Shown here: positions 1 to 64,000 of the stretch, one piece after another | Position numbering within the stretch: position 1 is the stretch's first letter | How the letters are laid out: every line of letters begins with the position of its first letter | From: Curvularia clavata | Lineage: Eukaryota | Length of the DNA: 64,000 bases | Assembly: GCA_023920165.1 (NCBI GenBank) | Contig: CP089280.1 | Coordinates: 2,232,001 to 2,296,000 of the forward strand | Direction of reading: 5' to 3' | Translations under genes and position numbers: made by a program | Notes under the pieces: model-generated | Told to the model about the DNA's origin: nothing | Seen by the model: only the letters and a program-made list of their open reading frames with translations | Databases searched by the model: none

Positions 1-2
1 CT

Positions 3-1568
3 AAGGATGGCGGCATTTTGATCTTCCTGCCTGGTACCATGGAGATAGATCGAACACTTCAGGCACTAAGCCAGTTTGCTAATCTGCATGCGCTGCCGCT
101 TCACGCATCGCTTCTTCCGGTTGAACAGAAACGCGTGTTTCCTCCTGCGCCTCATGGCAAACGAAAGGTCATTGCATGTACCAACGTTGCTGAAACATCT
201 ATTACGATTGAAGATATCGTCGCTGTCATTGATACTGGCAGAGTTAAAGAAACAAGCTACGACCCACAGAACAACATGGTCCGTCTAGCTGAGACGTGGG
301 CTTCAAGGGCAGCGTGCAAGCAACGGCGCGGTCGAGCGGGTCGTGTACGAGCAGGTGACTGCTACAAACTATACACCCGAAACGCTGAGGCAAAGATGAT
401 GGAGCGCCCCGATCCCGAGATTCGTCGTGTGCCACTCGAACAGATGTGTCTATCAATCAAGGCCATGGGCGTACAAGATGTTTCCGGATTCCTTGCTTCA
501 GCGCTAACACCGCCGGAGAGTACGGCGGTAGAGGGAGCAGTTCGTATGCTATCTCAGATGGGAGCCATCACTGACGATGAGCTGACTGCTCTCGGTCGTC
601 ACATGTCTATGATACCCGCAGATCTCCGTCTAGGGAAGCTGCTGGTGTATGGTGCAACATTTGGCTGTCTTGAAGCTGCATTGACCATTGCTTCCGTCCT
701 GACTGCACGCAGTCCGTTCATATCACCGCGAGAACGCGATCAAGAAACACGAAACGAGTTTGACCGCCTCCGCTCTTCGTTCTCCAACAACCAAGGCGAC
801 CTCCTGGTGGACCTTCGCGCGTATGAACAATGGGCCGCGCTCCGCAGCAAAGGCATATCATCGCGCGACCTCCGCCTCTGGTGTCAAGACAACCGTCTCT
901 CGCTGCAGACCATGTTCGACATTGCCTCCAACCGCACTCAGTACCTCTCGTCCCTAAAAGAAATTTCCTTCATCCCCACACACTACTCCTCAGCCAATCC
1001 CTCTACCACATCCACCTACAACAAAAACAACACCAACGATGCCCTCCTGCGCGCTCTCATCGCCGGCTCCTTCAATCCCCAGATCGCACGCATACAGCTG
1101 CCCGACAAGAAATTCGCCGCAGGTATAGCCGGCGCCGTCGAACTCGACCCTTCAGCTCGCGAAATCAAATACTTTAACCAAGAAAACGGCCGTGTCTTTG
1201 TGCATCCGTCATCCACGCTGTTCTCTAGCCAGACATTCCCGCACAATGCGTCGTTCATTGCATACTTTAACAAGATGGCAACGAGTAAGGTGTTTATACG
1301 GGATATCACGCCGTTCAATGCGTACAGCTTGCTCATGTTTGCGGGTAAGATCCAGGTCGATACACTGGGGCGCGGGTTGGTAGTGGATGAGTGGATTCGG
1401 CTGAGGGGGTGGGCAAGGATAGGCGTGCTGGTGAGTCGGCTGAGGGGCATGCTAGATAAGGTGTTAGAAGGCATGGTGAAGGAGCCTGGGAAGGGAATTA
1501 GTAAGCGTGAAGAGGAGATTGTAGAGGTGGTGAGGTGGTTGGTTGAGAGGGATGGGTTGGATGCTTGA
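3..1568 (+). CDS. DEAH/RHA-family ATP-dependent RNA helicase (DHX57/YLR419W/Ucp12-like), C-terminal part; 5' end outside window
   Basis: Helicase motifs ILIFLPG, PLHASL, TNVAETSITIED, QRRGRAGRV; HA2 region (LTALGRHMSMIPADLRLGK); OB-like C-terminus (VFVHPSS). Frame open from position 3. Confidence 0.9.
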   Translation, partial: KDGGILIFLPGTMEIDRTLQALSQFANLHALPLHASLLPVEQKRVFPPAPHGKRKVIACTNVAETSITIEDIVAVIDTGRVKETSYDPQNNMVRLAETWASRAACKQRRGRAGRVRAGDCYKLYTRNAEAKMMERPDPEIRRVPLEQMCLSIKAMGVQDVSGFLASALTPPESTAVEGAVRMLSQMGAITDDELTALGRHMSMIPADLRLGKLLVYGATFGCLEAALTIASVLTARSPFISPRERDQETRNEFDRLRSSFSNNQGDLLVDLRAYEQWAALRSKGISSRDLRLWCQDNRLSLQTMFDIASNRTQYLSSLKEISFIPTHYSSANPSTTSTYNKNNTNDALLRALIAGSFNPQIARIQLPDKKFAAGIAGAVELDPSAREIKYFNQENGRVFVHPSSTLFSSQTFPHNASFIAYFNKMATSKVFIRDITPFNAYSLLMFAGKIQVDTLGRGLVVDEWIRLRGWARIGVLVSRLRGMLDKVLEGMVKEPGKGISKREEEIVEVVRWLVERDGLDA

Positions 1569-2372
1569 GGGAAGAGGGCAGTCGTAGAGGTAGACAGCTG
1601 AGATGGTGATAGAGGCAGCTTTTAGATCTCATTACGTTTTTCATTTTGTAGAGAGATGAATCGAGCGCTAAATATGCTCTATAAGGTTACAGCACAAAAG
1701 GTACAACAAAATACATTGCTCGAGCGTCCTCTAGTACCCTCCCACTTTGGCAGCTTTTTCGTACACATGCCTGCACAAAATCTATAAACTCCTTTCTTGT
1801 CTGTTGTGGGATGTACAGACATACGTGACGTACTCAATGGGCTCTTGTCGCATTCTCGTCTTGTAAAGGCAAGAGCTAACAAGAAACACAGTCATACTAG
1901 AAGTTCTGTCTACGTCCCGATTCGTGTCTGACAGCAAGATGGACAAGATGAAGAGTGGAATCGACAAGTGCCGCTTCTCTTGACGATCTTGCATTCGATT
2001 TGGACGTGCTGTGTTGGGGCGAGTGGTCCAGGAGTGTATGCCATAATTTCGCTATAGCCTCAGTCTGAAAACCCGTTTGATTGTACATTCTCTCTTGATG
2101 AACTAGGCCGCTCAACTCAGCAAGTAGGTCCAAGTGCTCATAAAAGACAGATGCATAGTTGCCCGTAGCTCAGGTACGACATATGCATTAATTCAAAGTA
2201 GGCTTGAACCATGTCAAATATCGGCGTGCTAGATGGAAGGTTCGGCTGGGCACCACAGAGAAGTGCAAGTGGGTAGGATCGGCTTGCCAAGTAGACTGAT
2301 ATACTAGGCTTCTTGTTTTGGAGAGTTTGTTGTTACAGGACAATCTTCTCTCTCTCCAGCAGATTCTCATAC

Positions 2373-3559
2373 TCAAACAGCTTTGGGCAACGACCTTGTA
2401 CACCCATAGCAAATATTGCGTTTGGCGCTTTCCGATTCAGCGCCATTGCTATCATGTTGATCACCGCCCCAGCCGTGGATGCCAAAACGGCCTTCAGGAA
2501 CAGGCATACTGCATAGGCTACATTTCGGGTCGGAAAGTGCATCAGGGCGTGCTTGAAGTTTGCCTGTGGTTCGGACGACATTGGCGACGATGCTGGGAAA
2601 GTTCTCTTCAACAGACTCGAAGTACTGCTTCATAAGGTCATCTATGGTCGTGTTTTTGGAGCTCGTCGATGCCTGTGTGGGGCCTGATGATGTCTCGTGT
2701 ATGAGTGAAGCCAGATCGCAGTCGGCCATGTTGACGTAAGAGATGAGTTCTTTCTTGAGAACGTCTCTGAGCGGGTAATGAAACTGGAGCCCAAAGGGGG
2801 ATTCGCCATCAGATATTTGCCAGGGCAGGGAGAAGCCACGGCCTTTTGCTGTTTCAGCGAGCGTCTTTTGAGCCAGAGTGGTGGTGCTGTCACCCCAGAG
2901 GATGCTTTCGCAGTCGGCCAACCTGGCGTGCTCCACGATCAAGCGGGTTCGAAGGGTAGAGATAACGTCGGCACGAGCTGTGGCGGAGGTGAGCGAGTTG
3001 ATCATGTGTGCCAACTGCTCTTCCGGACTCAGTTCAGTCTTGAGTTCGTCCAGAGGTAGCAGTGTCTTGAGGGAAGCATCCTGTGGGACTAGACGGAATA
3101 CATCATGCAAGGACAATGAAGCATATTCATGGTCTGGGTATTGCATTCGGAACTTTTCCAGAAGTGCTTCGGCCTGTGCGGAACTTCCTGGTTCTTGGAC
3201 ATAGACAGCGCTTATTTCAAAGCCAGTCCGTCCAGTCTTGCTCTTCTGAGTCTTGAGATGCAGATCCAAGACATGTAAGAGGGTAACGGATGAAAAGCCA
3301 AAAGACAGGGGTACCAGAACCCTGCGTTGCTTTTCCGCGCCGAAATTGACACGGAACGACTCCAGGCGCTTGATGCATTTGGTGTGGACATAACGGGCGA
3401 AGCAGTCACTATGAGGTCTTAGCGAATTATTCTTTTTCTTCTGCCCAAGTGGCGCAAGACTGACTGGCAGAGGGGCTCAGAGCGCACAACGAGCACGGAA
3501 ACGCCCTTGCATCGCCGGCATGGCTCACCAGAAGCCCCAGTAACGTGTTTGCCTGGCAT
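2373..3559 (-). CDS. NCS2: Cytoplasmic tRNA 2-thiolation protein 2 (Ncs2/Ctu2)
   Basis: ATG 3559 (MPGKHV..CRRCK..VRSEPLC); intron ~3464-3409 (GTCAGT..TAG); exon 2 reads DCFARYVHTK..VPLSFGFSS..WGDSTTTLAQKTLAETAKGRG..YPLRDVLKKE..C-terminal CSLC/CYGC, typical of Ctu2. Confidence 0.88.
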
Positions 3560-3915
3560 ATTAGCGTATTCGGAGTTGGTGGTGTTGGTATTGCAATGGT
3601 TGTGTAGGGCTGACTCGTCTGGTGTGTGAGGATTGCGGGCGGGACTGCGCCACACAACGCTTCACCCTGCTCGGCGCCACAAAACGGTTACGCGCTAAGC
3701 CCGTGCTGCCGGGAAGGCGGAGCTGGGGGTCATGGACGAACGCGCAATCCAAACTGCCACGGATGCACGCCTAACTTGCGCCCATGACCCATCGTTGACC
3801 GTTACGTGAGGAACAAGGAGTTTCGCCGACCCGATTCGCACTGCAATTCCTGGCCTGAAGCGCCGTCGTCTCTTAGCCGTCAGCTCCGCCAGCTGGCCTT
3901 TCATCTCTGGGTAAG

Positions 3916-5797
3916 ATGAGGGCAGGGCTGCGCCAGATCGCGCTGCTGCTGCTGGCCACAGTCACTGCAGTAGCAGCAATAGACGTTACTCTGGTAACGT
4001 TTCCCTCGGATTGCATTCCGTGCATTACTGATACGTCTCCAGAATCAAAATGATCGCCAAAAATGCTCAGGCATGTACAGCAAGAAGGCATGGGGTGGAA
4101 AGGTCGATCCGTTCATACTTGTCAAGTTCATAAAAGACCCAAAGAAGAACGAGGGGATTGAGAACCCCATAGTCAGTGTGGTAGTGTGGGAGTGGAAAGA
4201 CACGTTGCTTCTGGGCGCACCCTCCGACTTGCCCGTGAACGATGTTTGTACTTGGTAACCTGATCCTGCGAAAGTTGGCTGACTTGGACACAGGAAAACC
4301 GTCATTACATTTGTGACGACGAATCAATCAAGCTGAAACTATGCAACGAGACACACAAAGGCGAATGGGTGCTCGCTCAAGACGTCGACAACATTTCGCA
4401 AATGTACATCCGAACCGCCGCCGTAAACCTCAACGACCCCAAGCCCATCAACTATCCCGTTTCCGCCGGAGATAAGAAGATCTCAATAAAGACAGGATAC
4501 TACTGTGTGGCAGCGGCAGCCCAAGACAGCCGACTAGAATACGAGGCCATTGTGACTTTCCGGAACGCGTACGGTGAACTCCAGGCAGCCCAGATTCCGA
4601 AATTGCCCTTCTACGGCGGCATTACAATCGTCTACTTTGTTGTACTGGCATTCTGGGGCTTCCTCTATTTCCAAAACAGGCACGATATCCTTGCCGTTCA
4701 GAACTACATCACCGCTATCCTTGTTTTCCTGGTCTTGGAGATGCTCATGACTTGGGGATACTACGACTACCAAAATCGTCATGGCAACAATGTCGGCGCC
4801 AAAGCACTCATGATCATTGTTGCTGTTTTGAACGCTTTCCGCAACTCGTTCTCGTTCTTTTTGCTTCTCATTGTATGCATGGGTTATGGTGTCGTCAAGC
4901 CTACCCTTGGAAAGACTATGATGGTCGTCCGTTGGCTTGCTGTAGCGCACTTTATTTTCGGCGTCATCTATGCCGTCGCATCGCTCACTGTTCGCCCAGA
5001 TGACGCTGGCCCTATCGTCTTGCTCGTTATCCTGCCACTTTCCGCTACCCTCACGGCTTTTTACATCTGGACTTTGAATTCGCTTAACCTCACCATGAAA
5101 GACCTTATGGAGCGAAAACAACACGTCAAGGCCACCATGTACAAGCGGTTATGGTGGTGCATTTTGACAAGCATCATCGTCATCTTCGGCTTCTTCTTTA
5201 TCAACAGCTTTACTTTTGCTGGCGCTTCGACGCCAGACTTTGCGCCAACCCACTGGCAAACTCGATGGTTCGTGCTTGATGGGTGGCTGAACCTGGTGTA
5301 CTTGGCTGATGTATGCTTCGTCGCATACATGTGGAGGCCGACGGCAAACAATAGGAGATTCGCCATGAGTGATGAGGCAAGTCTGCATAAGCCGTGTGTT
5401 TCTCAAATAGATACTAACTTTCTCCCAGATTGCTCAGGATGACGAGGGCTTTGAGATCGCTTCACTCAGGGACTCTTTGGACGAGGAAGAAGGAGGTCCG
5501 AACCAATCTGGTGCATACGATCCAGTACAAAGATCGAATAACAACCATGCACGAGATGCATCGCCGCTGCCCGCACCACAGCCACAGAAGCCTATTCATC
5601 CTCCCAGAGAAAGTCTTGATGGAGACACAATCTTTGCTGTCGGTGAGGACGACAAGTGGAGCAGCGATGGAAGTGAGGAGGAAAGTGAAGAAGAGAGCGA
5701 CGATGATAGCGATGAAGACAGTGATGACTCAGGTCCTGGAAACTCAAAGGGAGGGAAGAACGAGCGTTCGAGATTGACTGGCAAAAAAGATGATTAG
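3916..5797 (+). CDS. PTM1: PTM1/GPR107-like 'lung seven-transmembrane receptor' (GOST) membrane protein
   Basis: Signal peptide MRAGLRQIALLLLATVTAVAA; CSGMYSKKAWGG; FRNAYGEL..KLPFYG; LLIVCMGYGVVKPTLG; WRPTANNRRFAMSDE; acidic tail. Introns ~3994-4042, ~4244-4293 and 5377-5428 (GC-AG). Confidence 0.88.
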
Positions 5798-6096
5798 ATG
5801 TTGGTTGACCACATTGATGATCCGGATTTCATAAGCTGTCGCTTTCAGCACTGGCGTTCATTGGAGAGCGATACATCTTCGCATGGGTTAGCGGGTGGCA
5901 TGTATCCTGTATAGTTTTTCAGTATTTGAACAACTCGCCTTCGCAACATTGCAATCGTGTCTTCTTGCTTTGTTAACACGAATTGCATTCACATGGAAAC
6001 GTCAAGTCGTTAAGTCCGTAAACGCCGAGCCATCTCGGACATGTCGTCAGAGCTCTCTGCTGCGTCTCCGAACCTCATCCACGTTCGAACAACACC

Positions 6097-7356
6097 ATGG
6101 CGGCTCCATCTCTAGGCGCACACGTCCGCAATGCGAGATTTGTATGCGCCACATGTCGTACGAGCCTACGATCCATACACAAGTCAGCTTTCGGCACGCG
6201 ATATCTCAGCAACACAGCGTCTTCGCAAAGTGAAGACTCATACCAATTGACGTCGCATTCATATTTTCGAGGCCAAGCTACCGCCCTGACTAGAAAATTT
6301 CATTTGGCTCAGAGTAATATTGGATACCGTCAATATTCGACATCCAGTCAAGCGACACAGGTCGCAAGCTCAGGCTTTGCGCCACTTCCACACCGGCGTT
6401 TAGTCTCTCTCTCCGGCCCTGATACCGCAAAGTTTCTGCAGGGCCTGATCACAAATAATGTCGATCCAAGCCATCAATCATCTTTCTACTCTGCTTTTCT
6501 TGATGCGCGGGGAAGAGTGCTATGGGATGTTTTTGTGTGGGTGTGGCCGGAGCTTGTGGCGGAGAAAGGACATTGGGCATGCTACGTCGAAGTCGACGGG
6601 GCCGAGATGGAGGCTCTGAAAAAGCACTTGAAACGCCACAAGCTGAGAAGCAAGATTCAAATCGAGGATGTGAGCGAAGACCAGGTTCGTGTGTGGTCAG
6701 CTTGGGGATCTGCGATTGAGCAAACCAACACCGAAGGCCTCATTGCTCATCTGAAGGATCCGCGTGCACCACAAATGCATCGATACCTTGTTAGCGCAAA
6801 TTCCCAAACAATAGTGCAAGGAGCGCAGCCAGCAGACATTCAGGATTATCACCTTCAGCGCTACCGAAACGGCGTTCCAGAAGGGCAGATCGAGATACCT
6901 CGGGAAAGCGCTCTTCCAATGGAATGCAACATCGACCTCTGTCAAGGAATAGATTTCAAGAAAGGCTGCTATGTTGGTCAAGAGCTTACTATTCGCACGA
7001 AACATACGGGCATTGTACGAAAGCGCATCCTACCAGTCGAACTCTACTCTGCCGCTAGTTCGGCTGCTTTTCCTGAGCCTGGAACCGACATAAAGCAGCT
7101 CGATGAAAGTGGCAATATCAAGAAAGGACGTGCGACTGGCAAATTCGTGGCTGGCATCGGCAGCGTGGGACTTGCTATGTGTCGGTTGGAGAACATGACC
7201 CATATGAAAGTTAGTGCTGAAGGAGGCACATGGAAGCCTGGAATGGAGTTTGGGTGTGAAACGAAGGATGGGGTTGTCAAGATCAAGCCATTGCTGTACG
7301 ATTGGTTTGTGTTGAGAGAAAGGGAATTGTGGGATAAGAACAGGCAGAGGCTGTAA
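6097..7356 (+). CDS. IBA57: Mitochondrial Fe-S assembly factor Iba57/Caf17 (GcvT/YgfZ family)
   Basis: Signature KGCYVGQELT; GPDTAKFLQGLITN; Arg/Ser-rich N-terminal presequence; intronless ORF. Confidence 0.92.
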   Translation: MAAPSLGAHVRNARFVCATCRTSLRSIHKSAFGTRYLSNTASSQSEDSYQLTSHSYFRGQATALTRKFHLAQSNIGYRQYSTSSQATQVASSGFAPLPHRRLVSLSGPDTAKFLQGLITNNVDPSHQSSFYSAFLDARGRVLWDVFVWVWPELVAEKGHWACYVEVDGAEMEALKKHLKRHKLRSKIQIEDVSEDQVRVWSAWGSAIEQTNTEGLIAHLKDPRAPQMHRYLVSANSQTIVQGAQPADIQDYHLQRYRNGVPEGQIEIPRESALPMECNIDLCQGIDFKKGCYVGQELTIRTKHTGIVRKRILPVELYSAASSAAFPEPGTDIKQLDESGNIKKGRATGKFVAGIGSVGLAMCRLENMTHMKVSAEGGTWKPGMEFGCETKDGVVKIKPLLYDWFVLRERELWDKNRQRL

Positions 7357-7683
7357 GGGATAGCTGAATTCAATTCGAGAGACCATCATAAAGCCTTGCA
7401 TCAGCGGTGTCCATTTGAGTGATTCTTGTATTTCCATTATAGTAATGCACATGGTGTGCCTAGCGTGACTGGAGGGCTTACTGGAGGGGCTGTGCAATCG
7501 TGGCTTGGCTTCGTATACATAACGTCACGCGCCTCTACTTCAACACCACCTCTTGATATTGTCGCACCTCTCCTATGATAACGTTGTCTCAAATTTTCTT
7601 GGTTGATTGCATTTGAGCGGCCTTTTCGCATTCGATAAAGTTGCGGGCTATCCTTCAAGAGGCGAAAGCTACAGTGCGAAAAC

Positions 7684-8862
7684 ATGGCTACCACGCTGGG
7701 CCCAAAGTCATCTGAACCACACTTTTCCGTCTCCAACATCATCTCACGTCTGCGTTCAAAGAAACATACGGATTCAAAACGTCAACTTCCGCAGCAGCAA
7801 CAGCAGCCAGAACCACAACCGCAAAACACAAGACCACCTCTCATACATGCGCCTGTTCCTCTCGTCCTCCCAGAGCACCAGCATGCCTTGTTCGAACTTG
7901 GCTGGACTACAATCACGTTCCCGGAGACTTCCAGAGAACCTGAGTCTTCAGAATCTGGCTTCAGCGCCCCGCCACTAAAACCACACCCACTCGAAACCGC
8001 CTACCAAGACCTCTTCACAGCCAGCCAAGCCTTCTTCAACCTGCCCGACGAGGAAAAGCAGCAGTGGACGCACCGTCTCGGTCCCGAAGAGGGCTGGTCC
8101 AGGGTTCCAGGCGAAAAAGAATTCGTCACTCTGCGCACGCTGGCTTATTGTCCCGACGTCTTACGCGCGCCTGCGCAGCGGTACTGGGATCTTATGGGAC
8201 AGTACTGCTCAAATACCCTTGGCCGTGTATCTATGGCGCTCGGGCTACCTGATGGCGAAGATGAGGGGCTCAGACGATTTGTGGGGCCGTGTGCGAAGAT
8301 GCCCGAGGAAGACGATGGTAAGACGGCTACGATGCTGAGGTTGTTTAGGTATGAGGGGTGGGAAGAGAAGGTTGTTGCTGAGGCGCATGCGGATTTGGGG
8401 TTGGTCAGTGTGGTTGTTGGAGATACGCCCGGGCTGGAGGTTTGGGACGGGGCTGGGTGGTTCGATGTGGAGAGGGAGGTAGAGAGGAGCGGTCGAAAGG
8501 GTGCTTCGATGCTGTTTGGACGGCAGTTGGCGAGGCTAGCAAATGGTAGGTTGAAGGCGGGTGGGCACAGAGTTGTGGCGTATGGAAAACCGCAGATGCA
8601 AACTTCTCAGGCTGAAGATTCTGCGGAGAAGAAGTACCGCCACTCGATCGTTTTCGTGCTGCGCGCTCATGAACCTACACTCCTCGATTCGGATGCACTT
8701 GAAACACCCATTACGGGGAAGTGGGCGCAGCCGATGAAGGATACCACTGCAGGCGCACTATATCAGGCGATTAAGAGCCAGTGTTTCAACATCAATATCG
8801 ATAAAGAGGTAAGAGATGCTCAAAAGAAGAGGTTAGCTGAGGGGAAAGAGAGTGGGAGGTGA
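7684..8862 (+). CDS. 2-oxoglutarate/Fe(II)-dependent oxygenase (IPNS/clavaminate-synthase-like fold)
   Basis: SQAFFNLPDEEK; LRLFRY; HAD (EAHADLG); GLEV; distal His (GGHRVV); R-x-S (RHSIVF). Confidence 0.8.
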   Translation: MATTLGPKSSEPHFSVSNIISRLRSKKHTDSKRQLPQQQQQPEPQPQNTRPPLIHAPVPLVLPEHQHALFELGWTTITFPETSREPESSESGFSAPPLKPHPLETAYQDLFTASQAFFNLPDEEKQQWTHRLGPEEGWSRVPGEKEFVTLRTLAYCPDVLRAPAQRYWDLMGQYCSNTLGRVSMALGLPDGEDEGLRRFVGPCAKMPEEDDGKTATMLRLFRYEGWEEKVVAEAHADLGLVSVVVGDTPGLEVWDGAGWFDVEREVERSGRKGASMLFGRQLARLANGRLKAGGHRVVAYGKPQMQTSQAEDSAEKKYRHSIVFVLRAHEPTLLDSDALETPITGKWAQPMKDTTAGALYQAIKSQCFNINIDKEVRDAQKKRLAEGKESGR

Positions 8863-9790
8863 GGGCTGGACAAGGGGTTTCGGGCAAGTGTCTTCACTAT
8901 CATCTTATCTTATTTCGACGGAGGGCGTTTCACGTCCATAGACTACTAGATATCCTCTTTCCTTCTGCACCAGAATGACATTCAATTTGCCGCTTTTGGT
9001 CTTATTCATACTGCTGATCTAGCTGACAGTCAAGCCTTGGTGCCAGGCACTCGTGTAAAGAGTGGAAACAGGCTTGCTAGGTCATTTGGCTGAAGTACTG
9101 TCCTAGAAAGAGGCGGTGCTTGAGGTGTTAGTAAATACTAAAGCATAGGGAGACAGAAGGCTGAAAGGGGGTGGCGGCGCATTGAGGCTATGCGCAAAGC
9201 ACGGAAGGCTGATAGAAATCGTAGGCAGCAACACTCAGGAAATTAGAAGAGTATATGGAGGATGTTTTGGGGTCTCAACCATGGGCGGTCTTTCGCGCAC
9301 CGATTGCTGACAGCAAGATACTATAAGTTTGAAAATCAACGGCTAACAGACCCGTGTTTTCCAAGTCACTAAAGAAGCTCAGAGAGCTGGAAGACCAGTG
9401 TCACGATACTCACTGAGTAGGACCGACTTTGATCCTGTTGCGGCTAGCGTATTGTGGCTGCTGTGACGGATCATGGCGGCCTTCAAGCGGTCAATTACTT
9501 GAATACATTCATTTCTATCGCCGAAATGGATATTTGATAAGCGTTAGACCAATACCTGTCATATCCATGCTTGGAACAGCCTGTTTGTGTCTAGATTTTG
9601 GCTGCGCATCTCATATACGCTTGCTCAGCCTCGTGGAAATAAGGAAAGGCGCACTTGGGCCGCAGCATTCCGATACTGCTTGCATGTTCATTTCACCCTT
9701 CTCTTCTCGACACCATCGAGACTTACAGCTAGCTTCTTTGTCGCCGGATTTATCTCGACAGAAGAGTGGTCTCTGGTCCTCAGACTCAAG

Positions 9791-11560
9791 ATGACCACCG
9801 GAACCCCGCTGCCTGCTTTCGAGCACGAACCACTTCCCGAACACACCTCACACTTCCGACTCCTGCACATAATCCGTGGCGAATACGGGCAGCACGTCGA
9901 GTGTGAGATCTCGGCTTGGCCTATTGATAACGCACCGCCATACTTTGCGATATCATATACCTGGGGCGATCCGGCCGACACGGCTGAGATCACTGTCAAC
10001 GGAAGGCCTTTAGTCGTGCGACGCAACTGCGAATATGTTCTCCAGCAAGCTTTTGCAACCAAGTCAAGTAAATATTTCTGGATCGACGCCATCTGTATTG
10101 CACAGACGACAGAAGAAAAGAATCATCAGGTCGGGATCATGGGCCAAATCTATTCGAGAGCGTATCACGTTCTGGCATGTGTTGGACCCCACCACAACGA
10201 TAGCGAGTTCCTTCCAGAGGCTATCAAAGCACATTGTTCATTGATCAGAAAGATTCGCCACCGGCAGATGCCGTGGGATGAGACGTGGGAAAATCCGATT
10301 AATAGAAGCTGGAGACTACAGATTCGTTGCATTTTCCGCATTGAAACCGAGACACGTCGAAGGATCTTCCAGTCATTGTGTTCATTTATGAGGAGAACTT
10401 ACTTTCGACGTCTGTGGATAATTCAAGAGCTGCATTTAGCACGAAGTGTGTCATATTGCTTTGGGACAGCTGTAGAGGCGGCCGGAGACCTTCTTGCCCT
10501 GTACCAGCTTCTAATCATTTGGGCAGACGATGACCCTTTTCTTTGGTCCTGGCCGGTACGGTCACTTGCAACACTTGCCCGATCCACACTAGCACGTTCT
10601 CGAGCAATAATTTCACTGGCAATGGAACCAACATTTTCAGACATCTACCCTCTGTCTTTCCGCTTGAAGTTCGCCTGCACAACAAGAAAACAAAAAGTCG
10701 AGGATATACTGCTGGATCCCAATCTGCAGTGCGGTGATCCCCGAGATCGTTTGTTTGGTGTTTTGTCTGTTGTTCATCAGGAACATCGAGATGTCCCCAA
10801 GCCAGATTATACGAAGGACCTTTTCGAGGTTGCACTGGACGCTCTAAAGCTTATTTACCAAACGCATCGGATCAGAAATGACCGTTTCTGTGCAAAAAGG
10901 TTGTGCCATAGCTTCCATATCACTGGAGAAGAGGCATCTCTTCGTCGCGCCCTCAATTTGCGCTCTGGTAGACCAGCAAGAAGTGCCATATCAAAGAATA
11001 GTGACGCCACTCATATTAAAGAAAAAGTGGCCCCATACATATGGGGGGCTACTCCAATATATCGGACTAGGGAAGACCCGATGCCGTCTGGGCTGTCATA
11101 TGATGGCTTTTGGAAAATGGACGTGTCAGTGCAAGAGCAACAAGAGTACTGCATCCTGAAGTTCAAGAATGGTCCGGCCACGACATCGACATTGGCACCT
11201 CTTGGTACGAGGCATGGTGACGTGTGGTTATTCAATGGTGCAGGAAACGCAAAAGGAAGCCCGTCTATAGGCTTGATAGTCAGGCCATCAGAAAGCGGCA
11301 GATACGAGTTGATAGGGCCGACATATCCCGTCAGAATTGACGAAGAATTGCCACCATTCTACACTCTTGATAGCTTCACCGGTTTCTGGTACCCAGAGGA
11401 TCTTCTACTTTTCGGATGGACTCTGGGAGAGCTTGAGTTGCATGAGACTACGCAAGGTCAAATGATTAAGTTTGTCAATCAGCGGATTTGTGCATGGGAA
11501 GGTTCTTCATACTTTGAAAAGCAGGCTAGAATCCGGTACCCCCTTTTAAAGGTTGATTAG
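9791..11560 (+). CDS. HET-domain (heterokaryon incompatibility, HET-6-like) protein
   Basis: FRLLHI, YFAISYTWG, FWIDAICIAQ, EKNHQVGIMGQIYSRA, YFRRLWIIQEL, CGDPRDRLFG. Probable start ATG 9791 (MTTGTP). Confidence 0.88.
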   Translation: MTTGTPLPAFEHEPLPEHTSHFRLLHIIRGEYGQHVECEISAWPIDNAPPYFAISYTWGDPADTAEITVNGRPLVVRRNCEYVLQQAFATKSSKYFWIDAICIAQTTEEKNHQVGIMGQIYSRAYHVLACVGPHHNDSEFLPEAIKAHCSLIRKIRHRQMPWDETWENPINRSWRLQIRCIFRIETETRRRIFQSLCSFMRRTYFRRLWIIQELHLARSVSYCFGTAVEAAGDLLALYQLLIIWADDDPFLWSWPVRSLATLARSTLARSRAIISLAMEPTFSDIYPLSFRLKFACTTRKQKVEDILLDPNLQCGDPRDRLFGVLSVVHQEHRDVPKPDYTKDLFEVALDALKLIYQTHRIRNDRFCAKRLCHSFHITGEEASLRRALNLRSGRPARSAISKNSDATHIKEKVAPYIWGATPIYRTREDPMPSGLSYDGFWKMDVSVQEQQEYCILKFKNGPATTSTLAPLGTRHGDVWLFNGAGNAKGSPSIGLIVRPSESGRYELIGPTYPVRIDEELPPFYTLDSFTGFWYPEDLLLFGWTLGELELHETTQGQMIKFVNQRICAWEGSSYFEKQARIRYPLLKVD

Positions 11561-12761
11561 AAAAAGTGACGACAGCGATATATTCGATCAGGCCAAAGAG
11601 CCAAGGAGAAGATAGAGTAGCTAGCTCCCATGAAGTAATCAATGACACGCTAGCATTCCTGACAATATGCACATATGTAAACAGTCAACGGATGAAGGTG
11701 GAGACGGCATGTTTCATGCTGTGAGTGGACCAGAGGATTGTATCTTTGGCTGCAGATGATTAAACAGCACTGTTATGGCTGGGTGATCCATGGGCATCTC
11801 GTTTCGACTTATTGCCATAGGATGACTGTTTAGTGGGCATTGAAACGCACCACAAGGCCACAAACAATATACCCTAGGTATCCTTGGCTGAATAACGGCA
11901 CGTGATGGCAGTCGACAGATTTTGCTGGTACGGCCGGGCTGTAGATCAGCGTAACCGTAATGCAGCCCATGGATGATGTGGCGGGCTAGCAGAGGCCATG
12001 ACGTTGTAGACAGCTTTGGTTCTGGTTTACTGGTAGAAGAGCCGGCGTCTCCGCTCAAGGAGGATACTAGCGGGACCGCAAAGCAGGTGTTCCTGTTCCC
12101 GCCATGAGGGGCTTGATGGAGTAGGCCAAACGCACTGGAGTTGCATATATGGAAAAGGACCGAGCCGCATCTCCTTTTGAGGGGCAGGACGCCTAGGAAC
12201 AGGCTAGCGCTTAGGCTAGCGACGCACCAATGTGGTGCAACAAGGCCAGGCGACGTGTTTCAGAAGAACAGGGCAGGGGCGTGCGTTTGGGGAAGCAGCG
12301 ACCCGGCGACGACACCAAAATAATCCACCTTCCTCTTGCCTGGCTGCACCATCACCACCGCCAACCTACACCACCCGCCGCTCTTCACGAGTCCAAGCCT
12401 GGCACGCCCGCTACCATTGCCATTCACTCGCCTGCACCGCCTCGCCCGCCGGCTGCGCCTCCGAGAGTTGCATGTCCGTCACACATCAGCGCTCCCACTC
12501 CACTCCACTCCGCTCCGCCGCTGCTGCCCCAGCCGCTTCTCCCTCGACAGACGACCTACCGACGCATGCGACGCCTCTGATTCTGCCGCTGGACGACGGA
12601 CGCGATCGGGCACCCTTTGTTTGCACTGCCAAAGCAACGCCGACGGGGCTTCCAGAGTCCCTGTGCGAGCCGCTCCGACCAACTGCGCCGCACTTTGCTT
12701 GGCCGTCACTCAACGCCCGCCAGCCCCCAAACATTGACGACGCCGCGAGGCATGAGCTAGG

Positions 12762-15700
12762 ATGACGCGCCCTCACATTATCAGAGCAGGTAGGCACCCA
12801 GCCAACGCGCATGCCCTCCGACCCGTACAGGCTAACATAGGAGGAAAGACACGATTGACCTGCAGGATAAGACCGCCCCGACTGCCCAGGATCATTCTCA
12901 CCAACCAGAGCACCCGGCGCCTCTTGGAATAGGCCCAGCAGCGCCCCATCAGCAGGCCGCCATTCGCAGTGTAGAGAAGGAGCGTTCTTCCGAGGAGGCA
13001 CGCCTGCAGGATGCCTGGAGCCATGCTAACAACACGCTTCGCGACGACCCCGGCTCCGACGACGACCGCACCATCACAAACAATGGCCATGGACATCACT
13101 CTATGCACGATGAACAGGCTATTAGGTTGAACGGCGGCGCGCTTGTTGATGGGGATGACGCCGACATGCAGGATGCCGATGTCGACGAAGACATGGACGA
13201 CGACATGATGGACAAAATCTCGAGTTCGCCCTCTATAGACGATGGTGGGTATTTTTCACTTTATTCTCCCCTGCCCTGGCCGGCAAGACACCAGTCTCTG
13301 ACTCCGCGGTCTTCGCCCTTTCCGTCACCACTCGCTTCTTCATCTCCTTTTACAAACACACCCACTCATTTTCCTATCTCTGTCGATGCTGCAAGACCTT
13401 CCAGTGTCTCATCGTCCGACAACTCTCCTTTGTCAAGATTTCAATTCTCATCCACACCCATTTCTTTCCATCCACTTCAATCTACAGAAAATCTGTCAAC
13501 GGAGCATCATCTTGGTGAGTGTACCGGGACAAGGACCGCCAATGTACCGGACAAAGAACATCACATCAACACCGACGCGAGTGTGAGCCCGAGGTCCCTC
13601 AACTTGAAGGTAATCGAAAGGCGCCTACAGCTGATGAAGCTGATGAGCGAGGACTCGGAAGCATCACTCATTTCCGACCTCGATGAGGAAGAGGTCAGGA
13701 ACACACTGAGACCCATCAGCCGTTCCTTGCTCGACGTCTCAGATGACCCGTTCTTGGACTACGAACCCAGCTCAGCTGAGCAACTGAGAACGACGCCTTG
13801 GCTCAGCCCACAGTTCAACGAAGAAAACGACTTTGACTCCGATTCTTGGATTACCGACAGTGATGCCGACTCCTGGGACGAGAACTTTGACTCAAAATAC
13901 GATGATGCATCCATTGACATCTCCTTTTCTCATGAATCCAGATTTATCGACTCAGGCTGGGGAGGCGAATGCTTACGAGAAACAGAGGACATTGATTTCG
14001 AATTCGTCTACGCTCTACATACATTCGTTGCGACGGTAGAGGGTCAAGCAAATGCAACCAAAGGTGACACAATGGTGCTGCTGGATGACAGCAACAGCTA
14101 CTGGTGGTTGGTGCGAGTGTCCAAGGACAACAGCATCGGTATGTATCAACGCTCAAAGTACCATGCTTAGCTGACCAGTCAAGGCTATCTACCCGCGGAG
14201 CACATTGAAACACCCACGGAGCGTCTGGCCCGCCTCAATAAGCATAGGAATATCGACCTCTCTGCGACAATGCTTGGCGACACCGCCGAGAAGACTAAAA
14301 ACCCACTCAAAAAGGCCATGCGACGGAGGAATGCAAAGACGGTACAATTCGCGCCACCAACCTATGTCGAGGCATCAGACTATGACTACTCCTCGGACGA
14401 GGGCGAAGGCGAACTTTTCGGAGGCCCTGAACCAAAGGAAATGCAACAGCAGCAGCAGGCTGCAGCACAAAACAGCAATCCATCCCAAGATGAGGACATG
14501 CAAGTGCAGCCGCTCAAAGTTAATGGAGCAAAGAAGGATGGCAATGTGCAGCCGGATGGCGACGCCCGGCGCTCCAGTGACGACTCCAACAAACAGGACG
14601 GACAGCGAGGAAGCGAAGACAACCTGGATCGACCATTGGACCCCAAGGTATCGCGCAACGGCACACTACGCAACACCGACTCTTTCTTCAAAGACGACAA
14701 CACCGAAACACGCAAAATCACTCTTACGCCCAATATCCTTCGCGACGACTCAAGTTCCTCAACGACAGGCTCCCGAGAACGTGGGCCAAGTCTGGAGAGC
14801 TTGGAAAAGAACGGCTTTGCAGACAAGGTCAAGGATGACAAGAGAAAGAAGGAGAAGAAATCGGGCATGCTAAGCGGGCTGTTCAAACGTAAAGACAAGA
14901 AGGGTAAAGGTCCACAGGATTCACTGGACAGCGATATCGACAAGCAGGAGGAGGTGGATCGCAGCTCACCCCAATCGAAACCCTCAGACGAGCTTGCGGA
15001 ACGGCCGTCAAATGAGCAGGTGACTGCCCCTGCACCTTTGAGACAATCAAGCAAGAAGAAATCACAAAATCGGCCGACTCATCGAGACGAATCTCCGATC
15101 AAGACAAAGGGCATCTTGAAGACAGAGAGTCCTACGGACATGGATCCAGAAGATGATATGGACGCCGCAAATGAGGAGCCTGTCACGCAGCAGATGACCT
15201 CCTCGATGCGCTTGGTGCCACCAGAACAGGACGACACAGGCAAATCGCCTGCCGTAGAGCAAACGCCATCTGTCTCGACCTCGACCTCCACAACCTCAAA
15301 GAACCCCTTTAGTGCTCTGATGAAAACTCAACATGAAGGAGAGGTGAAGCGCGAAAAGGTCACCAAAGCCAAGCAGCGTGTGCAGTTGGACGATTTCGAC
15401 TCTGATGAAAGCAATGATCCTTTTGCAGACCCTGAAGCCGAACGTAAATCCAGTGAGGCCCAGCGTTCAGAATCCGCTGGGCGTCTGTCAGAATCGCCCG
15501 TACATATCTCTGTTGCCGATGTACAAGCAGCTCAGAAAGAGAATGGGACCGATAGAGAAGTTGATTCTCATCATGCTCCAGGTCTGTCGACCGACAGCTC
15601 AAGCCAAGAGACTAACTCACCCATATCGACGCCAACGCCCGACGACAGTCCCACTAAAACTGTTCAGGACAGTGCCGGTGCCCCACGGTCTCAGTCGGGG

Positions 15701-16120
15701 AACACTTCCCCTACGCAAATCGCGTCCAATTCGACTATACCTCCTCCCACACGACCCGCGCCCATCCCTGTCGAAGAATCCGAGCCATCTCCTCCTGCTT
15801 CTTCAGAGAGTACCATACTCCCTGCCTGGTCTGATGCTTCACTACGTGCCTATCTTGATGATGGCAGCGAAATTAGAGATATGCTCGTCGTTATCAATGA
15901 CACTACCGGTGTTGTACCAGTCGGACCTGACCATCCACTTATGAAGGACTATCTTGCCGAGGAGACAAAAACCATGCAAGGCCTGAGCGGCGAGCTTGAT
16001 CGCCTACTCAACGGACTGATGGAGAAGTCGATGAAAAGAGCGGGTAGTGCAGCTAGCAAGACTAGCACAACGCGTAGTACCAGCGCCAACGGCAGGTTGA
16101 GCGCAGGGGCAACATATTGA
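12762..16120 (+). CDS. SH3-domain cell-end marker / PP1 regulatory subunit, Tea4/Bud14/TeaC family
   Basis: Start MTRPHIIRA|DTIDLQD (intron 12790-12848); SH3 DFEFVYALHTFVATVEGQ..DDSNSYWWLVR..G|YLPAEHIETPTERLARLNKHRN (intron 14139-14183); PP1-docking KTVQF; C-terminal WSDASLRAYLD. Optional in-frame intron 13245-13985. Confidence 0.88.
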
Positions 16121-17285
16121 AGGAGTAAAGGCTGGTCCGAAGTCATTCATCATTGTTGGTATACCCCGAACACTTGATCTGCTTGTGTTTTTTTTTCTGT
16201 CCTTGACCGGCGTTAACTTCGAGACCTCGGACACCTCATGTGGGACGATTTTGGGATTTAATTGGGGGTTTTTGGAGGGTACGGTTTTGGTACCCTTTTC
16301 TTTTCTTCGTGTCACACTACTATGCCCTTTCATCCCCCTTTCTACTTTCTACTTTCTGATTTCTTTTTTCTTTCTTCGAGCTCACACGGGCTAGAGGAAG
16401 TATTTACTTGGGCGCACTATTGGAAGTATTTTCTTTTTCTTTCTTTCAACTTTACGTGCCCTGAATCCCCCTCATCTTGGAGGATTGTGCAATGTGGTGG
16501 ATTCGGGCCCACATCACCTTTTTTTCTACATGACCATCTGCAATACCCCCCTTCTTATACTTTCAATCACCTGAACATGTCAATCTCACTCGTTTGCTAT
16601 TTCGACCTCGCTTTTTTTCGGTTCTCTTTGCTTTTTTGTCTTCATCAAGGCATGCATGTCCGCGGAGGGAGGTTTCTTATTCGCAATTTGTGGGGACAGA
16701 CTTTGGTCTCTACCACTTGTACCCTTGCCAACATATCTGCCTTTTCCATTTCATGTACGTGTATCAGCATATTCAAGTATAGCTTTACTCTCTCCCTCAT
16801 GTGAGGATGAATTGAGTCAAGCTTGGAAATACACACCGTTGTCCCCTGTTTTCTTCTCTTTGATACTTGCATGAGGTTTTTGTAATGTGAGTAAGCCGCA
16901 GGCAGGAGGGAGGTAGTAGATAGGATTTTGGTTTGCTACATGGTGAGGTTTGTGACTGCCTGGAGTAGTGTGATGAAAGTGATGAGCTTCTCTTTTTCTT
17001 GGATCTCAACATGGGTTTCCCTCCTTTTCCAAGATAAGATTATGATTTTATAAGATCATTCTAATAAACGATTAGATAACTAGGAAAGATGAGACGGTTT
17101 CGACATTCCTTAAGGCCCTGCCGGTAGCACGAGGCATTTGAGGAAACCTTTATTTTGGACACTGACACCAGCAATGGCTCTAGGAAAAACGATAACCATG
17201 ATTCTGCATATATCGACTTTTCATGTTCGCTGCTCTGAACGAGAATCTCAAATTTGACATGAGTATTCCACGCGACAAAATCCCC

Positions 17286-19224
17286 TCACACACTCTCCCT
17301 CAGTACCGCCTTAGCCGGCTTCTCATCCCCCGCTGCCTCCTCCGCCTCCTGCAGCCCCAGACTTTGCGCAATCTGAAACAACCTTGTCTTCTCCTCATGT
17401 GCAGTACCATCTCCAAACACCGCATCCATTTCCTCAAGCGACTTTCCCCTCGTCTCCGGAATCCAAAACCACGTAAACCCAAACGCCACGAGGGCAAAAC
17501 CCGCAAAGAAAATATACGTTCCAAAGCCAATCGACTCTAGCATATCCGGCGTCACAAGCCCAATGATGAAATTGCACATCCAGGTGGAAGAAGTGGTGAG
17601 CGACATGGCTTTGGAGCGGTTACCCAGGTTGTAGATTTCAGAGGGAAGCACCCAGCCGATGGGCGCCCACGAGTACGAGAAGTTGATGTCGTAAATGTAG
17701 ATGAAGGCGATGCCGGTCCAGCCTGCGGCGGGGTGAGAAGCCAAGGAGGAACCATAGCCGCCGATTACGCCACCGACGATGAGCAGAGAGATGCAGGTGC
17801 CGGCTGCACCGCAGAGGAGAAGTGGCCTGCGGCCGACTTTGTCGATGAGGAAGAGGGCGGGGAGCGTAGAGAGCGTGTTTACTATACATGTGGTTAGGAA
17901 GTTTGTCGCTTTTGGCGGATAGGAGGGAGGGCGGCTTACCGATGCCGTAGACGCCTGTTGCCAGGAGCCCCGTTGTCTTGCCTGACAAGCCCAATTGCCC
18001 GAATATCGTGGGAGCGTAGTAAATGATTGCGTTACCTTTATCCGTTAGCCCAAAAAAAAAAGAATGCCTCGTGGTGGAAGTTCAGTGTGCCTTACATCCG
18101 ATGAATTGCTGGAAAAACATAGTACAGCAACCTATCGCTGTGCGCTTAAACGACGGCCATGTGGAAAACAGCGTCGAGTATCCTGCAAGATACAGCGAGA
18201 CGCCGGATTTACCAGGGAACTTCTCTCTGTTGTATGTCTCTTCGAATATGACTTCTGAGCGGATAGCCAGATACTCTTTCTGCACGACTGGGTCATCGGG
18301 CTGCGCGCGCCGCACACGGGCTAGAGCGCGGAGCCCAGCTTCTTCGTTGTCGCGCATGCAGTAGTATCGAGGCGACTCTGGGAAGAAAAGCATACCGATT
18401 CCCAGCACGAGGCCAGGGAATATTTGAATTGCAAAGGGGACGCGCCATGCGGCGTCGCTTTGGCCGGTGCAGCCGTTTGGACCGACGTCGTTGATGGGGT
18501 CGAAGCTGGGCTCTGATGCGGTACCACCAGTGTATGGTATGTTGGGGGCACACCGAGTGCCGCCAATGTACTGGGTGCCGTACTCAAGCCAGTAGGAGAC
18601 GAGAATGCCTAGCGTGATGGAGAGTTGTTGCAGGACGACAAGCGTGCCTCTGATACCAGCGGTGGAGACCTCGCTCATGTACATGGGGACGATCATGGTG
18701 AGCATTCCAACAGCGAAACCTGCGATTGCTCGACCTAAAAACTCATCAGTTAGACTCTTGAATCAATAGTGGCAAGATGGGTTTCCATACCAGCAAAAGC
18801 CATGGGAATACTTATAGCGCCTGCTTGTAGCGCAGACCCAATGGTGAAAATCACAACGGCGATTATGATCGAACCCTTGCGGCCAAAGCGATCTGCAACG
18901 GGACCATTGACGAGGGACCCGAACCAAGCAGCGAGCAGGAGAGTCGAGACAAACCAGCCTTTGAACGAGCTGTCGAGGTAGATGCGAGGGAAGGCTGCGG
19001 CGAAGGACTCCATGGTTAGGACGCCAGAGATTACGCCTTGGTCGTAGCCGAAGAGGAAGCCACCCAAAGAAGCGAACTACAGAGGGTCAGTCGTAGAAGG
19101 GTGAATTGATCCAGAGAATATTTACAGCTGAGAGGCCAAGGAGGTATGGGTTCTGTCGCAGTTCCTTGTACACACTGATCTTCTGGGCAGGCCCAGGGCC
19201 GTCGACAAATGCTGGGTCAGACAT
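17286..19224 (-). CDS. MFS sugar porter (monosaccharide/polyol:H+ symporter family)
   Basis: GGFLFGYDQG, DRFGRK, VPMYMSE..RG..QQL, PESPR, QQFIG, IDKVGRRPL, SWAPIGWVLPSEIY, PETRGKSLEEMD; four short introns. Confidence 0.93.
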
Positions 19225-19310
19225 ATTGGCCGGAGTCTCAAAGATGTGCCAAATTGACCTGCTTGAATGAATCCTGAAAACGAGGACAGACAAAGCATCG
19301 CGATGTCGGA

Positions 19311-19320
19311 TTTTATATAT
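19311..19320 (-). promoter_or_regulatory. TATA box of the sugar porter gene
   Basis: ATATATAAAA on the minus strand, ~90 bp upstream of ATG 19224. Confidence 0.55.
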
Positions 19321-19372
19321 GCTTACAGATCACTCAACATCAGGCCTTGCAACACCACGATGCACACGACCT

Positions 19373-19389
19373 CGGAGCACAGTCGTCCG
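19373..19389. promoter_or_regulatory. Gal4-type UAS (CGG-N11-CCG), site 1
   Basis: CGGAGCACAGTCGTCCG; close to the Gal4 17-mer consensus; in the porter/kinase divergent promoter. Confidence 0.75.
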
Positions 19390-19518
19390 ACCCCACAATA
19401 CCGTCAAACCTGCAGCCATGGAGACAAAATACTATGCAAGTTGTCCCAATTTTTTCCCCGCATGCACAACATTTCCTGATTCATGCTATAAAACTGGGGA
19501 TCGAACATGACTTGTGCA

Positions 19519-19535
19519 CGGACTACAGTGCTCCG
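19519..19535. promoter_or_regulatory. Gal4-type UAS (CGG-N11-CCG), site 2
   Basis: CGGACTACAGTGCTCCG; reverse complement CGGAGCACTGTAGTCCG is 15/17 identical to site 1. Confidence 0.75.
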
Positions 19536-19698
19536 AAACCCCCCCACAGGGCACGCTTCTTGATGATGAGAGAGCAGCTTGGCATTCGTAGTCCTACTAT
19601 TATGGCCGAGTCGTTGCAAAACATTGAGCTTGACCATATCTTCTCATAACTTTCCATCATCTTACTACTCATTTTGCTATTCCCCTCTCAGTGGCGAG

Positions 19699-20508
19699 AT
19701 GACGAACGACACGCGTGTGGATAAGCTTCCTGCCGCTATCCTCGATTTAGTCAAGCGCTCGGAAAAGCTGCTTGCTCGCCAGGCGGCCGACCCTAGTCGC
19801 CGCATGCTTGTTGCGCTTGCGGGTGTGCCTGGTGCGGGCAAGTCGACTGTTTCCGATGCGCTCTTGATAGAGTTGGCAGCACGAGGCATCAGAGATGTTG
19901 CGGTAGTGCCAATGGTAAGATGCCGTTGCAGCGACAGCAACAAGGTTCTGACGGGATCAGGACGGTTTCCATTACACCCGTGAAGTGTTGTCGACGTTTG
20001 AGGATGCGGAGTTGGCGTTCAAGAGACGCGGAGCCCCATTTACTTTTGATGCGGAAGGGTGTGTTAGGCTTGTCAAATTGCTCAAGTCTACGCCTGTTAC
20101 TGTCGAGGGTGAGGAGGATTTGTGTGTAACTGCACCGAGCTTTGATCATGCGGCAAAGGATCCGGTGCAGGATGGGATTCGCATCTCTTCTCGTACACGG
20201 CTCATCATCATCGAGGGTAATTATACGTTATTGAGACAGAAACCATGGGATCAAATCGCAGAGATCTGTGATGAGAGGTCTGTAATTGCTGTCTATCCAT
20301 TAACGCCGCGTCCGGACTGACAGTGTATAGATGGTTTGTGGATGCGCCTGTAGATGTCGTCCGTGATCGTCTAGCACAGCGACATCTTGCTGCTAGAATT
20401 GAGACCTCGAAAGCGGCTGCCGTTGCCAGAGCTGAAGAGAACGATATCCCCAACGGCGAGCTGATACGATCATTACTCATCCAGCCTGACGTCGTCATCG
20501 AGAATTGA
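19699..20508 (+). CDS. P-loop kinase, phosphoribulokinase/uridine kinase superfamily, Yfh7/YggC/FrcK-like
   Basis: Walker A GVPGAGKST; PM|DGFHY (intron 19915-19960); RRGAPFTFD; APSFDHAAKDP; IIIEGNY; R|WFVD (intron 20278-20330); RAEENDIPNG. Confidence 0.88.
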
Positions 20509-20554
20509 TGCAATATCAGAGCATACAATGGAGGCTGAGAGAACTCTTGACGTT

Positions 20555-22687
20555 CTAGAAATTTGTCGTGGACAAGTCCCAGTCGAAAGAGTTGAACAGT
20601 TCATTGGACTCGACGGACCATGGGAAAGCACTCAAAGCATCCTTATCCAGCTCGAAGTTTTGAAATGTAGAGGAATTGAGATCCTCGGTAGACACGACTT
20701 GGTCTAGGATGGCTACACATCGTGCTGAGAGGGAGTCCTTGACGAGGTGTTCGCGAAATGTAGTCCTGGCTAATCGTACGTCCTCAAGCCAGGTGGGCAT
20801 TTCCTGGGCGGAGGGAAAGCTGATTATGCAAAGCGTGATGACTAGAGCGGAATGAAAGAGGAAGTATCTATAAAAATTCGTCAGCTACCAGGGCTTTGGT
20901 GACCGAGAGATGCTTTATACTTACGTTGCGTACCAGCCTTCTAATCTGCTTGGCTCACTCGTGGTGTACTGATGGATTGAGGTAACAGTAGAATGTGCCG
21001 CCTCCAAACAAATCCGCTTACATTCTTCCTGCGCCGACTGCGTAGCCTCATCTGGGATTTGACCCCGTTCGGCAATTGCGCGGCGAAGCAGAATCTGTCG
21101 GAAGATGATAATCTTGAGGTTCCAAAACCTCCACCACAGGCGCGACCGCGCGAAGATGTACCACCGGGCTGACATGTATGGCGGTTGAGTCAACTGAAAG
21201 TACAGGGGTACGGTGTGTGTCCATGCGTCCATGGTAGTGTTGAAGGAGAGGGCTGCTTCAGCGGACAAGCCAGGCTCAGCCAGTAATCTGTTGGAGATGT
21301 GGTTAGTGCTCAAATGAAAGCTACTTTGCTCTCGAAGTGAGGAGTAGATTGTTGGAGTATTAAGTTCGATAGGTAGGTGCGTGGTTTGTGGTGTGAGTGC
21401 CTGGTTCTGGTTAGCTATATGCTAATCATCGTTGCACCGTACAAGTCGCCTACCTCATCATTGATGTTGAGGACAGAATGCACATTCATAGAGTTTTGAT
21501 CAGGCAACATGATTGCTCGGCCAAAAGTCGTAGATGCTCCGCTGTCGAAAATGTACAGCCCCCACCAGATTCTGCGTCTTGCCTCACGTTCGATCAGGCT
21601 GATATTCCAGTGCGGAAGCTCTCTATGAAGGGCTAAGCTCAGCGCCGTGCGCACCGCAAGACCTAGCAGATTCCATCCCGTGTTTGGGCTGTTGCGCTTC
21701 TGGCTAAGATTACTCAGCAATACCAGTGCTTGGACAGACGACAGGCTGGCGGCTTCAAATACGGACTGGTCTTGGCCGATGGCGAGGGCTCGACGATAGA
21801 GGTAGTCTTCAAGGCCAATCTGATCGTTGTTTGTCGTCCATGCGCCGAGAGCTATGATTGCGTGGTACAACATGTCCCAGGATTTCTTGGGCGGCCGTGG
21901 AACTACTTCATAGTACTGTGCGCGAAAAGTTGCCTCATGAACGAAGGGGTAGACAACGTGAAAATTGAGAAAGTAGGCATCGATCAGGCTGGCTGAAAGC
22001 TGTTTGGCGAGAGCAGCATGTGACACGTGCGACGAGGCGAGAACTTTTTTGAAAGCCGAAGAAGGCGTCGGGACACGTTGCTGAGGTGGTGCTCCAGTCT
22101 GATGCAAGAATCCAGCCCAATCGAGCAAGCAACGCAGAAATACTACACCAGAGGTTGAGCCTGACGATATTTTAGTAACACGTTTGTTATGTCGTCAAGA
22201 GGAGCTGACCTAGGTACCCTACCCCTGTAGGCTCAACGGATAGGGCGGCCATGCCATCAGTCAATCCGTCTACATTGACCTCCTCTTCTTGCCAGTTGAA
22301 TCCATCGACGTTGTTTGGTACCGCTTCCGGAAGGGGAGGTTCATTGGAGCTAGAGGTAGTACTGCCCTGAGGGCTCAGGGCTGTCTCTGGCGTTCGTGGC
22401 TTAATTACAGGCGGGGTTGGGACAGCGACATTAGGAGAAGAAAGGATTTCTTCAATGTCAACACCGGGAACCAACTGGCCAACCAGTGCTTCCAGACATT
22501 GCAGCCTTTTCTCTACGCTGGTGAGGTAGGCCCTGGTCAGTGGCGATCTGATGATCTTGCCGCTGTAATGGCACTGTGCACCGCTGTGTGCGCAAGCAGC
22601 ACAGAAAGGCGTCTCTTTTGAGCACTTGAGCTTCTTTGCGCGACAACGATCGCATGATAGGGCATCCTTTGGCCTTCGGTGCTCCAT
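20555..22687 (-). CDS. Gal4/Lac9/GalX-like Zn(II)2Cys6 transcription factor
   Basis: [28 protein letters not shown] followed by [23 protein letters not shown] (Gal4: [23 protein letters not shown]); fungal TF middle-homology region ([26 protein letters not shown]); acidic/aromatic tail; three introns. Confidence 0.9.
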
Positions 22688-24350
22688 GCATGAGACGGGT
22701 TAGTGTGGCAGAGGTGGGGACAGATGGGGTTGCAGGAGTATGGGAGAACTAGACGCAAGACGTTGCTGATCTCTGCCGCAATCGGACCGACACAGCCGCT
22801 ACCTCATCCGCCTTAGAGAACTTTAGTAATAGCTACATGGAGAAAGCGAATCTATCAACACAGCAGTCGTTCTGAATGGGAAGAAGCTGTCAACTGACAA
22901 AAAAAAAAGAAAATTTGAGGCTACAACCAGCCAAGCATAGTCAAGTCTAGAGGCGCTTGACCGCATTCGGTATTGCAGACCAGGAACATTTTTTACACAT
23001 CAGGATCAGGACTAAGAATATGATGGTACCCATGTCAATTTCGAAGCCCAATATTTCTCGCCATACATTGACTGGTCTCCAAAGTCAAGTGTGTGTGCTA
23101 AACACTTGAACATTGGCTGTCACAGCGTCGACGAAGTAGCTGCCATGACAGATGTTATCAAGTGCTCATTTGACGATCTAGTCCGCTTGGATTCTGCCAG
23201 TGATATTGCCATTTCCAAAACCGTGGATTACAGAACTATACCCAGCCAATTGAAGTCGACGCTTAGAGCATGTGCAACTCTTGAGCTTGAGGCACTGGAA
23301 TCGCCTGTCCCTAGCATAGAATGGGTCTTCAACAGATTACTAAGAAACTCAAATTCAGGAAGCACAGCTCCTTACCAGCCCCTATTTCGCAACGAGTTCT
23401 TCGCCGCTATTTGAGACTACACTTCAGGTTGAGGGGAGGGGCAACATTACTTGTTTCTGGATATCTCAATACTACCTTGTCCAATTCTGATGGACTTCTG
23501 ATGGCTTGAGTGCACTATACGTGAGACGAGAAAATCCAAAGCAATTCCCAGCAGCACCAGCATGCCTGGTGTTGGTTATGTTTGGCCGTCCGCATCGCAC
23601 TTACCCGACTGGGCACCAGTTGCTGCATTCGCACTAGAAATGTCACGACAGTGCATATCATTATTTACGTATTCCTGGCCATGGTGTTGCACCTCGGCCG
23701 ATCGCCGATTCGAGCCTCTCATTTGCCATGCATCCATCCCCCTACTAGGCCTCTACCACGGTTATATGTCGTCGTCCCTCTCCTCGACCATCACCTGACT
23801 GCCAAGGCCATCTCAGCTGACATGGCTCTGGTACACGGCAGCCGGGTTGCATGTCTTGTTGCTCAGCGACTCCACGGACGCCGCACGAGCACGTCACATG
23901 GCCTCCACTCTCTCACTCTCTCCAGCAACCCCCGGCGGTGAGGCATGCAGCGACTCGACCCGCACCGCCACCAGCCACTCGTCTCGCCATCACCAACGGG
24001 CTCGTCGCGCAGAATCCCCCAGGATTGGCGGAGACGGGGCGCTATGCCAGACTCGCTCGCCCAAGCCCCGCGCTCGTGACTGGGGCGCCCGGCCACGTCC
24101 CAGAAAAGCGGCACGCCAGGTCAAAGTCAGCGACGCGCAATTGATAGAGTCAGCATTGCGCGCAACAAAGAGCATTTAGACAATTCACCTTCCCAGAGCC
24201 GTTACCAATACCCCACACGGCGAGCGCGTGCACATGCAGGTACCCAGCTAGAGCCATTGACGCGCGACCACCCCAGGCCCTTATCTGACCCAGCGCCGGC
24301 CACGTCTCTCAGCCGTCGCAAGCCGACCCCAGGTGTAGTCCACCACCACC

Positions 24351-27300
24351 ATGTCCTCCGCCGGCCCCAACCAGTCTCCACCAGCGCGTTCACAGGCTTC
24401 CGCGCAGCATACGCGCACCTACCAGGCCTGCATTCCCTGTCGCCGCCGCAAAGTGCGATGCGGTATGTCTGACCTGCTGTCCTGTTGCTTATCTACAACT
24501 ACTAACACTTCCGTCTTTCCTAGATCTTGGCCCCGTCGACAATCCCCACGACCCGCCCTGTGTGCGATGCAGGAGGGAGAGCAAGGAGTGCTTCTTCTCG
24601 GCCACCCGTCGCAAGAGGAAGGCTGACGACGGCGACGAGTACGACGAGGCCGACGACTATGAGATCCGCAATGGGAGGAAGCGCCAGCGCTCCGCCGGCC
24701 AGCAGGAACCCCTCACCATCACCACCGCAAACTCCGCAGCCTACATTTCCCAGCCCTTGACCCCCGGCGGCTCTGTTGGACGATACGAGCCTCTGCGACG
24801 ACCCAACACGTCCACCGGTCAGCCGTCTCAGCAGAACGACGAGGAAGACCAGAAGGTGAACAATGAGACGCTCGCAACATTGCAGGCCGGCGAGGTCTAC
24901 AGCGGGCATGACGCCCTCAACCTGCTCTTCGAGGCTGCTGGTATGAATGCCCACCACCGCACCGAAAGCAGTTCGAGCCTCCAGCGCCCCACCCTAGGCA
25001 GCACCCCAGGCTCCCAGACCAACTTTGCTAGCCCTCACGCCAACCCACATCACGTCCGGAGCAATTCGCATGCCACCGTCGAGCCCTCTGTAGATCCTGC
25101 CATCCAGCAGCCCGTACTGCCAGAACCGCCCAACGAAGCTGCTTTCGCCGACGCCGTGCGTGCCTGGTCAAAGTTCCGTTTTGTTCGCGCCGGGTGGTTC
25201 ACAGCAAAGGAAGCCATCGCCTACATTGACTACTTCTATGCCTTTCTGTCTCCCCTGACTCCAATCGTCGTGCCAGATTACCGCGATCATGCCTTCCATG
25301 CAAAGCTGCTCAAGGAAGAGCCCATGCTGGTCATCACCCTCCTCACCATCTCCGCCAGGTATTTCCAGCCAAACGGATCCAACGGCGCGGGTGCCACCTC
25401 GAGATCCTACCTTATCCATGAAAAGATGTGGAAGTATCTGCAGGGCATGATAGATCGCATGATTTTTGGCCAGGAGCAGTTTGGCGGCGGCTTCTGTGGC
25501 GCGGGACAACAGCCTGGATCCGACGTGAACCCTCTGTCACGCAAGGGTCTTCGAACACTAGGTACTGTCGAGAGTTTGATGTTACTCACAGAATGGCATC
25601 CCCGTGCCTTGCATTTCCCACCTGGCGATGACGACGATGAGCTTGTGCTCCCCGACGATCCGTACGAGACGGGGCCTAAAGCTGACATGTACAAAGGCGT
25701 GGGCGACAAGCGCATCGACAGTTGGCTCGAGCCGTGCTGGCGTAGCGACCGCATGTGCTGGATGTTGCTCGGAAATGCCATGACACTTGCTTTCGAAATT
25801 GGCGTCTTTGACGAAACCAATGAGACAGAGTTCGAGGAAGCCAACCAGCATCTTTCGCACGCCACCGTCAAGGCCTACTATCGCCGAAAGAACCATTTGC
25901 GAGATCTCCTTATCATATATGTCACCCAGACTAGTGGCAGATTGGGCCTGACGTCCATGCTTCCCAAGATTGATCGTGATGAGAGCTTGAGCGGCGCGCC
26001 TTCACCCCTGGACCTATACAAGGAACGCATCAGTCGGATCAAAGCCCCTCCAGCTCAGTTTGGCATGCGCTCCGATGGACAGCGCCTTCCTCTTGAGTCG
26101 ATCGCTACCCAGGAACGCCACGCAATCCAAGATCTGGTGCTTGATTTTTGGCAGCGCATCGCCAAGATCATGGAGATGGGTAACCTGAAGTTGTTCTCCA
26201 ATCGGCGCAAGACGCGTGAATTGCTCAAGTCGGGAAAATATGAGGAGATGCTCAAGTTCTTCCAAGGCCCTCTGGCGGAGTGGAGAAAATGCTTTGACCG
26301 CGCACCCCAAGGTATGTGCTGTGACATATAGTGCGTCTGTTGCCTTGTGATTCTGACTTTGACAGTACCCACCCAACTTCGCCATGTTCTCATCATCGAG
26401 TTTGAATACACCCGCGTCTACCTCAACTCCCTAGCTCTCCAGGCTGTCGTAGAACGTTGTACTCACAACACACCACTTCAGACACACGCCCAACCCAACG
26501 GTGTCAACGGACGGGCTACTAATGGCAACGAGGACGGTGGGGCAATACCTTTTAGCACACTCGTCAAGTGGTATGCCAACGACCGCCACTACATTAACGA
26601 GGTCATCGATGCGTCACGTAATGTTCTCAAAATCGTCGTGGATGGCCTACATCCAGGTGGCTATCTGCGACATGCGCCTGTGCGGACCTTCTTCCGTATC
26701 GTCAGTGTGGCCATCATTCTACTGAAGACATTTGCCTTGGGTGCAACCGAAGAAGACGTGGCTGTTAGTCTCAGTCTACTCAGCAATTCGGTTGACGCGC
26801 TGCGAACAAGCATCGTGGACGATGTGCATGTTGGTAATCGCTTTGCCGACCTTGTCGAAACACTGACTCACCGAATCCGCTCTCGTTTCGTACGTCTTGC
26901 TGCCAATGGATCCGCTGGAATATCACGTGCGGGTAGCAAGAGTCCTATTCAAGCACCAATGATGCCTCCGCCTTCGGCTCTGAATAATACCAACCATCTC
27001 GCCCCGCCATACATGGGATCTCAGCAAACCGGCCTCTCCGGTACTGGCACGAGCGTTCCTGGTTCGCCCAGCATGGGGCTCGGGACAAGCGGGCGAGTAA
27101 CCCCTCTATGGGGCATCTCTGCAGAACCCTACGACCCAAACTCGAACAGTATATCCATTATGCCACCGCCAGGCAACTACACCAACTTTTCTTCCAACAC
27201 AAACGGCAACAGTAGTAATGGTAACGGTAACGGCAACAACGGCTCCAACTCAGAAGGCACCAACGGCGCGCAATGGGGCCAGTGGGCAGGCAACGGAGCC

Positions 27301-27465
27301 GGCTGGGGTAATGGCCACGACCAAGACTGGCTTGCTCTGCCGCTAGACCCGCTGCTGGACCAGTGGGGTGCGGAAATTAACCAGACGGCCATGGGGCCGG
27401 ATATTGGAGGTATGGATATGTTGGATATCTTGCTCAATATGGGAGGTATGCCTCCGAGTGCCTAG
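24351..27465 (+). CDS. ARO80: Aro80-like Zn(II)2Cys6 transcription factor (aromatic amino-acid catabolism regulator)
   Basis: YQACIPCRRRKVRC|DLGPVDNPHDPPCVRCRRESKEC (intron 24463-24523) matches the distinctive Aro80 zinc cluster; LRTLGTVESLMLLTEWHP; second intron ~26312-26365. Confidence 0.82.
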
Positions 27466-27881
27466 ACACCAGGCAATGTATTTAGCCTGGGACTGAGGCT
27501 ATGTGGATTTAAACAAAGGGGATATAAAAATAAAATGAGGGATATGTAAAGATCTTCTTTGTCCATGTTCAGTTGGACCTTTTTGATGAAGGGAAAGGGC
27601 CGTAGGCTTTTAATGTAGTTACGGGGTTTGATGTATATAACGAAAGGGTTTATGAAAACTAAAGAGAAGAAGAAGAAAGTAAGGAAAAGGAAAAAGGTTT
27701 TATATTGGGATGGACACGAGAAAAATACAAAAGTATATTGTTTTCACCATTCATAATATTCTCATGTAATGTACTTGGAGTGAGCATCAGAAAAAGGAAA
27801 GAGAACCAAACTCTGCCAATGCATCATCATCAATCCTATAACACCCAAACTTTTCTTCGTTAAAAACTTATAACATCAAAT

Positions 27882-30800
27882 CTACCTCTTCAAAGTCTTC
27901 TGCTTCTCCGCATCCACCACGACCTTTTCACCCGCAACTCTCAGCCCCTTCCTCCTCCTCACCTTATCTACATACCTCTTCGCGACATTCTCCCTATCCG
28001 CCAGCTCACCCAAATCCTCGAGCTCATCCTCTGTAAACGGAACCCAAAACGGATCCTCATCTAGCATCTCAAATCCTGCAAAGCGCAGCTGCGGCGACGC
28101 AGACCCAGAACTCCTTTTTCTGATTTCGTCGCTGAAGCCGAAGGATTCGGCGACAGGGAGCAGCGCACTGATGGTAAAAGTCTGGGATCCGGTTGTGGAT
28201 GCAGAAGAGGTGGAAGAAAGGGTTTCGCTGAGAATGGTGCCGCGGCGGCGGGTTAGGACGGCGTAGACGCGGCCGAGGACGTCGGTGGAGGCTTGGATTT
28301 CGCAGCTGTACATGGCGAGCAGCATGCGGGGGGACCAGTCGAGGAAGCCTTGGTGGATGGATGAGCGAACGGCTTTGATGACTTCGCCCGTGAGGCGGCC
28401 GCGGTCGCGGTCGAGGGCCGACTCGTCTGAGGGGAGGTCCAGGGTCACGGATTCGAGGAAGACGGCGATGCCTTGGACGGGCTCGGCGCAGCAGGGGCCT
28501 TGGGCTGTGGCTAGTTGGAAGGCGTAGGCGATGGTGGAGGAGAAGGTGCGGGGGGTGAGGGTGCGGTCGGAGGGCTCTTCGACGGTTGCGTCGGGAGAGG
28601 AAGAGTCGCGTAGGCTGGGAGAGGGATGATTGTTAGCCCTGACTGTATGCATGGGGATAGCAAGATTGACAACTTACGCTCTTCCACAGATACCGTCCTT
28701 GGTGGCATCAACAAGAATATTGGGGCCTATTCTCCTAGGTCCAAAGGCAGTAATCTTCTCAATGACATCAGTCCAGTCCTCCTTTTGTCCCTTGGCTTCT
28801 GCAAAGGCCTCCTTGAGCTGCTTCTTGAATTCGTCCAAGCTAAGACTCTGGCCTACTTCACGCTTCTCAGCCTCCTGGATACCATCATCTTCGGTCTCGT
28901 GTGCTTGCTGGGCTGCATCGTTTTCGTCCTCTGCTCGTCGCTCAGAGTAAAGTTTCTTTATGGCGCCGGCGTTCTTTCCTAAGAAATCGGTAACGCTAGC
29001 GGGAAGAGGGCGTACACGCAGGCGTACCGAGACATGCTTGCTGGCTGTCTCGCCAATGGCGGTGCCTCGCGGGAGGTTGGGATCCTTTGGCGGGTTCATT
29101 TCGGCTGCTGCGACGATAGACTCTCGGTATGGTACGATAGGTTCGCCAGCCTGAATTTCACACTTGGCGAATCGTTCTTTCAAGTCCTTCAAACATCGCT
29201 CAAGATGCAACTCTCCTGCAGTAAGGATGACATGCTCTCCACTTGGCAACTGCTCATACTCGGCACATGGGTCGCTCTGTACAAGGAGTTTCAGGCCCTT
29301 GATCATCTTGTCCAAGTCGTAAGGGTTTTCGGGCTCGAGAGCAACACGAACAATAGGCTCAGTGCCCATCTGAATACCAGCGAGGTTGACGGATCCAGGG
29401 AGCTGGGAGCACAGTGTACCAGACTTGAGTATGTGTCCCTCGAGTCCACCAATGCCAAAGACGACACCAGCGGGTACAGATGTCAAAGGTTCCAGGCCTC
29501 GGCCCATCATCAGATACAAGGCGGTAATCTTGACCTTTTGTGGCTCTGGTGCTGCATGTGGGTTTGCGGGAGTGAATTTTGGACCGAGAACGTACACCTC
29601 GTCACCCACACTGAGAGTTCCGGAGAAGATGCGGGCGAAACCGATGAGGTGTTCTGCTTCTTCCTCAGCAGCGGGCTCCTCTTGTACAGGCGTCTCTGTT
29701 TCGCCGATGGCTGCGGTACTGAGAGCATCTGTTACACCACCAACGTCTGGATCTTCGCCGTTGGCGATTGCCTGTTGGCGAGCAATTTCGGCCCTCTTCT
29801 TCCTTCCTAGCTCTCTCGCCTCTTCGGCTGTGAGTGCGCCGCCTCGTCGTTTGTTCTGTGGTAGCTCGCTCGACGGTACGGAGATCATCTTGCTGACGTA
29901 GGCCACGACAGGGGCGTCTTTTGATGATTTGAAATTGGTCACTGCGTCGCGTACTTCTGGAGCAACATAGTCTGCGCCCGGCGAAGTATCAATGATTTCG
30001 GGCATGCGTTCAAATTGGGCTTTGGACGGCGGCGGCAGATACTCTGTCACGGATACGAGGAGGGCAGTCGAGAGCGGAAGCCACGCTGCAAATAGAGCCA
30101 TCAAGAGGGCCCTGGGGTCGCGGGAGCGCATAATGTGTGCAGGGAGATTGAGGTTGAGCGACTTTGTAATCTTCTCGACCATGGTGGGATCTCTGTAGTG
30201 ATGGAAATAAGTATATTGCTAAGGTACATGGGAAATGTATCATGTAAGGAAAGGAAATCCACGCACCCCTTCCCGTTGTTACCTCCTGTAGTAGCCTCGT
30301 AGACGGCCCAGATGTTGTCCAAGACGAGCTGGACAAACATGGGCTTGAGGTGGCGGCCTTTGAGATGCTTGGAGCTCAGGACGCGCTTAGTCTTTGGGTC
30401 GAGATAAAAGTCACCCCATAGCACTTTTTCGAGAATGGAGCGCTTGATGCCCAGCTTCTTCTCGTAGAGGCTGGCAAACTGTCTCACGGTAAATGCCCAG
30501 CCATCGATGGCACTGCCAAAGATGACGTTGTTCTTCTCGGGCGCAAAGTAAATGTCTTCGTCGTCTTTTTCCTCGTACTCGGCGGGTGTGCTGGTAGTGT
30601 CAACGCTGTCACCATTTTCTAGCATGGATGAGGATCGAGAGTCAGTCTTCTCAGCCGCTGCAGCATTTAGTCGTTCTTCCATTTTCTCGCGCCACCGGAG
30701 GTCATCCTCCATGCGCTCGCCCTGGTAGAAGCTGCCCATGACGGCATTTACCTGTTCGAGCAGTTTGCTCAGATGAGTGTATGCCTCTGCAGGGCTCATT

Positions 30801-31360
30801 TTGAGTTCTGTGATTAGCCTGTCCATCTTGTTGATGACGAGCAAAGGTTTGAGTTTTTCTATCCACGTCTGTCGCAGGACGGTGACAGTCTGGCTGCACA
30901 CGCCCTCGACGGCGTCTACGAGCACGACGGCGCCATCGCAGAGGCGGGATGCTGTAGACACCTCATAACTAAAGTCTATGTGTCCCGGCGAGTCTATGAG
31001 GTTGATGAGGAACTCCTTGTGCTCGGGCTCTGCCTGGGGCGCCGAGCGTCGCAGGAGGGAAAAGTAGAGGGAGATGGCCGACGACTCCATGGTGATGCCG
31101 CGCAACTGCTCATCGGGCCTGGAATCGAGATATCGGATCTTGCCGGCGAGTTTGGGGGAGATGATGCCATTGGTGGCGATGAGGGCGTCGGTGAGCGACG
31201 TCTTGCCATGGTCCTGTGACATGTATTAGCAGCAGTCCACAGCGTCACGGGCATGCGCAAAAGGCGGTAGCCGTACAACATGGGCCAGGATGCAAATGTT
31301 CCTGATGCCGTCAGCCGCCTGTTGCAGCGCAACGAGCCTCTCGCTGGGGACGACAGGCAT
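27882..31360 (-). CDS. EFL1: Ribosome biogenesis GTPase Efl1/Ria1 (EF-2-like)
   Basis: IRNICILAHV|DHGKTSLTD, RGITMESS, DSPGHIDF, NKMD, AGELHLERCL, ESFGFSDEIRKRSSG, C-terminal AEKQKTLKR; three introns. Confidence 0.95.
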
Positions 31361-32081
31361 CCTGGGGGTTTTGCGTGTTTCAGTGATGCAGGACGGGCGC
31401 GCGTGCGGTGGTCAGATTGGAGGGGAGGCGTGCCTGCGACCGACGGCCAGACTGCGCGGGCGCTGTGTGTGTGGGCGAGAGTTGCTGGCGGGTGGTGGAG
31501 TGAAACAATTGCAGGATGTGGTGGAGGGCGCCCCGCCAAAAAATAAGTACCTCTATGTTGTCGTCCTCATCATCCCGCGTCACCATGGCTCACTTTTTTT
31601 GGAGGGGCGGCGGGCGGCGGGCGGCGGCAGCCAAGACGGCGTATGCAGCCAGACGTCAGCGATGTAGAATGCTGCGACTCGATTCATGTTCGAGGCACGG
31701 CATCAGGTACACATGGGCGGGGAGCGCTCGATGCGCGTGATGCGGTCACCACGCGCACAAAAGTGCACAATGCCATACACAGGCATTTTTGTACAGCCCA
31801 TGTACATGTACATACATAGTAGTACACAGACATACGTATATATATGGTGCAGCCGTGCGCGGCCCCTCGATGGCGCCGTTGCGTACCCTTGTCCATGCAA
31901 GCCCCCTGTCCCCGTCCCGTCCAATCCATCTCATCCATTCATCATCTCTCCCCGTACCACTCGCGATACAACACACGCACCACAACACCCCCCTCGCCCC
32001 TCGCCCCTCCTCTCCTGAGACCCGTCAATCGCATACACTCTCCTTCTCGCCTGCATTCGTGGATGTGACGACCACGCAAAC

Positions 32082-33317
32082 ATGGCAGCGACTCTGGAAG
32101 GCCAGCCATCGCCCGCCCGGCCCGTGGCCATGGCCTTGAACACTCCCCGGCTGCCCAACAACATCAAGACGGCCAATGCCAGCGTCGACATCATGTCGCC
32201 CGTCAACCAGAACGGCTGCTTCGAGTTCGACCGCATCATCAAGGCCGGCACCGTCGTGAAGCGCACGCGCAAGACAAAGGCATGTCCATGGCGCACGTCC
32301 AACGCTGACGTCTGCTAACTCGCCCTCTAGTCATGGAAGCCCGTCTACATTGTCCTGCGCCCCAACTGCCTCTCCATCTACAAGGACAAGGACGAGACCA
32401 AGCTGCGCCATCAGATTAACCTCTCCGAAATCACCGCCGTCGCCCGCCAGCGAGACTCCAAGAAGAAGATGGACCACGTCTTTGGCATCTTTTCGCCTGC
32501 CCGCAACTACCACCTCGGCGCTTCCACCGACAAGGAGGCGCAGGAATGGGTGCACCTCATCCGCACAGAGGCACGCATCGGCGTCGACGACGAAGCCGAC
32601 ATGGGCCTCATGAGCCCAACAGAACCCAAGGACACGCTGGCTGGCTTTGGCAGCCCCAATCGGGAAAACGTTGCTTCAAGTTCCTCCGAAGCAGAGCCGC
32701 GAGCCTCGACGTCCATAGTTCCAGAGCACATGCGCAATGCCCGTCGGCCCTCGCAGGCTCTCAACTACTCGGGCGGCGAGTACGGCTCCATCTCCGATTT
32801 CGACTTTTCCGACTCGAACCAACCCTCGGCCAACTCGCTGCCCTCGCGAACCCAGCAAGAGAAGCGCAGCCTGAGCCAGCAGAGCAACATTGGTACCACT
32901 CCGGACGATGAACGTGTCGTCTACCACGGATGGCTGTATATCCTCAAGTCCAAAGGCGGCGTGCGCCAGTGGAGGAAGATCTGGGTCGTCCTCCGTCCAA
33001 AGTGCCTTGCTTTTTACAAGAACGACGAGGAGTACTCAGCCACCCACATCATTCCTTTCTCTAGCATCATCGACGCGGTCGACATTGACCCTCTTTCGCG
33101 CAGCAAGCAGCACTGCATGCAGGTCATATGCGAGGAGAAGAACTACAAGTTCTGTGCCTCCAACGACGATTCTTTGGCAATGTGGCTGGGCGCATTCAAG
33201 AGCCTGCTCGTCAAAAAGGACCCGCAGCAGACGCGCGCACCGCCGCTAGCCTCTACACCAGCCATGCAACCACCGCCCATGCCAACATCGTTACAACAGT
33301 CTACCGCTACCACGTGA
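32082..33317 (+). CDS. Double PH-domain protein (Opy1-like)
   Basis: PH1 FDRIIKAG..KRTRKTK|SWKPVYIVLRPN..AQEWVHLIR; PH2 GWLYILKSKGGVRQWRKIWVVLRP..LAMWLGAFKS; GC-AG intron 32280-32330. Confidence 0.85.
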
Positions 33318-33578
33318 CCACCGTCCCTCATTCAACTGACCTTCGTCCTTCAGATCCAGGCAAAATGTACATAGGCTGGCACCATCTACATCCTCGCGCC
33401 ATTGCCGCTGTCGCCTGTCTATACCCACTAATCGCGATAGCTCTGCAAAACGATACCATCATGATTTACGATCTCAGCCATAACCACTGCACCGCTGCCT
33501 TGATGGCACGCGCTCTGTTCCATCCTACCTGGATATCACCTTCTGCTTGATATGCAATATCACAGCATGTCTCACCCA

Positions 33579-33601
33579 TACACACACACACTCACACACA
33601 C
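33579..33601. repeat. (CA)n microsatellite, interrupted
   Basis: tacacacacacactcacacacac downstream of the PH gene. Confidence 0.6.
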
Positions 33602-34575
33602 TTTATTTTTCCTTTGTTTTTGTTCGTAAGCCTGTGTCAATATACCGCTGTAAAGTAGTAGTAGTGTTTTTGTAATCTCTCACACGCCCTTGAGCTGGGT
33701 TGGCAATTCATTTCGTTTTGTTCTGACTCCACGTGCAATTGCATCCATTGCTTCTCACCACTACTACGCATCTTAACAATACTCCTAACGGGCCTATAGG
33801 GAATACTCATAGCCCACCTAGTGTCGTACAAAAAACAGGATTGCTGAGCTAGGAGGGCGACCGTTCGATTCCGAACGGTTGCTAGTGCAACAAACCACCG
33901 GGGGAGGGGATTGGCTGTTGTTTTTGCTTCTTTTTTTTGTACTTACTTTTTGCTGCAGTGAAGAAGGGAAGTAAGGAAAGTAAGAGAAGAGGGGGAGCTG
34001 AGTCTTCGGGCAAAGGAACAGAGATGCTGATAACAATCCGCATTGATAGCATGTTAGTTGAACAGCATTCGTATGTTATTTAACTCCTGCTTAGCACAAT
34101 CTTGCAAATGGCGCTTTGGCTTTGGCAGCGGTCCAAGTGCTTCAAACAGGACGTTACATAGGTAAATCCCGTACGTGGTCGTTAGCTATTGCCGTGTAAA
34201 GCGACTTCCAGCTGGACATTGACCCAAAGCACTATCTGCAAGTCAGTGCGTGTCAATTATTTCATTTGCCTGCATGTCGTGCATGTAGTATGGAATACGG
34301 ACCAAGCTGATCTTCGTCGTCGTCCCGATCTGTATTCGGTTGCAGTGCTTAGCCCTAGCCTTGGCGTCTTCCTAACCTCTTCCGCGGTCAGAATCCACCA
34401 CTCACCACAGGTCGCTAGCAGGAGCTGAACTACACCCCTGACACCACACCCGACCTGCAGATGCACGTGCTAGTGTCCGCCTTGGACGCCTAGCTGGATA
34501 CATAGCTCATCATGGTTTCTTCCGTAGCCTTACTCTCTCAGACACTCTCCTACTTTTCCTTGCAATTGTGCATGC

Positions 34576-37500
34576 ATGGAGCTCGAGTCAGAATCATCGC
34601 GACGCGAGAGTCGACAAGCGCACCGACAGGCTCCTGCCACTAGCGCCGAAGCCAACGACAGCAGTGATGAGCCAAAAGTTGTCCATCTTCGCGATCATTC
34701 GGGGACCGAATACGTGTTTCCTTTTGAATTATGTCGCTCCAGAGAGGTGTGTGCTTTTTGTTTCCCCGAGTCTTCTCTCTCGAGGAGAAGTGCCAAAATC
34801 ATGGCAATTTGGCAGCACTGACCCCTTCTTCTTTAGTCCACCGAACTGCTTTGGAAAGAAATATACGCCAAGCGCGATCAAAAATGGCTAGAAAAAATTG
34901 ACAAAGGTGAATATGACGTTCGCAGCGGGACTTCCATCATACTGCCAAGTGTTTGGAGTGCCATTGTACGGCCTAACATGGCTATCCAAATCATCTTCTC
35001 AGAGCTGCCTACATTTGCCAAAATGCATGTTAGCAATATCGATGTCGAAACATTGGATCTCTATAATATTCCTTGGAAGTATGACACTGTAAGTCAACTG
35101 ATTCTTTGGCAAGAAGCTTCTAGCGTTGACAGGCAAACAGAACCCTGAATACGTTGTTCTTCTTCGCGAGATGCCGCAACATGAGATGGACGTCCTTTTC
35201 GAACACACGCGCCGCCTCCGCTCAGTTCGTGGTAGGAGACGCTCCATAGAGCCCGAGAGGCGTGACAGGAGGGGTGATGAGGATGTGAATGAGTCGGACG
35301 ACGATGAGGAGACGTATATGCGTAGGTGGCGTAGACCCGCTTCTCCATCCCCGCCACCTCCACGACATGTGCGTGAGAGGCCTAGATCCTCTTCTCCATC
35401 CCCATCACCCCCACGACATGTGCGTGGGAGGCCGAGATCCTCTTCTCCATCCCCATCACCCCCACGACATCAGCGAGGTGATCCGACTGATGCTACTCCC
35501 GAAATTCGCACTGTCACATTCGACATCGCCTCCCCGGTGACGTCGATTACTCGTCGGGAAAGCGACCTTTCCTCGAGCGAGGATTCTTCTGACAGCCTTA
35601 CATCGACCAGTGATAGTATAGAGATAATACGCGTCGACCCGTATGAGCCCCCTCGTGAAGTGGTGGCGCCAATAGACGCTGAGGGTAACCAATTGTCTTT
35701 CCAAGTCAACACAAAACACGTGCAAAATCTCATCGAGTTCAGTAAGGGTTCACGAGACCAAAACATGGACCAGGAAACCCCTTCAATAAAGAAAGATGTT
35801 GGCAACTTCCAAACCCAGACGTTTCGGATCACTCGAGCCATGATTGATGAAGCCGATGGACGGAGCCAGATTCAGATTCACGTCCTACCAGGCCCGGAAA
35901 ACCCTCATTTGCAATCAGCAGTGGCATCGACCTGGTATCATATCTCGGCCAGTGAGCTCGATTTCACTCATTTCCGTGACGTTTGTCTGACCATGCCGCA
36001 CTTGAGTGATCGGTTACGAAAACTCACTTCTGAGATGCTGAAAAAGGTCTACACCGAGAAAGCAAAGCCATTCGATGGTGGCATGTTTATCGAGCCGGGG
36101 ACGGTTCTGCGAGCTGATGAATCCGACCAGCCAGATCCACAATCCGTCATCTTCAGCTGCGTTCCGTATTTTTCTCTACAGCCTCCACCCAAGAAGTCTT
36201 CTCGTAATGAGAGCAGCCTCTTTCCACAGCGGACCCTGATGCAAACCTTCTACCCCTACGAACCCGTCCGTGAACGAGACCAGGAGCAGTCCTACAGAAG
36301 ATTCAGCGAAGACCGTGCCAACAATATCATCCAGGTCCCCAATCTCTGGATGATGAACATAGGGTCCACTTATGTCGTGACATGTGGCCACATGCTTCTG
36401 ACCAAGGAGATGACCAACTCGATGACTATCATCGAAGAAGACATCAAACAACTCAACACGAGGCAGGTGGCAGAGAATGATCTGACAAAAATTAGATTCA
36501 CAGATTGGGGGGGACGCGATTTCATCTTTGCGCTCAGCGCTTGCAGATCCTATTTTCAGATGGAAGCAAAAGCCCGCGAAATTGGATACATGGTCAATAC
36601 TCGAAATTACAATGCAAAGATACGTTTGCAGTACAGAGCTCAAGAGGGCAGCTTCAAAATCACGCCAAGGAAATGGAGAAACGTCGTCACACGGACTGAT
36701 CAGATCTCGATTAACGTAGTATCAGTGAATGACGATGAAATAGACCAACATTCTCCTGCGGAACCTGGTTACTACACCACCACCACCCTGATACATGTAC
36801 CTCCGTTCTTCCACTGGCCACAGCAAATTGCCAAAGACATCGACAAGGAGCACACAAGCGCGACAGTCCCAGCCCCGTCAAGTGCACCACAGCCCTCTGA
36901 TTGTCTTGAGCAAGTCGAAAAGGCCCTTACGACCGAGACACTGCAAGGAAGCATGATCAACGCTGTCGATGCAACTTTTACTTCTACCGATCATTACAAA
37001 TCACTCCCGAAAGTTACATATTCAGATGCTCATGCTGCATTTGACCGTCTCCGAAGTCAATGCGAAAGTGTCAAGAAAGGTGCATCGGGTCCCACATTTC
37101 ATCAAATTACCATTGACCGGCAGCGAGCGGGTATCCTGGAGAAGTCGATTGAATTCTTCGATACTACTCGCTTGATCTGCAACCTTTTTGTCAGTGACAC
37201 AGACGAAAGCGATATAATAAGTAGGATCTGGGGTGTGATGGTCAAGATACGTGAATGGGTAGCAAGACTCGAAAGCTACAGGCCGTCGGACCAGCCCTCT
37301 GACAGGGACACTGCTTCTGGAGAGGATGATACTTGGCTCGTTCGTCCCACGGCCAGCCCCTGTCTAGTGTCTCACCCTGAAGGCAGCCCTGAATTTATCA
37401 AGTCGATCGGACGATGCAAGCGATGTAGAAAGTTTCGCTCATTCGACAGTCAGGAAGAAGCGCTCCAACATCTGCAGCGCCACATAAAACCGAAGAGCGA

Positions 37501-39482
37501 GCCTCAAAAGCTCCAAAAGGCAGACCAGAAGGACCGCTTAGCGAGTGACGAATCGTCCACGACGAATGTGCCCTTGAATGCGCAAACGAAAGCCTGGGTC
37601 ATAAGAGCCACGGAATTTTGGCACGAGCAGACAAACGCTGGAGTTCTAGAAATACTCACCAAGGCATCTCTCCTGGCAAGGCACATATTCGACCAAGCTG
37701 AAGAGCTCAGGGACGGTGTGACGAATGAGGATGGGCAGATGTCTGAGTTGTACACACTACCCAAGGAACTTCCAGGGACGTTTCGAGCAATCATTGTCTT
37801 CTTCATGGCCACCGAACGAGCTTTGCAAGAGGCTGTCATGGCTCGTGGACAATACCATCGCTTGAAGAACACGTATGCACCTGAAGCCCTGCCATATTCA
37901 AAGAGAGGTCTTGAAGTTTTCGAAAAGTTCAAGGGAGACGCAATACGGTCACTGATGATTGCACGGGCACAGCTTTGCTACATGGCTCGGTCCGATCCGC
38001 CAATCGATGTGACAAAGTACCTCTCTCGAGGACCGGAGTATATTGGTGGCTGGCTAATGAGGAGACTGTTGCTGAAGCCGCTCCAAAAACGTGCAACTAT
38101 AGGGGATCTGTATCGGGACTACATTTCGAGGCTGGTAAGTATCTCCACAGTGTTCCCTCACGGTTCACGACAGTCAGCTGGACAACAGCAACCTACTTGC
38201 TCAGCTTCTGGAGATATCAATTTCCACCACTCAATCTCCAGCTAACCCTTGGCAGCAATTCCAAGTCAACCATCGTCCGAGCAAACGCCTACTTCGCGAC
38301 CTCAATCTTCTTCAAGAAGAACTCTCGATCCTGACGTCGGTCAACACGCGGCAAGCTAATCTCGTGAGGAACTACCTAACCGTTCTTGATGATGCCACAT
38401 ATGAGAAAAGGATACCTTCACGACAGAGCATGTTCCCATACGAGCGCATCCTGCTGGGAGCCTGCCTCGAGAACCTCGAACTCGTCATGGAGGATTACGA
38501 AGACCTGATTCGCCGGTGCGGGCCCCTCGCTAACCGCACTAAGCAAAGCCTCGAGATCAATGAGGAGGACCATGGTAAGGCCATCATGGTATTCACGGTT
38601 GTGACTGTCATCTTTCTGCCATTGTCGTTTGCAACAAGCTATCTTGGGATGAACACGGCGGATATCCGCGACATGGACCAAAAGCAAGGCCTATTCTGGA
38701 CTATTGCCATACCACTGACGGTTGTCACGGTGGGAGCATGTTTGCTCATTGGGTACAATGGCGAAGAAATTCGCGACATGTTCATGTGGATGTATCACAA
38801 AGCTACGGGCAAGCAAGAAGCAAACATTGGAGGCACAGGCATCAGCGTACCCCGACGAAAACGCCCGCTCAGCACACTGGGAAACTCTAGCAGCACTACA
38901 TTGGAGTCGTCAACCTTCGCGAGCGAAACTGAAGTCATTAGGCCTCGACCTCTTTTTGAGTACGGCACTGTACCATACACAACGGGATGGCTTCCAGCAG
39001 ATGACCCATGGTACACAGCACATTATGAGCCGACGGTTCGACGTTCAGCAGAATCCGGTATTCGAAAGGCCAAAAGCGAAATCTACGAGGATCACCTTTC
39101 CGCGCCTCCTGCAGCTTCGTACAGAGTGCAAACGCAAAGGACGAGAGTGCCTATATACGTGCATAACACAGAAATGGACCACGAATATGTTGATGACCGC
39201 CATAGAAGAAGCGGCTACAATCACTATTCCGAGCGACCAGTGCCTGTTGGCTACCAGTACAATGAATACAGCGGTTTGGACCCGGCCACGCCGCGGCGGT
39301 CGTATGTTTCGTCTCGACCATCTCGGCCATCGCAGCCTGAAGTGCCCATTCGCCAACCGTCAGCAAGGGCGTATGAGCTTGATAACGACGACGACAGTGA
39401 AGCATATGGATATACGTGGGGGAAGAAAAAGGAGCGAAGCCGTAGTGGCAGGCATCGGCGCGCCGACTTCTTTGAGCGGTAG
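34576..39482 (+). CDS. Large (~1500 aa) protein with C-terminal CorA-like Mg2+-transporter transmembrane pair and N-terminal ubiquitin-like domain
   Basis: CorA signature IMVFTVVTVIFLPLSFATSYLGMN + FWTIAIPLT; N-terminus YVFPFELC..GEYDV..IILPSVWSAIVRP; introns ~34747-34836, ~35089-35140, 38135-38255. Confidence 0.75.
35340..35470 (+). repeat. Coding 51-bp tandem repeat, ~2.6 copies (17-aa unit RPRSSSPSPSPPRHVRx)
   Basis: tctccatcccc..ccacgacat units start at 35342, 35393 and 35444. Confidence 0.85.
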
Positions 39483-40909
39483 TCATGGGCTCTGCTGCCA
39501 AGCGTCGAGTGTGAGCATCATACAAGAGAGCATGCAATGGGCATGTAGCCAAGATACGGGGCTGGGCCTTCTGAAAGTGTTCAAAGCTAGATAGGATGGG
39601 TGTCTGGCCAAAAGATGGACCAACAAGTACCAAGGCGTGAAGTTGGCAGGGTACAGGCAGGCACAAAGCAGGCTAGCGCATCGGCTGATCTCCGCGGGTA
39701 TCCATGCAGGCATATCAATCGACGGCAGTGGGTGTGGGATCACGCAGGGCGGGACTATCAAAAGGATGAGCCGCTTTTCCCGTGTCGCGCAAAATTGCCC
39801 GGTTTTTGTGCTTTTTGACGTGTTTGCGTGCAGGCCGTTGTGACGCGCCGCGTGGCGTCGAGATGGCCCAGAAAGGAGTAGGAGGCTAGCAATTGGGTTA
39901 GAGGCAGCGGAGTAGCGTGGACAGCGAATGGGGTAGCGCGGTGCATGTAGTCGAAGGCAGAGCGGTGCTGGAATATGGACGTCGTCATCTTGTGAGCGGT
40001 GTGGCCAGCGAGAAGGCGCACTAGAAGGCGGTTTAATGCCAAGAAAAGCTTATATTTCCAATGTGGCGTAACGCGAAATTGCACAAGAAACAGCATCATC
40101 GTCACCACGACCACACGAGGGCATGTTTGTGCACGCCAAAAATTGTTGTGCATGCGGGAGAAAGACAGAGGCTTCTAGGCGCGGGCGCGATGCAGTATTG
40201 AAGCAGGGAAAAGCCCTCCTGTAGCGGGACACCAAGAGCAGCTGGCGTAAAGGCTGACGCCACAGCTGGAGAGCAGGGCATCGAGGTTGTGGCTGACATG
40301 TTTGTCGCGCCATGACGCAACCGCGACGCACTTGATGGCGCCGATCCGTCCCCAAACATCACCAAGAGGCTCGTCATACCACGCCAGGGCAGTCCTCAAT
40401 TGAGCTCGTGTGGCCGCATTTGTTTGGATGAAGCGTACACAATTGTGGTTCCGCACGGCACGCGGTGGGTAGTGGAGGTGGGCGACGGCACTGCTTTGGG
40501 TGTATGCACGCCTCCATGGGCGGCGAATTGCGAATAGCCTGACCAGACAAAGGACACGAGCAGCATAGTAGTAGCAGTAGTAGTAGCGGCTGGCGGGGTC
40601 ACGCCCAAGCAGGTTCCTTCCCATTGAGCAGCGTCGCAGTTGCAAGCCCAGACCTCGTCCCAAGGCGGGAAGCTACGACCGAGTGACGTAGTAGCTGCAA
40701 ACGCCCGTGTTACCCAGCCCACCGCAAATACAAAGCTGCTTGCTGCCCTCGCCTTGCCCGCTTTCCCTCTCTCTCATCCATATCCAGATACCCGATACCC
40801 CTGTGCACTTCACACAACCCACCTTGATCCTGTTCCATTGTTTTTTCCCCCATCCCGCGTCTGCTATTTTGATACCCCCTGATACCCCAACACTGCACAC
40901 ACGTACACG

Positions 40910-43810
40910 ATGAGCGCTGTAAACCGTACGTACACTTACCCCGCTCCACCTGCTCTAGCTCGCCCGTGCTAACGCAATGCAGGTCCAGTGGACTTGAAGC
41001 AGAAGGAGAAGGACGTCAACAACAAGCTCCAGCTATATGGAATCGTTGAGGCCTTCTCCAATGGCAAGGTCCCCTCCAACAGCCAGATCGATGTTGCTCT
41101 CAACTCCGCATTGGCACACCGGGCGCTCAGCTCGCCATCCAAGAAGCTGTCGCCCGAGGGCCAGAGTCTCGTCACAGACTTGAAGAACGTCATTGAGCAG
41201 GCCAAGATCCTTCTTCTCACCAAGAACGAGGGCAACCTCCTCCAGGACTTCATCTGGCAGGCCGAGCACATCAGCGGCACTAGTGCCAACCGTCCCAATG
41301 TCCCCGTTGACAAGGACACCGCAAGGCAAGACGGCAACAACGCTCTCCAAGGCCTGCGCACTCTCGGCACACTGCTCATCTCCAACGGCCAGTTCAGGAA
41401 GCTTCTGTCAGATGCCACTGTTCTCCTCCGTGACATGGCCGGTGATGCCGCCCAGAACACTGCCAACAAGGTCAAGCCTTCCGAGGACCGCCTGAACAGG
41501 CTGGATGAGCCTGCCGAGGACAACACCTGGCATGACACCTCCAACCTGAACCGCGAAAACCTCATGAACCAAGCCAAGAGCAGCCTGCCGTTCGGCAACA
41601 AGAACAAGCAGGAGCTCAAGGAGGAGGCCAAGGACATTAACCAAGCAGCCAACCCCGAGGGAACTCGCGATCCCACTCACACTGCCGACCTTGCTGCTCG
41701 CGAGGGCCAGACTGGCCAGACTACCGGTATCGACGTCCGCAGTGGCGTCGAGGCCGCCAAGGAGAAGGTGGATGCAAACACCTCCGAGGAAGACAAGCAG
41801 CGGGTTCGCGCTCGCCGCGAGCAGCTGAACAACTACCTCCGGGGCAAGATGCCAGAGGAGCGCCGCGAGCAGATCAGGTGGCGCCTTAAGAAGATGATTG
41901 TCGAGATTCAGGGCCACCAGGACTACCAGCGCGCCATTGAGACTCTTCTCGACCTTGCCGAGCGCTACTCTAACCACGGCAAGATTCTGGGCCAGCAGGG
42001 CAAAGGCTCTGTGCAAGGTGCGCATCAAGACGATGCACTAACAACTGCTGAAGCTGACCTCAGGGTGCGTAATCTAGGTTTCACTAAAGAGAATCAATGG
42101 CTGACCAACATCAAGACCCTCCTCGAACGTTTCGCCAACAACACGTCCTTTGACGACCTCATCGAGTCCATCAACCAGATCTACAAGGACGCCGACAACG
42201 ACCCGGAGCTCAGGAACTGGTTCCAGCGTATCAACCGCTTCATCCGCAAGACCCTCCAGCAGCAGGGCTTCGTCCTCGAGGACAGCTTCAACGCCGAGTG
42301 GAACCAGATCTACGATGACGGCCACCACTTCTTCCGCAGCCGTTACCGAGGCCACACTGACCGCATCGCTGATGAATTCAAGTTCATCGGCCAGCAGTTT
42401 GACGCTGACCCTCAGAACAAGCAGTTTGCCGAGTCGGTCAACAAGCTGTTCCGCGACCTTGGTCAGGACGAGAACGGCAAAACTGTCTTCAAGCCTCATC
42501 TCCTCAAGGACTTGTCCGAAGTCATCCTTCCCGCCATCTTCGAGAATGTGCGCTACATCCCCATCCCACGCATCGAGTACAGTGATCCCATGGTCGACGC
42601 TGTTGTCGAGAACCTCGTCATCGAGGGTGACAACCTCGCGCCCAACTCTCTCGAGTTTGGTTCTGATAACTACTGGCGCTGGGGCCGCAAGACCATTTCG
42701 AGCAAGAACAAGAACAAGCTCATGCTCTCCGTCTCGGGTGTGCAGATGGACCTCAGGGACGTCTCGTACTACGTCAAGCGCAAGCAAGGCTTCCCTTCCA
42801 TCACCGACAAGGGTGTCATGGACGTCTTCATGGGTGGCTCCGGCTTCAGCTTCAAGGTTGAGATGGAGACTGCTGACAAGGCCCGCGAGAATGCCCAGAC
42901 CCACTTCTTCAAGGTCACCAAGGTCGAGTCGGATATCAAGAACCTGCAGATTAAGATGAAGAAGAGCAACCACAAGCTCCTCTTCAACATGTTCAAGCCT
43001 CTTCTCCTCAAGGTTATGCGCCCTGTCATCCAGAGGGTCCTGGAGAAGCAGATTAAGGACTCTGCTAACCAGCTCGATGGCCTTCTGTATGACATCAAGA
43101 CTGAGGCCGACCGTGCGGCAGCCGAGGCCAAGGCCAACCCCGACCCCCAGAACATCCAAAACATGTACCAGCGCTACGCCACCTCTGCCCAGCGCCGTAT
43201 CATGCAGGGCAAGCAGAAGAAGGAGTCCCTCAAGGAGAAGACCAAGGATACCAAGGTCAACGTTGCCGTCACTCAGCACGACTCCATCTTCAAGAACATC
43301 TCTCTGCCTGGCGGTATCTCTTCCAAGGCTACCGAGTACAAGGAGCTTGCAGCCAAGGGAGAAAAGTGGGAGAGCCCAGTCTTCTCTATTGGCTCTGCCA
43401 AGGAGACCTCTAGCCTCCCTCAGGTTGGCAAGATCACTCGCAAGCCCCATGGCCGCCCAGGTGGCTACGGTAACCCCACTGACGGCTCTCGTGGTCTCGC
43501 TGCCTCTTCCGGCCTGAACCCCTCTGCCAACCAGTACGATAGCCAGTACACCAATGCCGGTGGTCTCGGTGCTGAGCCTGGTCTTACTACTGCCAACCAG
43601 GGCTTGACTGGCGGTGCCCCCGCCACCGGTGCTACTTCTGGATTCGGTACTCAGGTCGACAACGCTTTCAACACCACCGGCGCTACCACTGCCGGCTCTA
43701 CCGGTCTGAACAACCCCGCTGCCGTCCCACCTACCGATGCTACTACTACTGGCCAGCAGTTCAACACCACCTTTGGTGACCAGAACCCAGTCTTCCAGGG
43801 TCGTGCTTAG
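40910..43810 (+). CDS. Conserved fungal protein, HAM1/DUF4449-like (BPI/TULIP-like fold suspected)
   Basis: MSAVN|RPVDLKQKEKDVNNKLQLYG (intron 40926-40982); GKVPSNSQID; LLQDFIW; YIPIPRIEYSDP; probable intron 42065-42115; Gly/Thr-rich tail; strong C-ending codon bias. Confidence 0.7.
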
Positions 43811-44993
43811 ATGCACGCTCTCTAACAGTGATACCCGGTATGCTTTGACGGCTTTATGTCACAATCATCACGACTTTCCTATGTTTTTGATCATGGGTGA
43901 TACCACGACTGCGCCAAGGCGCATTCGCACAACATGAATAGCAAATGGCATATTTTTCTTTTTGTTTGCTGGCTTTTATAGCAGAGAAGGAGAAATGGTG
44001 GATAAGTGCCTGTAATGAGGAGGAAACTGGGGGAAGACCTGCTGGTCATGAGACTGGTATTACGGTACCTTTTCGTGTAGTAATAGCTAATAAAATTGAT
44101 GCTTGTGATATGAATTGCCTGATGGTGATGGTGAGCAATGAACGTGGTGCATGGCTGGGCAAGGTGGCTTGGATGTTTATTCAGAGGATGCCTGAGCTCC
44201 GGGGATGGATTATTCATGACTTGTTTACACAATTTCTTGATTTTCTGAATGCTTCAGTCCGTGGAAACTTGGTATTACTGTAGTTGATGTTAACAGCTCC
44301 CACCTTCTCAGTCTGGAATACCTGAAGCAATTGAGAAGGCTTTAGTTTGTTTTTTCCTCTCACGTCTTGTTCTATTCATGCAGAAAAGCAGGTATAGATA
44401 AAATAGCTAGATCGTGTATTAAAGGAACGTCAAGTGAATAAATGATCAGATGTTTCCTACGGCAACACGACTAGACGTTCCTACTTCGGATGCAAAGAGG
44501 GGTAGTAACAACCCGCTTCAAGTAACGATCTACACAACACGAACAATGTATGACTTGCAGTTTGATAGACAACTCCGTCTGTCCGGCCGGCCCCAAGTGT
44601 CATCGTCACTTAAGGTTTCTCGCATTCGCACTAGGCCTTGCCCAGAACAGCTCTCTGTTTTTTCTCCGCCTTTCGGACACAACGCCGCATGGTGCTTGGC
44701 CCCCCCGCGACTACCCGTCCAGCTTCTGAGCTTCTTGACCCGCCAGCTCCGCAGTCGCACAGATATGATCATCTTTTGACGTAATGCAAAGATGGGGCTA
44801 CGAAGCAAAGACTCCACAAATGCAACTGATCCTGTGTGCTTACGTAGAGCGGGGTACCTCGGTGCGGGGTGGTCCAAAAAGAGGACGTTGATGGGAGGTA
44901 TTTTATGTGCTTGGATACCTATATCTCTAGTATTATTACGGGTATTGCTTTTTTGTTTGGTGTCAATTGATGTGAATTGAAGAGTCAAAGAAA

Positions 44994-46234
44994 ATGGCGT
45001 CTAAAGAATACAAGTTCCCCGCTTTCGATGACGCGCCCAAGGTAGAGGGCATGGTAAGTCGTAGAAACACCTACAGGATATGTTTGATGATGATTGCATG
45101 AAACTGACCTGATATCCTTAGCCCCAAGGTAATCTCTGGGGATTCTTCGACGAGAACGGAAAGAAAGATGAAGTCGGAAGTAGGTTCTTTTGCTCTCCAA
45201 CCTCCCCCGCCTGCTTGAACCCCAGTGATTCCTAACGACAATTTTTGCAGCCATCAACCTCCTTACGCCCTCGGTCGTCAAAGCCGCATCTAAAGAAATC
45301 CAAACGGGAGAAAGCATCCAACTCGACTGGGAACTCCACAACGTGCAATTCCCAGGCTTCAACCGCAAGCCTTTTGCCCAAACCCACATTGACTTTTGCA
45401 CTTTTTCCTCTTTCGTCGCAAACGACGACGAAATCTACATCAATACGCAAGCAGGCTCGCAATGGGACAGCCTCAAGCACTTTGCGCACCAGGCCACTAG
45501 CACTTATTACAATGGGCTTACGCATGAAGAAGCTGCGCACAGTGTCACCAACGGCACGCATAATTGGTGCGAGAGAGGCGGGATAGTGGGAAGAGGTGTT
45601 TTGTGTGATTGGCTGAGATGGTACGAGGAGACAAAAGGCAAGGAGGCGCCGAGTGCCGTGTCGAGACATGAGATTCCTGTAGAAGAGATAGAGGAGACGT
45701 TGAAGTGGCAGGGGACAGAGGTGAGACAAGGGGATATCTTACTGATTAGGATGGGATATGTGAGGTGGCATAAGTACGTCTTTCTCTCCCTTTCCCTTTC
45801 CCAAACTGCCTACTAGTATCCTGAGTCTTCTTTCTTCTTTCCACATATCTGTTACGCAACAAGTAGAATAAAGCTAACGAGATATAAGTAACGCAAACGA
45901 AGCTGAGCGCAAATCCGGCACCTGCGACAATAGCGTTGCAATCGGCTTGCAGGCCTCTGAGCGCACCGTCCGCTGGCTTTACGACCGCCATTTCGCTGCT
46001 CTGGTAGGCGATAATATCGCTTTTGAAGCTTGGCCACCAAAGTTTGAAGAGGGTTGGTGTCTGCATGAGTGGTTGCTCGTGCATTGGGGTACGGCCATTG
46101 GCGAAATGTGGGATCTGGAGAAGCTGAGTGAAAAGTGTAAGAAGGATGGGAGATATAGTTTTTTCCTAACCAGTGCGCCGTTGCATGTCAAAGGTGGGAT
46201 TGGGAGTCCCCCGGGGGCGATTGCAGTGTTCTAG
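44994..46234 (+). CDS. Putative cyclase / kynurenine-formamidase-like family protein
   Basis: NLWGFFD..DEVG|INLLTP; NTQAGSQWDSLKHF; GGIVGRGVLCD; GDILLIRMG; GDNIAFEAWP; LHEWLL..WGTAIGEMWDLE; three introns. Confidence 0.85.
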
Positions 46235-46995
46235 GGGAGTTCGATTTATGTAGAGGGTGTGTTATTTTGGGTTGGAATTTGGGAGATGGGAGTTTTTGGA
46301 AGGGAGAGTCTGGTCCATTGATATGTCGAGTCGGGAGCCAGAGTTTACAGTGTGTGTTTCCCATGCTTTTAGTGAATACAACCCAAATTGGAGTAGTTGC
46401 AATGCGGGAATCAAAATCAATCTTCGTTGTCAATTCTTTGTGTTTGAGAAATACTTGCATATATCTCAGAGGATGAAGGGTTTTGAGTAGAAACTCAGGT
46501 AACCCGTTTTGTTACTTGGTTACGAAGATGAAAACAGTTTAAAAGATGATTCGAATGCTTAGGAAATACTCAGACATACTGTTTTGAGACAAAAAATACC
46601 AACAGGTTGAACTATAACCCAGGCTGAATAGTGGGGAGTACTTTAGACGAGGTCGCGTGACATCTTTCTCCAAACAGGCAGATAACTCTGAAGAAACCAG
46701 GGATATTCCTTGCTAGGTACACAGGAATAAATCACCTCCATGTTTGTCTCGCGACGTTTAACGTGTGGCGGTGCAGAATGATCCTTATCGATAAGCGAAC
46801 GCACCACCTCACGTGCTGCATGATCTTTTCGTGTAAGATCAGGCAATCCATCGGCTTTACTTTTGTATTGCATCTCATGGTTTTTCTCCATTGATGCAAA
46901 GCCTGAGGCAATCGCTTGTCTCACTTCCGAGGCAACGTTCACTCCACGCGCCAGCACGCCCCTTCCTAAAACAAATTCATCCCCGCCGTTTCATC

Positions 46996-48145
46996 ATGGA
47001 CTTTTCAACAGATACCACCGAACGCGTTCGTATGTCTCCCCATCATTCTGGATGGGTCTGGCTAACATGATCCGCAGAAAGGATCTGTACATCATGATAC
47101 CCATGCCACTCCGCCTCAATTCATCCAAAGGGAACACTGGCGTTACCAAAGCATGCGCAGAGCCGACTTGGAAAATGACCCAGACATTTTTGACCTGAGT
47201 AAACGCCACGAGTTCAGCGAAGAGCGCAAAGACATCTGGCGTCCCGCTGGCATCATTCCCGCAGCTCAGATTGAAGCTGCATGTCAGGCTTATGCAGGCG
47301 GTAAACCACTATCGGTACCTGTAGAGGATGCCCAGATCTTCGAACACCGTGATTTCCCCGGCCTCCAGGTTATTTCCAATCTACTACCTCCAGAGACACA
47401 GGTCCTGTTCACATCCTGCCTGATGCATAGGGATCTAGCAGACCCTGGACATAAAATTAACCTCCAGGCCGATTACGACATCCCCTATCCGCCAAAGCCC
47501 ACATCCGAGGCAATGCGGTTCGATAGCAGCTTTTTTCTTCGTGAACGGTCAGCTGCAGACGACTCTCTTGTTCCGAAATCATCAGATAAGCAAAAGTTGC
47601 TGAACGAGCAATTTCTCTACTCAAAACTTCGGTGGCTCACGCTCGGTGAGCAGTACGACTGGCCAACTCGCAGTTATGCAAAACATGCCACACCGTTTCC
47701 CGAAGACTTGTCACGGCTAGTTACCGGTCTTTTCCCCCACATCCGTCCCGAGTCTGGTGTAGTGTTGATGTACTCGGCTAAGGATTTCATGCCCGTGCAT
47801 CGCGATGTTAGCGAACAGTGCCAACGGGCGCTTGCAAGCTTTAGTGTGGGGTGCGATGGTATATTTATCATGGCAAAAGGAGAAGACAACGGAGAAGGAG
47901 AGAATGCGCCGAGGAGCGTCGCTATTCGGGTCCATAGTGGCGACGTCGTCCATCTTACAGGTGACGCGCGGTGGGCGTGGCATGCAATGGCACGCAGTAT
48001 CCCCAGCACATGTCCACCTCATCTTGCGAATTGGCCAGTCGGCACCCCTGGCGCGACCTCCGCAGAAGAGAAAGCGTATAAGAAATGGAAAGGCTACATG
48101 GGCACCAAGCGCATCAATGTCAGCTGCAGGCAGGTCTGGGATTAG
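46996..48145 (+). CDS. AlkB-family 2OG-Fe(II) dioxygenase (ALKBH1/Abh1-like)
   Basis: KLRWLTLGEQYDWPTRSY; HRD; SFSVGCDGIF; SGDVV..ARWAWH; RINVSCRQV; intron 47026-47077. Confidence 0.88.
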
Positions 48146-49049
48146 ACGATAGTAATCATAGGGACGGGCCGGCTTATGCATTTCGCAACTGCTTAGTGAA
48201 GTTCTCAAGACGAATCATGAAGCCGTGCGCTCAATGTAATGTTCCGCATGCTCTCCAGTGCACCTCGCGATGAATCGTTTTCAGAACGAAGACGTACTTA
48301 ACTTTGACCAATTGCGCGAAACGTCAAGCACTACGCGTCTACTCACTACTGCATTCAAGAGGGGCATGATCCCAGCCAGCCATGTCACTCTTCGGGTCTC
48401 GCTAGACTACGTTTCAGCGTAACGTACCACTCAGCGCAACTCTTGGCCTCTCCAAGCCTCTCCAACTAGTCGTCCTCACATCTTCGGACCTGACCGGGTA
48501 TGCTAGTAACCAGGTCTGTCTACGGCCCCTAGCGAGTCAGCTGGCTTAGCACAGGAACCTTTCTCGAACAATCCGACCCGCCGTTATCACCAAAAGAGTG
48601 GTTCGCCGTCGGACCAAAGCTACCGCGGCGCGCGCTAGTCTCGACAGCCATCCAGAACCCTGGTGACGTTTGCGCTGCCGAATGGGAGCGGGTGGATCAG
48701 CGTAGGACCCCGAAAGCCACATAATGCAGCTTCCTTGGTCGCTTATGTATCTCTGTCTTGATTTTGTTTTATCGGTCAAAAAAGCCTCGACCCGCTGTGA
48801 ACCCTTGCATGCTTCATGCTGAGAGGGCTGCCGCCTTGCTTTAGTGTTTGTGACAAGCCACTCTCAATCTCTTGGGCACTTCTCCATAGCCATCCAGGAT
48901 GCTGGCGGTTTAAAACTAGCACTCCCCACACAGACGCTCTTTTTCTCCTACATACTGTAGTCTCCTACCCTAGCACTGGATTCGTTCAGTCTGCTACCCG
49001 TTTTACTCCTGTGTCGCATTTTTTGCCTTTGCTTTTAGCGTCACGCCTT

Positions 49050-50618
49050 ATGGGGGTTCTAAACCTTCCACAATTCCGTTATCATGGGCCGTGGGTTCAG
49101 ATGTTGATTGCCGGCCTGGGCGTCGGCTCATCTGCTGGTATCTACGTTGCTCTCAACCTACTGGGTGCTGGTGGTGGAAGGCCAGATTCAGCCCAAGTGG
49201 TTCAAGTTGTCAACGCGACGTTGTGCGCAGGTAAAGAAGGCTCAGCATCTTCTATCATTAGACTATTGATGACCGAGGAATAGTATGGTTCTTCTCCTCC
49301 TCCTTCGGCGGCTCCATCTTGAACAAACTCGGCCCTGGCCTTACCATGTGCATCGGTGTTCAAACCTACGCTGTGTATGTCGGATCACTCTGGTACTACG
49401 ATGAGACTGGCAAGACTGGCTACCCCTATGCTGCGGGACCTATCATTGGAATTGGAGCGGGTATGGTGTTCATCACAGCGGGATATGTAGCAACTGGCTA
49501 TCCCGAAGAGAGTGAAAAAGGATCTTATGCAACCATTTTGATGAACATGCAGGCTCTCGGCTCTGTGGTTAGTGGTATCATCCCTGTGATCATTAATCGA
49601 GACTCCGACACGGTTGCTGGCGTCCCTAGGTCGGTATACATATCCTTCATCACTATTATGGTCATTGGTGGTTTGCTCTGCCTGGCTCTGCTTCGACCAC
49701 ATAGACTCACGAGAGATGATGGATCGGTTGTAGCAGTCGATCGACCGAGAGGGGCTTGGACAGAATTGAAGTCTAACCTGCTTGTCTTCACGGACCCGAT
49801 CTTAGTTATGATGCTTCCAGCCTTTCTTCCAGCAGAGGGCTTCCTCGTGTACAGCGGGTCGGTTAACGGCAAGTACCTTCGGAAGAGTCGTATGAAACTA
49901 TGCTTACAACATCAAAGCCTTTAACAATAACCTTCGTACACGATCTCTCTTGTCATTCATCGCCGTCGTCCTGCAAATTCCCGCAGGATGGGCTCTGCAG
50001 TGGGTTCTGGACTACCCAGGCTGGGGCCGGCGCAAACGTGGACTGATTGGGCTCACTGGCGTCTGTGTACCTCTCGTCATTGCGTGGGTATGGGAAATGG
50101 TAGGATCTTTATTCTACTGCTAAGCATAGTTTACTAAGATTATCCAGATCCGAACTCGTAATTATGATCGAAACTTTCCTCCAACCCACCCAACAGACTG
50201 GGCTGACCCTAGGTTCGGGTGGGTATTCTTCCTGTTCATGCTGAACTGGGTCTTCTCCCAGCTCTGGCACAACATTGTTTACTACTGGATCGGCGCGTTG
50301 ACCAACTCACCTCAAAAGCTCACGCACTACGTGGGTATTTTCCGTGGAGTACTCGGCGCGGGTGAAGCGATATGCTTTGGCCTCGACAGTATCAAGATCC
50401 CCTTCATTGCTGAAGCTGGAGGCATATTGCTATTCTACGTGATCGGTATTGCAAGCTTCTATTACCTAGGGATCTACCACATAACAGATACGAATTACGA
50501 CAAGTCAGAGGAAGGCGCAGTGGTTCCTAATCACATCCTGGAACGAGATGGTATCGCCCCAGCACAGGAAATCAAAGAGCATGCAAAAAATATGTTAAAT
50601 GACGGGGACAAAGTTTGA
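49050..50618 (+). CDS. UNC93-like MFS transporter (DUF895 type)
   Basis: PWVQMLIAG..ALNLLGAGG; YPEESEKG; RDDGS; NNLRTRSL; YWIGALTN..YVGIFRG; three introns. Confidence 0.85.
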
Positions 50619-52018
50619 AGCCTCAGCACAATTTGGTACCCTTTATCACGCGCTTTTCTCTTGCAAATACACTACTGTAATACATCACATACCATTGATC
50701 AATGAGAATCTTGTACACACATTACCAGCTTACGTACCACATAGGAGAATTACTTCGCCACATAGCTGCACCGCACTGCTAGATCCGTGCCGCTTGTGGT
50801 GCCCATTCCCACGATATTGCCGGCCAATCACTCCTTACCCACCAACTAATGTCTCATGCACAAACAATATAGCACCATGCACATTCCAAGGCCCATAGGG
50901 GCCATCTGCCAACCAGTCAATGCCCTGCAAAACCTCCGCACGCCATGATTCGCCTAACCACCCCACACATCCAGAACCAGGGTTAGTGCACCGTTTCCAT
51001 GACCCTGCTGTGACTGAATCGCTACGCGCACTTGCTGCCTGCACTTAGATTCGTGCAACCTTCTTCCAGCCAGGGTAAACTTCGCCTCCACAATTGGCGA
51101 CGCAGCCGTCCCTGGGCACGATATGCGTTCCTTCCTTCCACCATAGCCGTCATGGTAAGATGAAAAAGCAAGGATCTGGTATTTGCTTTTCCTATTCTTT
51201 TTTTCTCTCCTTCCGACAAGGGGAGGCAGCTCGTACCGAGTGATAAGCGTGGCTGGCCCACGCCCCCGCTTGCCCACCCACCAACGGGCCGTCCCCCGCC
51301 TCAATTGCGCTATCAAGCGCTGTAATGATACAGCGTGTGTGTGTGCTTGGTCGCTCAGGATAAAGATCGACGCGAAAGAACGAAGCAAATGGAGACTTGG
51401 CGTGAAAAGGAGCTCTGAGCGCTAGGACTCATGCACGAATGACGTGTGGATGTGCGTATGTGGAAAATGATCACTGCCCATATGAAAGATGCATGCCTTG
51501 ATTCATGGCGTAGCGTTGCATCGAAATGTTGACGTCTTTTTCCCATGGGACGCCTTGTGCTTGAGGTGATTGGATAGGTCTCGCATCCGGTGCGATCTAC
51601 CGTTTGTCGGACTGTTGATAGCGAATAAGTGGGGATGAGTAAGGGTTGCACATACAGGGCAGCTTACTGGGGTGCATGTTTGGAGTAGGGCTTAGAAATG
51701 GATTTTTTATTTTGGAGAAGAGGATAACGGATTGGAGTAGGATACAGGGTAATGGAAACGCTGGTATTTGATTCGGGGTTCTTTGGAGATAATCTAATCC
51801 ATTGATAAAGGGTCTTGAGCGATACGGTCAGGTATCTACGAATAACGAGTCGAAGAGGAAATTCCACCATGAAGTCGTTTCAAATTCTGCATGTCGAGAA
51901 AACAGGTCTGTCGCCCCCAGGCTTTATGTGTACTTGCATATGAAAAAAAAACCCCACTCCAGCCTGTCGATAAGTTGTCCAGGTCATTGCTCTGGCAAAT
52001 ACCTCAAATAAAATGCTC

Positions 52019-53737
52019 TCACGCGTCCGTAAACTCAAATCTAACCAGGACCGTGCATGTTGTTTCATGTCCAGCCAAATCGAACATGCGGACGAAGACC
52101 CATTCAGGCGTGACATACAGTAATCTCATTGCTGCAACAGCGAAGATTGGGTTCTTGGAGAAGCTGTCGTCGCTCTTGATCAACATGCGTAAGAAGACCA
52201 ACTCATTGTCCTCGTACTCCCATTCTAGGACCTCCTTCCACATTGGGTCAGTGGCGGGCGGGTTGTCTTTGTGCATGAAGCTAGTCAATTTGTGGGGTTT
52301 GTAGACGGCCGTCTTGCGCTTAGGAGGCATTTTGTTCAAGTCATTGGGATGCACGAGCGTGCAGGTTAGGTAAGGCTTGATTTCGTTGGGGTCGCGGCCT
52401 TGAGGCAAAGGCACATCGGTTGCACCTGCAACATGCAGCCGAAGGCGTTTCCGCCTGCCAGTGCTAAGGCTTCCGGACCCACCAGCGCGTAGAGCGGCAG
52501 GCTTGAGGACATATCCGTCCGAACCAGCAAAGAGGGCTTCGTTAAGTTGCGAACTAGCACCAAAGGTTTGCCAGTTGAGCGCGCAGATTTGTGCACCAAG
52601 ACCCCAGAATGGGACCGGGGCCAAGTTCTTAGACGAGATCCGGGTTCCTTTTGGGTAGACTCGCATCAAGTGGTGGGCGTTGTGACGAGCGATCTTAGCA
52701 GTATTGGCTGGTAGAAGACTCGTGAGACCAGATTCAGAGACGTTAATGAGTTGATGGTGCGGTGCGTTCTCCAGCTCGCTTTCAAACCACGAGTTGTTGA
52801 CGGGCTTAACGGATTGCGCATATACCCCCAGGTCTGCAAGTTCAGGGATGATACCACCAGGTTTGGCAGCTTTTCGTCGTTCCACATATGCCTGGTGTGC
52901 TTGCTTTTTCTCTTCTTCGTCGGAACTTGAATCGCTGCTGCTACTGCTCTCCTCTTCGTTGGGTAGATGGTACTCGACAATGACCGCCACTTTGTTACCC
53001 AGCTCAGCAAGGGTGACATGCTCACGGTTGCTGGGGTCATTTTGTTCGCGTGTGCCTTTGTCGCGCACTGCTTGACTGACAAGCCGGTGGCCAAGGACTT
53101 CCTGGAAGATTTGTACCAGGCGAAGCTGCCCGTGCGCGTCGCAGTGATTTTCTAAGGAGATCAGAATAGGTGCAGCATTCTCCTCATTGGATGCCTCTCT
53201 GTCCACGACGTCCCGGATTGTCTCGCATACTTCACGGAAAGGTATGTGAGAGACGAGGGTGTAGCCATGCGTGACCTTGGGCTCGTCCTTGTTGTCGTCA
53301 TTGTCCCAAGCATCAATCTCAACGCATCGTGATCCAGTGTGAAGGGCGATCTCATATGCCTGGGCATGCGACTCGCCATACAGCTGGTGCGCCATAAGAT
53401 ATGTGTTGTGCGACGAACTGATGAAATATTCAGGGAGCGGGTGGTTTCTGTCAATCAGTTCTCGCGGAATATCGACGTGGTTTTTGCTGAGCAATTCCCG
53501 CAATGCTCCAGTATGTGCTGGTCCAGAACCGGGGTCTGGCAAGATGCCATTTTCGAAAATATACTTTTGCAGCGATTCACTCACGCGGAGCTTATCTTTG
53601 GTGAGATGCGATGCTCGAGATGCATGGCCTCCGCCGGCCACGGTCCCCGCATCAATAGCCTCGCCTTTGTCCTCATCGTCGATGTCTTTCTTGGAGAAGG
53701 GATTGAGCTTTGAAATGCCAGAAACTAATTCAGCCAT
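52019..53737 (-). CDS. Phosphoinositide-specific phospholipase C (X-Y-C2), short form
   Basis: PLPEYFISSSHNTYL; RCVEIDAWD; VTHGYTL; ISLENHC; RVYPKGTRISSKN; GAQICALNWQ; C2 domain. Likely start ATG 53737. Confidence 0.92.
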   Translation of the reverse strand: MAELVSGISKLNPFSKKDIDDEDKGEAIDAGTVAGGGHASRASHLTKDKLRVSESLQKYIFENGILPDPGSGPAHTGALRELLSKNHVDIPRELIDRNHPLPEYFISSSHNTYLMAHQLYGESHAQAYEIALHTGSRCVEIDAWDNDDNKDEPKVTHGYTLVSHIPFREVCETIRDVVDREASNEENAAPILISLENHCDAHGQLRLVQIFQEVLGHRLVSQAVRDKGTREQNDPSNREHVTLAELGNKVAVIVEYHLPNEEESSSSSDSSSDEEEKKQAHQAYVERRKAAKPGGIIPELADLGVYAQSVKPVNNSWFESELENAPHHQLINVSESGLTSLLPANTAKIARHNAHHLMRVYPKGTRISSKNLAPVPFWGLGAQICALNWQTFGASSQLNEALFAGSDGYVLKPAALRAGGSGSLSTGRRKRLRLHVAGATDVPLPQGRDPNEIKPYLTCTLVHPNDLNKMPPKRKTAVYKPHKLTSFMHKDNPPATDPMWKEVLEWEYEDNELVFLRMLIKSDDSFSKNPIFAVAAMRLLYVTPEWVFVRMFDLAGHETTCTVLVRFEFTDA

Positions 53738-54960
53738 GATAGTACTACGTGTTACACTGTAGGGGGAAAAGTAAACGTAGATTGCGTGTTCAGCCACAGG
53801 AATGATGAGGGGGTGGAGATGGAAGATGTGGCTGGTTCAGCTGGCGGGGTACAGCCGGCGGGGTACAGCCTTGGCTGTATCACACGGAAAGCGTAAGCGG
53901 GAAACGGTCGTCAGCCTCAAAACAAGATCTAGACTATGCAGGGGCAAGGGTACGGTTTGAAATCACAGCTTCCAAACTTTCAGCGCACACGTAGATGAAT
54001 GTGACAGCTACTTCTAGCGGTGCGATAAAGCGAGCGAGACATGCATAGCGCTTGGGCTAATTTGGGTGGCGTGACCTGCAGTTCTGGAGAGTGGAAGAGA
54101 CGAAACCTTGGTCCGGAGTGACACAGCATGGCAGATGAGATCTGTGATCTCAGATCTGGCGTACCGTTTGAATGGTAAACCCTATCTGTGACATCTGATG
54201 GATTAGGTCTAGGCCTTTTGCAAACCCACACATCCCTACCGGACCGCGCCAGCCTGGGTGGAATAACTTGGTACGGACGAAAACAAAAATGCTTGCTCAT
54301 TCGCGCAGATTCATGGCTACGATTATGGGCCAGGAGAACGCATCAGCCCATACAATCGTCGAGTCATGCAGCTCAGCAAATAGCACTGGCGAGTCGAAGC
54401 ATGCCACCTCTCTTCCAAGTCTTGTATTCAAGGCCAAGAGATCTCGCCGCTGTTATGCCCAAGGATAATCTGAGGGCCACTATGGTCCATATTGCGAAAA
54501 ATCTTAAGATGAAAGGCTCTGTATAGTTGTGGAAATGCCATTTACGAAGCTTTCAAATCGTGCGTTATTTTTGAGAGAATTCCACAATGCGTGGCTTGCT
54601 ACGGACATCAGCGATATCGCTGCTGTGTAATGCTGTTGTCTTGCTTTTTGTTTTCAATTGTCCTGCTCATATTCGATAAAGAACCCATTATCGCGATGGA
54701 CTTATATGCTGCTCCGCATGCGTCAACCTACCGGTAGCAAGACGCCCGTCAGCTGTTGGCGCCAAATCCTCATGCTTTTACTGACAGCCTGATGTCTGGC
54801 TAGGCTTTGTAGCTGAGTCATCGTACCATAAAAAGTCAGGATACACTTCATTCATGAATACTTTGAGCCAAAGTTTTGATGACAGAAAATATTACTTTTG
54901 CGATAAGATGATGTGTTCGTTGCTTTAACGCATCATCCAGAGAGGGCTACTTACGGGTAT

Positions 54961-55012
54961 CGGGCATGGTCAGTGCGTGAGCATGGTCAGACAATGAGCC
55001 ACCCCACCAAAA
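54961..55012 (+). repeat. Left terminal inverted repeat (52 bp)
   Basis: CGGGCATGGTCAGTGCGTGAGCATGGTCAGACAATGAGCCACCCCACCAAAA; contains the internal direct repeat GCATGGTCAG twice. Confidence 0.92.
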
Positions 55013-55058
55013 GTAGCATAGTAATCCATTCTCTTCAACACCACATAACTCCACCACC

Positions 55059-56945
55059 ATGGATCCGATTTCAAAAGCGATTGCAGCAATCGATTCGCAA
55101 GGCTCAGAAGGATAAATCTCGTACTGTGAAGCTGTAAAAAATTTTGGTGTTGACCGCAATACGTTAGCGCGGAGACACTAAAACAAAACTTAGTTGCGTG
55201 ACGACGCGATACACCAACGCTAACTTCTTAGTCTACTATAAGAATCCGAGCTTATAAAATATATATAGGACTTAACTGAGCGTGCTCTTCTATCTACTAG
55301 ATCTATAATTAAAAACTACGTATTAGTTATTGCAGAATGGGAGCCTTCGGACAGCTGGATTTCCTGATTTTTTTGTTGACACCGCGATTATCTTATTACT
55401 AAATTTGTGACTGGGATTGATTAGGAGCGTTACTAAGCTGATAATATTGATAGTTACTGATCGTATTTTGAACTTCTTCGTGCTAAGATCGCTTAGTATA
55501 ACGTAGAGCTATATAATATCTATAATATGGATGAGAAGGGGTTCCTTCTTAGGGTTGTAGAAAGGTTTAAAAGAGTGTTTTTAAAATAATTTTGGGACTA
55601 AAAGAAAGTTATAGCAGCCTTGCAAGATGGTAGTAGAGAGTGGATAACAGTTTTGGCTTGTATTTGTACTGATGGGAGCTGGATTGATCCTACGATTATC
55701 TTTGAAGGAAATGTTGGTCTTCGCGAGCGATGGATATAGGACTTGGAGGTAGATAAATATAAGGTTTTTTGCTCTACAATTGAGTCTGGCTGGAGTAATA
55801 ATGAGCTGGCAAAGGCTTGGGTTGAATAGGTGTTTGACTGGAAGATAAAGGGGAAAGCAAAACGAGACTATAGACTTCTTCTGCTCGACGGCTATGGAAG
55901 TCACGTTACTCTATCTCTTATCGATTACTGTGACTCTTATCGAATCCTGATTGCGATCTTTCCCCCCTATGCGACTTATAGTCTTCAGCCACTCGACGTG
56001 GTGTTGTATTCTCCTCTGTCGACAGCTTACTCGAATGAGCTATCCGACTTTCTCCGCCGCTGTTAGGGGTTACTGCGCGTGCAAAAAAGTGACTTTATAA
56101 GCTTATTTTGGGCGGCATATATATTGACTTTCATATTTGAGAATATTATAAGCAGCTTTGCGGCTACTGGAGTTCATCTACTCGATCTAGAAGTTGTACT
56201 CCAACGCTTTAAAATCTCAACACTATAATAGGATATAGATACAGGAGTTAGAGAGTATAGAGATGGGGATATTTGGAGACAGCTGTCTAAGTTATACGAC
56301 GCTGCTGTCCCAGATAAGTTAAAAGTTGAAGCCAAAGAGCTAAAACAGGCACTCTATTTACTTCAGGTTAGAAATGCGCTGCTCTACTATGAAAACGAAG
56401 AGTTACGCAGTGAAATTAACGCTAAAAAATAGAAGAAAAAGTATAATCCAGTTCTAGATCTTCAGCAGCACTAAGAGTATTAAAGTTTGGCGGTGGTGTG
56501 GAGTCCTCATTCAGTACAAGAAGCTCGGGCTCGTGAATACGCAAAACAATAAGAAGCTAAGGTAGAAAAACTCCGAAAACAAGAGTAAAAAGAGATTAAA
56601 GCTGCTGCTACTGCCTATAAGAAAAATATTGCAGCAGAAGCAAAAGAAGCCCGACAGTTGGCACGGGAGGCACGAGCAAAGGAGCGGGAGGCGAAGGCTG
56701 CGCAACTTGCGGCTGCCCGGGCTCAAAAACAACAAGAACGCGTTGCTGCAACACCAAAAAAACTTCAAGATAGAGGGAATAAAGGTAAAAGAAAAGCTTC
56801 ATCAAGTCAAATATCAAAAACAGCTAAGCGTCGTGGTGTTGCGGATGATCAGAGTGGTGGTGCGTCTGCACCGCAGCCACCCGAGCCCTCCACCAAAACC
56901 ACTACGCGCGGCCGCAAAATCAATCTTCCGAGTAAATATAAGTAG
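55059..56945 (+). pseudogene. Fot1/pogo DDE transposase pseudogene (629 codons, many premature stops)
   Basis: MDPISKAIAAIDS..FGVDRNTLARRH (HTH); IYNMDEKGFLLG; RLLLLDGYGSH; PPYATYSLQPLDVV; ends RGRKINLPSKYK*. The start and both ORF-track fragments share one frame. Confidence 0.92.
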
Positions 56946-57046
56946 ACAGCCATCAAATATATTATAATCTTACTACTCCGCCAAGAAATCTCACGATATT
57001 AGCTTTTGTATGGGGCTTAAAAGCTTCGTTTTTTGGTGGGCGTGCA

Positions 57047-57098
57047 TTTTGGTGGGGTGGCTCATTGTCTGACCATGCTCACGCACTGACCATGCCCG
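57047..57098 (-). repeat. Right terminal inverted repeat (52 bp)
   Basis: Exact reverse complement of 54961-55012. Confidence 0.92.
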
Positions 57099-57353
57099 CT
57101 ACAGCCGTGATAAAGCAATGCCAAGGCTACAAGACAAAATAATTATTGCGAAATCAAATTTCTATCTATCAAAAGAAAGTAATCGAACAAATAATCCTAC
57201 ACATGCATCACCACTATGACTAGGTAGGAATTAGAAACGCTCAGCCTTGCCAGCATTCCATTCACCTCTAGCCAGTCCAAAATGAGATACGCGAGATCTC
57301 AGAAGCCATTTGATGTCTCTCTCACCGTTTACCTTTGGAAATGAACGGTGCTC

Positions 57354-57849
57354 TCATTTTCCATCTACTTGAATGATACCGTCGCATGTACAAGCCGGTA
57401 AAGAAGAACCACGTCCCCCTCCATCAGTTGGCTTGGTGGCCAAGTCCTCAGTGTTTGGCGTTCGAAGAAGTTCAATCACTGTCGCATTTGACGTGGAATC
57501 AAGACACGCTTCCTGCATATTGCGGTGGCGTGCGCACACAGCTCGATCCGTTGAATTAGAGCGTACTGAAATGTATCAGCATCTGTCAGCAGGAAAAATG
57601 AGACTTTCAAGTACCATTATCCAAGGCGGGGTCAGTGTCCTGATATTGTCCGTCGGCGACCCATGACCCGACACAAGGCAAGTCTCTGTCATGCTGACGA
57701 GTGAGGTTGCGAGTTTGGCCGCTCGCTTGGGGGTTTCCTTGGCCAATGGGGGCTGGAAGTTCCGTAGATTTAGCCACCTGTTTGGCGCTGTGGGCCGAGC
57801 CATGTGTAGCAGCAGTTTTGACATGAGAGGATTGAGGTGAAGCAGTCAT
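57354..57849 (-). CDS. Possible two-exon orphan gene (~148 aa)
   Basis: ATG in CATCATG context; a 49-nt GT..CTGAC..CAG intron (57614-57566) joins two ORFs in frame; donor GTACTT is weak; no recognisable homology. Confidence 0.3.
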
Positions 57850-60800
57850 GATGATGATATAGGAATCTTGAAGAGCGAAATCTAGCAGCGCAAACAATTC
57901 CTCCCACTGGTATTTAAACTTTCCAGTGCAAACCGCTGCTTCACGAGAGCCACGCTCGCTGCCCCCAGGTTCTGTCGAGTCAGTCCTCCTCCCATTGTCC
58001 CAACAGCACGGCCCGAGAAGTCATAGCTGAGCGTTGCTAAACGGGCCCGGGGGTGTATACAGACACGTTCCCATGATTTGGTAGGGGCTGTATCCGGCAA
58101 GTGGAGACGGATGGTGAAGCACTCCCCCGATCCTTTTCTGTGGGACCGTTGCCTCAACCCCAAGGCTGAACAGATCTCGGCGCAGTCATGGGCCGGGAGC
58201 TTTCAAGCAGGCGCACAAGCGAGACGCACTGTATGCCATCTTGAGGATAGTGATTATGCACCGAAGCTTCGACAGAAGACACATAACTACCCAGACAAAC
58301 CATCGGAATCAAGAAATCAGGGTACGCTGCGTCCACTCATGGAGCGGATAACTCTCACGACCATGCTGTGTAACCAAACTCATAGTACCCTGCCTTCATC
58401 AGTCATGCTGAGCCAGGATCCGTTCCGTAAACCGACTGTATCGGGAGCCGGTGCTCGCACTCGGGTAGGCCTCGGGCGGAGGACTTTGAAAACCCCCTTT
58501 TTACCCTTTCTCATTCGAGTACGCACTCTTGTAGCCGACCTGCACCGTGGCATTGGTGCAAGCAGTGCTCGGGCGGTGTGAGGAGCACTTCTCATTGTCG
58601 CGACCGGAATGTCTCACTTAAGCGCCCACGAGCCCTGCTACCCTTTCGTGGGGAAATGACAGTACTGCTTGTCACACCGACTTTTCTTTGCGAGATTATC
58701 TTGGGATCGGCGGATTTACGAGGAGACTTGGGGGAGGGGGTCATGCAGTGAGCATCAATAAAGCGAAGTCGGGGCCATTTGAACGGTGTATGTTGATCAG
58801 GCAACAGTCTTGGTATAAGTAAAGCTTAGTTTTAGCTTGCATTGGTACGTTTCAAGAATAGCCGACGGTGTGATAAGAAAAGCTGATACCGAACCGCCGT
58901 GCCGAGCTGTACGGAACGATGTTCATGGTCACGGTAGCGGTACCGAGCACTCAGGCCCGATTGATGCGCTGTCCGTCATTTAATGATGCCGCCTTGGATA
59001 AAGTACTATCGACTAATTTGGCAGGAAATTCTGATCATACCCGCTTCCCCATCCGCTGTCAGTGCCTCAGGTAGGGTATCTTTGGAAACTGACGCTTCCA
59101 GCGTGAAAAGGCTTCGAGAACCAGCGGAGAACGTGTGCTGATTTGGTAGGAATGTTAGTGAACAAGGAAACTCGCCAATCATTACGGTGAAGTAGTTGCA
59201 CTGTGGCCGTCTGCTAATGCTGGTGGTCAGCAGATAAGAATAAAAAGGCCTCCCATCATGACAGGGTCTGCTCCGAAGCGTCCTGGTTGCGGTGATAACC
59301 CTGTAAGTTTCGGTAGGCTGAGCAGTGGGTCCCACAGCCATTTGCCAAGATGGAGCCAGCCTTGTACCTGGACCTAAGGCTGGACAACAAGTAAACGTGG
59401 TCTCAGTGGTGCGAGTGGGTCTCACCGGCGCGGGTGGGCCTTGACTTTGTATTTAGCTCTGTAAAAGATCCAGAATACGATTATGGATGGTGGGGCACTG
59501 TGCATGTGTACACCATGGTTCTACACCTCGCTTGCTTACCGCGCGCCTACGTAGGCGGTTTCTCTGCCACCCTTCCCCCTCTGCCCGAAGATATGCAGGT
59601 CGTTTAGCATATTACTCCGAGTATTCCTTCCACCAGAGGTTGGTGCCGAATCAGTGGCAAAGCCCGTGCAGAGACAAATATGTCCGAGCGTTAGAAGGAC
59701 AACACATTTTCGATAGAGCAACTTGGCTGCAGACGCAGATCCAAATTTCATTCCTATAGATTTGGTAGCATGTGGTGCATAGGGGGCTGGCTGAGATATC
59801 AGGGACGTTGTGGCGCCATTCTGTGATTTGGCATCAAAACAAGTTGGGATGAGTGGACTAGGTTCTCACCACTTTCTCATGTCTAGATGACCTTGGAATC
59901 ATCAAGGATCTTATTGGTCTCCCCAGCGCTAGTGTTATATGGGACTAGCCTCATGTAAGTCAATATGTCAGGTCTGTGTTTCGATGTGGTATAGGACAAA
60001 AAACGAATCCGATGATCAGTTCCTGCATGAAATCCGTCATGATGCCTGTCAGGGGCCATGCCGAAAGCCTGTCACCAACGCCCCAAGGCGTCACTTGCCG
60101 GCTACCGGTAGTGTAGCGGACGTCGGAGCGGCTGGCATCCGAACAGCCCTTTCAACTGTGGAGAAAAAATGGATCGACGTTGGCTTGACTCCATTACACG
60201 AAACAGCAGTGTTGGCAAACCTGAGTTTCAGGTCGGAATCTCGGCACTCACAAATGAGCCCAGGAGTTTTGTGGTGACTCGATCTCGCATCACGGTTGGT
60301 TTACCAGAAGTAGTGAACGAATTAGATTGAAATTCTACTAATACATGATTTTTGAAAAAGAAAAACACGATGAAAGGTTTAGTTGGAAAATTCGAGGGTT
60401 TTTCCACAGGAGCAGCTGACCCCCAAGAAGATTGTTGTTAGAGTTTGTCGCTGGGTGACCGGACTAAGTGGTCTTTTTGCTATCGTCATTTGTCTGCCGT
60501 ATAATAGCATCTAGGTCGTGGGCCATGTTGTCTTTTGAGGGATCCAGATGGTTTATGCAGGTGCAGCCAGCGGAGGAGGAGCTACCAACATTGCAGTGAC
60601 CGGACATTCCTAACGGGAGGTCGAAGAGTTGGGTGTAGGCAAGCCTTTGGGAAGGATGCACGCCGGGAGGAACGGTTTTTCGCAGGGGACTCTGCAACAA
60701 AACTCCGTGGTACGGGCATTGCACTAGCGCAAGCGACTGAGGCACTGAGGTCGTGGCTTTCCCCTGAGTGCCAATTTTGACTGAGGTGCCTTGGTGTCCC

Positions 60801-62799
60801 ATCTGGAGGCTGGATTTTGCAGATTTTGGTTCCATGTTTTCCACTGCGTATCTTGTCTGCGTTTACAGCTGAGTATACTGTGCTTGTGCACCAAAAGTGC
60901 ATGGTGGGAATATACATACTTGTATCGAAAGTAAGACTGGAGCCGCGGACTGCGCCAGAAGAAGGATCAGATCATGAATGAGTGGCTTGTTGTCCTGGAA
61001 TACGGAAGACAACGCTTTGGGTTTTATAGTTATGTGCTCTTCTACACTGGATCTACAATAGAGAGTATCACCTCTAGGATCTACCTGAGCATTGTCATTC
61101 CCACTCCAAACATAGAATCAACATATGACGGGCCTGTTGCGATCACGCATACAGTGGCTTGAAGAATACCAATCTCAAAACTTCTATACCCACATACCCG
61201 CATGGGTAAGAATTAGGATAGGTTTAGACTTGAACTTTATCGACGCGAAATACCTCCTGTACCACCTGTTTTCATCTCGGCTCCGGTGCGTCACGCGAAC
61301 AATGTCGAGAGCTTTGGCTGATATGCAGATTCTTGGACCGGTGTGGTGACCCTGGGTGTTTGCAAAGTAGCAGCTGGCGATCATCGCGTTTCATGTCCAA
61401 GTTTTGGGCCTTGCTACTATCAGCAATTGATGTTTTGAGCCGAATACCCTGCACCACAGCACCAGCTGGCACTAACTGTACCTTGCAGGTCATCAAGTCG
61501 AAGTCGGAGTGCTAGCTGCGTACTAGCACCATCAGGTGTAGCAGCCACACATAAGCGGCACCCCAGCTATGTGGTAAAGTATGAAGATCCTACTCAGCAA
61601 GTGCGCGTCATCATAACAAGACAGGGACGTGGAAAATGTCGCGACTTTGCTTCAAGCGAGATGAGATACTCCACTGTGCGAACAGAGATTGGTGGTTACA
61701 TATGCGAAGATACGATAAATGCGAGGGACTAGGGCTATCTGATGGTGAGGGCTGCCAGACAGGCAGACTGAACCGCAAATTTCAGAAGCGAAGCTGTTTT
61801 GCAAAACAGCATCGTAGCGTAAGCGAACGCGGGTAATGAAGAGACGGTCGTAGGCCAGAAGTGGGCCGGCAGACACAGACCCGGTTCCAGGGTCGTTCGC
61901 CGTTCGCCGTACATCGAAACAACCCAGCCAGAACATTCCATGGAGAAAAAAGGGGTGGGAGGGCGGGGGTTGGCGGTGTAAGAGATAATGGTGTGGTGGA
62001 GGAAGGCAACCAGGCAAATGTCTTACCTACACGTCACAAGGACAAGAAAATTCGTCAACCGTGCGTGCATCCAAGTACCATTGCATAGAGATCGCCAGGA
62101 ACCAGGGTTGACCAGAAGCAGGGCAGGCAGAGTCCTAGTTTTCATTCCTTATCAACAGCGTAGCTGAAGAGCAAACGTACAGCTGACCGCATATGATTAC
62201 CCAGGGGCGTGCATTTGTCGTCAGAGGTTTTGGTCAAGGCGTCCGCAATGGCTTCTAGCACCGGTCAGCGAAAGGCTTGGGAGGCTGTCTCATCACCAGG
62301 AACGGGCGGCGCGGCGTGCACACGGATGACCTTGTGGCTAGGTTCGTCTCCTAAAGCCGTTGGTTTGCTTTGAGATTGTTGATATGGGTGGTGGTGCGGG
62401 TACGCTGTGTTGTCGCGCGCTAGACAAAATTCGATCATCGTCCCCTTTATCATGCGTTGCGTAATTTGGCAGTGCTTGTGGTACGATCGGATATGATGGA
62501 AGTGCGGTAGAGTCGTGAAGCCAGTTAGCAGCACAGAGACGACGTTCGCTCAAGAGTCATTTAAAGTGGTTTTTCTACCAGGAGCGTGCATGTGGGGAAA
62601 ATACCCGATGTCATGTCGGATACTACCGGTTGGAGACTTCGGGGAAATGGTGGGGGAAAGCGCGGCCGAGGTGATCGCCAGGAACCCAAAAAAAAACACT
62701 CCACCTTAAGATAGACACGAAACTCCCCGAGCCACTACTGCGATAAAAGAAGGCCATCTCCAGCGCAAAAATCGTCACGTATACCAACAATTCAGCGCA

Positions 62800-64000
62800 A
62801 TGAACGGCACCAAAGTCACCAATGGCACATCGTCGGCGTCCAAGCTGCTATGGAGGCATCCCTCCCCACACTCCACACCCATGTACAAGTTCCTCGAGTC
62901 AGTGAATAAAGCGCATCATCTTCAACTCTCCGACTATACACAACTACACAAATGGAGCATCGAGAACATCGATGCCTTCTGGAAAAGCACCTGGGATTGC
63001 GTCGGTGTCCGACACACTGGAACGCCATCATCAGTCAGTCGCTGCGGCCCTGTGTGTACACCGAACTTCTACTTACCAATGCCCAGGCGGTCGATTCAAA
63101 TGCTTCCATGTTTCCACGCCCAGCCTTCTTCGCGGGAGCAACCCTTAATTTCGCCGAGAACCTGCTCTTCCCTACCCAAGAAGTCGATCCTGAATCGCCC
63201 GCCGTCATCGCTGCGACTGAGACTACGCGGGAGATCGTGACATGGAAGGAACTGAGACACAGGGTGAAGCTATGCCAGGCAGGCATGTTATCCCTAGGCT
63301 TGAAAGCGGGCGACCGAGTTGCAGGTTACGTCGCGAACCACACCAATGCGCTGGTTGCCATGCTTGCAGCGACATCACTGGGGGCCGTCTGGACCGCTGT
63401 CAGTCCAGATACAGGTGTACACGCTGTGTTGGACAGACTGCGTCAGATAGAACCCGCTCTACTCTTCGTAGACAACGCTGCCTTCTATAATGGTCGAAGC
63501 CATCCAGTCCTGCCAAAGGTTGTGGAAATCACTCGGGAACTTACAACCCTCCAGGCTGTCGTTGTTTTCCCAACGGTTGCATCTGTTTCGTTCGATGTCA
63601 GCTCAATACCTGTTGCGTCTGGAAAGAAGTACGACTACGCCACTTTCACGTCGCTCAAGGCAACATCAGTACTTGAGTTCACCCAATTGCCGCCAGACCA
63701 CCCAGTCTACATACTCTACTCGAGTGGCACGACCGGCGCGCCCAAATGCATCGTGCATGGAGCCATTGGTACATTACTTCAGCATAAGAAGGAGCATATA
63801 CTCCATTGTTCCATTACACCCAAATCACGACTCTTTTACTTCACGACTTGCACCTGGATGATGTGGCATTGGCTCGTTAGCGGATTAGCATCTGGCGCCA
63901 CATTGGTTCTCTACGATGGGTCGCCATTCCGTTATGTGGACGAATCCGATCCATCAACGTCTGTTCCAGATGATCTCGCCATGCACCGACTCATAGACGA
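62800..64000 (+). CDS. Acetoacetyl-CoA synthetase (acetoacetate-CoA ligase), 3' end outside window
   Basis: LLWRHP..LHKWS..FW; FFAGATLNFAENLL; GDRVAGY; AMP-binding YILYSSGTTGAPKCIVH; FTTCTWMMWHWLVSGLASGA; intron ~63033-63086. Confidence 0.92.

Follow-up and report, generated by a model that had tools for sequence, protein, structure and literature searches.

A stop-free second intron in the TEA4/TeaC/BUD14 gene of Curvularia clavata is spliced by default and conserved as coding sequence

Results

Layout of the locus

The window, a stretch of 64,000 nucleotides of C. clavata contig CP089280.1, carries a plus-strand gene of the TEA4/TeaC/BUD14 type between an upstream gene for a HET-domain protein (9548-11560, plus strand, PF06985) and a downstream gene for a sugar transporter (17286-18044, minus strand, PF00083). 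The coding part of exon 1 (12762..12789; assembled RNA contigs and gene model) begins with MTRP and is followed by a 59-nt intron 1 (12790..12848), the joint of which is found in RNA runs X1, X2, and X9. Exon 2 (12849..13244; contigs and homologues) is acidic and ends with a conserved SSSPSIDD motif. Intron 2 (13245..13985) is a 741-nt GT..AG intron in phase 1 that contains 247 stop-free codons in the coding frame, among which codons 131 and 134 (13634..13645) are the sole Met codons and a possible internal start. The first part of an SH3 domain is encoded by exon 3 (13986..14138; PF00018 and contigs), and after the 45-nt intron 3 (14139..14183; contigs) exon 4 (14184..16120; contigs and gene model) supplies the end of the SH3 domain, a long low-complexity region and the stop codon. 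The transcript continues past this stop codon to about 16850. The gene model gives proteins of 837 aa for the spliced and 1084 aa for the retained form, with internal stops in neither, and its exon 4 is 79% identical to that of Stemphylium and 77% to that of Alternaria, which marks it as a gene of the Pleosporales.

A two-codon upstream ORF (Met-Ser-stop, 12752..12760, plus strand) lies 10 nt ahead of the main start, and an ATG at -10 is present in all eight Pleosporales loci in which the start was located. Two more ORFs occupy the leader, at 12566-12580 (4 codons) and 12472-12765 (97 codons, with a stop that overlaps the main ATG), and ATGs around -200 and -285 recur among relatives. Translational control by the leader ORFs is possible.

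The SH3 domain lies within the N-terminal third of the protein and scored 22.0 bits against PF00018 for the partial domain (cut-off 22.9) and 26.1 bits for the full homologue P0002. Annotations label the orthologues 'Tip elongation aberrant protein Tea4', a name assigned automatically. In the Tea4/TeaC/Bud14 family an RVxF-type pattern, the PP1 docking motif, is expected after the SH3 domain. The single match to this pattern, KTVQF (14336..14350, plus strand), is a predicted site present in both isoforms. The SH3 domain, the Tea4-named relatives and the RVxF-type match argue that the gene belongs to this family, with tip localisation and PP1 binding as predicted properties; a link between Tea4 and PP1 is described in PMC8108516. 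The intron 2 insert matched no Pfam family, and a PDB search returned generic SH3 domains only. AlphaFold models of homologues had a mean pLDDT of 54 for the insert-bearing P0229 and 49 for the spliced P0212, with the SH3 domain lacking a confident fold.

Intron 2 is spliced out in the sampled runs

We compared four runs as assembled contigs (X1, X2, X9, and X15). X1, X2, and X9 represent three studies, X9 being from a related organism, and are only presumed to be RNA, though all are spliced at the three introns and X9 is polyadenylated; X15 alone is recorded as RNA. Contigs of three of the four runs (X1, X2, and X9) skip exactly the 741 nt between GT and AG, and X15 has no coverage of intron 2. 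The initial annotation had read a donor (G/GTGGGT) at 13245, a branch-like GCTTAC (within TGCTTAC, 13970-13976), an acceptor (AACAG/) at 13985 and 247 stop-free codons over 741 nt, all of which we found as described. It had also equated a lack of junction reads with a plain exon, and the spliced joint in three studies rules such an exon out.

Contigs with the spliced joint reached depths of 131.7 in X1, 21.2 in X2, and 4.76 in X9. Intron-internal contigs were faint (depth 3.6 in X1 and 3.8-5.4 in X2), and X9 contained the spliced form only. No unspliced contig bridged either boundary by 31 nt on both sides; such contigs extended 21 nt across the donor and 29 nt across the acceptor. In the sampled runs splicing is the default and the spliced form dominates, with retention at most minor and possibly pre-mRNA.

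These data bear on the earlier description of intron 2 as an exitron. According to PMC4484396, exitrons of Arabidopsis and human resemble intron 2 in being stop-free, a multiple of three in length and weak in splice signals, and in that their removal deletes an internal low-complexity stretch; in those organisms the predominant transcripts keep the exitron, whereas in our runs the spliced contigs are far deeper (X1 and X2) or the only ones (X9). The label is apt for the canonical splicing, the stop-free coding sequence and the weak signals, but not for a major unspliced form. Both junction forms do occur in fungal annotations, as the initial annotation had stated: of 120 annotated proteins retrieved with exon 4 alone, nine are spliced, 51 contain the full or a partial insert, seven start inside the insert and 53 fall short of the region.

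Frame and protein sequence of intron 2 are conserved

The 741 nt contain no stop in the coding frame as against 10, 10, 14, 8, and 12 in the other five frames, and a stop-free outcome arose in 4 of 20000 dinucleotide shuffles. We then collected orthologous loci from metagenomes, using only the 50-residue SH3 exon as query, kept the best 80 of 270 loci and added the window. Among these 81 loci, 64 had both flanks, nine had no upstream motif, being truncated or divergent (the exon-2 motif of L053 contains a stop, and L025 and L027 were used for TAG only), and eight had no intron 2. Within this set of the best 80 of 270 loci plus the window, the length of intron 2 is a multiple of three in all 64 measurable loci (56 distinct, window included; 420-1422 nt), 50 of the 56 distinct introns are stop-free and six have a single TAG. 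Intron 3 of the same loci, taken from the best 80 of 270, served as control and is spread over the three length classes (24/17/14 among 55). In the 5' halves of the orthologous introns (best 80 of 270 loci) four stops occur among 6435 codons in frame, and the two other frames hold 108 and 221. The longest orthologue among the best 80 of 270 loci, the 1422-nt intron 2 of L059, is still a multiple of three and stop-free over 474 codons.

In a protein-guided alignment of nine Pleosporales-like loci, median dN/dS was 0.34 over the intron, compared with 0.135 in exon 2 and 0.05 in exon 4. When DNA was aligned blind to the frame, dN/dS in the coding frame was 0.20-0.69 and, for 13 of 14 pairs, lower than in either other frame. 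Over 13245-13615, the 5' half of the intron in the window, synonymous divergence is about half of that in the 3' half in most pairs. The whole-intron values for the window (0.42-0.54) overlap those of a 3'UTR control (0.52-1.13), and the two halves differ, at 0.22-0.39 for the 3' half and 0.68-0.88 for the 5' half, with equal dN and a 5' dS about halved. A low dS of this kind in the 5' half points to extra constraint at the nucleotide level, of the sort expected from splicing regulators or a promoter.

Every indel that separates the window from close relatives is a multiple of three (3/3 and 7/7), and third positions change most. Two 5' motifs, W[PS]xR (39 of 56 introns) and SSP[FY] (49 of 56), and an in-frame Met (52 of 56) are widely kept among the best 80 of 270 loci. 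Near the 3' end the DSGWGGE motif (13949..13969, plus strand) is maintained at the protein level, although the codon table shows its codons changing freely at synonymous sites. The insert-bearing named proteins belong to Dothideomycetes, Lecanoromycetes, Leotiomycetes, Sordariomycetes, and Eurotiomycetes. The proposed coding selection on the 741-nt frame is upheld by the length class, the open frame, the motifs and the signals kept in orthologues. A plain intron, for which frequent stops or frameshifts in orthologues had been named as the mark, is ruled out by the length in multiples of three, the open frame, the splice signals and the dN/dS data.

Seven of the eight loci without intron 2 among the best 80 of 270 also have no intron 3, are of cDNA type and carry the spliced junction. 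L015 (around 1433) is a divergent genomic orthologue, 32-40% identical to all named proteins, that has kept intron 3 and has no intron 2. One divergent lineage thus lacks intron 2, and this single locus fits gain or loss.

Weak splice signals are kept alongside the open frame

The donor GTGGGT (13245..13250, plus strand) is weak in comparison with intron-3 donors, as judged without a formal splice-site score. Among the best 80 of 270 loci, 38 of the 56 introns have the donor GTGGGT and 10 have GTGCGT, and of 55 donors of intron 3 from these loci 2 read GTGGGT. The predicted branch site TGCTTAC (13970..13976, plus strand) reads Cys-Leu in frame: TGC TTA C is identical in 56 of 56 introns of the best 80 of 270 loci, with no synonymous change, beside the synonymously varying codons of DSGWGGE. 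In the same best 80 of 270 loci the first codon is GGT and the end is YAG in every one of the 56 introns, and the codon preceding the acceptor always ends in A. TGCTTAC lies at the expected branch position and departs from CTRAY, which is the branch in 38 of 55 intron-3 controls (best 80 of 270 loci). The branch site may be weak because a consensus branch would read TAA or TGA in the open frame. A consensus donor would leave the frame open, and the weakness of the donor looks selected.

In-frame TAG codons in orthologous introns

The in-frame stops found among the best 80 of 270 loci, in six distinct full introns and the partial loci L025 and L027, are all TAG. They fall at about five positions: four Sordariomycete-like loci each have TAG elsewhere, and one site is common to a Friedmanniomyces-like group (L055:766-768, L026:1904-1906, L042:1071-1073, and L027:205-207), of which L055 is 97% like Friedmanniomyces endolithicus. 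Of the single changes that create a stop, 39% lead to TAG, and five out of five TAG would occur by chance with a probability near 0.01. In all eight cases the A of the TAG falls within a hairpin loop, compared with 14 of the 134 TA sites elsewhere and 16 of the 153 TAGs in other frames, by a criterion fixed post hoc and with the widest folding span, in which L043 failed, left out. Covariation gave the four-sequence TAG hairpin no support, with 26 of 28 cells paired and this value reached in 242 of 500 shuffles.

Over about 190 codons behind the shared TAG of the L055 group, dN/dS is 0.32-0.34 in the coding frame, as against 1.1-1.7 out of frame. No Met follows the TAG in L027 or L047, and the four-locus group has no conserved Met there. 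The column of the shared TAG is skipped in 7 of 7 annotated proteins of Friedmanniomyces, Elasticomyces, and Meristemomyces; it holds ordinary residues, none of them Trp, in Pseudocercospora, Lecanosticta, Fulvia, Vermiconidia, and Saxophila, and short gaps in Zasmidium (2) and Cercospora. Other accounts of the TAG failed. A nested intron that removes it, with both donor and branch, was found in none of the eight TAG loci, and the 17-codon skip in the Friedmanniomyces annotation is not conserved. Loss of a conserved Trp is ruled out by the stop-free relatives without Trp at this column. The shared TAG is a candidate site of editing or of read-through; no edited read turned up, and read-through would account for it equally well.

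Discussion

We think it probable that intron 2 of TEA4/TeaC/BUD14 is an old dual-use intron, spliced by default and retained and translated under some condition, most likely fruiting-body development. Default splicing, which we observed, would yield the 837-aa protein in which SSSPSIDD is joined straight to the SH3 domain. The weak donor and branch site together with the open frame would permit conditional retention and translation into 1084 aa, as the selection on the frame suggests. In the long form 247 Ser/Pro/Asp-rich residues ending in DSGWGGECL would replace the N-terminal flank of the SH3 domain, while the domain and the RVxF-type motif stay. Such a swap of the flank, with its long phosphorylatable spacer, would most likely change partners or localisation of a PP1-targeting scaffold. 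In some lineages a second lock would have been added: a single in-frame UAG, placed in a hairpin loop and in need of A-to-I correction. The copy in the window has no in-frame UAG, so that splicing control alone would set the isoform. The conserved splice switch with two isoforms proposed in the initial annotation stands on the observed splicing and on the frame, length class, motifs and splice signals kept in orthologues, from which translation of the long form is deduced. By orthology with FgBUD14 of Fusarium graminearum, the retention condition would most likely be fruiting-body (ascus) development. A splice-blocked FgBUD14 allele is said to have served sexual development and not normal growth.

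The two isoforms might instead respond to conidiation, stress or an infection structure, or retention might be a constant minor fraction, which we regard as unlikely. Intron-internal contigs do occur in runs of unrecorded stage. Alternaria and Friedmanniomyces are not known to have a sexual stage, and the frame is kept in both, which we count in favour of a non-sexual cue. The retention reported for Pyricularia oryzae TEA4 came from conidia and hyphae data (PMC8475275). However, the sole studied orthologue, FgBUD14, links the switch to sexual reproduction, and the recurring TAG fits the editing system of the sexual stage.

A promoter situated within the 5' half of intron 2, giving a shorter transcript from Met131/134 with only the 3' half coding, alone or besides retention, is also improbable, if by no means negligible. 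It would suit the divergent dN/dS of the two halves in the window lineage, with dS depressed in the 5' half as for a regulatory element, and the in-frame Met of most introns. Depth in X2 is 64.4 downstream of intron 2 versus 21.2 upstream, which 3' bias explains equally. A promoter cannot account for a length in multiples of three in 56 of 56 introns or for a 5' half with so few stops in frame, nor does it need the two 5' motifs, and 4 of 56 introns have no Met (all among the best 80 of 270 loci), as is also the case after the TAG of L027 and L047. A plain intron with a relic frame, whose long form is no longer made in the lineage of the window, agrees with the dominance of splicing in all three informative runs but is very improbable, being contradicted by the indels in multiples of three, the variable third positions and the low dN/dS of the 3' half.

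The dual-use reading has a close counterpart in FgBUD14 (Liang et al. 2021, Environ Microbiol 23:5052), for which a review describes alternative splicing of intron 2 and A-to-I correction of its UAG in sexual reproduction; according to PMC11050156, PMC10962958, and PMC12582100 the mutant has crozier and ascus defects. Both are second introns of the same gene family, and alternative splicing of the FgBUD14 intron yields a longer coding form, which is linked to the development of croziers and asci. FgBUD14 intron 2 has a UAG that needs A-to-I editing, whereas the Dothideomycete intron of the window is stop-free and needs none. By gene family, intron number and TAG pattern, the two introns are probably the same. 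In P. oryzae TEA4 (MGG_06439) PMC8475275 reports a 579-bp second intron, also a multiple of three, that is retained in a minor transcript, with a truncated 263-aa product and a spliced form of 812 aa. This resembles the long, retainable second intron of the window, but the product is truncated there, whereas the frame of the window is full-length. A dual-use intron 2 would explain why the retained transcript was termed aberrant.

The core of the switch is already in print for Fusarium; the additions made here are the stop-free variant, the breadth over five or more classes and the repeated gains of TAG. A result from a single species, FgBUD14, becomes class-spanning. The order of the layers was probably a weak-signal coding intron first and an editing-dependent stop later and repeatedly. 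Correction of premature stop codons by Tad2-Tad3-Ame1 is reported, in PMC11156358 and PMC11087585, for Sordariomycetes and Pyronema, and it resembles the eight orthologous loci in that the UAG sits in a hairpin loop and is followed by coding sequence, the stop-free copy in the window being unaffected. The four loci of the shared TAG differ from these reports in being Dothideomycete-like. Across PMC11087585, PMC7306014, PMC10776026, PMC10041177, PMC13123824, PMC13199489, and PMC12754623, mRNA editing is placed in Sordariomycetes and Pyronema, and OLD-ZAO editing also in Eurotiomycetes; a 2024 review leaves Dothideomycete mRNA editing open, with the hairpin loop as the reported context of fungal editing. 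A literature search covering sources outside the subscription journals found neither class-wide conservation of intron 2 nor A-to-I editing in Dothideomycetes in print, and the supplements searched (PMC10776026 for BUD14/Tea4 and PMC8475275 for MGG_06439) gave no match.

We tentatively suggest, at somewhat under even chances, that a developmental splice switch is ancestral in most filamentous ascomycetes and that a UAG hairpin lock was added to it about five times, with one Dothideomycete gain (L026, L027, L042, and L055) that would be recoded most simply by A-to-I mRNA editing. If true, UAG recoding in a class without reported editing would mean a further origin or a wider reach of fungal mRNA editing, and the shared TAG offers a single marker site at which to ask about editing in Dothideomycetes.

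A dual-use intron 2 would also explain why databases hold at least three incompatible models of this gene: spliced, read-through and with invented small introns. In public annotations spurious partial introns are often placed within the insert (P0100, P0031-P0036, and P0330-P0339), producing gene models that are incompatible with one another.

Follow-up and report, generated by a model that had tools for sequence, protein, structure and literature searches.

Among the closest known relatives of the system reported here is that of the GAL genes, in which Gal4 and Lac9 target the Leloir genes. The standard Gal4 UAS is the 17-mer CGGAGTACTGTCCTCCG, the divergent GAL1-GAL10 promoter has four Gal4 sites, and a Gal4-type linker of equal length predicts an 11-bp site spacing. 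Fungal mini-clusters with their own Zn2Cys6 regulator (qut, alc and GAL-type) bring together the regulator, a transporter and a first enzyme, and the general pattern is that the regulator sites lie in a divergent promoter. The Gal4 pattern CGG-N11-CCG is also read outside the GAL genes. N. crassa CLR-2 and Aspergillus ClrB/ManR are Zn2Cys6 factors of filamentous ascomycetes that act on non-GAL genes through CGGN11CCG, as is proposed below for the present transcription factor (TF). CLR-2, whose closest yeast homologue is described as Gal4, binds CGGN11CCG and controls cellulase genes. ChIP-seq placed the motif in approximately 60% of 114 bound regions, the targets included sugar transporters, and the regulon comprises 54 bound and dependent genes, mainly cellulases (PMC4620465). 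MtCLR-2 was likewise seen to shift motif-bearing promoters (PMC13267753).

The locus described here lies in a 64-kb window, which is the whole stretch of DNA that was analyzed and belongs to a Curvularia-like member of the Pleosporaceae. Read from the window, the order is a porter gene (minus strand), a 474-bp gap, a kinase gene (plus strand), a 46-bp tail-to-tail gap between the two stop codons (20509–20554) and a TF gene (minus strand). A previous reading made from the sequence alone (called the sequence-only reading here) had described this geometry, with a divergent porter and kinase 474 bp apart and the TF about 46 bp from the kinase, and the coordinates agree with it. The sugar porter (MFS, Sugar_tr; 17286–19224, minus strand, ATG at 19224) consists of 571 residues encoded by exons 19224–19126, 19076–18791, 18734–18096, 18035–17940 and 17881–17286, the last including the stop codon. 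Three of these exons match Pfam PF00083 (Sugar_tr) with E values of 1.4e-42, 1.7e-38 and 2.3e-19. All four introns correspond to joints in RNA contigs X1, X5 and X20, and the spliced length by frame check is the same as that of the public model P0225 (571 aa). The kinase (19699–20508, plus strand) is a P-loop kinase of the Yfh7/YggC/FrcK family (PRK09270). Its exons are 19699–19914, 19961–20277 and 20331–20508, and the spliced model of 236 residues is identical to the public protein P0121. Intron 2 is spliced in RNA contigs X5, X9 and X20; no spliced joint was seen for intron 1 in any RNA contig crossing it. The TF gene (Zn2Cys6, Gal4 type; 20555–22687, minus strand), identified from Pfam and RNA contigs, has exons 22687–22210, 22160–21454, 21400–20925 and 20867–20555. 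RNA-derived contigs confirmed all three introns, and the frame check gave 657 residues, as in the public model P0003 (657 aa).

The porter, kinase and TF genes are all transcribed and spliced; spliced RNA contigs from runs of four studies cover the three genes. The intergenic region is also fully covered by RNA contigs, and the coverage therefore does not show where transcription starts with respect to the Gal4-type sites. The neighbors of the trio are housekeeping genes, which bears out its earlier description as self-contained. No Leloir or oxido-reductive pathway gene was found near the trio in the window, and its direct neighbors include no Gal80- or Gal3-like gene. The trio resembles the qut, alc and GAL-type clusters in grouping a regulator, a transporter and a putative first enzyme, but the downstream pathway is not encoded nearby. 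Unlike in the Gal4 system, the TF gene itself belongs to the cluster.

Residues 12–85 of the TF, encoded by 22433–22654 (minus strand), comprise the zinc cluster, the linker and the dimerization helix. This region aligns without gaps to Gal4 (PDB ID: 3coq, E 1.9e-19; 7uik, E 2.7e-19), as the sequence-only reading had seen (both strings that it quoted occur in this alignment), and to Lac9 (PDB ID: 1cld, E 2.2e-12); Ppr1 is next with 2.9e-6. The likeness to Gal4 and Lac9, as read from the alignment, extends through the zinc cluster, linker and coiled coil, and around 40 of 74 residues are identical to Gal4 when counted from the alignment midline. In the protein, Pfam identified Zn_clus, Fungal_trans and Gal4_dimer, the last with 29.1 bits where the cut-off is 22. 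The related loci in which this region was identified retain the linker motif R-[ST]-PLTR, and orthologues across the Pezizomycotina are 93–48% identical.

The common promoter of the porter and the kinase spans the 474 bp between the two ATGs (19225–19698). The two CGG-N11-CCG sites that had been noted there are site 1 (CGGAGCACAGTCGTCCG, 19373–19389), 149 bp 5′ of the porter ATG, and site 2 (CGGACTACAGTGCTCCG, 19519–19535), 180 bp 5′ of the kinase ATG. The window as a whole is not enriched for this pattern (17 occurrences against an expectation of 12.7, with 17 or more in 17 of 100 shuffles). At the window rate, 0.126 sites are expected in 474 bp, and the Poisson probability of at least two is approximately 0.007. 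A position weight matrix (PWM) scored the sites at 23.8 bits (site 1, the best score in the window) and 23.1 bits (site 2), and the third-best match has only 9.6 bits. In the alignment with eight related promoters, to which the window promoter is 44–55% identical, invariant blocks coincide with both 17-mers. Further blocks are a putative TATA-like element on the porter side (19311–19319, minus strand; TTTTATATA on the plus strand), which lies in nearly invariant columns, and TGATTCA (19477–19483), located between the two sites and conserved in most alignment rows. Three matches to the CreA consensus SYGGRG, taken from a review table (PMC5468973), are candidate repressor sites. A CCCCAC abutting site 1 (19391–19396, minus strand) is aligned in five of the eight related promoters, CTGGGG (19494–19499, plus strand) is present in four, and a CCCCAC just past site 2 (19542–19547, minus strand) is present in five. 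The promoter shares with GAL1-GAL10 a divergent gene pair, several CGG-N11-CCG sites and candidate glucose-repressor-type sites; it has two Gal4-type sites rather than four.

The two sites are not a product of chance. Exactly two CGG-N11-CCG sites, 131–177 bp apart, are present in the common promoter of all 14 loci (11 distinct) with a divergent kinase–porter pair, and the site positions are conserved in all 11 distinct promoters, although these loci are phylogenetically dependent. In the distinct loci, 22 sites fall in 6,982 bp of promoter and 32 in the remaining 160,416 bp, a difference of approximately 16-fold. The PWM showed that the inner positions are tightly conserved, with a half-site of CGGA[C/G]NAC that both halves of the Gal4 UAS match. 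At a threshold of at least 15 bits, it gave 33 matches in 596,013 bp of 61 fungal loci, all of them upstream of the kinase or of a separated porter; these counts are partly circular, since the matrix was built from 40 half-sites and 14 of the loci supplied training sites. Six of the 33 matches are in four loci outside the training set (L008, L023, L025 and L035). The sites also follow the genes through rearrangement. In L048, where the TF is 40% identical, the porter–kinase pair lies flipped with respect to the TF and retains both sites, and in L035 a carboxylesterase gene lies between kinase and porter and each gene retains one site.

We consider it probable that the trio is a conserved pathway-specific module for sugar or polyol use, in which a Gal4-family Zn2Cys6 activator is encoded beside its likely targets, a divergent porter and a Yfh7/YggC/FrcK-family kinase. 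The candidate targets thus differ from the Leloir genes of Gal4 and Lac9. A dimer of the adjacent TF would bind the two 17-bp sites through half-sites of the form CGGA[C/G]NAC at 11-bp spacing, with one site about 150–180 bp upstream of each ATG. It would turn on the porter and the kinase together when the inducing sugar or polyol is available, and the CreA-type sites in the same promoter may impose glucose repression. The porter would import the compound, and the kinase would phosphorylate either this compound or one of its derivatives, a ketose or a ketose-phosphate. The trio points to a sugar or polyol pathway that is so far undescribed.

The CGGN11CCG pattern is also the one that CLR-2/ClrB binds, so binding may not be by the adjacent TF, or not by it alone. 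An orthologue of this cellulase/mannanase regulator could occupy the two 17-mers instead of, or together with, the TF, and the gene pair would then belong to a plant-biomass regulon. The motif frequency and the sugar-transporter targets in the CLR-2 ChIP-seq data, along with the promoter shifts by MtCLR-2, are compatible with this possibility, and the present data fit either factor, but we regard it as unlikely. A Gal4-type TF gene adjoins the sites in several fungal classes, the sites travel with the pair through inversion and splitting, and the tight inner positions suggest a dedicated reader. The two systems differ in size: the CLR-2 regulon is large, whereas the visible candidate targets here are the two genes beside the TF. 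In A. nidulans, the present TF family is represented by AN4785, which by gene number is distinct from ClrB (AN3369). The CLR-2 precedent (PMC4620465) also bears on the earlier proposal of a Gal4 code wired to a non-Leloir pathway: the Gal4-type domain and sites stand, but the novelty was overstated, as use of this code outside the GAL genes was already known.

The module reading also depends on the kinase. It matches Yfh7 (PDB ID: 2ga8, E 1.2e-17) and 3c8u (E 5.5e-6), and all three exons match NCBIfam PRK09270 models. Yfh7 (yeast), YggC (E. coli), FrcK (S. meliloti) and At1g03030 (Arabidopsis) are part of the same PRK09270/COG1072-type P-loop kinase family. We know of no member of this kinase superfamily in fungal sugar catabolism. 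The fungal kinase is 30–40% identical to all 37 bacterial ORFs compared, and these homologues are mostly located in sugar-transport or polyol operons. Among the 28 with close same-strand neighbors, nine come after a sugar-type ABC transporter (in one case the ATPase only), three come after PTS, Zn-dehydrogenase, GlpX or MtlR genes, and four lie beside PfkB, GatZ and mannitol dehydrogenase, D-lyxose isomerase, a xylose-isomerase-like protein or an FGGY kinase. Bacterial and fungal members are both genomically linked to sugar uptake, but the bacterial ones are paired with operon-encoded ABC or PTS systems, whereas the fungal partner is an MFS porter of the proton-symporter type that is probably controlled by a Gal4-type factor. 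The uptake-plus-phosphorylation role offered by the sequence-only reading is plausible by analogy with these neighborhoods, and it agrees with a 2011 comparative-genomics prediction of the yggC family as 'sugar/polyol kinase' (PMC3223725, Table 2). Galactitol and a ketohexose, which that reading gave as examples of the substrate, stand as candidates. The literature searched, as far as its text was available, reports no substrate for any Yfh7/YggC/FrcK-family member.

The kinase could instead be a regulator or sensor, modulating the porter, as proposed for FrcK, or relaying the inducer signal to the TF as Gal1/Gal3 do. We find this improbable. In favor of such a role, the kinase gene lies tail-to-tail with the TF gene, and signal proteins that derive from enzymes and are encoded next to Zn2Cys6 activators are known from other systems (Gal3, QutR and GaaX). 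In several bacterial contexts, a classical sugar kinase (PfkB or FGGY) is already present, which speaks against the P-loop kinase as the enzyme of the first phosphorylation. In S. meliloti, the fructose kinase is frk and not frcK, frcK mutants lose around half of fructose uptake, and the authors leave the substrate open and suggest a possible action on the transporter (PMC10433430). However, the Walker A motif and other invariant family residues (G42, P44, G47, K48, D73, G74, H76, G96, T100, F101 and others) are kept across fungi, a pattern that fits an active enzyme, and in the rearranged L048 the kinase stays with the porter and not with the TF. A catalytic role appears probable.

Under a further alternative, the trio would be a galactose/galactitol module, equivalent in the Pleosporales to the oxido-reductive pathway under GalX control. 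The Gal4/Lac9-like DNA-binding domain and one bacterial context (L091), with a GatZ/KbaZ-like protein and a mannitol-dehydrogenase-family enzyme, would fit. The tie to GalX made in the sequence-only reading fails, however. GalX is likewise a Zn2Cys6 regulator and acts on a sugar pathway, but according to a review it is only 20% identical to Gal4, the DNA-binding domains are varied, and no orthologues are reported outside Aspergillus (PMC5468973). A. nidulans galX is AN10543 and galR is AN7610 (PMC8780418), and the identity of the present TF with either is rejected, given AN4785. Together with the lack of Leloir or oxido-reductive genes near the trio and the unrelated regulons that Gal4-type domains control in other fungi, this makes the galactose module very unlikely.

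The porter–kinase–TF trio is conserved in filamentous ascomycetes. Conservation of cluster and sites in relatives was among the checks named by the sequence-only reading, and both are conserved; synteny of the trio is seen in several classes but not in the Eurotiales-like loci examined. The trio was found in Dothideomycetes, Sordariomycetes, Leotiomycetes-like contigs and Chaetothyriales. Among the 24 loci whose sequence continues for 3 kb or more downstream of the TF, 12 have kinase and porter together; in the other 12, which include Rasamsonia- and Penicillium-like loci, neither lies within 10 kb. In 16 shorter loci, the kinase, the porter or both are directly beside the TF. A reading in which the adjacency means nothing, with a housekeeping Yfh7 orthologue that happens to lie across a common intergenic region from a transporter and with sites conserved for another reason, is hardly credible. 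In its favor, the kinase family is old and found widely (3,576 representative clusters at E ≤ 0.001), the kinase is mostly single-copy in the fungi compared and the Eurotiales-like loci are unlinked. Against it, several classes keep the linkage, and in promoters that are otherwise saturated the sites retain their number, spacing and sequence; a split pair retains one site per gene, and the family is linked to sugar transporters in bacteria in parallel. Locus tags are consecutive in Neocucurbitaria cava (010430/31/32), Pleosporales sp. (002053/54/55), Pyrenophora teres (003129/30), Ascochyta rabiei (0005498/99), Cladophialophora yegresii (01980/81) and Apiospora (015108/09), and near-consecutive in Fusarium solani (013725 and 013727) and F. 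nygamai (00029 and 00031). In two public gene models, P0056 and P0092, the TF and the porter are fused.

The sugar porter gene (17286–19224, minus strand) and the kinase gene (19699–20508, plus strand) are divergent, with 474 bp between their ATG codons. The gene of the Gal4-type Zn2Cys6 transcription factor (TF; 20555–22687, minus strand) lies tail to tail with the kinase gene, and the two stop codons are 46 bp apart. The sequence-only reading had described this three-gene layout, and its strands and both spacings proved correct. The trio stands alone, since its neighbours are housekeeping genes, among them those for a DEAH helicase, CTU2, an EFL1-type GTPase and a PH-domain protein. No GAL, Gal80-like or Gal3-like gene was found among the neighbouring ORFs of the window.

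The trio is transcribed. Contigs from four public runs (X1, X5, X9 and X20), each from a separate study, carry spliced joints and are therefore RNA-derived; those of X9 come from a related organism and match parts of the stretch only. X1, X5 and X20 show splicing of every porter intron (four) and every TF intron (three), and the second kinase intron is spliced in X5, X9 and X20. With these joints, the proteins measure 571 (porter), 236 (kinase) and 657 (TF) amino acids. The kinase model is identical, letter for letter, to P0121, a public protein of Curvularia clavata, and the porter is as long as P0225, a protein from the same genome as P0121. This match assigns the window to C. clavata or a very near relative. 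None of the RNA contigs across the first kinase intron (19915–19960, 46 nt) has it spliced out. When it is retained, the kinase frame stops after 94 codons, and its removal is needed to keep the frame. In one X1 contig of 5,231 nt, noted for the region 19126–20867, the TF and porter introns are out and both kinase introns are kept. This contig would fit an antisense RNA read from the minus strand across the kinase gene, or the merging of overlapping transcripts during assembly. RNA contigs span the whole porter–kinase intergenic region. A 68-nt joint with minus-strand GT..AG ends (19257–19324; X9, one run) lies upstream of the porter ATG; it suggests a 5′UTR intron and a porter transcript start near or beyond the first of the CGG-N11-CCG sites described below.

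The DNA-binding region of the TF is of the Gal4 type. The Pfam profiles Zn_clus (PF00172; E 2.6e-9, 37.4 bits against a cut-off of 21) and Gal4_dimer (PF03902; E 1.2e-6, 29.1 bits against a cut-off of 22) both match, as does Fungal_trans. TF residues 12–85 align with Gal4 residues 10–83 without a gap (E 1.9e-19 for 3coq and 2.7e-19 for 7uik), and all six zinc-cluster cysteines coincide. The strings quoted for this alignment in the sequence-only reading are those printed in ours. Residues 12–62 also align without a gap to Lac9 (E 2.2e-12), and the next zinc-cluster protein, Ppr1, is a weaker match (E 2.9e-6). The length of the linker between the last cysteine and the coiled coil sets the spacing of the site, N11 for a linker of Gal4 length. 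From the gapless alignment, the TF has a linker of this length, and the linker motif R-[ST]-PLTR and the helix that follows it recur in related loci where the region was recovered. The adjacent TF is thus predicted to bind inverted CGG triplets 11 bp apart.

The TF is not GalX, the Aspergillus regulator to which it had been tied earlier. The A. nidulans member of the 90% cluster of the TF family is AN4785 (C8VAN3), which is 40% identical to the Bipolaris TF orthologue over 629 amino acids. The galX gene is AN10543 and galR is AN7610 (PMC8780418). A review describes GalX as 20% identical to Gal4, with varied DNA-binding domains and without orthologues outside Aspergillus (PMC5468973). AN4785 is absent from all searchable full texts. 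The names 'LAC9/GAL4-like' that this family carries in many fungal genomes are mis-annotations if taken to mean control of lactose or galactose genes. Six public TF gene models (P0056, P0092, P0007, P0079, P0081 and P0001) are apparently faulty. Five are fusions, with the porter in two cases, a SET-domain gene in one and an unrelated N-terminal protein in two; the Stemphylium model has no zinc cluster.

Two CGG-N11-CCG 17-mers lie in the porter–kinase promoter, site 1 at 19373–19389 and site 2 at 19519–19535. The motif is not enriched over the 64-kb window as a whole (17 found against 12.7 expected; 17 of 100 shuffles reach 17), and two sites within 474 bp have a Poisson P of ~0.007, computed from these window-wide numbers. 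We aligned 14 TF orthologues, scanned metagenome contigs with the alignment and obtained 61 fungal loci. At all 14 loci with a divergent pair of porter and kinase genes (11 distinct sequences), the common promoter holds exactly two such sites, 131–177 bp apart. The trio and its sites had been expected to be conserved in relatives, and each of the 11 distinct pair-bearing promoters has both sites. These promoters contain 22 sites in 6,982 bp, compared with 32 in the remaining 160,416 bp of the same loci. The related promoters are only 44–55% identical to that of the window; both 17-mers stand out as invariant, together with a TATA-like block, TGATTCA and a few blocks rich in G. The TGATTCA element (19477–19483) is midway between sites 1 and 2 and is kept in most related promoters.

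The 40 half-sites give the consensus CGG-A(31/40)-C/G(39/40)-N-A(31/40)-C(35/40). Both halves of the standard Gal4 UAS 17-mer fit it. Scored with a matrix built from these half-sites, the two window sites reach 23.8 and 23.1 bits, and the next-best 17-mer in the 64 kb reaches 9.6 bits. Over the 596,013 bp of the 61 loci, all 33 matches of at least 15 bits are upstream of the kinase or of a separated porter; six of them are in four loci outside the training set of the matrix. Two loci (L045, 9152–9387; L050, 9242–9473) have two CGG-N11-CCG motifs 600–850 bp upstream of a TF homologue with no kinase or porter nearby. These score below 15 bits and may be chance matches. A cluster of four motifs at locus L049 is inside a long ORF and was set aside as probable coding sequence.

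The sites could instead be read by an orthologue of ClrB/CLR-2, with which the TF has the motif class CGGN11CCG in common. In N. crassa, CLR-2 drives cellulase genes, and CGGN11CCG was reported at about 60% of 114 ChIP-seq regions; the authors name Gal4 as its closest yeast homologue (PMC4620465). The M. thermophila orthologue is reported to behave alike (PMC13267753). The use of the Gal4 code for non-GAL genes in filamentous fungi was thus already known from CLR-2. Against ClrB/CLR-2 as the binder, however, the TF gene clusters with the sites, and their tight inner consensus favours the adjacent TF as the reader. The name CLR-2 or ClrB is carried by none of the 120 TF homologues listed. The shared code raises the question of whether cross-talk between the two factors is avoided or exploited.

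For site binding, induction, catalysis and substrate, we infer the following scheme around the adjacent TF. A TF dimer would bind both 17-mers and would co-activate the porter and kinase genes when the substrate is present. The porter would import the compound, and the kinase would trap it or its first metabolite. CreA-type sites would impose glucose repression. Matches to the CreA consensus SYGGRG, as tabulated in a review (PMC5468973), flank both 17-mers and are kept in four to five of eight relatives, which suggests repression of this kind. The promoter may be of the GAL1-10 kind, in that it has the divergent pair, the two conserved sites and these CreA-consensus matches in four to five of the eight relatives.

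The arrangement of the trio varies among fungi. Synteny had been proposed as a check, and linkage is indeed kept in several fungal groups. Where at least 3 kb is available downstream of the TF gene, kinase and porter are both present at 12 of 24 loci and both missing at the other 12, which include Rasamsonia- and Penicillium-like ones. At 16 shorter loci, the kinase or the porter is directly beside the TF. Consecutive locus tags show linkage in Neocucurbitaria, a Pleosporales species, Pyrenophora teres, Ascochyta rabiei and Plenodomus, and also in Cladophialophora yegresii (Chaetothyriales), Apiospora, Chaetomium olivicolor and Thermocarpiscus. In Fusarium solani and F. nygamai, one gene separates the TF from the porter.

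Two rearranged loci were examined. At L048, whose TF has 40% identity and is nearest to a protein from Helotiales, the pair is inverted relative to the TF and both sites are kept. At the Sordariomycete-like locus L035, the kinase is split from the porter by a carboxylesterase gene and unannotated ORFs (13637–15602 of that locus), and one site is found upstream of each gene. This is as expected if one site serves each gene. The inserted ORFs have no Pfam match, and neither they nor the carboxylesterase gives a hint of a pathway.

The porter is the best conserved of the trio, with ~70–75% identity between Dothideomycetes and Sordariomycetes. The Pfam profile Sugar_tr (PF00083) matches three of its exons, at profile positions 5–108, 106–271 and 296–452 of 452. 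Source names of its orthologues conflict (xylose symporter, HXT3, mfs1, quinate transporter and ecdD), and we took no substrate from them. The CgMFS1 paper describes a 394-aa protein, and no link to the porter was established.

The kinase belongs to the Yfh7/YggC/FrcK family. It matches the solved yeast Yfh7 (2ga8) with E 1.2e-17 and the structural-genomics 'fructokinase' 3c8u with E 5.5e-6. In Pfam, its first exon gives generic P-loop matches only. The NCBIfam PRK09270 'nucleoside/nucleotide kinase family' models match, with a best score of 72 bits against a cut-off of 227 (NF006743) when single exons rather than the whole protein are scanned. At E ≤ 0.001, the family comprises 3,576 representative clusters. 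Walker A, DGFH, RRGAPxTFD and EGNY form invariant columns in two alignments of its members, one of 64 and one of 25 sequences, that include P0121. Bacteria, fungi, algae and plants all have members of this orphan family (Yfh7/YggC/FrcK/At1g03030). In 2011, a comparative-genomics paper (PMC3223725, Table 2) gave At1g03030/yggC the predicted role of 'sugar/polyol kinase' and noted that work was under way, and the role was still unresolved in a 2023 report (PMC10433430). According to the latter, S. meliloti frcK is within the operon of the fructose ABC transporter, frk and not frcK is the fructokinase, and mutation of frcK costs the cells about half of their fructose uptake; its substrate is left open by the authors.

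To collect bacterial contexts of the family, we searched with a degenerate DNA probe designed on its peptide KGAPETFD and obtained at least 80 loci. The sample is biased, as it covers one motif variant and part of the family, mostly from Alphaproteobacteria and Actinomycetota. With a crude ORF caller, 43 of 80 loci were dropped before the contexts were counted (26 with no kinase ORF called and 17 with an ORF outside 180–260 aa). The kinase ORFs of the other 37 are all 30–40% identical to the fungal kinase (E 1e-11 to 1e-35). Nine of these 37 have no close same-strand neighbour, leaving 28 contexts. Nine of the 28 follow a sugar ABC system of binding protein, permease and ATPase (in one case the ATPase only), and one comes after an ABC system of the PnrA type. 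MtlR, Zn-dehydrogenase and GlpX or PTS genes precede the kinase in three contexts; in another three its neighbour is a D-lyxose isomerase, xylose-isomerase-like protein or FGGY kinase, and in one it is among PfkB, GatZ/KbaZ, SDR and mannitol-dehydrogenase genes. The remainder have an SDR only (one), non-sugar neighbours (six) or no Pfam match (four). The dominant pattern in this sample is linkage to the uptake and catabolism of monosaccharides or polyols, as in fungi. Several of the contexts also contain a classical sugar kinase, which suggests that the substrate of the family kinase is a derivative (for example a ketose or a ketose phosphate) or that its role is regulatory.

In two Citrobacter loci (L063 and L106) and one Rahnella locus (L090), the kinase ends an operon-like row of genes for an MtlR-like protein, a GlpX-type FBPase, a Zn-dehydrogenase and PTS EIIC/IIB. 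This row is presumably the E. coli cmt–ygg region around yggC.

The regulon is real and deeply conserved. Its general kind is familiar, and what makes it unusual is the enzyme that it carries. It is apparently previously undescribed. We found no prior study of the TF family or of the cluster in the searchable literature, which leaves supplementary tables and subscription journals outside; mentions of YFH7 there, judged by their listing, are screens or lists, and the papers matched on a filamentous Gal4 orthologue deal with yeasts. As a two-gene regulon with its own porter and regulator, it offers a direct route to the substrate of the kinase, for which the inducer is a candidate. It gives access both to an orphan family of kinases and to how the Gal4 code evolved, and it is a very compact natural system for Gal4-type recognition outside yeasts, with two sites, one per gene, and natural inversions and splits. 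A tentative and rather doubtful extension is that Gal4/Lac9 have their filamentous-fungal counterpart in this TF family, with the pair as its old minimal regulon, so that the Gal4 code would predate galactose and would have first served another sugar or polyol route, begun by a Yfh7/YggC/FrcK kinase. If true, this would be the first physiological assignment of a kinase family conserved from bacteria to plants, and it would tie a new step of ketose, polyol or ketose-phosphate phosphorylation to uptake in both kingdoms.

Also near the trio are a HET-domain gene and a second, unrelated zinc-cluster gene. The latter, the right-hand neighbour (24289–27465, plus strand), has long ORFs with no Pfam match. 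Its cysteine motif is divided between two frames, with CIPCRRRKVRC... in one followed by CVRCRRESKEC in the other, and this suggests that an intron interrupts the zinc cluster. The HET (heterokaryon incompatibility) domain protein is encoded at 9548–11560 on the plus strand, amid the housekeeping genes.

Follow-up and report, generated by a model that had tools for sequence, protein, structure and literature searches.

Gal4 is the textbook example of regulatory rewiring, a story that rests on yeasts. In the GAL1-10 layout, UAS sites lie in a divergent promoter with glucose-repressor boxes nearby, and the 11-bp spacing is set by the Gal4 linker. In Candida albicans, Gal4 binds CGG-N11-CCG (PMC2749448), and TAL1 is listed among its ChIP targets at 2.5-fold (Table S2 of that paper). 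For filamentous fungi, the available part of a review (PMC5468973) names GalX and GalR as the galactose regulators, gives GalX no orthologues outside Aspergillus and lists its binding site as unknown; the same source tabulates SYGGRG as the consensus of CreA.

Here we describe a locus in a window of 64,000 nucleotides from the Pleosporales fungus Curvularia clavata (contig CP089280.1), in which a sugar porter gene and a P-loop kinase gene diverge from a 474-bp region and a gene for a Zn2Cys6 factor converges on the kinase. The features below are given in window coordinates, together with what is kept in L030, a syntenic locus whose gene order is that of the window.

17286..19224, minus strand: sugar porter, MFS Sugar_tr by Pfam, 571 aa, 5 exons
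19225..19698, no strand: divergent intergenic region, the porter/kinase promoter, 474 bp; 226 of 474 bases are the same in L030
19373..19389, no strand: Gal4-type UAS site 1, porter-proximal, CGG-N11-CCG; 16/17 kept in L030
19391..19396, minus strand: CreA-type SYGGRG box adjoining site 1, of putative function; same box at L030:9706
19456..19461, minus strand: CreA-type SYGGRG box between the sites, of putative function; counterpart at L030:9758
19506..19517, plus strand: 12-bp block CATGACTTGTGC abutting site 2; 12/12 identical in L030
19519..19535, no strand: Gal4-type UAS site 2, kinase-proximal, CGG-N11-CCG; 11/17 kept in L030
19542..19547, minus strand: CreA-type SYGGRG box adjoining site 2, of putative function; counterpart at L030:9847
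19699..20510, plus strand: YFH7/FrcK/YggC-type P-loop kinase, 236 aa; exons 19699-19914, 19961-20277 and 20331-20510
20555..22687, minus strand: Zn2Cys6 activator, 657 aa; exons 22687-22210, 22160-21454, 21400-20925 and 20867-20555

The first-pass annotation had read this promoter as holding an inverted pair of near-identical Gal4-type sites, and both 17-mers are found where it placed them (19373-19389 and 19519-19535). It put them about 150 bp from the porter ATG and about 165 bp from the kinase ATG; we measure 148 bp (ATG 19224) and 163 bp (ATG 19699), with the site centers 146 bp apart. Each site has inverted CGG triplets around an 11-bp spacer with, as had been noted, A or T at its center, which are the features of a Gal4-type UAS. 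Site 1 departs from the symmetric Gal4 consensus quoted in the annotation at 2 of 17 positions, in agreement with the count given there. The two sites are 15/17 identical in inverted orientation, again as claimed, and 13/17 in direct orientation, and each is itself near-palindromic (12/17).

The claim that so close a pair is beyond chance is borne out locally: in 20,000 dinucleotide shuffles of the 474-bp region, which was picked post hoc, at least two sites arose in 9 and a pair alike at 15/17 or better in 1. Among the 136 pairs that the window's sites can form, sites 1 and 2 are also the most alike, and the next best reaches 13/17. The bare CGG-N11-CCG pattern is not enriched in the window as a whole, with 17 matches vs 12.7 ± 3.3 in shuffled sequence, a count that was equalled or exceeded in 17 of 100 shuffles.

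Phylogenetic footprinting, which the annotation had proposed as a check, shows that both sites persist in L030, 140 bp apart. All 12 triplet bases are kept and 27 of 34 site bases are identical, vs 199 of 440 (45%) in the intergenic region outside the sites. Site 2 retains its triplets and spacing despite being only 11/17 identical, and the three SYGGRG boxes and the 12-bp block at 19506-19517 are kept as well. Compared with each other, the L030 sites are 12/17 alike in inverted and 13/17 in direct orientation, and this low mutual likeness points to two independent operators rather than to a functional inverted repeat. The claim of an inverted pair thus stands for the window (15/17) and does not extend to the orthologous promoter (12/17). 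The word "inverted" says little, given that each site is near-palindromic and that L030 does not preserve the likeness. Conservation across promoters extends to the CGG triplets, their 11-bp spacing and the site positions, but not to near-identity or inverted symmetry, and as judged from these promoters the inverted symmetry of the pair is incidental.

A single metagenome scan returned 64 loci, 3 of them cluster-type; 12 were examined, and the remaining 52, all short matches to the Walker-A region, were left out. Strain-level contigs, some of them too close to be informative, were not used for footprinting. One cluster-type locus, L036, has a rearranged tandem order of factor, kinase and porter, in which one site precedes the kinase and another the porter (L036:9745 and L036:11070), 1.3 kb apart; in its close relative L039 the kinase site is present (L039:1748). 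The 600 bp upstream of the kinase match contain a site in 4/4 cluster-type loci, which represent two independent lineages, vs 0/6 others, 2 of which are fungal. These comparisons confirm the pair as real, conserved Gal4-type operators that are ordinary as DNA elements, with binding predicted from sequence.

Some further observations concern these promoters. Besides its N11 site, the promoter of the L036 porter contains two N10 look-alikes (~10897 and ~10942). In L036 (L036:7170-13017) and L039, a GalX-like factor is clustered with the same kinase and porter and the Gal4 orthologue is absent from the cluster, an arrangement that suggests a regulator swap. The first six bases of the 12-bp block, CATGAC, recur upstream of the SDR described below, of enolase and of pyruvate kinase, and three times before the porter of a GalX-like cluster (upstream regions L024, L205, L206 and L108); this element could possibly mark a second carbon-related factor.

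The adjacent factor has Zn_clus, Gal4_dimer and Fungal_trans (middle homology region) domains, and its top PDB match is Gal4 (E 2e-19); no other Gal4_dimer match was found in the genome. Over the zinc cluster, linker and dimer helix, 40 of 74 residues are identical to Saccharomyces Gal4. These include R15, K17, K18, K20, K23, P26 and R46-A52, which we take to have DNA-contact roles. In a FastTree phylogeny (87 sequences, 543 columns, an arbitrary distant root, and a sample drawn with a profile of the factor's own family), it groups with A. niger An11g09590 in a clade whose sister is that of yeast Gal4/Lac9 (local support 0.987), and a paralogue on C4 falls with the L036 and L039 factors in a sister family. 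By sequence, then, the factor is the Pezizomycotina orthologue of Gal4/Lac9, apart from its paralogues. Together with the footprint, this neighbor supports the proposal in the first-pass annotation that the divergent promoter carries Gal4-type UAS elements and that the neighboring factor would be their reader. Autoregulation was considered and rejected: the factor's own upstream region holds only an N10 look-alike, which L030 does not preserve.

The linkage of the factor to its neighbors extends to other genomes. In at least 12 named genomes, among them a Sordariomycete, the tags or accessions of factor and kinase are consecutive, and in 13 more the two lie on contigs of equal size, both read by eye; in one species, Paraphoma, the two failed to match. 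A database protein from Achaetomium (P0034) fuses the factor to the porter; it looks like an annotation merge, and it shows factor-porter adjacency in Sordariales. A Pyrenophora protein (P0009) that fuses the factor to a SET domain likewise looks like an annotation merge. Within the window, a second Zn2Cys6-type factor, also present in L030, lies upstream of the Gal4 orthologue (24351-27465, plus strand), and a HET-domain protein of 589 aa is encoded at 9791-11560 (plus strand).

The gene models are supported by contigs of public runs, the types of which were partly guessed: all 3 introns of the factor are skipped in such contigs, as are the 4 introns of the porter in RNA-type contigs, leaving its spliced frame open, and intron 2 of the kinase in one contig, with intron 1 inferred. 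One 5.2-kb contig (run X6, window 17200-22809) spans factor, kinase, promoter and porter, with the factor and porter introns spliced and the kinase introns retained, which weakly hints at read-through antisense to the kinase, or may be no more than a merged assembly.

The kinase has a P-loop fold of the PRK/URK/PanK-like type, and its best PDB matches by both sequence and fold are YFH7 (2ga8) and a putative fructose-transport kinase (3c8u). PRK09270 NCBIfam models match it below their curated bacterial cut-offs. Its exon 2 has 100% identity to a protein labelled Curvularia clavata. The fold search confirmed the family and pointed to no substrate, and bacterial kinase neighborhoods likewise gave no substrate clue: full-length relatives were present in 3 of 68 loci, with uninformative frames. 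For Sinorhizobium meliloti FrcK, the available text of PMC10433430 reports that a fructokinase mutant was not complemented and states that the substrate is not apparent. The C. clavata genome has a second YFH7-type kinase, 45% identical (G000:C3:627235-627705, L104), with no site in 6 kb around this paralogue.

Matches elsewhere in the genome suggest a short target list. The window-site pattern has one other exact match in 32.4 Mb (0.03 expected), located 580 bp upstream of the genome's only transaldolase gene (TAL1). The symmetrized strict consensus has four exact matches genome-wide, namely the two window sites, the transaldolase site and a site 104-155 bp upstream of an SDR gene. This SDR match is the one extra gained from the symmetrized pattern (0.28 expected) and, taken by itself, could turn up at some point in the genome with a probability of roughly 1 in 4. 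Relatives of the SDR are automatically named D-arabinitol 2-dehydrogenase or sorbose reductase, and it is related to mannitol/polyol dehydrogenases. Allowing one mismatch gave no genome-wide enrichment (9 vs 11 in the control), and looser patterns fell below control (8 vs 13; 45/49 vs 116/128). Inspection of 21 looser sites (20 plus L013) found mixed neighbors and no coherent extension of the regulon: a PL4 lyase/MFS pair, GH92, SDRs, an FMO and housekeeping genes, with several sites inside open frames. One looser site, L124 (G000:C6:2646282), resembles site 2 of L030 and is flanked by genes for an MFS protein and a PL4 lyase.

The A. niger counterparts offer a view of the sugar involved. The window porter is the orthologue of An11g09600 and shares its distinctive loop (compared by eye); An11g09600 adjoins the transcription factor gene An11g09590, and beyond it lies a peptidase gene, not a kinase. 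The available part of PMC5968117 describes An11g09600 as a putative pentose transporter. In its supplement, galactose gives levels of 73/114, glucose and fructose about 110, xylose 694/736, arabinose 368-720 and galacturonate 1228/1253. Expression stays high in dXlnR (572/543) and dAraR (652/844). It also rises on cellulose (454/367) and, with maltose, in dAmyR (330/865), and it falls in dRhaR on rhamnose (148/122 vs 355/479), so that part of the pattern, given the dAmyR, cellulose and dRhaR values, may be due to derepression or other regulators. Because of these A. niger data, fructose is disfavored as the substrate.

We lean slightly towards a pathway logic in which a non-galactose sugar or polyol would be fed into the non-oxidative pentose phosphate pathway. 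Sedoheptulose-7-phosphate is a direct substrate of transaldolase and could overflow during pentose growth, and for these reasons our leading, and tentative, guess at the substrate is sedoheptulose or a heptitol, with pentitol/pentulose and tetritol/erythrulose as alternatives. It is a speculative idea, and we would not bet on it, that filamentous ascomycetes keep an uncharacterized Gal4-orthologue regulon that salvages a seven-carbon sugar or polyol, with the YFH7/FrcK-type orphan acting as a heptulose kinase. The assignment of steps that goes with it is equally conjectural: the porter would serve uptake, the SDR heptitol/heptulose redox, and transaldolase would be the sink. If this seven-carbon reading were true, the link between Gal4 and TAL1, common to C. 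albicans, would predate the glycolytic and galactose roles of Gal4, and an orphan kinase family would gain a substrate class.

The best explanation of the locus, and one we consider likely, is a small regulon of the Gal4 orthologue with two independent operators at the porter/kinase promoter. The two 17-mers would be separate operators, each serving a homodimer of the Gal4 orthologue, whose gene lies 1 kb downstream, and each dimer would read two inverted CGG triplets 11 bp apart; among the predicted steps, binding of both 17-mers by this factor is the one of which we are most confident. The operator pair would activate the divergent porter and kinase genes, and the CreA-type boxes beside each site may confer glucose repression. 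The single transaldolase gene is probably another target of the factor, and so, with less certainty, is the polyol-type SDR gene elsewhere, for which the balance tips only a little in favor. The four targets would then provide uptake, polyol/ketose redox, phosphorylation and transaldolase.

Another factor might read the sites in place of the adjacent one, either a CLR-2/ClrB orthologue or the GalX-like paralogue. The genome holds a likely ClrB orthologue, as we take it to be, at G000:C2:557k, and a GalX-like factor with a related linker at G000:C4:739k. The latter belongs to a GalX-like cluster (G000:C4:734000-741000, L108) with an SDR, a zinc polyol dehydrogenase, a porter and an intronless Zn2Cys6 factor; the label "GalX-like" for this C4 paralogue family comes from the cluster content and is putative. 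The CLR-2 motif is itself CGGN11CCG (PMC4620465, in the text available). GalX-like factors also flank the same kinase and porter in L036 and L039, and since these belong to the GalX-like family, more than one factor may read such sites. However, none of the four strict sites lies by a cellulase gene, the promoters of the GalX-like cluster contain only N10 and one-mismatch look-alikes and no CGG-N11-CCG, and it is the adjacent factor whose DNA-binding domain comes closest to that of Gal4 and whose linkage to the targets persists across classes. We thus regard a different reader as unlikely. A structural role for the pair as an inverted repeat (hairpin or cruciform), or its origin as a chance duplication, is extremely improbable. 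A 181-nt stretch does fold as DNA at -25.6 kcal/mol (z -3.3) with the sites paired, but in L030 the arms are complementary at only 12/17 positions even though the triplets remain intact, and this makes a hairpin role unlikely despite the z score; moreover, the L036 sites are 1.3 kb apart, before separate genes.

With a true Gal4 orthologue and near-consensus UAS elements in hand, a yeast-like galactose (Leloir) regulon would be an obvious expectation, yet it is hard to sustain. The galactokinase (GAL1) and GAL7 matches have no CGG-N11-CCG within about 1.5 kb on either side; widening the stretches adds nothing at galactokinase and, at GAL7, a single poor match some 2.5 kb upstream. On galactose, the porter orthologue of A. 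niger does not rise above baseline, and the window kinase is not a GHMP galactokinase, all of which makes this reading very doubtful. We give similarly little credence to a generalist glycolytic regulon like that of C. albicans Gal4 or K. phaffii Cra1, in which the locus would be one target among many. TAL1 is on the C. albicans target list as well and non-Saccharomyces Gal4 factors control glycolysis, but neither of the enolase and pyruvate kinase promoters (~3 kb each) contains the motif (0/2), and none of the 21 inspected looser sites appeared at a glycolytic gene. The small Gal4-orthologue regulon with two operators remains our preferred reading.

This regulon, including transaldolase and the orphan kinase, appears to be undescribed. 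Our search of the open literature, with subscription journals largely outside its coverage, found no study of the factor, the cluster or the regulon, and An11g09590 gave 0 hits there. Its alias NRRL3_09365 (matched by primer ends) is named in the available text of an A. niger overexpression survey only as the presumed regulator of a PKS cluster, and the expression table of that survey, as far as available, has no column for an NRRL3_09365 strain (PMC12368960). Other sources drawn on, likewise in their available parts, are PMC5067116, PMC8709784, PMC6249229, PMC3998117 and PMC2784038. A filamentous-fungal orthologue with a short, specific list of candidate targets offers an outgroup for the first role of Gal4. 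It also gives the orphan kinase family of YFH7 and FrcK, for which structures have been solved, a place between a sugar porter and transaldolase, and a small substrate screen would thus be well aimed. Finally, A. niger, a standard laboratory host, has the orthologous factor and porter (An11g09590/An11g09600), and the response of this porter to pentoses persists in the absence of XlnR or AraR, which bears on the engineering of pentose utilization.

Compared with known systems, the locus is most like the S. cerevisiae Gal4/K. lactis Lac9 GAL1-10 arrangement in having a divergent promoter with CGG-N11-CCG sites, nearby glucose-repressor boxes and an orthologous factor. Unlike that system, its candidate targets are a porter, a P-loop kinase, transaldolase and an SDR, the Leloir genes checked have no sites, and the factor gene is linked to its targets. 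C. albicans Gal4 and K. phaffii Cra1 share the motif and have non-Leloir targets in carbon metabolism, TAL1 being one in C. albicans; in contrast to their broad control of glycolysis, the regulon here looks very small. N. crassa CLR-2/ClrB also binds CGGN11CCG, but it is a different factor with a cellulase regulon. The Aspergillus GalX cluster resembles the locus in that a Zn2Cys6 factor is clustered with a porter and polyol/ketose oxidoreductases, whereas the adjacent factor here falls in a sister family and the genome has a separate GalX-like cluster on C4. For the kinase, S. cerevisiae YFH7, S. meliloti FrcK and the PRK09270 family are the closest matches in sequence and fold, and FrcK, like the window kinase, is tied to sugar/polyol uptake; unlike all three, the window kinase has a proposed regulon context that points to a transaldolase-linked sugar phosphate.
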